A program made the position numbers and the translations under genes. Of a stretch of DNA of 24,000 nucleotides, positions 1-24,000 are shown piece after piece. Numbering within the stretch: position 1 is the stretch's first letter; each line of letters begins with the position of its first letter. The stretch is from an uncultured archaeon (lineage in GTDB: Archaea > Asgardarchaeota > Lokiarchaeia > Sigyniarchaeales > SOKP01), in assembly GCA_964632315.1 (NCBI GenBank), contig CAZWEM010000041.1, forward strand, positions 14,578-38,577, read 5' to 3'. Below the pieces are notes generated by a model. It was given only the letters and a program-made list of their open reading frames with translations. It had not been told where the DNA came from and made no database searches.

Positions 1-1
1 A

Positions 2-178
2 GAAATTGTTGATCAATTCAAAACACGAATGAATTTAGTTGCTAAAAAAAAATTGAGGTTACAAGACGTTCCAAAATTGACCAGTTTAAGAGAAAAATCA
101 CATTACGATATTCTAAGAGAACGTTTATTTTTTCAATATATAACTGAATGGTTTTATGAAACGTATTTTGAAAAATAA
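2..178 (+). CDS. 3' end of an unidentified ORF entering from upstream of the window (58 codons plus TAA)
   Basis: Frame 2 is open from base 2 to TAA at 176-178. Hand translation: EIVDQFKTRMNLVAKKKLRLQDVPKLTSLREKSHYDILRERLFFQYITEWFYETYFEK. No recognisable motif. It is missing from the supplied ORF track because it has no in-window start. Confidence 0.3.
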   Translation, partial: EIVDQFKTRMNLVAKKKLRLQDVPKLTSLREKSHYDILRERLFFQYITEWFYETYFEK

Positions 179-193
179 AAAAATTTGATATAT

Positions 194-643
194 TTAATTA
201 GTTGAATTATCTGTTTTTCTAATTCTTTGCTCTAAGTAAGGTGTGAGAAGGATTGAAATAGAATAACCAATTCCTCCACCAAGTGCACCCATTAGAAGTC
301 CTATAATTAAGATCAAAAGGAAAATTAACCATCCAAAACCGCTTCCTACCATTAATTCTCCAATTTGTTCAAGAATCGTGTAGGTGTTTCTCAATGCAAG
401 TGAAGAAATCATATAAATCAACCAAGAAATGGTAACCCCAGTTAAGCCACTTAAAACCGCATAACGTAATCGTTTATTAAAGAATCCTGCAACAATGCCA
501 GGAATCACGATCAATTGCCAAACCGGAATCAACGTTAAGAGCATGGTTAAGCACAGGGCACCAATAGTGGTATAAATAAAGTACTTGTATGTTTTTTCTA
601 TTTTAAACACCTCATCTTGGTAAAAAATATATTGTAGATTCAA
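194..643 (-). CDS. small polytopic membrane protein (about 4 TM segments), unknown function
   Basis: 149-aa ORF with four long hydrophobic stretches and G-rich helices (GALGGGIGY). It lies immediately downstream of the acylase gene on the same strand. The ATG at 643 overlaps the acylase 3' end by 32 nt. An alternative GTG at 610 sits 1 nt after the acylase TGA (612-614). Confidence 0.55.
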   Translation of the reverse strand: MNLQYIFYQDEVFKIEKTYKYFIYTTIGALCLTMLLTLIPVWQLIVIPGIVAGFFNKRLRYAVLSGLTGVTISWLIYMISSLALRNTYTILEQIGELMVGSGFGWLIFLLILIIGLLMGALGGGIGYSISILLTPYLEQRIRKTDNSTN

Positions 644-3173
644 TAGAATTCGTGGGAAAGTTCACTGGAGTATTAGAATAATACTGGAAATGATATTTTC
701 CTTGTAAGAAAAGTTGTTCCAATTGATCAGAATAATGTTTAGAATTGCTTAATCCTCGTTCTCCAGAAGGAATTACGCTTAATGACCTATTTAAATTGCT
801 GAAATCCAGAATCATTCGCTCTGAGGCCCCATGTTGCGCGTATCTTATATGTTGCGCGTCCCTTATATTTGCTCCAGCGGGATTGATAGTAAACCCCTCT
901 CCATTTCCGGGATATGGTCCTTTACTTAGAGGAGCTAGTCCAGTTAAATGTGGAAAGTAGATTTTATGTATGATTCCCCATTTCCAAGATGAAGGATCAC
1001 CAGAGTGATAAAATCCTGTTAACCAGTTTATAGTTGCATTCAGTGCCAATAACATGGTCTCATTCCGAGTTTCGATTCCTACTGTAGATACATTGTCGAA
1101 CCAATGCGAACCTTCGTCCTCTTTCATTAATTTTTCCAGCACAACAACCTGTGGTGCTCCAGTAGCATTATATTTCGTAAATTCATCATTAAACGTAAAT
1201 TCCATGAAATAATCTCTCCATTTACGATATATTGTAGGGGCTACTAAGTCTTTTGACATGATGTACCCCCAGTCTTCTAATTCGCTTAAAACATCTGCAA
1301 TTTCAGGAGGGGGAGACGTCCCGTATTCATACTTTATAACATCAATAAGAGTTGGAATAAATGCTCGTGCTGCAGTAGAATTTATATCTGTTTGTATGAG
1401 CTTCATATCTTCAACACTGATATTTGTTGACTCATTAAGCAACTCATTAATTCTTCTCGCACGATAACCATCTGCATACTCACTTTGTAAATGATATTTT
1501 GTATAACCTGGTCCAGCTACAACTTGGTTTGCAGACGCTAAATAATGTTGACTCGGATTTAATGTACTTGGAAGCCCTGTCAAGATGTCAATATACCCAA
1601 TCCATTCTCCCTCCGCACTAGAACCATTAAATGGAAGCGTTCCATTTCCTGGTGAATTTAAGGCCCGAATAGGTACTTTTCCGGTTGGTCTAATTGCTAT
1701 GTTATTATCAGTATCGCCATAAACGATATTTTGTGCTAGGGTTGTCCAATATTGGGACGCATTATCAAAATCAGCTCTATTTTCGGCTCGACAAAATCCA
1801 TTAGCTGCAAGCAGGGTATAGAAGTAATTATTCGCTGTCCATTTTGAAGATATTATAATGTCTCCAAGAGTATCAGACAGTCCAAAATCTCCGATGACAT
1901 CACTCATAACGGGTCCTTGAACTGTTTGACGAACCGTGAAGTCGAGAGTTCCTTGACCTTTCACATTGATTTTATAGGTTCTATAGGTAAAATCCGTGGG
2001 GGTATTATTGTAAATATATTTATTATCACCGTCAGTATTGAAGTAATACCAATCTAGAACGTCATACCCTGTATTTGTAAATCCCCATCCTACAAACTGG
2101 TTATGTCCGACAGCAATAAGGGGTAAACCTGGTATTTGAAAACCATAAACATTAAATCCCGTGTCTTCAGCTACAAGCTGTTGCTCATACCAAATTCCAG
2201 GCATAGTCCAGCTTAAATGCATATCATTACATAGAATTGGGTATCCCGTACTGCTCTTTGCACCATCAATTACCCAATTATTCGACCCCTGTAATTCTCT
2301 TTCTTCTGTAAATTGTCGTTGATAATCTATTTTTTCGATAGCGTGAAGAAAGGAGGAAATTGCATTTGTGATTTCCGATTTTGAACTATCTTTTAATCCT
2401 GAACCCATAGGAATTTCTCCAAATGATCCATAATTAGGACAAATTGGAATTTGATAAGGAAGCGGTAATCCAAATGTTTCATTATAGTATGTTGGACCGA
2501 GTGCTTCTAAATTTATATATCGATACAAATCATTATAATTCCATGTTAGATCCATTGCCATTAACTGAACGATGCACATGGAATCTATAGTTGTCCATTC
2601 AGTAGGTTTAAATCCAATGAGATAATATTCCAAGGGCAATTGGTTTTGGTGAGTATCGATATAGTAATTTATACCGTCAACGTATCGTTCGATTTTAGGA
2701 ATTAAATTAATACTTCCATTAGATTGCATCTCCTGTAGTATATTAACGGTATTTATCGCCCAAGTTTCCATTCCAGTTGCTAGCATGAATTTATCAGTGG
2801 AAAGAAGATCTTTTCCTAAAATTTCAGATAACTTACCTCTTACTTGTCGTCTCAGCATATCCATTTGAAAGAGTCTATCTTGGGCATGACAATATCCTTG
2901 TGCAAAAAACATATCATCTTCATAATTTGCATAAATGTGTGGAACACCCCACTCATCCCTAATAACACTTACTTCATCTCGTAATCCTTCGATTTTAAGA
3001 CGCTCAGCAGAAGGAACCTCTCCCGGAACATTCCAAACGCCATTTCCAGGCATTAAAAGATTTCCAAGAGAAGGAAGGCCTAAGAAAGGAACTGAAAATA
3101 TTGTTAGTATTAAAACAGTTATTACAACAAATAATGATAAATCGATTAACCCTCTTTTATTTTCAGATTTCAT
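612..3173 (-). CDS. penicillin amidase / acyl-homoserine-lactone acylase family Ntn hydrolase (peptidase S45), N-terminal membrane anchor
   Basis: 853 aa. An N-terminal hydrophobic segment (LIDLSLFVVITVLILTIFSVPFLGL) is followed by family motifs WGVPHIYA, FFAQGYCHAQDRLFQMD and the autoprocessing/nucleophile site ELQG-SNNWVIDG (Ser codon at 2283-2285). Length and order match an alpha-spacer-beta precursor. Confidence 0.88.
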   Translation of the reverse strand: MKSENKRGLIDLSLFVVITVLILTIFSVPFLGLPSLGNLLMPGNGVWNVPGEVPSAERLKIEGLRDEVSVIRDEWGVPHIYANYEDDMFFAQGYCHAQDRLFQMDMLRRQVRGKLSEILGKDLLSTDKFMLATGMETWAINTVNILQEMQSNGSINLIPKIERYVDGINYYIDTHQNQLPLEYYLIGFKPTEWTTIDSMCIVQLMAMDLTWNYNDLYRYINLEALGPTYYNETFGLPLPYQIPICPNYGSFGEIPMGSGLKDSSKSEITNAISSFLHAIEKIDYQRQFTEERELQGSNNWVIDGAKSSTGYPILCNDMHLSWTMPGIWYEQQLVAEDTGFNVYGFQIPGLPLIAVGHNQFVGWGFTNTGYDVLDWYYFNTDGDNKYIYNNTPTDFTYRTYKINVKGQGTLDFTVRQTVQGPVMSDVIGDFGLSDTLGDIIISSKWTANNYFYTLLAANGFCRAENRADFDNASQYWTTLAQNIVYGDTDNNIAIRPTGKVPIRALNSPGNGTLPFNGSSAEGEWIGYIDILTGLPSTLNPSQHYLASANQVVAGPGYTKYHLQSEYADGYRARRINELLNESTNISVEDMKLIQTDINSTAARAFIPTLIDVIKYEYGTSPPPEIADVLSELEDWGYIMSKDLVAPTIYRKWRDYFMEFTFNDEFTKYNATGAPQVVVLEKLMKEDEGSHWFDNVSTVGIETRNETMLLALNATINWLTGFYHSGDPSSWKWGIIHKIYFPHLTGLAPLSKGPYPGNGEGFTINPAGANIRDAQHIRYAQHGASERMILDFSNLNRSLSVIPSGERGLSNSKHYSDQLEQLFLQGKYHFQYYSNTPVNFPTNSIESTIYFLPR

Positions 3174-3353
3174 AATTATGAAGCCTATTTTTATAAAATT
3201 AAGTTAATATTAAATTGGTTAGTCATAATATATAAACTAATCATTTAAAAAAGTAAAAATAAGGTAATTTTAAAAGAATCTTACCCAACAAAATAATTAT
3301 AAATACTTTGAGAAGAATATATTTACATTAGTTATTATCAAAGGTGAATAATA

Positions 3354-4076
3354 TTGTTAAGTCTAATTGGTTGGTTAGATGGTATATCTGCTACAGGTGT
3401 ACTAACTACAAATCTCATTATTGGGATATACTCACTGTATAAATCAAGGAAATTAAAAGCTAAGCTACTTACTGTAACTTCTTTAACAATATTCTTTATT
3501 GGATTGCTTTGGTTAGGTCCAACAACTGATTTTTTAAAAATCCTCATTACAGGAACAAATATTGAGTCTGTATGGTTTTATCCTGTAAGCGTACCTGTAA
3601 TATATCCGATTTTGAGCTATATGTGGGCTGCTCCAGGTATATTTTTTGGAATGTATATTGGAGGAGAATTAATTATGCCTAGGAAAAAATGGTATCTTCT
3701 AACTGTTTTTCTTATTATCTGCATTGCATACGAATTTTTCCTTTTCATAAATCCACAGGGTTCCTTTACATATACTGTTCCTCCTCCTGGTTCAGACATA
3801 ATTGATACATCTAGTGATTATTCCTACTATACTGCATTCTTTTTAATCGGATTTATTTTATCTATCATTTTATTCAATGGTATTGGTTTTTTAGTTAAAG
3901 CTTTCAAAGCAACAGGAGTAATAAAGAAGAAGTTTTTTGCTCTCGCTTTTGGTTTCATCTTATTTGCTATTATTGTAACTTTTGATGCATTAATACCTCC
4001 AGGTATTTTTTTATCAATTGTTAGATTTGGAATAATATTGAGTAGCATCCTATTATATATAGGAATTAAAACCTAA
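3354..4076 (+). CDS. polytopic membrane protein (about 7 TM), unknown function
   Basis: 240-aa ORF, almost entirely hydrophobic helices. TTG start at 3354 is preceded by AGGTGA (3342-3347) at 6-nt spacing. Divergent from the acylase gene. Confidence 0.6.
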   Translation: MLSLIGWLDGISATGVLTTNLIIGIYSLYKSRKLKAKLLTVTSLTIFFIGLLWLGPTTDFLKILITGTNIESVWFYPVSVPVIYPILSYMWAAPGIFFGMYIGGELIMPRKKWYLLTVFLIICIAYEFFLFINPQGSFTYTVPPPGSDIIDTSSDYSYYTAFFLIGFILSIILFNGIGFLVKAFKATGVIKKKFFALAFGFILFAIIVTFDALIPPGIFLSIVRFGIILSSILLYIGIKT

Positions 4077-4107
4077 GAAGAATTTTTAAAAAAATATTTT
4101 ATTTTTA
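4077..4107. terminator. candidate bidirectional oligo-T terminator between convergent genes
   Basis: The 31-nt gap contains T5 (4083-4087), T4 (4097-4100) and T5 (4102-4106) on the plus strand. An A7 run (4088-4094) reads as T7 on the minus strand. Oligo-T tracts are the usual archaeal intrinsic termination signal. Confidence 0.35.
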
Positions 4108-5580
4108 TTATATTCTTAACTCTTGAATGTAATCAAAAATCGTATCAATTCTATTTTTAATTTGCCCAAATAAACCCTCTTCCTCAGATATTACCGAGTT
4201 AATTGCGGTTTTTAATCCATAATGACCCTCTGATACTAAAACTCTAATAGGCAAGGTTAATATCTCACTTAGTAACATTAACATTTCTTGTATAATTTTG
4301 ATGATTTTTGGTATCTGTTCCTCTGTTTGATCTCTCATTGTTTGATCTGACGATATCAAACCATTCTCCCGTTCCTTCCTTAGCTCTTCCCAGACATTTT
4401 CTTTAAGAGAAGCAAAATCTATACCCAAATTTTCTAACGCTAATTGAGCTCCTTCGAATAAGAATTCAATATCTTGCTTTCCAGAAAATGCTTTTATGTT
4501 TTCAATCATCTCCGAAGGAGCTAATCCTTCAAGAAACGCTACTAATAGATTATGATAGTCATTTATAACATCAATGGGGATGAAAAGAAAAGTAAACTCT
4601 TTGAATTGCTTAAATAAATATCCTGCAATTTTAGCGAATGTCTCATTTTCAAATATTTTTTCAACAAATCCTCCGTATTCATTTAAGAGATGTATGAATA
4701 GGAATCCAATAATTCTAATCATATCGTCTTCGTAGTTTTTAAAATAATCGAAGAATCTTTCTGGTTCCATATTAAGTTTTTCCCTAATGAGCTCTGCTGT
4801 CTTTTGTTTAACTCCCTCGAGTGGTTCATCTAAAAGTTCTTCAATTTTATCCAAAGAGAGAATTTCTTGAATTTTTTCAATAAAATCAGATTCTGTTTCG
4901 ATCTCTACATCTTCATCAACTTCATCAATAACAACATTAGAATTCAATTTATCCTGTAATTTTTCGGAAGTTAATTCTCTCCATTCTATCTTATCATAGA
5001 TCTTACACGTCAATTGTAAGCATTCCTCTCCTCTCGCCATACACTTTTGCTCTATAATACGAATCCTATATTCATTTTTCTTCACTTTTAAAATATAATT
5101 TGCCACACTTTCAAGCATACCAGCTAGTCCACATGCCAAGCCCTCTGTTTCTTTATTCACGATTTTGTCGAATCCAAATGTATCCATCTCATCATTTCCA
5201 TAATCAGCACAAATGGGACATCTTTTAATTTTTAAAAGATAATCATTATACTTCGAATCTTTTTTTTCAATTATTTCATAGCTTAGATCCTCTTCTGAGA
5301 GTTCTTTCCCAAATACCACAACCCATAATAATTCAAAGTATTCAAGAACTTTTTTCGGGTTTCCTGGCATAAATCGAAAAATTGTGGTGTGTCGATCACA
5401 TGACTCAAAAGTAGCACGTTTTCCTATCTCCCTTAAAATTAGTAGGGAGTCTTCTTCATTTTCTGTAATCTCATGTATTTCTTTCAAGATTTCACGATAG
5501 AGGAGGGTATAGAATAATGAATTGGTGCTCCTTCCAAAAATTTTAGTTATTTTTTTTAGTAACCATTGGACGGTTCCCAT
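4108..5580 (-). CDS. V4R-domain protein with acidic linker and about 250-aa C-terminal helical domain of unknown function
   Basis: V4R-like cysteine/glycine pattern: CPICADYG...GLACGLAGMLESVANYI...IIEQKCMARGEECLQLTCKIY. An acidic linker (VVIDEVDEDVEIETESDF) and an unassigned helical region follow. I moved the start from 5676 to the ATG at 5580 (MGTVQWLL). GGAGG at 5589-5593 lies 8 nt upstream, and the upstream gene's TAA (5582-5584) is 1 nt away. Confidence 0.7.
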   Translation of the reverse strand: MGTVQWLLKKITKIFGRSTNSLFYTLLYREILKEIHEITENEEDSLLILREIGKRATFESCDRHTTIFRFMPGNPKKVLEYFELLWVVVFGKELSEEDLSYEIIEKKDSKYNDYLLKIKRCPICADYGNDEMDTFGFDKIVNKETEGLACGLAGMLESVANYILKVKKNEYRIRIIEQKCMARGEECLQLTCKIYDKIEWRELTSEKLQDKLNSNVVIDEVDEDVEIETESDFIEKIQEILSLDKIEELLDEPLEGVKQKTAELIREKLNMEPERFFDYFKNYEDDMIRIIGFLFIHLLNEYGGFVEKIFENETFAKIAGYLFKQFKEFTFLFIPIDVINDYHNLLVAFLEGLAPSEMIENIKAFSGKQDIEFLFEGAQLALENLGIDFASLKENVWEELRKERENGLISSDQTMRDQTEEQIPKIIKIIQEMLMLLSEILTLPIRVLVSEGHYGLKTAINSVISEEEGLFGQIKNRIDTIFDYIQELRI

Positions 5581-5581
5581 A

Positions 5582-6079
5582 TTATTTTCCTCCTGTATAA
5601 ATGTATACATGTCTACAAGAATTATGACCAAAGACTTTTGATTCATTGATATCTTGCATTTCAATCTTAAATCCATTTTGTCTTGAATTAATTATGTTTA
5701 TAAATTCAACTACCATACTACCAATTATCTCACAACCAGCAACATTTATATCTGAAAAATGGTATTTACATAGCGCACAATCATTATCTTGAATAGATAT
5801 CCTTTTGTTTACTTCGTCAACTTCAATTGAAATATTGCTATTTAATACGTTTCTATAAATCGTTGCCAAGACGTCCTTAATATTGGTAAAAGTAACTTTT
5901 TCGATTGGCCTCCAAGTATTTAGGTATGTATGAGCAATGTTTTTCCCCATTCTTCTAAGTCTACTTCTCACTTCGGTGATGTTGTTCCTTTTCATAAATC
6001 GTTGGAGATGATAAATTGCATTTCTCAACTGATTCATAGTCGCATTCGTTTGCACCAAATCAGCTCTTGAATAATTCAT
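5582..6079 (-). CDS. small V4R-domain protein
   Basis: 165 aa. The C-terminal half has CALCKYHF...NVAGCEIIGSMVVEFINII...ESKVFGHNSCRHVYI, which fits the V4R pattern C-x2-C ... C-x3-G ... E ... C. The size matches stand-alone archaeal V4R proteins. It is translationally coupled to the next gene. Confidence 0.55.
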   Translation of the reverse strand: MNYSRADLVQTNATMNQLRNAIYHLQRFMKRNNITEVRSRLRRMGKNIAHTYLNTWRPIEKVTFTNIKDVLATIYRNVLNSNISIEVDEVNKRISIQDNDCALCKYHFSDINVAGCEIIGSMVVEFINIINSRQNGFKIEMQDINESKVFGHNSCRHVYIYTGGK

Positions 6080-6355
6080 ATCTTATCCGGCTAGAAAATT
6101 GATTAATTATTTTTGATAAATTTTTGAATAATATTAAAGTTTTTAATCCAATTAATGGATGATAAGTATGAATTTCAAGGTACTTTTAAATTATTATATC
6201 AAATTTATACCTTAAACGACTGGTCCAAATAAATTATTTAAAATAAAAATTTCTAGAAGATTTTGAATAATTTTTAATAATTGAAACTAATATAAATAAA
6301 AAAATATTAATCTCTTCATTAATTTTAAGCAATATAAGATTTAATGGTAATTTAA
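6080..6355. promoter_or_regulatory. 276-bp AT-rich divergent intergenic region (promoters for the V4R operon and thioredoxin)
   Basis: Longest non-coding stretch in the window, lying between divergently oriented genes. It holds many TATA-like motifs (tataaataa about 6291, atataagat about 6333, roughly 23 nt before the trx ATG). No individual box can be singled out in sequence this AT-rich. Confidence 0.35.
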
Positions 6356-6712
6356 ATGATAAATATCGAAGAATTAAAAGATTATGGTTTAGAAATAACC
6401 GATGAAATGAAGAAGGGAAAGGTCATTATAGATGTATATACCACCTGGTGCGGTCCTTGCAAATGGCTTAGTCCAATCCTCGAAAAATTGGAGAAAGAAG
6501 GATTATTTAAATTGTTAAAAGTTGATTTAGATCAAAATCGCCCGTTAGGAAGTAGATTTGGCATAACAGCAATTCCAACTCTGTTATTTTTTAATGAAGG
6601 ACATCTTTTAGAAAATACAATTGAAGTTCAGGGACAACCATTTGTTCGAAATGGTTTAATGGTGGGAGCTGCTGGAGAGCCTGTTCTCAAAGAGATTGTT
6701 TCGAAGATGTAG
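6356..6712 (+). CDS. trxA: thioredoxin
   Basis: 118 aa with the canonical WCGPC active site, followed by the cis-Pro region ITAIPTLLFF. Typical thioredoxin-fold length. Confidence 0.9.
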   Translation: MINIEELKDYGLEITDEMKKGKVIIDVYTTWCGPCKWLSPILEKLEKEGLFKLLKVDLDQNRPLGSRFGITAIPTLLFFNEGHLLENTIEVQGQPFVRNGLMVGAAGEPVLKEIVSKM

Positions 6713-6804
6713 TATTTTTTCTTCTTAATTTATATATCTTTATTAAATATCATTGAAAAGAAATAATTTTAAAATTTAATGAAAGTTATATTAATATAAT
6801 TTTA

Positions 6805-7329
6805 ATGCTAAAGGATAATATACAAATGGCAACAATAGATTTTGATTTTAGAAACCAAATTATCCAATCAGATATCGGTAGTACATTAGCTTATTGTTAC
6901 CAATGTGCTACATGTAGTGGAGCTTGTCCCGTTGCACAAGTCACCAATGGGCGTTATAATCCAAGAAGATTAATATTGGATGCCTTACTCGGGTTAAAAG
7001 AAAAGATTTTTGGTATAGAAAATTCATTTTCAATATGGGGTTGCACTGTTTGTGATACTTGCGATGAAGTTTGCCCACAGAAAGTAGAACTGACAGAAAT
7101 ATTCACCATTTTAAAGAATTTAAGTGTAGAAAAAGGTGAAGCTCCCGACTATTATACCACCCAAGCATCCACAATTCTCGAAAATGCAAAAGCTATTCCA
7201 ATGCAACCTGCAATAGAGAGACGTCGGGAACAATTAGGATTACCCAAGGTATTATCTCCAAATGTAAATGAAGTGAAGAAATTACTAGAGATAACTAAAT
7301 TACCAGAAAAATTAGTTAAAGAAGAATAG
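6805..7329 (+). CDS. HdrC-like iron-sulfur protein (two CxxCxxCxxxCP motifs)
   Basis: CYQCATCSGACP and CTVCDTCDEVCP are separated by a YNPRRLI...W spacer, as in heterodisulfide reductase subunit C and related ferredoxin domains. An alternative start at the Met8 ATG (6826) is possible. No HdrB (CCG-domain) or HdrA gene is adjacent. Confidence 0.7.
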   Translation: MLKDNIQMATIDFDFRNQIIQSDIGSTLAYCYQCATCSGACPVAQVTNGRYNPRRLILDALLGLKEKIFGIENSFSIWGCTVCDTCDEVCPQKVELTEIFTILKNLSVEKGEAPDYYTTQASTILENAKAIPMQPAIERRREQLGLPKVLSPNVNEVKKLLEITKLPEKLVKEE

Positions 7330-7400
7330 TTCTTTTTATTATTCTTTTAAACCGTATCGTACATAAATTGAATACTTATTCTAAATCGGAGTGAAAAATT

Positions 7401-8168
7401 GTGAGAAAACCTATTATTGGAGGGAACTGGAAAATGCATCTAGGAACTCCTAATGAAGCAATATCTCTTATAAAAAGCCTAAAATCTTTAATAAAAGGGA
7501 TTAAAAATGTTGATATTGTAATTGCGCCACCTTTCACTGTTTTGGAGTCTGTTGTGAGAGAATTAAAGAAAACTGACATAAGCGTTTCAGCTCAAAATAT
7601 GTATTTTGAGGATAAAGGCGCTTTTACAGGTGAAATTTCGCCATTATTTCTAAAAAGTATGGGTGTAAAATATGTTATATTGGGGCATAGTGAAAGGAGG
7701 CAGATTTTTGGTGAAACTGATGATCTAATTAATAAAAAAATTAAAAAAGCCTTAAAGGAAAGTTTAATTCCCATAGTTTGCATTGGAGAGAATTTAAATG
7801 CTAGGGAGGCGGGAAAAACAAAAGAGATTATTCGAAACCAAATGAATTTTACTTTTCAAGATTTAATTGGTCAAGATATGATCAAAATCATCATCGCATA
7901 TGAGCCAATATGGGCAATCGGTACTGGAAAAACAGCTACACCAAAACAAGCTGAGGAAATTCACATCTTTATTCGTGATATTCTAAAGGAAAAATATGGA
8001 GAAAATGTTGCTGATGAAATTCGAATACAATATGGGGGATCTATTAAACCAAATAATGCAAAATCGTTATTTTCAAGAGAGAACATTGATGGAGGATTGG
8101 TAGGAGGAGCATCTTTAAACTCAGAATCATTTTATGAAATTATCGAAGCTGCAGAAAAAAATACGTGA
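7401..8168 (+). CDS. tpiA: triosephosphate isomerase, bacterial/eukaryotic long type
   Basis: 255 aa with IIGGNWKMH (catalytic Lys), LGHSERR (His) and AYEPIWAIGTGKTATP (Glu plus loop 6). GTG start at 7401 is preceded by GGAGTGA (7388-7394) at 6-nt spacing. Confidence 0.93.
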   Translation: MRKPIIGGNWKMHLGTPNEAISLIKSLKSLIKGIKNVDIVIAPPFTVLESVVRELKKTDISVSAQNMYFEDKGAFTGEISPLFLKSMGVKYVILGHSERRQIFGETDDLINKKIKKALKESLIPIVCIGENLNAREAGKTKEIIRNQMNFTFQDLIGQDMIKIIIAYEPIWAIGTGKTATPKQAEEIHIFIRDILKEKYGENVADEIRIQYGGSIKPNNAKSLFSRENIDGGLVGGASLNSESFYEIIEAAEKNT

Positions 8169-8169
8169 T

Positions 8170-9021
8170 TTAACCTAATACTTGATTGAATTGAAGAGTT
8201 AATTTTCCTGGAAATTCACCTAAATAGGATTGAGGTTCTGCAATCAGAAGATAGAAATATGGCTGAAGTAAACCATCTATATTTGGCCCTATTCCCGATT
8301 TTATGATATAAACCCAAATTGTCTCATTTCTAATATATGATTGTCGATAAATCCATTCAAGTGGTTTTATTTCAGGAAAAATTCCAATGTTTCTTAATAT
8401 GATATTTATTTCCTTCATAGTATATTTTTCGCTAATTAAAATTAGGGGAGAGAGATCAAAAGAACATATACAAATCGAATTTAAGCCATAATTCTTCATA
8501 TCATTTAATAATGATTTAGCTAATGTTTCTAGCTTTTTTTTATTTATATTTATTCTCGATCTTGCTTCAGAATCTATTAGATAATTAATAATTTGGTCTT
8601 CTTCATTTTGCAGTACTTCTTGTGCTGTTGCTAACGGTATTTTATGTTTAATTATGTTGTCATAAATTAACTTTATTTTTTCCGAAATAGATTTATGTAA
8701 GAGAAATCCTTCAGTTTGGGCCGTTATTAAAACATCGCCCTTATATAAAGATTTTTTGCTAACCTCCTCTTTTTTCGAAATAAATTCAAGAATTTCGATC
8801 TCTTTATTAATACTTCGAGCAAATTCATATAGCGCAGACACAAGCCCTGCATCTAAATCAAAACTATCCTTAGAATCTAATTCAATCTCATTTCTCGAAT
8901 AATACTTCGAAAAATCGAAAAATCTTAGATATAATCTTACTCCTTTAGGAGGTTTTTGCAATTTTAAATGATAGTAAGGAAATCCAGAATTTGTTATTAC
9001 TGAAAGTTCATAAATCGTCAT
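8170..9021 (-). CDS. hypothetical protein; N- and C-terminal alpha/beta modules resembling longin/roadblock-type domains joined by a helical linker
   Basis: 283-aa ORF. The N-terminus MTIYELSVITNSGFPYYHLKL...AGLVSALYEFARSI...VLITAQTEGFLLH has the beta-beta-alpha-beta-beta pattern typical of longin/roadblock/sigma-adaptin-like folds. The C-terminal 100 aa (LNSICICSFDLSPLILISEKY...ETIWVYIIKSG...YFYLLIAEP) repeats a similar pattern. This is an assignment by eye only. Confidence 0.55.
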   Translation of the reverse strand: MTIYELSVITNSGFPYYHLKLQKPPKGVRLYLRFFDFSKYYSRNEIELDSKDSFDLDAGLVSALYEFARSINKEIEILEFISKKEEVSKKSLYKGDVLITAQTEGFLLHKSISEKIKLIYDNIIKHKIPLATAQEVLQNEEDQIINYLIDSEARSRININKKKLETLAKSLLNDMKNYGLNSICICSFDLSPLILISEKYTMKEINIILRNIGIFPEIKPLEWIYRQSYIRNETIWVYIIKSGIGPNIDGLLQPYFYLLIAEPQSYLGEFPGKLTLQFNQVLG

Positions 9022-9132
9022 AGAATCTTTTTATAGCTAAAACGCTTTTTTAATACTTTTTTAATTAATGATTTTAATACTCCTATTTAAATTAATTTGG
9101 TTTAAAAATAGAAAATTAAATATCGATATCAC

Positions 9133-11691
9133 TTATTTAATAATTATTGTTGGTCTTCCCGGTAGAGATTTAAGAGCCTTTGGATCTTTTGAATCGATTT
9201 CTTTTAATACATTTACATTAGCATCGTATTTTGTCTCTAACATGCTAGAGATTTCATTAAAAAATAAGAATTCTTCACTTGCTTTGATTGGAGAGGGCTG
9301 AAATTTACCTAGATTTTTAAGTACGGAGGACACAATTTGATTTATAAGTTTACCATGTTTTTTAAAATGCTCTTTTTTCATAAGAACCTTTAATATTTCA
9401 CCTTGATCCTTGGATTGTTTAACTTGTTGGAGCAGCTCTTCGAAAAGATTAAATTTCCAATCATTAGCTATGATTATATCGATCTTGTCGATTTTTTCTT
9501 TTTTAATTATATGAATTATGTGGTTTATCGATTCCAATGTATCATTCATTAGTTTCCATTTATATTCATTAACGGGATTTAAAATACCATTATCATATTC
9601 TGGCCAAGAAGATACACTTAAAAAATCTTCATTGCCAAACAAGTTCCAAATTTCTTCAGTTACGTGTGGAATAAATGGATGTAATAGTTTAACAAGTCTT
9701 TGAGAACAGTAAGAATAGACACTTTTATTAACTTTTTCAAGTTTATATTTATTAAATTCATTTGTAAATTGGATTAAATCATTAATGGCATCCCTTATAT
9801 CAATTTGTTCCATATGCTTTGTCACATTCTTAATAGTTTTGTTTAGAAGATATTTGATCAAAGTATCATGAATAACTTCATTATTTCTAATAGAATCTGG
9901 TTTCTCAATCAAAAGTGCAAAACTATTCCGAATAAATTTATGCGCAAATTGAATACCTTCATTTGACCATTCTAACCCCGATTTTGGACTAGCCCCAAAT
10001 AGAATGAAAAATCTAGCTGCATCAGCACCAAATTTATTCATTATTCCAATCGGATCTACTGTATTTCCTAAACTTTTGCTCATTTTAACACTTTTGAATA
10101 TGTATTTTGTTCCACATCTTTTACAATTTTCATCATTCATCTCGGATTTCATTGCAAATACTTCGCAATTAGGACAATACGGATGTATTTTATTAATCAT
10201 TCCTTGGGTAAGTAATCTTTGAAATGGCTCACTGTTTGAATGTAATCCTAAATCTCTTGCAACTTTGGTAAAAAATCTTGCGTATAGCAAATGAAGAATA
10301 GCATGTTCAATGCCTCCAATATAGAGATCAACATTCATCCAATAATCTACTCTTTTCTTGGAATATGGAAGATTTGATGATTTAGGATCACAATATCTAT
10401 AGAAATACCATGAACTATCAACAAATGTATCCATTGTATCTGTTTCTCTTATTGCTTTTTTATTGCATTTAGGGCACTTTACATTAAGAAAAGATTCACT
10501 AGTCAATAATGGATTTCCTTTACCAGTGAATTGAACATCTTTTGGTAGCTTTATTGGGAGCTGATCGATGGGAGCGGGAATAACACCACAATCCTCGCAA
10601 TATATAATTGGAATAGGACATCCCCAGTATCTCTGCCTTGAAATTAACCAATCTCTTAACTTATAATTAACAGTCGCATACCCACTGTTTAATTCTTCAA
10701 GTTTTTTAGTGATTGCATTTATCGCGCTTTTGTTATCAATACCATCGAATTCTCCAGAATTGACTAAAATTCCCTCTCCCTCAAACGCACGTGACATCTT
10801 TTTGGAATCTAATTCATAATCATAAGGTTGGATTACGACTCTTATTGGAATATCATATTTTTTGGCAAATTCAAAATCTCGTTGGTCATGTCCTGGAACG
10901 GCCATTACTGCTCCGGCACCATATTCATATACAACAAAATTCCCAACATAAATAGGGATTTGTTGCTTTGTCATTGGATTTAATGCTTTTTTCCCGATAA
11001 GCATCCCTTTCTTTTTCACCTCTATATCTGTGCGTTCAAACTTATCCTGCTGCATAACCTCTTTATAAAATTTTTTGTATTTTTCCTCATAATCTGTTTT
11101 TTCCACCCATTCTTTTATCCATGGGTGCTCAGGGGCAAAAACCATAAATGTTACTCCATATAAAGTATCAGGTCTAGTAGTAAAAATATCAATCGTTCGT
11201 TCTTCTCCAACAATTTGAAATTTAATGATAGTCCCTTGTGATCTCCCAATCCAATTCCGTTGCATAGTTTTTACTTTTTCTGGCCAATCTAACTGATCTA
11301 AACCCTCTAATAATTCTTCCGCGTAATCTCTTATTTTTAAAAACCATTGCGTCAGGAATTTTTGTTCTACATTGCTGTTGCATCTCCAACATTTTCCATT
11401 TAAGACTTGCTCATTAGCTAAAACTGTAGAGCAATTGGGACACCAATTTACATAAGATTCTTGTCTATAAGCTAAACCCTTCTCAAACATCTTAATAAAG
11501 AACCATTGGTCCCATTTATAGTAGTTAGGATCGTGACTAAATATAGTCCGAGTCCAATCGTAAGACAAACCAATTCTTTTTTGTTGCTTTTTCATTAACT
11601 CGATATTTGAATTTGTCCATTCCTCGGGATTAGCGCCGTGATCAATCGCCGCATTCTCAGCAGGGAGTCCAAAACTTTTATGGTATTTCAC
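9133..11691 (-). CDS. leuS: leucyl-tRNA synthetase (bacterial type), major portion downstream of an in-frame TAA
   Basis: 852 codons with [12 protein letters not shown]-1 CPNC...CWRC, CP1 editing-domain motif [25 protein letters not shown]...CPKC...[15 protein letters not shown], and KMSKS (VKMSKSLGN). The first codon is GTG at 11689-11691, directly abutting the TAA at 11692-11694 and in the same frame as the upstream fragment. Confidence 0.9.
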
Positions 11692-11712
11692 TTATTGAGA
11701 AATACTATCATA
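11674..11712 (-). other. 30-nt insertion in leuS carrying an in-frame TAA within a predicted hairpin and flanked by identical AGT codons
   Basis: Minus-strand sequence: TATG-ATA-GTATTTC-tcaaTAAgt-GAAATAC-CATA-AAAGT. A 7-bp stem (11699-11705 with 11683-11689) is extended by the 4-bp TATG/CATA helix across a 3-nt bulge. The TAA (11692-11694) sits in the 9-nt loop. AGT codons lie at 11704-11706 and 11674-11676. Deleting exactly 30 nt restores [11 protein letters not shown]. Confidence 0.6.
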
Positions 11713-11943
11713 GCCCATAGGGTACAATACATTGAACCCCTGCATTCGTTTGAATCGAGCTACAGAATCTCCTATTGTATAATTACGGAGATGTCCCATA
11801 TGAAGGCTTCCAGAGGGATAAGGGTACATTTCTAATACGTAATATTTATTTTTGTTTTTATCTTGTTTTACTTCAAAAATTTTCTCGCTGTCCCATTTGT
11901 CTTGCCATTTTTTTTCTATCTTTCCAAAATTATAATCTTCCAC
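11692..11943 (-). CDS. leuS: leucyl-tRNA synthetase N-terminal fragment (83 codons, HIGH motif) ending at an in-frame TAA
   Basis: (V/M)[24 protein letters not shown]...[44 protein letters not shown]. This is a typical LeuRS N-terminus with HMGH. I place the start at GTG 11941-11943. The 60 extra upstream codons in the ORF track are hydrophobic low-complexity sequence overlapping the opposite-strand lipS start. Confidence 0.8.
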
Positions 11944-12058
11944 AGTGATTATAACCACCAAAATATCTAAAATTATTATTAAAATATGATTTGAAATCAA
12001 TAATTCAATAAATTTTTTTTGAAAAAAGCTTATCTTTTTGTTTGTATTATGAAAAGTA
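11944..12058. promoter_or_regulatory. divergent promoter region between leuS and the lipS-lplA-lipS-cofE-cofD operon
   Basis: 115-bp AT-rich spacer between divergent starts. On the minus strand, TATAAT lies 7 nt before the leuS GTG and GGTGG lies 11 nt before it. No element can be assigned confidently. Confidence 0.3.
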
Positions 12059-13060
12059 ATGACTGTGGATAAAATTAGAGTGTCAATTGGAAGTGCTTCA
12101 GTTCTGGGATTATATAATAGCACTCGGTTTAAAGTTCCTCCAACTACCTGCTATATTATGACATTTAACTCAAATCAATGTTCTGCTAATTGTGCATTTT
12201 GTCCTCAAGGAAGAGAATCTAAAGGCTCAGATGAGCTATTATCTCGTGTAAATTGGCCAGTTTTTAAGCTTAAAGAATTCTTAACTAAATTTAGTTATCT
12301 AAGTCCTTCAAAGCGTTTTAAACGTCTGTGTCTTCAAACCCTAAATTATCCAAATAATGTTCAAGATGTTATCGAGATCATCAGCAAAGTACGAGAAAAG
12401 TCAGACATTCCAATCTCAATTGCGATCCCACCAATCACGAGAAAAAATCTAAAAGAAATTAAGAATCTTGGAGTCGAAAGAATTGGGATTGCTTTAGATG
12501 CATCTACTCCTGAAATTTTTGAGAATATCAAGGGTAAAGGAGTTAATGGTCCATATACTTGGGACTCTCACTTCAAAGCCTTGAAAGACGCGTTAAATAT
12601 ATTTTCAGAGGGATTTGTAACTACCCATTTAATAGTCGGTTTAGGAGAATCAGCTAAAGATATTCTTAGTCTGATATATAATTTGAAAAATTTAAGAATT
12701 AAAGTTGGGCTTTTTGCATTTACATCTATTAAGGGTACGAAATTAGAATTGCATAGCCCTCCAGATCTACTCTATTTTAGAAAAATACAATTAGGAAGAT
12801 ATTTAATCCTGGAAGAAAATAAGAATTTAAACGATTTCATATTTAACAGTAAGAATGAAGTTGTCAAATTTGATATAAATAAGAGAGATTTAGAAAGGTT
12901 AATCACTCAAACTGATGCATTTCTGACATCTGGATGTCCTGGATGTAATCGACCTTATTACACGTCTCGACCAACAGGTCCTATATACAATTATCCTAGA
13001 AAATTAAATGAAATGGAAAAAAAAGAGATATTTAATACCCTTTTGGAATATATTAAATAA
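12059..13060 (+). CDS. radical SAM protein, LipS1/LipS2-type lipoyl synthase component
   Basis: 333 aa with the radical-SAM cluster motif CSANCAFC, plus additional Cys ([11 protein letters not shown]) that could bind an auxiliary cluster. It is distantly BioB/LipA-like and adjacent to lplA and a second, different radical SAM gene. I cannot say which of the two is LipS1 and which LipS2 without an alignment. Confidence 0.7.
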
Positions 13061-13076
13061 TTAGTTAAGAAATGAC

Positions 13077-13856
13077 ATGAATAGCTGGAGATTCATAACT
13101 TTAGAAACTCATGATGGTTATTGGAATATGGCATTAGATGAAGCCATACTTCAATCAGTCATCGAAAATAAATCCCCTAATACTATTAGACTTTATAAGT
13201 GGAGTCCTTCAACTGTATCTATTGGTAGAAATCAAAGCTTACTAAGTGAGGTGGATTTAAATTTTATTAAAAAAAATGGATTCAATGTTGTGAGAAGAAT
13301 TACAGGTGGTGGAGCCGTATTTCATGATGAGTATAGAGAGATCACTTATTCTATAGTTTGTCGTTTAGAGTTTTTAGAAAAGTTGAATGCTAAAAGCGTA
13401 ATGGAACAATTTGAAATAATTGAAATGGGGATTATCTCTGGTTTGCAATTTTATGGTTTAAAACCAGAAAAAGGAATCATCCATTGTCCAGCAATCTTTT
13501 TAGAAGATAAAAAATTTTCAGGAAACGCTCAACTAAGAAGAAAAAGGCATATTTTGCAGCACGGAACTATTCTTTTAGAATTAGATCCTGAACTAATGTA
13601 TTCTGCTTTAAAAGCCCCCTATAATGTCTCTAAATCAAGAATGGTGAGATCAGTTTATTCCAAATGTACAGGAATTAAGGAGCATTTAGAATCATACAAT
13701 GAACAGGATTTTCAATCATCTCTAAAAAAAGGTTTCGAAACTACTCTAAAAATTACTTCTATGGAGAATTATTTTACTGAACATGAGTTGCGATTAGCAA
13801 AAAAGTTAGTATATACAAAATATAGAGATAAAAATTGGTTAAGAAAATATGAATGA
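13077..13856 (+). CDS. lplA: lipoate/octanoate-protein ligase, catalytic (LplA N-terminal) domain only
   Basis: 259 aa with RRITGGGAVFHD, KFSGNAQ and HGTILL motifs of the LplA/LipB/BirA-type cofactor transferase family. It lacks the roughly 90-aa C-terminal accessory domain (LplB/Lpl-C). Confidence 0.85.
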   Translation: MNSWRFITLETHDGYWNMALDEAILQSVIENKSPNTIRLYKWSPSTVSIGRNQSLLSEVDLNFIKKNGFNVVRRITGGGAVFHDEYREITYSIVCRLEFLEKLNAKSVMEQFEIIEMGIISGLQFYGLKPEKGIIHCPAIFLEDKKFSGNAQLRRKRHILQHGTILLELDPELMYSALKAPYNVSKSRMVRSVYSKCTGIKEHLESYNEQDFQSSLKKGFETTLKITSMENYFTEHELRLAKKLVYTKYRDKNWLRKYE

Positions 13857-14898
13857 AATCAAGGAAATTGTCTCGAAGATTAAAAAAGGAACTATATCAT
13901 GGTTGGATCTAAAGAATTTAACTCAAAATCAACATAAAGAGTTTCTCAGATACGCTTACAACTTGAAAAAGCGCTTTTTTGGAAATAAATTAAAAATTTA
14001 TATACCAAATCAACAATTTCCTGCCATCAGTATAACGGGGAGTGAATGCGCCTTAAATTGCGAACACTGCAATAAAAAGTATTTAGAAAGCATGAGGGAT
14101 ATTACTAATCCAAATGATTTAAAAAATTTTTTAAACAATTTATATGAAAATAATGGGATTGGCGCATTAATTTCAGGTGGATGCGATCCCGATGGTGCGG
14201 TTCCATTGGATGGCTATCTTGATGTTATAAAAGAGATTAAACAACATACAAACCTCATAATCAATACTCATACGGGTTTAATAAATAAAAGTACCGCTGA
14301 AATGCTAGCACTATCTAAAATTGATATTGTTTCATTCGATGTGAATGTGGATGAAGATATAATAAGAGATATTTATCATTTAAAAAAAGAAGTAAAAGAT
14401 TATAAGATCGCAATAGAATTATTGAAAAATCATAACTTAAATATAGTTCCACATATTTGCATCGGCTTGTATTATGGAAGGGTCAAAAAGGAATTAGAAA
14501 CAATCAATTTTATCAAAGAAATCTTCAATGAGCCTAATTTAATTGTAATTATTGCACTTATCCCTCCTAAAACATCCATTCATCAATTTGAAATGCCTTC
14601 ACCAGAAAGTATTTCTAAATTGATCGCGGTAACTAGAATCCAATTTCCCAAAACTGAAATATCACTTGGATGCATGAGACCTCGTGGAAATATGAAAGTA
14701 AAATTGGAAAAATACGCTATGAAGGCAGGAATTAACCGAATTGAGATTCCGTCAAGAAAATCATTAAATTGGATAATGGAATATGATCCTAAAATCAATT
14801 TTCAATTTTTTTCGGCTTGTTGTGCGATTCCTCCAAAGTATGAGGAACTAGCTAGAAGTAAAGTGAGTGATTTGAAAGTATATCAAAATTATATATAG
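13849..14898 (+). CDS. radical SAM protein, second LipS1/LipS2-type lipoyl synthase component
   Basis: 349 aa with CALNCEHC preceded by AISITGSE. Further conserved Cys occur at GGCDPDG, LGCMRPRG and SACCAIP. It overlaps the lplA stop by 8 nt. Confidence 0.7.
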   Translation: MNEIKEIVSKIKKGTISWLDLKNLTQNQHKEFLRYAYNLKKRFFGNKLKIYIPNQQFPAISITGSECALNCEHCNKKYLESMRDITNPNDLKNFLNNLYENNGIGALISGGCDPDGAVPLDGYLDVIKEIKQHTNLIINTHTGLINKSTAEMLALSKIDIVSFDVNVDEDIIRDIYHLKKEVKDYKIAIELLKNHNLNIVPHICIGLYYGRVKKELETINFIKEIFNEPNLIVIIALIPPKTSIHQFEMPSPESISKLIAVTRIQFPKTEISLGCMRPRGNMKVKLEKYAMKAGINRIEIPSRKSLNWIMEYDPKINFQFFSACCAIPPKYEELARSKVSDLKVYQNYI

Positions 14899-14908
14899 TG
14901 AACTGATT

Positions 14909-16333
14909 ATGGTAAAATCTGAAATTTTAATGGTTGGCCTTCCAAATATCCCGAAAATAATTCCCGGTGATAATCTTGCACAAATTATTAGGGATTCCTT
15001 AAAACAGAAAAAATTAACGTTAGAGAATGGAGATATCCTGGTAATTGCACAAAGCATCGTATCAAAAAGTATCGGAAGTATTATTAATTTAAATGATGTC
15101 AAAGTTGGAGAGCGAGCCATGGATATTTACAGAAATATGGAACCCTTAATTTTAAGAGAAGGAATAACAAAAAAAACTCCACAATTAGTCCAATTAATCC
15201 TAGACGAATCTAAAGAAATTTTAAAAGCAGAACATGTTCTTATTGTTGAAACCAATTATGGATTTATTTGTGCAAATGCTGGAATTGACAAATCAAATGT
15301 CGAAGGAAGTGAAAATGTAACATTATTACCGAAATATCCAGATGAGGAAGCTAAAAAAATAAGAAATGAATTAAAGAAGCTAACAGGAAAAAATGTAGCG
15401 GTTATTATTTCTGATTCATTTGGAAGACCTTTTCGAAGAGGAGCTGTAGGAGTTGCAGTTGGCATTTCTGGAATATCTGCTCTCTTAGATAAGAGAGGTG
15501 AAAAAGACTTGTATGGAAAGATGCTTCAGAGTACTATAGTTGGACAAGTTGATAATCTAACTTCTGCAGCACAATTAATAATGGGTGAGGCGAACGAAGG
15601 ACTTCCCGTCATATTGATCAGAGGATACAAATTCGATTTTGATGAGAAAGCTTCAATTAAAGAAATTTTTAGACCCGAAGAAACTGACTTATTTAGGATG
15701 ATTTCTGAAAAAGATTTATTTTTTAAAGTACTAAAATCTCGAAGAAGTTATAAACTTCGATTCTCTTCAAAAATACCTGAAAGAGAGATTATAAGGGATT
15801 GTATAGCATTAGCTCAATGGGCACCCAGCGCACATAATGCTCAACATTGGCGATATGTTATATTAGATAAAAGTTCAATTCGCGAGAGGTTAATTTTGGA
15901 AATGAATTCGAAACTGAGAGAAGATTTATCTCGAGATGGAAGATCAGAAGAATTTATAGCAGAAAAAATTAGAAAAACAAAAAGAAATTTTCTCGAAGCA
16001 CCCTATTTGGTTATTTTATGTTTGGATGAAACAGAATTAGAATCATATTCTGACAGGGAGAGGACAAAAAACGAATTAATCTTAGGAATTCAGAGTATCG
16101 GAGCATCGGCTAGTTATTTCTTGTTAGCGCTTGAAATAAATTCACTTGCTGCATGTTGGTATTCTGCTCCGTTATTTGCACAAGAAGTTGTAAAGAAAAA
16201 CTTAAACTTGCCAAAATCATTTAATCCGATGGCTTTTTTCACAGTGGGATATGCACTAGAAAAAGCAAAGCCAACTACTAGAAAAAGCATAGAGGAGGTT
16301 ATTTATAAAACAGGTGAAGAGGATATTGAATGA
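14909..16333 (+). CDS. cofE: F420 gamma-glutamyl ligase fused to a nitroreductase-family domain (FbiB-type architecture)
   Basis: N-terminal CofE motifs: PGDNLAQII, GDILVIAQSIVSKS, NAGIDKSNV, DSFGRPFRRG. The C-terminal roughly 200 aa carry the nitroreductase signature SRRSYKLRF...WAPSAHNAQHWRYVIL. Confidence 0.85.
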   Translation: MVKSEILMVGLPNIPKIIPGDNLAQIIRDSLKQKKLTLENGDILVIAQSIVSKSIGSIINLNDVKVGERAMDIYRNMEPLILREGITKKTPQLVQLILDESKEILKAEHVLIVETNYGFICANAGIDKSNVEGSENVTLLPKYPDEEAKKIRNELKKLTGKNVAVIISDSFGRPFRRGAVGVAVGISGISALLDKRGEKDLYGKMLQSTIVGQVDNLTSAAQLIMGEANEGLPVILIRGYKFDFDEKASIKEIFRPEETDLFRMISEKDLFFKVLKSRRSYKLRFSSKIPEREIIRDCIALAQWAPSAHNAQHWRYVILDKSSIRERLILEMNSKLREDLSRDGRSEEFIAEKIRKTKRNFLEAPYLVILCLDETELESYSDRERTKNELILGIQSIGASASYFLLALEINSLAACWYSAPLFAQEVVKKNLNLPKSFNPMAFFTVGYALEKAKPTTRKSIEEVIYKTGEEDIE

Positions 16334-17255
16334 GAATAGGATCGTTGTATTAGCGGGTGGCGTCGGAGCAGCAAAATTTATTGATGGTTTAATCAGAGTA
16401 ATTGATCCAGAGAGGTTAGTGATAATAGTAAACACTGGAGACGATCTCGATCTCTTTGGTCTAAAAATTTGTCCTGACATTGATATTATTACATACACGC
16501 TTGCGAATGTAATTGATCGAGATAAAGGTTGGGGATTTAGTAATGAAACCTTTAATTCTTTAAAATTATTACAAAAATATTATGACATTGGATGGTTTAA
16601 TCTTGGTGATAAGGATTTAGCAACTCATATCTTCCGAACTGATCTCTTTAATCAAGGATTAAGTAAATCTGAAATTACATCTATAATTTGTAGGAAATTA
16701 GGAATAAAAGCTCGAGTAATACCTATGTGCAACGAATCAGTTATTACTAAAATTAAAACATCTTCAGAAGAAATGCATTTTGAAGAGTATTACATAAAGT
16801 ATCGGTGTGAACCGACTATTCTAGATTTCTTTTTTGATGGTATAGATAAGGCAAATCCAGTTAAAGGTGTGATTACCGAATTAAAAGAAGCAGAAAAAAT
16901 CATTATTAGCCCATCTAATCCATTTGTATCAATTGGAACCATCCTTGGGGTACAAGGAATAAAAGATGTTTTAAAACAAAAAAGGAAAAATGTTTATGGA
17001 ATTAGCCCGATCGTAGAGGGGAAAGCTATAAAGGGACCAGCCGATAAGTTAATGCAATGTTTGGGATATGAAGTATCTTGTAAAACTGTAGCCGAAATCT
17101 ATAGAGAAATTTTGGCCAATTTCATAATCGATAAGAGAGATTCTTTTTTAAAACCTGACATTGAACAATTAGGTTTGAATTGCTATTGTTTTGATACAAT
17201 AATGGATAATTTAGAAAAAAAAAAAGCTCTAGCAGAATTTGTGATGAATCTTTAA
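16314..17255 (+). CDS. cofD: 2-phospho-L-lactate (or EPPG) transferase CofD/FbiA
   Basis: 313 aa with VVLAGGVGAAKF, VNTGDD and ISPSNPFVSIGTIL motifs. GTG start at 16314 overlaps cofE by 20 nt. An alternative TTG at 16326 is also possible. Confidence 0.88.
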   Translation: MKRILNENRIVVLAGGVGAAKFIDGLIRVIDPERLVIIVNTGDDLDLFGLKICPDIDIITYTLANVIDRDKGWGFSNETFNSLKLLQKYYDIGWFNLGDKDLATHIFRTDLFNQGLSKSEITSIICRKLGIKARVIPMCNESVITKIKTSSEEMHFEEYYIKYRCEPTILDFFFDGIDKANPVKGVITELKEAEKIIISPSNPFVSIGTILGVQGIKDVLKQKRKNVYGISPIVEGKAIKGPADKLMQCLGYEVSCKTVAEIYREILANFIIDKRDSFLKPDIEQLGLNCYCFDTIMDNLEKKKALAEFVMNL

Positions 17256-18688
17256 GTTTCCATCGTTTGAGTTTCCACAGTAATCTCTTGTTCTAACGGT
17301 TCATCCTTTTTAACATAATCTCCCACAGATGCTAATATCTCTTTAATCCTACCCTCTTGTTGTAATCTAATGATAAGACTACGATGCTTAATATATGAAA
17401 TAATTTTAGATATCACAGGGAAAACCAACATTATAGGAATTAATAATATTATTACTACTTCTGGCGAGTACATAGCCACACTTTCTGAAATTGCTGGAGG
17501 CATGTTGAAAACATACACAAAAAACCAATGTGGATGGATTATCACAAAACTTATTAAAATTAAAATTACTAATCGAGAAATAAAATTGACTATAGTTGAT
17601 AACGCAAGGACTTTTGCTTTTGGGGTAGAAGATCTCGCAGTTAAGGTGTCACGAGCTTCCGGATCTTCCCTAAACAGTCTTTCTATATATTTTCCAAGTC
17701 TCCTTGTCTTTGATGCTGCTGTGACTAATTTCTTTTCTTCCTCTTCAAGCTTTCTCTTTTCAATCATTTCTTTTACATATGAAAATCTTTCTTCGAGTTT
17801 TAAAAGAAATTTATTCACACTTGTTTTTTCTTCAATTTGAAGTTCTTCTTTTCTTTTTTTAGCTTCTTCCCTTATTTTATCAATATTAGCTACAACAAAG
17901 TGAGATTCACTTTCTAAAATCCCGAGTTGTGCTTCCAATCGATCGCTCCTCTGTAAAGAGGGCTTTGTCACTGTATATGTATAATTTATTTGAAATGATA
18001 ATTCTAAATAAACGTAAGAGATGATTGCAAGAAGAATAACGGGACTTGCTAAAAATTGAAAAAAATCATCAATGGGTATATAAGAAAAGGCTGGATCTAA
18101 TGGGTTAGGGATGTTATCTAAGTATGCGTGGGGAATATATAAAAGATCCATCATATTTCTAAATCCAAAGACCATTAAAGGTACAACTATCATCGCTATT
18201 AAAGATCCAATAGCTATCATATCATATTTTGGATTATTTTGTAAAAATGATCGAATTAGATATATAACTGATACAATAATTAAAATTTGAAAAGAAAACA
18301 AATATAAATCGCCCGTGAAAACCGATATTTCAGCCATTATTAGATCAGGTATCTCTGTTAATAAAGGAACATTCCCATTCGGAAAAGTAAACCATAACCT
18401 AACGAAATTTCTAATTAATTGGTCTAAAAAATTGAACATAAAATCGGGATTGATAAAAAACATAAATGAAGTAAGTTGAATGAAAGCAATCGCAATCAAG
18501 TAAATTATTCCAAAGAAAGCATAGGTGAGAATGTTTCTCACTCCTTCAAAAAATGCTATAATTACCAAATCTCCTTCAGAGGTTGTCATAACTTGATCAA
18601 TGTGAAAAACTGAAAAAAATAGGAATAAAATCCACACATACACAAGAATTTTTATGATTTTTAGACCATAAAAATAATATCTTACCAT
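17252..18688 (-). CDS. cysteine-free polytopic membrane protein with a central charged coiled-coil segment; last gene of the MoxR module
   Basis: 478 aa. About 7 N-terminal TM helices are followed by roughly 110 aa rich in E/K/R (IREEAKKRKEELQIEEK...KRKLEEEEKK), then 2-3 more TM helices and a charged tail. There are no Cys residues at all. The start lies 2 nt after the DUF58 stop. Confidence 0.6.
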   Translation of the reverse strand: MVRYYFYGLKIIKILVYVWILFLFFSVFHIDQVMTTSEGDLVIIAFFEGVRNILTYAFFGIIYLIAIAFIQLTSFMFFINPDFMFNFLDQLIRNFVRLWFTFPNGNVPLLTEIPDLIMAEISVFTGDLYLFSFQILIIVSVIYLIRSFLQNNPKYDMIAIGSLIAMIVVPLMVFGFRNMMDLLYIPHAYLDNIPNPLDPAFSYIPIDDFFQFLASPVILLAIISYVYLELSFQINYTYTVTKPSLQRSDRLEAQLGILESESHFVVANIDKIREEAKKRKEELQIEEKTSVNKFLLKLEERFSYVKEMIEKRKLEEEEKKLVTAASKTRRLGKYIERLFREDPEARDTLTARSSTPKAKVLALSTIVNFISRLVILILISFVIIHPHWFFVYVFNMPPAISESVAMYSPEVVIILLIPIMLVFPVISKIISYIKHRSLIIRLQQEGRIKEILASVGDYVKKDEPLEQEITVETQTMET

Positions 18689-18690
18689 TT

Positions 18691-20031
18691 TTAATAAGCA
18701 CTTCCCTTTTTTTTAGCTTCTACATAGGTTTTTAATACACTTGACATCATATCGTCAGGACCAACAGTAATTAAATTTATTCCAAGATTTCGGAGCTCTC
18801 GGCGAATTTTGATAATATGTTCCATCATTTCTTCACTTATTGCTTCCGCTAATGCTTTATCTGTCGTAGATAAGTCGATTTCATGAATTTCAAACCAAGG
18901 ACTAAATGGATTTATGATTATAATAGAATGATTGAAAGGAACTAGTTTTTTAACTGCTTGGGCTATCTCTTTAACATTTCCCTCCAAATCAGAGATTATG
19001 AAAATTAAACTGCGCTTTTGAAAGCGCCTATTAAAATGATCTATTGCCTCAACCATTCTGTTTTTTCCCTGAGGTTTAATTCTGGCAACAAAATCTAATA
19101 CTCGGTAGAAATGATCCTCTCCTTTACCTGGCTTCAAAAAATTAAAATTTTTTCTATCTGAAAATGTAAACACTCCGACATTATCTCTTCGAGTGAGTGC
19201 TACCTTTGTAAGCAACATACAAGCTCGAATTGCATATTCAAATTTTGTGTTTTCAATCGCACCCCCTGCCATACTATTTGAGGAATCAACTAAAATCATT
19301 ATGGAAATGTCTCTTTCACTTTCAAATTCCCTAACAATTAGTTGTTGTGAACGAGCACTAGCTTTCCAATCAATTAATCTGAATTGATCTCCAAATACAT
19401 ATTTTCTCATCCCATAAAATTCGGATCCTAATCCTTTTTGTTTGGATCTTTCCAAACCATAGTTTAACTGGAGTGATCTTTTAGAACCCAAAATCTCAAT
19501 TCTTTTAATATCTTCATAAGGAGGATATATTAAGATATCAGAGACACTATCAGGAATGATCCTTTCCACGGAGTTAAATCCGAGCCGATCTTTTATAGTA
19601 ACTGATATTGGGCCCAATGGATATTCACCTCTAACTTTTGGTTCTAAAATGTAAGAGAATTTAACTATTGCTTTGGGGCCAATTCTGGTTGAAATAAAAT
19701 TTTCACCGAGCACTAGTTTAAATAATTGTGGATTAAAGTAGTCTCTGATTTCTAGGAATTCAAAACTTTTTTTACCAGTGTTTTCAATTATCACTTTAAT
19801 GTGAACAAAATCATCCTTGAAAACTTTGTTCTTTTCCAACTCTCTATGAACTCTGAGTTCTTCTACATTCATTTGCCAATAAAAAATCGGTAAACTAATA
19901 ATTGTGCTGAATAAAAATAATACTGCGATGTAAATAAAAAAATAATTCACAAACGCAAATCCTGCAGTTAGAAAGAAAACTGAAAATAATATTAGTGTAC
20001 GTCCTTTTCCACCTAACACTTTATTCACCAC
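18691..20031 (-). CDS. DUF58-family protein (vWA-like, MIDAS DxSxS) with N-terminal membrane hairpin
   Basis: 446 aa. Two N-terminal TM helices, a beta-rich region, then the DUF58 signature FRLIDWKASARSQQLIVREFESERDISIMILVDSSNSM. It lies directly downstream of MoxR, the canonical pairing. Confidence 0.82.
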   Translation of the reverse strand: MVNKVLGGKGRTLILFSVFFLTAGFAFVNYFFIYIAVLFLFSTIISLPIFYWQMNVEELRVHRELEKNKVFKDDFVHIKVIIENTGKKSFEFLEIRDYFNPQLFKLVLGENFISTRIGPKAIVKFSYILEPKVRGEYPLGPISVTIKDRLGFNSVERIIPDSVSDILIYPPYEDIKRIEILGSKRSLQLNYGLERSKQKGLGSEFYGMRKYVFGDQFRLIDWKASARSQQLIVREFESERDISIMILVDSSNSMAGGAIENTKFEYAIRACMLLTKVALTRRDNVGVFTFSDRKNFNFLKPGKGEDHFYRVLDFVARIKPQGKNRMVEAIDHFNRRFQKRSLIFIISDLEGNVKEIAQAVKKLVPFNHSIIIINPFSPWFEIHEIDLSTTDKALAEAISEEMMEHIIKIRRELRNLGINLITVGPDDMMSSVLKTYVEAKKKGSAY

Positions 20032-20059
20032 TTTTTATTTCTTTTTTTAAAAAAATTGG

Positions 20060-21040
20060 TTATATTGGTACGGGTATTTCTTCTACTATCGATTTAAGAA
20101 CTGATTTTGTATCTAACCCTTCAAGCTCACTTTCAGCTTTCAACATTATTCTATGATTCAATGCGGGTATTATTAGTGCTCTTACATCATCAGGGGTCAC
20201 GTATGTACGTCCTAATATTGCAGCCCTTGCTTTAGCACACTTCATCAGAGTAAGTGAGGCTCTTGGGCCGCATCCTAATGCGATTTGAGGGTGATTTCGG
20301 GTTTTTATGATGATATCTCTGACATATTTAAGAATTCTTTCATCAATATATACCATATTCATTACTTTTTGAGCAGCCAAAAGTTCTTCTGCGCTAGTAA
20401 TTACATCAACTGAAGGAGCTTCTCCAGAGATCTGTCTTCTCATTATCTCAACCTCTTCATCCTGTTCTGGATAGTCTAACCATAACTTAAATAAGAACCT
20501 GTCAACTTGGGCCTCTGGTAATGGATACGTTCCTTCCATTTCGACTGGATTTTCTGTGGCGATGACAATAAATGGTTTTTCCAACGCTAAAGTTTGGCCC
20601 TCGATCGTTACCTGTCTTTCCGCCATTGCTTCAAGTAAAGCTGCTTGAGTTTTAGGTGCACTCCTATTGATTTCATCTGCTAACACTACATTAGCAAAAA
20701 TTGGACCTTTCTGGAGGACAAATTGACCTTCGTTTTGATCAAAGATCTTTGTACCAGTTATATCGGCTGGTAATAAATCAGGAGTAAACTGAACTCGTCT
20801 AAATGAGATGCCAAGCGTTTTAGCAAAAGTCTTTGCCATAACAGTCTTGCCAAGGCCCGGCACTCCTTCCAAAAGCACGTGGCCATTAACTAAAAGCGCT
20901 ATAAATAATTGTTGTAACGTTTCTCCATACCCAACGATGACCCTACTCACTTCACTGAGAACCTCCTGAGCAATTTCACGAATAGGGGACACATCCAATT
21001 CTTCACGATCATAATATTTTGCTTTATTTGGGGCTTCCAT
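20060..21040 (-). CDS. moxR: MoxR-family AAA+ ATPase
   Basis: 326 aa with Walker A GVPGLGKT, Walker B VVLADEINRSAPKTQAALLEAMAERQVT, sensor-1 IATENP, and the typical MoxR C-terminal lid (GCGPRASLTLMKCAKARAAILGRTYVTPDDV). Confidence 0.93.
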   Translation of the reverse strand: MEAPNKAKYYDREELDVSPIREIAQEVLSEVSRVIVGYGETLQQLFIALLVNGHVLLEGVPGLGKTVMAKTFAKTLGISFRRVQFTPDLLPADITGTKIFDQNEGQFVLQKGPIFANVVLADEINRSAPKTQAALLEAMAERQVTIEGQTLALEKPFIVIATENPVEMEGTYPLPEAQVDRFLFKLWLDYPEQDEEVEIMRRQISGEAPSVDVITSAEELLAAQKVMNMVYIDERILKYVRDIIIKTRNHPQIALGCGPRASLTLMKCAKARAAILGRTYVTPDDVRALIIPALNHRIMLKAESELEGLDTKSVLKSIVEEIPVPI

Positions 21041-21105
21041 TTTTTTTTCACATCTTTATTTGTAATTTTTGTTATTTTTATTGATTTTATAATTATATTT
21101 GGTTA

Positions 21106-22842
21106 TCATAAATTATTAACAACCCATTCCATCTCAAAGAATAGGCTTTCAAAATCTTCTTCATTTTTTACCTTACTCTTTCCTTCTTTTATTGAAATCA
21201 TCCTATCCATAAATTTAGAGATTCTCTTCATCTTTAATTTATTGATTCTCGTCTCTTTTGAAATAACCATATCAATTACATTCTTTGTGGTTATTTTTTT
21301 ACCTCTAAGTAAAGTATTTAATTTTCTCTCCAATCTTCTATATAACAGAAGCAAGGCTTTTCCATACTTTGCTTTCTCCCTATACCATCCTATTTTTTCT
21401 GCGAAGAAAGATGATGTTCTAAACTTTTCTTTTTCTTCTATTATTTCTTGTTTGGCTGCTTTCTTCTTTTCTTTTTTGCCTCCTTTTTTAGGAAGATACT
21501 TTCTCAAGGTATAAATTGCTATAACAGGATAAATCCAAGCTGTTATCGGATTAGTGGAAAGATGTATGATATATTGAATAAAGAAACCATAAATTCCAGC
21601 AGACGTCAAATCTCTTGAATATTCGGGTCGAATATGAGCTTCATCAAATGCAATAATCCAATTGTCCTTAGGCTCTCCATATGTTAGCCAATCCACTATA
21701 TTAATTGCAAATTGTTTATTATCATACCCAGGCCATTCTATTAATTCATTATCAAACAAGCTAGCATCAGCAGAAACAAACACTCTTCCATTTCCTGTAT
21801 CTTTTGCCATAAAAACCGCCTGAGAATAAATACCTAAAGGCCATTTAGTTGGAAATCCTGGTAGAGATGCCGCTATCATGCTGATATCTACATTATCATC
21901 CTCATATCGATAAACATGATCATCATTTTTATCAACATAACTATATTCTGAGGAAGTTCCTACGACATCCCATCCAAAATAAGATAAAAACGGCCCTCCA
22001 ACAACAGCAGAAGATTGTGATAAGATTAAATTGCTAATCCCAGTAGTTGTTGGATGACCTGGAAATGAATTAATTATTGGAAAATCTGTTCTGGTGTCAT
22101 AAGAAAGATTATCTCTTAAAATTCCATTTGGAAAAATAGTGACTGGGATTTTTCCTCTGATATCAGGGTCCAAAGCACCAGCTAAGAATATTTCCCATAA
22201 CAACCAACTTGAACTGCCGTGATCGTGACATATTAAAATCGAATTTTTACTCTCATTGCTAAAAAAGTCGATAAAATAAGGGATTTCAAAGACAGGATTA
22301 TAGAATTGATTTGGTCCAAAAAGAATTAATAAAATAGATTTATCCAATCTTTCAGTAGCACTAAGACTAGATTGTATTGACATAACTTCATATCCTTGGG
22401 AGGTGAGCGTATCACGGAATTTTGATCCTCCATTCCAATCAGAATTGTAAATAGAAAAGTTTTGATCATTAAGTCCCTGATCAAAAATAGGTCCGAATAA
22501 GGGGATAAAAGCAAATACAAAAATTACTAAGAAAAGAGCTTCTTTGTATATAGAGCCAATTTTAACTTTTTTTCTTGATTGAATCTCTCTTGATTTTTGA
22601 ACTGTGATTTTCCTTATGAATATAATTAATCCTAAACCCAAAAATATTGCTGAAATATAACAAACAAATGGTAAATATGTAATGTATATCGGGAGAAATG
22701 AGCCTGGATTATCTTTTTGAAAGATATCTATAAAATTAGTTAGAAATACACCATAAAAAATGAAAAATATTGTCAAGAAGGAAATAATGATTCCTTTTGA
22801 CAAATTCACATTTTTTCCGGAAGATAATCCTAAATTTGACAT
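21106..22842 (-). CDS. membrane protein with a large extracytoplasmic DUF4350/GldG-like domain and a basic cytoplasmic tail
   Basis: 578 aa. Three to four N-terminal TM helices precede a roughly 300-aa soluble domain (ILLILFGPNQ...ILICHDHGSS, RVFVSADASLFDNE). A further TM follows, then a K-rich tail (KKGGKKEKKKAAK) and a helical C-terminus. The position upstream of MoxR matches the known DUF4350 context. The family assignment is by eye. Confidence 0.55.
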   Translation of the reverse strand: MSNLGLSSGKNVNLSKGIIISFLTIFFIFYGVFLTNFIDIFQKDNPGSFLPIYITYLPFVCYISAIFLGLGLIIFIRKITVQKSREIQSRKKVKIGSIYKEALFLVIFVFAFIPLFGPIFDQGLNDQNFSIYNSDWNGGSKFRDTLTSQGYEVMSIQSSLSATERLDKSILLILFGPNQFYNPVFEIPYFIDFFSNESKNSILICHDHGSSSWLLWEIFLAGALDPDIRGKIPVTIFPNGILRDNLSYDTRTDFPIINSFPGHPTTTGISNLILSQSSAVVGGPFLSYFGWDVVGTSSEYSYVDKNDDHVYRYEDDNVDISMIAASLPGFPTKWPLGIYSQAVFMAKDTGNGRVFVSADASLFDNELIEWPGYDNKQFAINIVDWLTYGEPKDNWIIAFDEAHIRPEYSRDLTSAGIYGFFIQYIIHLSTNPITAWIYPVIAIYTLRKYLPKKGGKKEKKKAAKQEIIEEKEKFRTSSFFAEKIGWYREKAKYGKALLLLYRRLERKLNTLLRGKKITTKNVIDMVISKETRINKLKMKRISKFMDRMISIKEGKSKVKNEEDFESLFFEMEWVVNNL

Positions 22843-22879
22843 TATTCCTCAATAATTTACATATATTCTTTATTTTACT

Positions 22880-23257
22880 TTAAAAACTAACTGTTGGAAT
22901 AGATTTTCCAGTTACCTCATTGTATAATGTAGAAAATAATTGAACTGTGTAATTAATTTCTTTACTAGTTGGTTCAATACCTCCATAAATTATATCTTCG
23001 ATCTTCTTTATAAACGGGTAGACGGACTCTGGTTTCTGATCCAATTCATTCACGCATGTTATAGCATATTCCCGTATCGTTTGATATGCCAAGCGTGGTT
23101 TTTTGAATTTCAATGTGATTATATCGTTGTAGACCAAATATATGTAAGCTATTGCCTCTTTAGCTCTATTAGATTCTACTAAAACCTTCACATTGTCAAA
23201 TTTCTGTCGTATATCTACTTCTGGTTCAATTACTTTTTTCTTTCTTGCCATATTCAT
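22880..23257 (-). CDS. small soluble DUF4129-like helical protein
   Basis: 125 aa: EAIAYIYLVYNDII...YQTIREYAITCV...SVYPFIKKIEDIIYGG...QLFSTLYNEVTG. This helical pattern matches DUF4129 (C-terminal domain found with transglutaminase/MoxR clusters). It is a clear paralogue of the C-terminus of the next gene. Confidence 0.55.
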   Translation of the reverse strand: MNMARKKKVIEPEVDIRQKFDNVKVLVESNRAKEAIAYIYLVYNDIITLKFKKPRLAYQTIREYAITCVNELDQKPESVYPFIKKIEDIIYGGIEPTSKEINYTVQLFSTLYNEVTGKSIPTVSF

Positions 23258-23328
23258 TACCTTTTATCTATTTTTTAACTCTTTATTTATTAATTTTTTT
23301 TGACTTTAAATTTGTTTTTACATTTTGA

Positions 23329-24000
23329 TTAAAAATTTACCACAAAATTGTAACCAGTCAATTCATGATATATTGGTGAAAATAATTCAATTGTATTGTA
23401 AAATTCTTTATCGGTGATTTGAAATGGTTTAGCATAAATTATTTCCTCAACTTTTTGTATGAAAGGATATATTGAAGTTGGAGTTAAATTGAGTTGAGTA
23501 ACCGAAATTATCGCAAAATCACGAATGGTTTCGGTGTCTTTTCTTATTCGACCATATTTTGCTTGTATTAAATCCATATAAATTGCATTAAATAAATATG
23601 ATAAAGATTCTTCCAATCGGCCAGAATCCTTCAGAATTTTTAAGTTTAAGATTCTATCCTCTAATGGCAGGTGGACGACTCTAGATTCTTTTTCACTCTT
23701 CTTATATCGATAAAATCCATATATAGCTAATCCAACAATACTCCCAACTATAATTGGGATAAATATGGTGAAAAAATCCATAAAAGGAACCTCAGTAGGA
23801 GTAGGAGGTGGCGCAGATTCTACCATTATCGAATGACTTGTCGAAAGAACTCCTAAAGGGCCATCCATTTCAATTCGTAATTGGAAATTCCCAGTACCTC
23901 CAGTAAGCTGATATATAAAATCGAAATATCCTCCAGCATCAGTTGCTAGATTAGCAATCACACTTGAATTGTACAAAATCCGAATATTACGATTGTTAAT
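23329..24000 (-). CDS. partial membrane protein: extracytoplasmic beta-sandwich-like region, one TM, cytoplasmic DUF4129-like domain (5' end outside the window)
   Basis: The frame stays open to base 24000 (INNRNIRILYNSS... precedes the TTG that the ORF track used as the start). TDAGGYFDFIYQLTGGTGNFQLRIEMDG resembles carboxypeptidase-regulatory/CARDB-type beta-sandwich repeats. The TM is FFTIFIPIIVGSIVGLAIYGFY. The C-terminal 120 aa are paralogous to ORF 22880-23257. Confidence 0.6.
   Translation of the reverse strand: MNNRNIRILYNSSVIANLATDAGGYFDFIYQLTGGTGNFQLRIEMDGPLGVLSTSHSIMVESAPPPTPTEVPFMDFFTIFIPIIVGSIVGLAIYGFYRYKKSEKESRVVHLPLEDRILNLKILKDSGRLEESLSYLFNAIYMDLIQAKYGRIRKDTETIRDFAIISVTQLNLTPTSIYPFIQKVEEIIYAKPFQITDKEFYNTIELFSPIYHELTGYNFVVNF

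Follow-up and report, generated by a model that had tools for sequence, protein, structure and literature searches.

Among archaeal RNAs, bulge-helix-bulge (BHB) introns are known from pre-tRNAs and pre-rRNAs, and the introns of tRNAs have a reported size range of 11-129 nt (PMC4090602). In pre-tRNAs, the four exon nucleotides preceding the 2-nt exon part of the bulge form one strand of the central helix (PMC4090602). In archaeal protein-coding genes such introns are very rare. One resides in the cbf5 pre-mRNA of Crenarchaeota belonging to the Desulfurococcales and Sulfolobales (Watanabe 2002, Yokobori 2009, PMC2738675), and another in the 5' UTR of the HVO_1309 mRNA of Haloferax volcanii (PMC7714728). 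In the searchable literature, the cbf5 intron, found in 2002 and the sole one cited in 2020 and 2025, is the one BHB intron named in an archaeal coding sequence, and the literature searched yielded no earlier report of such introns in Asgard mRNAs or in leuS. In eukaryotes, HAC1/XBP1 mRNA is spliced in a stress-regulated reaction involving cleavage by IRE1 and ligation by RtcB or Trl1, the XBP1 intron being 26 nt in length.

The stretch of DNA analyzed here, which we term the window, is 24,000 nucleotides long and carries a leuS gene interrupted on the minus strand by a 30-nt block at 11706-11677. This block is very probably an archaeal BHB intron within the leuS coding sequence of a Promethearchaeota/Lokiarchaeota (Asgard) genome. 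The motif itself is shown by the sequences, as are the precise register, conserved and covarying pairs, an archaeal host, and purifying selection that acts on both exons. As with cbf5, the intron would be a short one within an archaeal coding sequence, recognized via a BHB-like structure and cut by EndA; its presence is likewise patchy among related lineages, and gene callers mis-annotate the gene in both cases. The leuS case differs in the gene (an essential aminoacyl-tRNA synthetase), in the phylum (Asgard), in its strict canonical hBHBh' motif, and in having two separate intron sites in the gene family, and whereas cbf5 splicing was shown experimentally, that of leuS is predicted. With the introns of archaeal pre-tRNA and pre-rRNA, the leuS intron shares the 4-bp helix, the two 3-nt bulges, the flanking helices, the predicted cleavage positions, and the expected enzymes EndA and RtcB, and its 30 nt fall inside the tRNA range. 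In contrast to pre-tRNA, the leuS host RNA has no tRNA body to aid recognition, and because it is an mRNA the motif's exon halves have the added task of encoding the conserved P-M-G-Y-D and S-F-G. The archaeal splicing endonuclease acts on the HVO_1309 mRNA, as predicted for leuS, but there the intron is in untranslated sequence and interrupts no reading frame. HAC1/XBP1 splicing resembles the proposed leuS reaction in the tiny structure-defined intron, in the pairing of a protein endonuclease with a tRNA ligase, and in that splicing decides which protein is made; it differs in its endonuclease IRE1, its twin stem-loops, and its regulation by stress, and no homology is implied.

An earlier note on the window had reported two abutting in-frame leuS ORFs separated by a TAA, and a re-reading of the minus strand agreed with its sequence, which is CCT ATG GGC TAT GAT before the block and AGT TTT GGA CTC CCT GCT GAG after it. 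The ORFs indeed adjoin in the same frame at 11692-12123 and 9133-11691, the limits of 11692-11943 given in the note for the first of these being those of a start at the internal GTG 11943. The in-frame block contains the TAA and lies between ...PMGYD and SFGLPAEN; comparison with intron-less homologues confirmed that it is exactly 30 nt. The motif was correctly stated to be contiguous in bacterial-type LeuRS, as we found in all 120 listed homologues covering the site and in the solved structures, with intron-less relatives having an unbroken GYDSFG or GYDSYG. The in-silico spliced LeuRS gave a gapless alignment over the site with the solved E. coli and T. thermophilus enzymes, and was colinear with that of E. 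coli. The parts of the locus are given below.

11707-11943, minus strand: leuS exon 1, 79 codons from the GTG start as called to the end ...PMGYD; homologues start at the equivalent position.
9133-11676, minus strand: leuS exon 2, 847 codons plus stop, first residues SFGLPAEN...
11677-11706, minus strand: predicted 30-nt intron AGUAUUUCUCAAUAAGUGAAAUACCAUAAA, missing in the relative L006; the sole register with a 4-bp central helix gives MGYDSFGLP.
11713-11716, minus strand: 5' strand of outer helix A, GGGC in exon 1, partner of GUUU at 11675-11672.
11672-11675, minus strand: 3' strand of outer helix A, GUUU in exon 2, from pairing and RNAalifold.
11709-11712, minus strand: 5' strand of the 4-bp central helix, UAUG in exon 1, partner of CAUA at 11682-11679.
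11679-11682, minus strand: 3' strand of the central helix, CAUA in the intron, from pairing with UAUG.
11706-11708, minus strand: bulge 1 (AU, A), with the predicted 5' splice site between 11707 and 11706, from the register test and the geometry in PMC4090602.
11676-11678, minus strand: bulge 2 (AA, A), with the predicted 3' splice site between 11677 and 11676, from the register test and PMC4090602.
11683-11705, minus strand: helix B in the intron, 7 bp, with arms GUAUUUC at 11705-11699 and GAAAUAC at 11689-11683.
11698-11690, minus strand: loop of helix B, UCAAUAAGU, 9 nt, including the TAA at 11694-11692.

The GUAUUUC/GAAAUAC hairpin described in the earlier note is present in the minimum-free-energy fold, UAUG/CAUA can extend it over a 3-nt bulge, and the TAA does lie in the loop with GTG directly following. 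The hairpin, the 3-nt bulge and the 4-bp helix make up half of a BHB motif, which had gone unrecognized; the other half consists of the AAA bulge and the exon-exon helix GGGC/GUUU. Taken together, these elements correspond to the canonical hBHBh' motif as defined in PMC7714728 and PMC4090602, with a helix A of 4 bp, a central helix of 4 bp, bulges AUA and AAA of 3 nt each, and a helix B of 7 bp, and cutting after the second nucleotide of both bulges removes exactly 30 nt and regains GYD-SFG. The geometry agrees with the description of pre-tRNA in PMC4090602, as does the topology, in which the 3' ends of exon 1 and of the intron pair with each other, giving an exact fit. No register fitted a BHB having its central helix between the intron 5' end and exon 2. 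Helix A is weak in the window, with one G-C and three G.U pairs. RNA-level excision had been among the five options listed in the note; it is supported by the BHB register and by covariation, from which we infer splicing itself.

Thermodynamics taken alone gave no support for the BHB. A 76-nt region was no more stable than its shuffles (z = -0.46), with only the hairpin appearing in the minimum-free-energy fold, and for the 45-nt core the BHB had an energy of -5.1 kcal/mol versus -7.3 kcal/mol for the optimal fold. Nor is the shape alone significant, because about 1.6 BHB-shaped motifs of this strength occur per shuffled 24-kb window. A scan of the whole window, with random controls generated from it as first-order (dinucleotide-frequency) Markov sequences, revealed no excess of motifs (24 versus 31, 5 versus 4.6, and 2 versus 1.6). 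Other BHB-shaped matches in the window and the related loci were on the wrong strand or broke the frame. The chance that a BHB would match the insertion boundaries defined by homology is about 7e-7 per position and length, and therefore about 3e-6 over the four allowed registers. This coincidence is significant, and the same feature is found again in 12 other distinct variants. The GTATTTC-N9-GAAATAC unit, whose other copies the note had suggested seeking, occurs once in the window. No tRNA genes were found in the window or the related loci, and the window had no match to an Rfam family.

Variants came from two scans, one of metagenomes anchored on the exons and one of genomes using the intron pattern, and were combined with the window and the L001-L005 contigs. 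Thirteen distinct variants resulted, that of the window and 12 from independent metagenomes or MAGs, all at the same codon boundary. Their lengths are 29, 30, or 31 nt; 11 are in frame, while L009 (29 nt) and L038 (31 nt) shift the frame. When nine registers were tried for each variant, the sole register with a 4-bp central helix restored MGYDSFG(L/M)P in all 13, including those of 29 and 31 nt. Standard pairs filled 95.9% of pair cells compared to 38-52% with the partners slid by 1-3 columns. The alignment of orthologous genes proposed in the note showed the block absent in some relatives, stop-free in two variants, and with hairpin covariation at four pairs; these compensatory changes are all in helix B. 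For pairing and compensation, 0-1 of 500 shuffles attained the values observed. Helix B is 7-9 bp across variants and 92% paired, and helix A is 100% paired in the 13 variants, with C-G/U.G and G-C/G.U alternating. The central helix, 100% paired and invariant in the 13, gives no covariation evidence because it never varies. Its 5' strand is additionally constrained by the Tyr-Asp codons. RNAalifold independently recovered helices A and B. Two candidates were set aside: 39 metagenome-pattern matches with a 28-nt gap, which were the upstream MGY(D/E)VL motif of ordinary leuS genes, and, in L031/L036, an in-frame insertion of 33 nt sharing the site, which is not a BHB and fits no register.

In comparisons with relatives, synonymous sites were saturated, with exon 2 having a dN/dS of 0.08-0.09 and exon 1 a pN far below pS. 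These values show strong purifying selection on both exons and a functional leuS gene. The close LeuRS homologues are all named Promethearchaeota, Lokiarchaeota, Thor-, Hod- or Hermodarchaeota, and genome records carrying the same intron are titled "MAG: Promethearchaeota archaeon"; by these names and titles the host belongs to the Asgard archaea. The same block, including the stop codon, is found in independent assemblies from JGI, ENA, and NCBI, and given these it is no sequencing error. The exact spliced LeuRS of the window had no match in the protein collection, a second protein search did not find the full-length product of its allele, and its own ORF had no record in the contig index.

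In the proposed pathway, the end of exon 1 would pair with the start of exon 2 in the pre-mRNA (GGGC/GUUU), UAUG among the last exon 1 nucleotides would pair with CAUA near the intron 3' end, and the rest of the intron would form the 7-bp hairpin. The resulting succession of helix, 3-nt bulge, 4-bp helix, 3-nt bulge, and helix would be a substrate for the tRNA-splicing endonuclease EndA, which is predicted to cleave after the second nucleotide of each bulge, following AU in AUA and AA in AAA. The RNA ligase RtcB would then join GGC UAU GAU to AGU UUU GGA, encoding GYD-SFG, so that the predicted mRNA has ...GGCUAUGAU directly joined to AGUUUUGGACUC... without the 30 nt. RtcB probably circularizes the 30-nt intron as well, giving a predicted circle junction of ...CCAUAAA joined to AGUAUUUC... 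The mature mRNA would be translated to a single bacterial-type LeuRS of 926 residues. Because of the in-frame UAA, unspliced mRNA would yield only an 82-residue fragment, made up of the 79 exon 1 residues and I-S-Q from the intron. We infer that the organism's own EndA and RtcB would perform these reactions. Published work attributes to Asgard archaea an EndA of the (alpha-beta)2 form whose L1 loop gives it a broad range of substrates (PMC5829648), and describes the tRNA genes of some Asgard genomes as very rich in introns (PMC11291895).

The headline reading of the earlier note was programmed translational bypassing of the T4 gene 60 or Magnusiomyces byp type, in which ribosomes would take off at AGU, slide over the hairpin and UAA, and land at the second AGU. 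The window alone does have these features, with identical AGT codons on both sides (11706-11704 and 11676-11674) and, as in gene 60, a stop codon and hairpin within the coding gap. However, the codons flanking the block are AGT and AGT in only one of the 13 variants, the others having AGT and AGC (four), TGT and AGC (seven), or AAT and AGC (one), and since TGT or AAT precedes the block and AGC follows it in eight of them, the peptidyl-tRNA could not re-pair there. The stop lies three codons past the supposed take-off codon instead of adjoining it as in gene 60, and is missing in L023/L028 and L054, which represent two variants. The exon-exon and exon-intron pairings conserved in leuS are not needed for bypassing, which to our knowledge has not been described in archaea. 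We consider this explanation very improbable.

Just as little credence can be given to the view that the gene was inactivated by an insertion that duplicated a 3-nt target, or that it is a pseudogene or misassembled, and that LeuRS comes from another gene. A second leuS is possible, as only 24 kb of the genome is visible, and L057 has acquired an extra in-frame stop by substitution. Against this, several projects recovered the block in independent assemblies, the AGT "duplication" is confined to the window, and both exons are under strong purifying selection across lineages with saturated synonymous sites, with the block persisting where the LeuRS proteins are only 64-72% identical.

Readthrough of the stop, or plain translation in the stop-free variants, would produce LeuRS with 10 additional residues in the catalytic core. 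The reading frame is kept in 11 of 13 variants, and in the two that lack a stop the ribosome could read straight through unspliced mRNA. Readthrough is ruled out for L009 and L038 because their 29 and 31 nt shift the frame. The inserted "peptide" varies without restraint whereas pairing in the RNA is maintained, the stop can be TAA, TGA (two variants), or missing, and the motif is contiguous in the listed homologues and solved structures, making readthrough less probable still. The same low probability applies to a genuinely split LeuRS, with termination at UAA, reinitiation at the adjoining GUG of the window, and assembly of two chains. Aquifex has a split LeuRS, at a different position. In close relatives the codon after the stop is GAG, GGG, or another, stop-free and frameshifting variants exist, the start chosen by gene callers for L001-L005 had to sit 32 codons downstream, and the break would fall in the Rossmann fold, inside an invariant motif. 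None of the TAA, the GTG, and the repeated AGT on either side is conserved, which argues against bypassing, readthrough, and reinitiation alike. A group I or group II self-splicing intron was rejected, as the insertion is only 30 nt versus a core of hundreds of nucleotides and has no Rfam match.

Consistent with a BHB intron, a further insertion of 30 nt, located 55 codons downstream in some relatives, obeys the same BHB rule. The site 1 intron is scattered patchily on the LeuRS tree, yet differs by only 1-4 of 30 nt between lineages with saturated synonymous sites. This comparison with synonymous-site divergence replaced a test based on the match between the window and L001, as one mismatch or fewer was also seen in 5% of 30-nt exon windows. 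In the pair of alleles L030 and L060, the site 1 intron lies within a recombinant 5' segment. The near-identity, patchiness, and recombinant segment fit lateral spread by recombination or sequence-specific selection, which could act either on the intron circle released by splicing or on a link that ties LeuRS synthesis to how active the tRNA-splicing machinery is. Tentatively, and with appreciable doubt, we suggest that these BHB mini-introns may be more than passive relics, forming in Asgard archaea a minor class of mRNA introns that is mobile or under selection.

What is new here is that Asgard archaea have a canonical BHB intron, and a second at another site, in the gene for an essential aminoacyl-tRNA synthetase, which would add both a phylum and a gene to those known for enzymatic mRNA splicing. 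On account of the intron, leuS is called as two genes, as "partial", or as a protein of 820-852 aa in many Loki MAGs. Being short, testable, and patchy in its phylogenetic distribution, the intron offers a system for studying the gain, loss, and spread of BHB introns in protein-coding genes. Asgard archaea are the closest known archaeal relatives of eukaryotes, and the predicted splicing of leuS would bear on the origin of RtcB-dependent eukaryotic mRNA splicing such as that of HAC1/XBP1.

On the minus strand, the window has the sequence ...CCT ATG GGC TAT GAT AGT ATT TCT CAA TAA GTG AAA TAC CAT AAA AGT TTT GGA CTC CCT GCT GAG..., and the two leuS ORFs, one ending at 11692 and the other of 852 codons (9133-11691), abut in the same frame. 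The motif PMGYDS(F/Y)G(L/M)PAEN is contiguous in all close homologues covering the site, and no gap opens there in alignments with the solved LeuRS of E. coli and T. thermophilus; the window therefore has 30 extra nucleotides. The 7-bp hairpin GUAUUUC/GAAAUAC is present in the minimum-free-energy (MFE) fold. These and the other sequence features listed in the earlier note were all recovered, positions included.

A sequencing or assembly error was rejected, as the block recurs in independent assemblies. The LeuRS protein matches P0004 and P0005 (820 aa each) correspond to the 3' portion of leuS in five contigs (L001-L005) from independent JGI and ENA assemblies, with an 83-87-aa N-terminal ORF just upstream, and the DNA of these contigs holds the same block with TAA. 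The JGI data also contain an almost identical counterpart of the 852-aa product encoded in the window. The next relative, L006, reads GAT TCT TTT without the block. The top protein matches to LeuRS come from Promethearchaeota, Lokiarchaeota, and other Asgard archaea. The G+C content is ~31%, and the leuS neighbors are ordinary housekeeping genes (penicillin amidase, thioredoxin, ferredoxin, triosephosphate isomerase, radical-SAM enzymes, lipoate ligase, F420 ligase, CofD, and a MoxR/DUF58 operon) in a neighborhood syntenic with related contigs.

The canonical hBHBh' (bulge-helix-bulge, BHB) substrate of the archaeal tRNA-splicing endonuclease has a 4-bp helix between two 3-nt bulges (PMC7714728; PMC4090602), and the structure predicted from the window sequence at this position (site 1) is of that form (slashes mark predicted cuts).

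Exon 1: 11943-11707, minus strand, 79 codons
Predicted intron 1: 11706-11677, minus strand, 30 nt
Exon 2: 11676-9133, minus strand, 847 codons plus stop
Helix A: GGGC; helix A': GUUU
Central helix: UAUG with CAUA, 4 bp
Bulge 1: AU/A; bulge 2: AA/A
Helix B: GUAUUUC-UCAAUAAGU-GAAAUAC
Order in the RNA, 5' to 3': GGGC, UAUG, AU/A, GUAUUUC-UCAAUAAGU-GAAAUAC, CAUA, AA/A, GUUU

The extension of the hairpin by 4 bp across a 3-nt bulge, described in the earlier note, is present and corresponds to the motif's 5' half. The central helix of pre-tRNA is formed from the four exon nucleotides preceding the last two, with anticodon nucleotides 34-35 within it and the splice site at 37/38 (PMC4090602). When the leuS block was analyzed with this geometry, the predicted cuts after the second nucleotide of each bulge would excise AGUAUUUCUCAAUAAGUGAAAUACCAUAAA, 30 nt (window 11706-11677), and join GAU/AGU UUU, encoding GYD-SFG.

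In AT-rich sequence, the BHB shape by itself is no rarity; when G.U pairs were allowed and helices A and B had to reach at least 4 and 7 bp, respectively, there were 1.6 motifs per shuffled window and 2 in the real window. The stability of the local fold is not unusual, and the BHB fold lies 2.2 kcal/mol above the MFE (45-nt core). A chance BHB motif on a homology-allowed register is expected at 1.63/(2 x 24,000 x 47), or ~7e-7, for each register and ~3e-6 over four.

For comparison, a metagenome collection was scanned with the exon-only pattern ATGGGNTAYGA-N20-50-TTYGGNNTNCCNGCNGARAA and species-representative genomes with the intron hairpin. The matches, less 39 false positives and one unrelated insertion, were combined with the window and L001-L005, yielding 13 distinct variants at site 1 (11 of 30 nt, one of 29 nt in L009, and one of 31 nt in L038). 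Exactly one of the nine registers tested per variant had a 4-bp central helix, and it restored MGYDSFG(L/M)P in 13/13, including L009 and L038, whose lengths are not multiples of three. Standard pairs occupied 95.9% of pair cells in the alignment, versus 38-52% with the 3' partners slid by 1-3 columns. Compensatory changes occurred at four helix-B pairs (e.g., G-C to A-U), and 0-1 of 500 shuffles matched the observed pairing, compensatory-pair count, or covariation score. Helix A was 100% paired, with C-G/U.G and G.U/G-C alternating at the wobble positions of the Gly and Ser codons, and RNAalifold found helices A and B without a supplied structure. Separately, G+C-rich soil LeuRS genes (L031:4662-4729 and L036:10673-10740, both minus strand) have at the intron 1 position a 33-nt, in-frame, stop-free insertion, MGYE-RPITRPGGLEPR-FGVPAE, which no BHB register fits and which may be a genuine protein insertion.

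A second 30-nt block with stop codons, lying between ...DPNYYK and WDQWFF 55 codons 3' of site 1, was found in four relatives.

L023:1273-1302, minus strand, intron 2 (same relative as L028)
L028:10553-10582, plus strand, intron 2
L049:4278-4307, minus strand, intron 2
L054:8368-8397, minus strand, intron 2
L065: about 3401-3430, plus strand, intron 2
Window: about 11511/11512, minus strand, equivalent site 2, intron-less

This block follows the same BHB rule. Helix A consists of A-U, U.G, and C-G, the central helix of CUAU with GUAG or AUAG, and helix B of 4-9 bp, with bulges AA/A and AG/A. Only one register is valid, restoring NYYKWDQW, and 96.7% of cells are paired versus 27-47% in slid controls. 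In L065, intron 2 is present but intron 1 is absent, and the window carries intron 1 alone.

When 151 kb of Asgard loci were searched generically for BHB motifs that would fuse two ORFs on excision, the leuS introns with a stop or frameshift, the design target, were recovered, and L009 and L037, where helix B is interrupted, were missed; the remaining matches in these loci were all implausible. Elsewhere in the window, minus-strand ORFs of 522 aa (4108-5676) and 165 aa (5582-6079) overlap by 95 nt in different frames; neither has a Pfam match, and removal of the sole BHB-shaped match near them (5765-5713, 53 nt) would not join their frames. Some other leuS genes may be interrupted differently. 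In L063:3501-4040 and L064:3501-4040 (GCA_019058425.1 and a Logan assembly), homology stops abruptly after ...NWCPKC (~codon 161), followed by AT-rich unrelated sequence and, ~800 nt on, a 1215-aa ORF without a Pfam match; the protein cluster has 16 member sequences, and the break might reflect insertion of a large segment, rearrangement, or another intron type. In L066:3001-3843 (Hermodarchaeota MAG GCA_048885945.1), leuS is called as 280 aa ending ...EWVKGTEHEKYFTF*, with unrelated, G+C-richer sequence 3' of the stop to the contig end; either a further interruption or chimerism at the end of the contig may explain this.

Enzymatic splicing of the mRNA is the best explanation of the leuS block, and we thus infer from sequence that RNA-level excision, one option in the earlier note, would occur in the window's organism. 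EndA, the tRNA-splicing endonuclease, would recognize the BHB and cut within both bulges, and the RNA ligase RtcB would join the exons and probably circularize the intron. Such splicing is established for archaeal tRNA, rRNA, and cbf5 mRNA (PMC2738675; PMC7714728; PMC4090602). Asgard archaea are reported to have an (alpha-beta)2 EndA carrying an L1 loop (PMC5829648), and introns occur in >90% of tRNA genes in some Asgard genomes (PMC11291895); the machinery should thus be both present and busy.

Translational bypassing, the first option in the earlier note, as well as readthrough and termination-reinitiation, all rest on the flanking AGT codons, the stop, and the GTG, none of which is conserved among the 13 variants. 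Identical AGT codons flank the block only in the window (the others have AGT...AGC in four, TGT...AGC in seven, and AAT...AGC in one). The in-frame stop is TAA in 9/13, TGA in 2/13, and absent from 2/13 (L023/L028, ...SISYLTKYHKS...; L054, ...SISQCGKYHKS...), and relatives have GAG, GGG, and others in place of GTG. Nor does any of the three mechanisms explain the kept exon-exon and exon-intron pairings. As for an inactivating insertion, comparisons of the window with L001, L006, or L059 gave a dN/dS of 0.08-0.09 for exon 2 and, for exon 1, pN of 0.08-0.16 and pS of 0.68-0.75, while exon 2 stays open over 847-850 codons in every one of the intron-bearing genes with protein identities of just 64-72%, indicating that intron-bearing leuS is functional. 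L057 has an additional in-frame stop by substitution ~440 nt 3' of intron 1 (NWISKS*GTT versus consensus NWIGRSEGT), which could reflect a sequencing error, variation, or decay of this copy.

BHB introns in leuS, or in any Asgard protein-coding gene, were not described in the full-text literature searched, which covers few subscription journals. In its account of the Haloferax 5' UTR intron, a 2020 paper gave crenarchaeal cbf5 mRNA as the single other case of an mRNA BHB intron reported (PMC7714728), and a 2025 paper on the structure of archaeal splicing endonucleases still cites solely the cbf5 work for archaeal pre-mRNA splicing. We thus regard the leuS intron as a probable new case of an already known intron type.

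Conservation of the site-1 intron far exceeds that of neutral sequence. When the window is compared with L001, L058, or L059, the intron differs at 1-2 of its 30 positions, the loop motif CAAUAAG being among the conserved positions, while exon synonymous sites differ at 57-75% (for L059, 1/30 and 71%). In a neighbor-joining LeuRS tree, the intron-bearing genes are scattered, with the window and L001 sister to intron-less P0002/P0003 and L009 adjoining intron-less P0015/P0021. Intron-bearing L030 is 92% identical to intron-less P0083. L030 and intron-less L060 are 92-98% identical from 140 nt 3' of the site to past the gene end, but identity is only 54-84% over the first 390 nt (gene start to +140 nt), and the sequences upstream are unalignable; the L030 5' segment is closer to other intron-bearing alleles. 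These are mosaic alleles with a breakpoint near intron site 2. In Thermoproteales, BHB introns have been proposed to transpose between tRNA genes on a large scale (PMC4090602). For leuS, it is possible either that the intron spreads or is lost through recombination of 5' gene segments, or that the intron sequence is itself under selection.

Follow-up and report, generated by a model that had tools for sequence, protein, structure and literature searches.

A conserved MoxR-DUF58 gene module with a predicted giant surface glycoprotein in Asgard archaea

Related gene neighbourhoods

Gene neighbourhoods that combine a MoxR ATPase and a DUF58 protein with transglutaminase (TGase), DUF4350 or DUF4129 proteins are widespread, and in at least one bacterium they are essential. 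In Pseudomonas aeruginosa, PA2875 (MoxR), PA2874 (DUF58) and tgpA (PA2873) are co-transcribed, and tgpA is essential; TgpA, a protein of 668-688 aa, has six transmembrane (TM) helices (DUF3488), and its TGase is both active and essential (PMC3507681). The mycobacterial genes Rv3689-Rv3695, encoding DUF4350, MoxR, DUF58, SpoIIM-like and RDD proteins, are co-regulated in M. chelonae (PMC8191103). For archaea, Makarova, Galperin and Koonin (2015) described the association of arCOG01314 (DUF4350) with MoxR and an Ig/vWA protein as a predicted novel secretion or membrane remodelling system (PMC5898192). In the actinobacterial Esr pathway, a TGase retains an Ig-repeat protein at the surface (PMC13622651).

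The DUF4350/MoxR/DUF58/TGase-type neighbourhood is known, and the module described here is a new form of it.

Gene content and organization

The window, a stretch of 24,000 nt (positions 14,578 to 38,577 of contig CAZWEM010000041.1, assembly GCA_964632315.1), comes from an uncultured archaeon of the lokiarchaeial order Sigyniarchaeales, here called the Loki order. At positions 17252-24000 its minus strand carries six co-directional ORFs, transcribed in the order B, C, D, E, F and G. Re-derivation returned the ORFs and the short gaps (2-71 nt) of the original prediction: 71 nt for C-B, 37 nt for D-C, 65 nt for E-D, 28 nt for F-E and 2 nt for G-F. Extension of the contig past position 24000 completed B, which is open at its 5' end in the window, and revealed a seventh co-directional gene, A, 43 nt upstream of B. 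The six genes first taken as the unit are hence real, but the unit comprises seven, with A lying outside the window. Upstream of A there is a TATA-like element, at a distance of approximately 69 nt, and T-tracts come after the gene that precedes A. Within the module there is one T7, in the E-F gap; all other T-tracts are at its flanks. Judged from these sequence features, genes A-G are probably one operon. The MoxR, the DUF58 and the membrane TGase-like protein share one co-directional cluster, which is the gene content of a TgpA-type operon.

The MoxR ATPase and the DUF58 protein

E (20060-21040, minus strand) is 326 aa long and is predicted to be a soluble, cytoplasmic MoxR-family AAA+ ATPase. 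In Pfam it matches AAA_3 (PF07726) at 219.3 bits (cutoff 27) and AAA_lid_2 at 85.2 bits (cutoff 22.7). A further match, to bpMoxR, reaches 33.9 bits (cutoff 27), far below the AAA_3 score. Walker A (GVPGLGKT, residue 59) and Walker B (VVLADE, residue 118) are both intact.

F (18691-20031, minus strand, 446 aa) matches DUF58 (PF01882) at 116.3 bits (cutoff 23.4) and VWA_2 at 46 bits, with weak BatD/TRAP_beta Ig-like matches in addition, and has an intact MIDAS motif (DxSxS), DSSNS, at residue 249. Pfam and the motif positions thus bear out the ATPase and MIDAS motifs that had been read from the sequence earlier. A TM segment spans residues 10-53, and the rest of the protein is basic with a single sequon. 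We suggest that F has a TM hairpin at its N-terminus, followed by an Ig-like domain in the cytoplasm and by the vWA domain. The genome holds no other DUF58 protein, and the MoxR-DUF58 pair is likewise unique in it.

The transglutaminase-like surface protein

A (minus strand, L003:8444-12880, which would be 24866-29302 in window numbering) encodes a transglutaminase-like protein of 1478 aa. It has one N-terminal TM segment (16-46), a Transglut_core domain (PF01841; residues 309-427, 40 bits against a cutoff of 23) and a long Ig-like repeat region of about 1000 aa. Over 1432 residues there are 33 N-x-S/T sequons and 5% K+R. We predict that A is a giant, N-terminally anchored surface glycoprotein.

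The best PDB sequence match of the A core is TgpA (6g49), at a weak E of 0.11. In the alignment to this structure the catalytic Cys is replaced by Trp and the His by Asn, and the Asp is retained. The loss of Cys and His is common to every A member of the Loki order. On account of this loss A would be a pseudo-enzyme in the order. The TGase earlier listed as an optional neighbour is accordingly present, upstream of B, but catalytically dead in this lineage. An intact Cys-His-Asp triad was found only in two Asgard lineages (G078 and G046); for this reason the ancestor may have had an enzymatic role. Since the TGase is naturally inactive and the module is nevertheless retained, its core role is suggested to be independent of catalysis.

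Like the TgpA operon, the locus links a MoxR-DUF58 pair to a membrane protein with an outward-facing TGase domain; the Asgard module additionally has C, D and G. The Loki counterpart of TgpA differs in having one N-terminal TM segment, approximately 1000 aa of Ig-like repeats, two genes instead of one, and no catalytic Cys or His. Pfam found no DUF3488 multi-TM module before the TGase domain of A. In other Asgard families A and B are fused, and the fused orthologues have a TM segment, a TGase domain outside, a second TM segment and DUF4129 inside. The Pfam architecture of TgpA has this same layout. We suggest that the ancestor was a TgpA-like fusion, with a TM segment, the TGase domain and Ig repeats outside, a second TM segment and DUF4129 inside. 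In the Loki order this fusion may have come apart into two genes, A and B.

Zhang and Aravind (2012) proposed membrane-proximal ATP-dependent degradation for the combination of MoxR, vWA and TGase-like (TGL) domains: a substrate brought in by vWA would be unfolded by MoxR and then cleaved by the TGL domain (PMC3495828). The module contains this trio, and the catalytic residues are kept in the two lineages mentioned above, but two of the three are replaced in this genome and in the whole Loki order. Further, the predicted location of the TGL domain is outside the membrane, that of MoxR and vWA inside, and so an unfolded substrate could not pass directly from one to the other. We regard degradation as very improbable here.

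The DUF4129-like proteins

C (22880-23257, minus strand) is a protein of 125 aa, and B (3' part 23329-24000+, minus strand; complete at L003:6907-8400) has 497 aa. C and the C-terminus of B are paralogous (42% identity, E 4e-23). The DUF4129-like label given to both fails with the plain Pfam HMM: PF13559 gives no match at E <= 0.1 in the module proteins and none genome-wide even at E <= 10. It holds in profile comparison. Using hhalign against genuine DUF4129 segments, that is, segments that Pfam recognises at 46-58 bits, the Loki C family gave 98.8% probability (E 1.2e-16, 107 columns) and the B tail 98.7%, with a control at 0.2%. Two C orthologues of the same family score 24.6 and 21.2 bits against DUF4129 (cutoff 24.8).

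The AF2 model of C is a five-helix bundle (pLDDT 74.6), and structural comparison gave no analogue hinting at a mechanism. C is probably a soluble, cytoplasmic DUF4129-like five-helix protein. B has a single N-terminal hydrophobic stretch and one TM helix at 345-371; its ectodomain has 4% K+R and 7 sequons and weakly resembles the repeat region of A. The predicted layout of B is an extracytoplasmic Ig-like region, the TM helix and a cytoplasmic DUF4129-like domain.

The DUF4350/GldG-like protein and protein G

D (21106-22842, minus strand) is 578 aa long. Its original assignment as DUF4350-like narrowly misses the plain Pfam threshold: D scores 29.4 bits against PF14258 (cutoff 30.4), 1 bit short of the gathering score. 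In the genome-wide scan D gave two partial DUF4350 matches, of 17.3 and 16.1 bits, that cover both ends of the profile, and there is a weak match to ABC_transp_aux. The assignment is upheld by the orthologues across the phylum, 20/20 of which match DUF4350 at E <= 0.001 (best 1.1e-19) and 11/20 also ABC_transp_aux. Three N-terminal TM segments were detected by the TM/charge scan, and a fourth, at about 411-446, is below the scan threshold and was read from the sequence. D would then have three TM helices at its N-terminus, a DUF4350/GldG-like (GIFT) domain outside the cytoplasm, another TM helix and, back in the cytoplasm, a helical tail rich in Lys.

G (17252-18688, minus strand, 478 aa) is a polytopic protein with about 7 TM helices and a basic cytoplasmic coiled coil (residues 235-357) in the TM/charge profile. 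It has no Pfam or NCBIfam match, and its AF2 model (pLDDT 71.6) matched no fold in the PDB (best E 0.64), nor any channel-like analogue. The G family has 107 representatives among 1.84 billion proteins. Its distant members that bear a name are all Asgard, and the family is so far known only from Asgard archaea. We considered G as a SpoIIM protein and rejected this, as the SpoIIM profile gives no match at the locus. The Rv3689-Rv3695 cluster likewise has adjacent DUF4350, MoxR and DUF58 genes with polytopic membrane partners, but these are of the SpoIIM and RDD families, and G belongs to neither. A giant Ig/TGase-like surface protein, as in the Asgard module, is not reported from that cluster.

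The arCOG01314 system resembles the module in its anchored DUF4350/GldG-like protein, MoxR and Ig-vWA (DUF58) protein, as well as in having Ig-like surface proteins. Its description includes no transglutaminase, DUF4129 or G-like component, and the words "transglutaminase" and "DUF58" occur 0 times (PMC5898192). In that system the DUF4350 protein carries a signal peptide and a single TM helix at its C-terminus; D differs in having three TM helices at its N-terminus and a tail in the cytoplasm. None of the seven proteins gave a Pfam match to its accessory Ig-like "S-layer" proteins (COG4743/arCOG02884/PF07760).

The published proposal for that neighbourhood (PMC5898192) could be carried over as a dedicated apparatus for secretion or export of large surface proteins, with D as the GldG-like component, G as a membrane conduit and A and B as cargo. 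Membership of D in the DUF4350/GldG family would fit, as would the fact that most components are membrane or extracellular proteins and that G is a conserved polytopic protein without a recognised fold. However, A has an ordinary N-terminal TM anchor, B with its single hydrophobic stretch at the N-terminus could also be inserted by Sec/YidC, and the G model lacks a channel-like counterpart. MoxR ATPases, moreover, are known to act as remodelling chaperones and are not known as translocation motors. The Ig-vWA protein is treated as secreted in PMC5898192, and F looks cytoplasmic behind its TM hairpin. Taken together, we find export quite doubtful.

Topology and proposed function

Topology was derived from hydropathy, charge and sequon counts. 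A and the ectodomains of B and D are acidic, A and B are also rich in sequons, and the cytoplasmic parts are basic and sequon-poor. These indicators agree with the original placement of domains on both faces of the membrane. The count of membrane-embedded products needs correction, from five of six to 4/6 in the window, or 5/7 with A.

Amino acid identity is 70-86% for cytoplasmic parts vs 40-43% for exposed Ig regions, and the exposed Ig regions of A and B are the fastest-evolving parts of the module. This pattern would also be expected from an outside-in sensor, in which the Ig-repeat ectodomains detect an external cue, for example a partner cell, virus or surface, and signal through the DUF4129 domains to MoxR-vWA. 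Two other points are in line with a sensor, the bpMoxR match of E and the precedent of Esr, where MoxR, vWA, TGase and an Ig-repeat surface filament are joined. Both Esr (PMC13622651) and the bifidobacterial PFNA cluster (PMC8430577) share with the module MoxR, vWA/DUF58, a transglutaminase and a large Ig/FN3-repeat surface protein. They also have Ser/Thr kinases, phosphatases, FHA proteins and beta-propeller sensors, which the Asgard module lacks, and its TGase is inactive. By Pfam the module has no kinase, phosphatase, FHA domain, beta-propeller, effector or transcription factor, leaving no evident output component, and a PADLOC search for defence families matched nothing past generic P-loop hits. 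The components by which ternary conflict or sensing systems are recognised (Kaur 2020; Esr), a beta-propeller sensor, an effector and kinase/FHA genes, were found by neither search. The module is also single-copy, near-universal and syntenic instead of patchy and variable, and we consider a sensor unlikely. It should be noted that this reading is modelled on proposals for the Esr pathway and for MoxR-vWA ternary conflict systems.

We tentatively favour, on sequence grounds and at slightly less than even confidence, a MoxR/vWA-driven trans-membrane system that assembles or remodels a surface glycoprotein complex. A, with its dead TGase-like core and Ig-like repeats, would lie outside the cell together with the ectodomain of B, which is also Ig-like, and the GldG/DUF4350 domain of D. 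The cytoplasmic side would hold a hexameric MoxR (E), the membrane-tethered F, the B tail, free C, the D tail and the coiled coil of G. F may serve as a vWA/MIDAS adaptor that stays at the membrane alongside G, its constant partner, and would recruit the cytoplasmic DUF4129-like domains by a putative contact. MoxR would then spend ATP on remodelling the recruited domains. This change could travel outward through the B and D TM helices and so govern how the A/B/D surface complex is assembled, anchored or turned over. The TGase-like domain of A would be a binding or structural module in the Loki lineage, not an enzyme. In this respect we infer ATP-driven assembly or remodelling, as was originally predicted.

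No ordered S-layer covers the Loki envelope, which bears complex surface proteins that are still unidentified (PMC9834061). One could speculate, though we think it improbable, that the module is the conserved machinery that both builds and holds this unusual Asgard surface. The A and B Ig-repeat glycoproteins and the D ectodomain would then be among the "complex surface proteins" of Lokiarchaeum seen by cryo-ET, and MoxR-vWA would adjust the surface from inside via the DUF4129 domains and G. If this is true, the module would become a candidate regulator of the cell-cell contacts that models of eukaryogenesis invoke.

Conservation among Asgard archaea

The module is present in almost all good-quality Asgard genomes sampled and is single-copy in the genome studied here. 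We found the D family in 142/151 Asgard genomes, including 72/72 high-quality ones, and the G family in 126/151, including 71/72. The gene order, beyond the MoxR-DUF58 pair, is kept in four families of the Loki order and in many other Asgard families, there with A and B fused as in TgpA. This supports the core of the original prediction, a conserved, organised, envelope-associated module around MoxR-DUF58. As a single-copy, near-universal module with one of the largest predicted surface glycoproteins, it offers a concrete, testable gene set.

The F-G pair is not linked to A-D or to MoxR in three genomes, and in some others insertions separate E from F. The seven genes therefore need not form one obligate complex. 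The same observations would fit a MoxR-DUF58 chaperone pair that merely lies beside unrelated surface-protein genes, with an inherited order and no single function. This is highly improbable in our view: the order outlasts divergence between families to approximately 20-45% identity of the component proteins (MoxR approximately 60-70%), D and G are jointly missing in families f12, f15 and f18, and the related Pseudomonas and Mycobacterium neighbourhoods are co-transcribed or co-regulated. G adjoins the DUF58 gene even where the module is split.

At shorter distance, E is 85-93% identical within the genus and 82% identical to its counterpart in another genus of the same family. C has about 480 homologues, with identities of 78-100% among the matches listed.

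Organization of the gene cluster

The gene cluster is best filed as an Asgard-wide variant of the known, uncharacterised MoxR-DUF58-TgpA/DUF4350/DUF4129 neighbourhood, and it is real and well organised. Four features are distinctive: G, a partner protein known to date from Asgard archaea alone; a surface protein with an expansion of Ig repeats; a TgpA-like protein split into two genes in this Loki order; and the loss of catalytic residues.

The original prediction placed six minus-strand ORFs at window 17252-24000. We found them at exactly these positions of the window (contig C41:14578-38577 of the 4.45-Mb assembly), with intergenic gaps of 2, 28, 65, 37 and 71 nt. The names carried by homologues place the source among the Lokiarchaea (Promethearchaeota). 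Reading the contig past the window, as had been proposed, completed the truncated first gene, B (497 aa), and revealed a seventh co-directional gene, A (1478 aa), 43 nt upstream of it. In order of transcription, the module thus encodes the transglutaminase-like A, B, the 125 aa C, the 578 aa DUF4350-like D, the MoxR ATPase E, the DUF58 protein F and the 478 aa polytopic G.

A 178-nt spacer separates A from a coiled-coil gene further upstream. T-tracts follow the stop codon of that gene, and a TATA-like element lies approximately 69 nt before the start of A. The internal gaps hold no T5+ run, with the sole exception of a T7 in the E-F gap, and a T11 tract follows G. From this pattern we infer that A to G may form one transcription unit. 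Bacterial promoter and terminator scans, which are inapplicable to archaea, gave background values (77 found vs 71 expected, and 8 vs 7, respectively).

In the 28-nt MoxR-DUF58 spacer (window 20032-20059), the T7 run is followed by TTTAAAAA. No other T-tract lies inside the module, so this one may act as an attenuator or as an internal promoter. In other genomes, the insertions that split the module fall in this same spacer. The coiled-coil protein directly upstream of A (281 aa; position 13059-13904 of the extended contig locus L003, which would be window 29481-30326) is syntenic within the family, and may or may not be a member of the module. At the other end, the stop codons of G and of the convergent cofD overlap by 4 nt (window 17252-17255), which puts the T11 tract that follows G within the coding region of cofD. 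The convergent plus strand genes (window 14909-17255) encode a CofE-nitroreductase fusion (F420_ligase 252 bits, Nitroreductase 82 bits), followed by CofD.

Conservation and distribution

The order A-B-C-D-E-F-G is kept in four families of this order, and the cultured Ca. Lokiarchaeum ossiferum and Ca. Prometheoarchaeum syntrophicum each have the module in its order-level form. Many other Asgard families have a single fused protein in place of A and B (TGase-like, Ig repeats, TM, DUF4129); next come a small DUF4129 protein, which is optional, and then D, MoxR, DUF58 and G. The neighbourhood is thus conserved well beyond the MoxR-DUF58 pair, in line with the original prediction. Among 151 evenly drawn Asgard genomes, 72 of them high-quality, D was found in 142 (72/72 high-quality) and G in 126 (71/72 high-quality). 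Both are missing from families f12, f15 and f18.

The arrangement has exceptions. In three genomes (G030, G034 and G033) DUF58 and G remain paired but are unlinked from A-D and from MoxR, and in three others MoxR is split from DUF58 by a 2-4 kb insertion. These exceptions indicate that the tightest links are F-G, with a 2-nt gap here, and A-B-C-D(-E). That the genes lack a joint function we consider highly improbable.

The module is single-copy in its own genome and includes the only DUF58 of that genome; a second paralogous module was not found there. Outside the window, C6:31737-33749 encodes another, clean DUF4350 protein of 670 aa, which scores 45 bits and so exceeds the cutoff. It stands alone: on contig C6, the family HMMs matched neither MoxR nor DUF58 nor any other gene of the module.

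Domain assignments

The MoxR and DUF58 identities were borne out by Pfam. In brief, E matches AAA_3 (219 bits) and AAA_lid_2 (85 bits) and has intact Walker A (GVPGLGKT) and Walker B (VVLADE) motifs, and F matches DUF58 (116 bits) as well as VWA_2 and carries the MIDAS motif DSSNS. PADLOC found no defence family at the module, only generic P-loop matches on MoxR.

The window-truncated B, C and G match no Pfam or NCBIfam family. The plain Pfam search first proposed for the DUF4129-like label failed, with zero PF13559 (DUF4129) matches anywhere in the own genome even at E <= 10. Across the phylum, PF13559 matches the C-termini of 1200-2300 aa proteins and adjacent proteins of approximately 150 aa with up to 58 bits, and an HMM derived from the Loki order lands on the same residues. 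Same-family orthologues of C score 24.6 and 21.2 bits (cutoff 24.8). Using hhalign against genuine DUF4129 segments, the Loki C family gave 98.8% probability (E 1e-16, 107 columns) and the tail of B 98.7%, against 0.2% for a coiled coil control. C is itself paralogous to the tail of B, with 42% identity (E 4e-23). Based on the phylum-wide matches, hhalign and this paralogy, the label is correct. A PDB fold search with a model of C gave nothing significant; at most, its helices loosely recall TPR. The idea that the cytoplasmic tail of D is a third DUF4129 copy found no support, as its hhalign probability was 0.4% with the Loki C family, and 30% with genuine DUF4129 over a stretch of just 34 columns.

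The DUF4350-like label does not hold for D on its own score (29.4 bits, Pfam cutoff 30.4). It does hold through the orthologues: DUF4350 is matched by 20/20 phylum-wide (best E 1e-19) and ABC_transp_aux (GldG-like) by 11/20. Judged by its orthologues, D is a divergent true member of DUF4350. A PDB sequence search with D gave no match at E <= 1. PF23355, the IFT52 GIFT domain, is also matched by three of the 20 orthologues (window 21106-22842, alignment A5); the GldG/IFT52 'GIFT' homology is already known.

A contains a Transglut_core domain (40 bits, residues 309-427). Aligned with TgpA (6g49), it has Trp at the catalytic Cys position and Asn at the His position. In a 21-orthologue alignment, both Cys and His are lost in every member of this order and in family f9, and Cys-His-Asp is kept in two other families (G078, G046). 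By these substitutions, the core of A is predicted to be unable to work as either transglutaminase or peptidase by the canonical mechanism in this organism. MoxR-vWA-TGL triads have been proposed to form a degradation system (PMC3495828); we regard a protease system as very unlikely here. BLAST self-comparison of A detected no internal repeats, since these are too diverged.

Predicted topology and mode of action

Topology was predicted from hydropathy, charge and N-x-S/T sequons. A has a short cytoplasmic N-terminus, one N-terminal TM and an acidic outer part of 1432 residues (5% K+R, 33 sequons). B has an acidic ectodomain of 344 aa with 7 sequons, one TM and a basic, cytoplasmic DUF4129-like domain. 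D has three N-terminal TM, an outer DUF4350 domain, a fourth TM that is below the scan threshold and was read from the sequence, and a Lys-rich cytoplasmic tail. F has a TM hairpin and a cytoplasmic Ig and vWA body (16% K+R, 1 sequon), and G has about seven TM, short outer loops and a 123-aa basic, cytoplasmic coiled coil. C and E are predicted to be wholly cytoplasmic. The topology of F would place the vWA partner on the same side as MoxR, whereas the 2015 archaeal model drew the vWA protein as secreted (PMC5898192).

Compared with 5-6 same-family orthologues, identity averages 86% for MoxR, about 83% for the DUF58 Ig and vWA domains, about 74% for the DUF4129-like domains, 73% for the coiled coil of G and 68% for the D ectodomain, and falls to 43% for the A repeat region and 40% for the B ectodomain. 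Sequence is well conserved in the inner machinery and variable on the outer Ig surface.

We tentatively favour an inside-out remodelling system, in which MoxR/vWA would act from the inside, through the DUF4129 domains, on a surface glycoprotein complex. The Loki envelope has no ordered S-layer, and its complex surface proteins are of unassigned identity (PMC9834061). The Esr and PFNA systems combine MoxR, vWA and TGase with Ig/FN3 surface proteins, kinases and FHA proteins (PMC13622651; PMC8430577), and an outside-in sensor is a conceivable but rather unlikely role for the present module. The archaeal DUF4350-MoxR-vWA core has been predicted to act as a complex in secretion or membrane remodelling, described without the TGase, DUF4129 and G components that are present here (PMC5898192); that the module is an export apparatus we consider improbable. 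The closest characterised relative is PA2875-PA2874-tgpA of P. aeruginosa, which is co-transcribed and encodes an active, periplasmic TGase, with tgpA being essential (PMC3507681). A mycobacterial DUF4350-MoxR-DUF58 cluster is co-regulated and has SpoIIM and RDD partners (PMC8191103). We found no Asgard-specific literature on the module.

Protein G

G was considered as a divergent form of the mycobacterial cluster partner SpoIIM and rejected, as PF01944 had no match at the locus at E <= 10. Nor does G take the place of a transglutaminase, since the gene with the TGase-like core is present upstream. The AF2 model of G is of moderate quality (pLDDT 71.6), and searching it against the PDB gave no significant fold analogue. 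An exhaustive HMMER search of 1.84 billion proteins with G yielded no more than 107 cluster representatives, and the named distant members are Asgard (Ranarchaeia and Hodarchaeales). Invariant residues, including E229, Y236, P243 and R247, cluster where TM5 and TM6 end on the cytoplasmic side. In several G orthologues of families f10, f21 and f14 (genomes G046, G103, G126, G136, G115 and G150), the match is reported to contain one or two TAG codons in frame, which may be no more than flanking stop codons that were caught, or else real interruptions.
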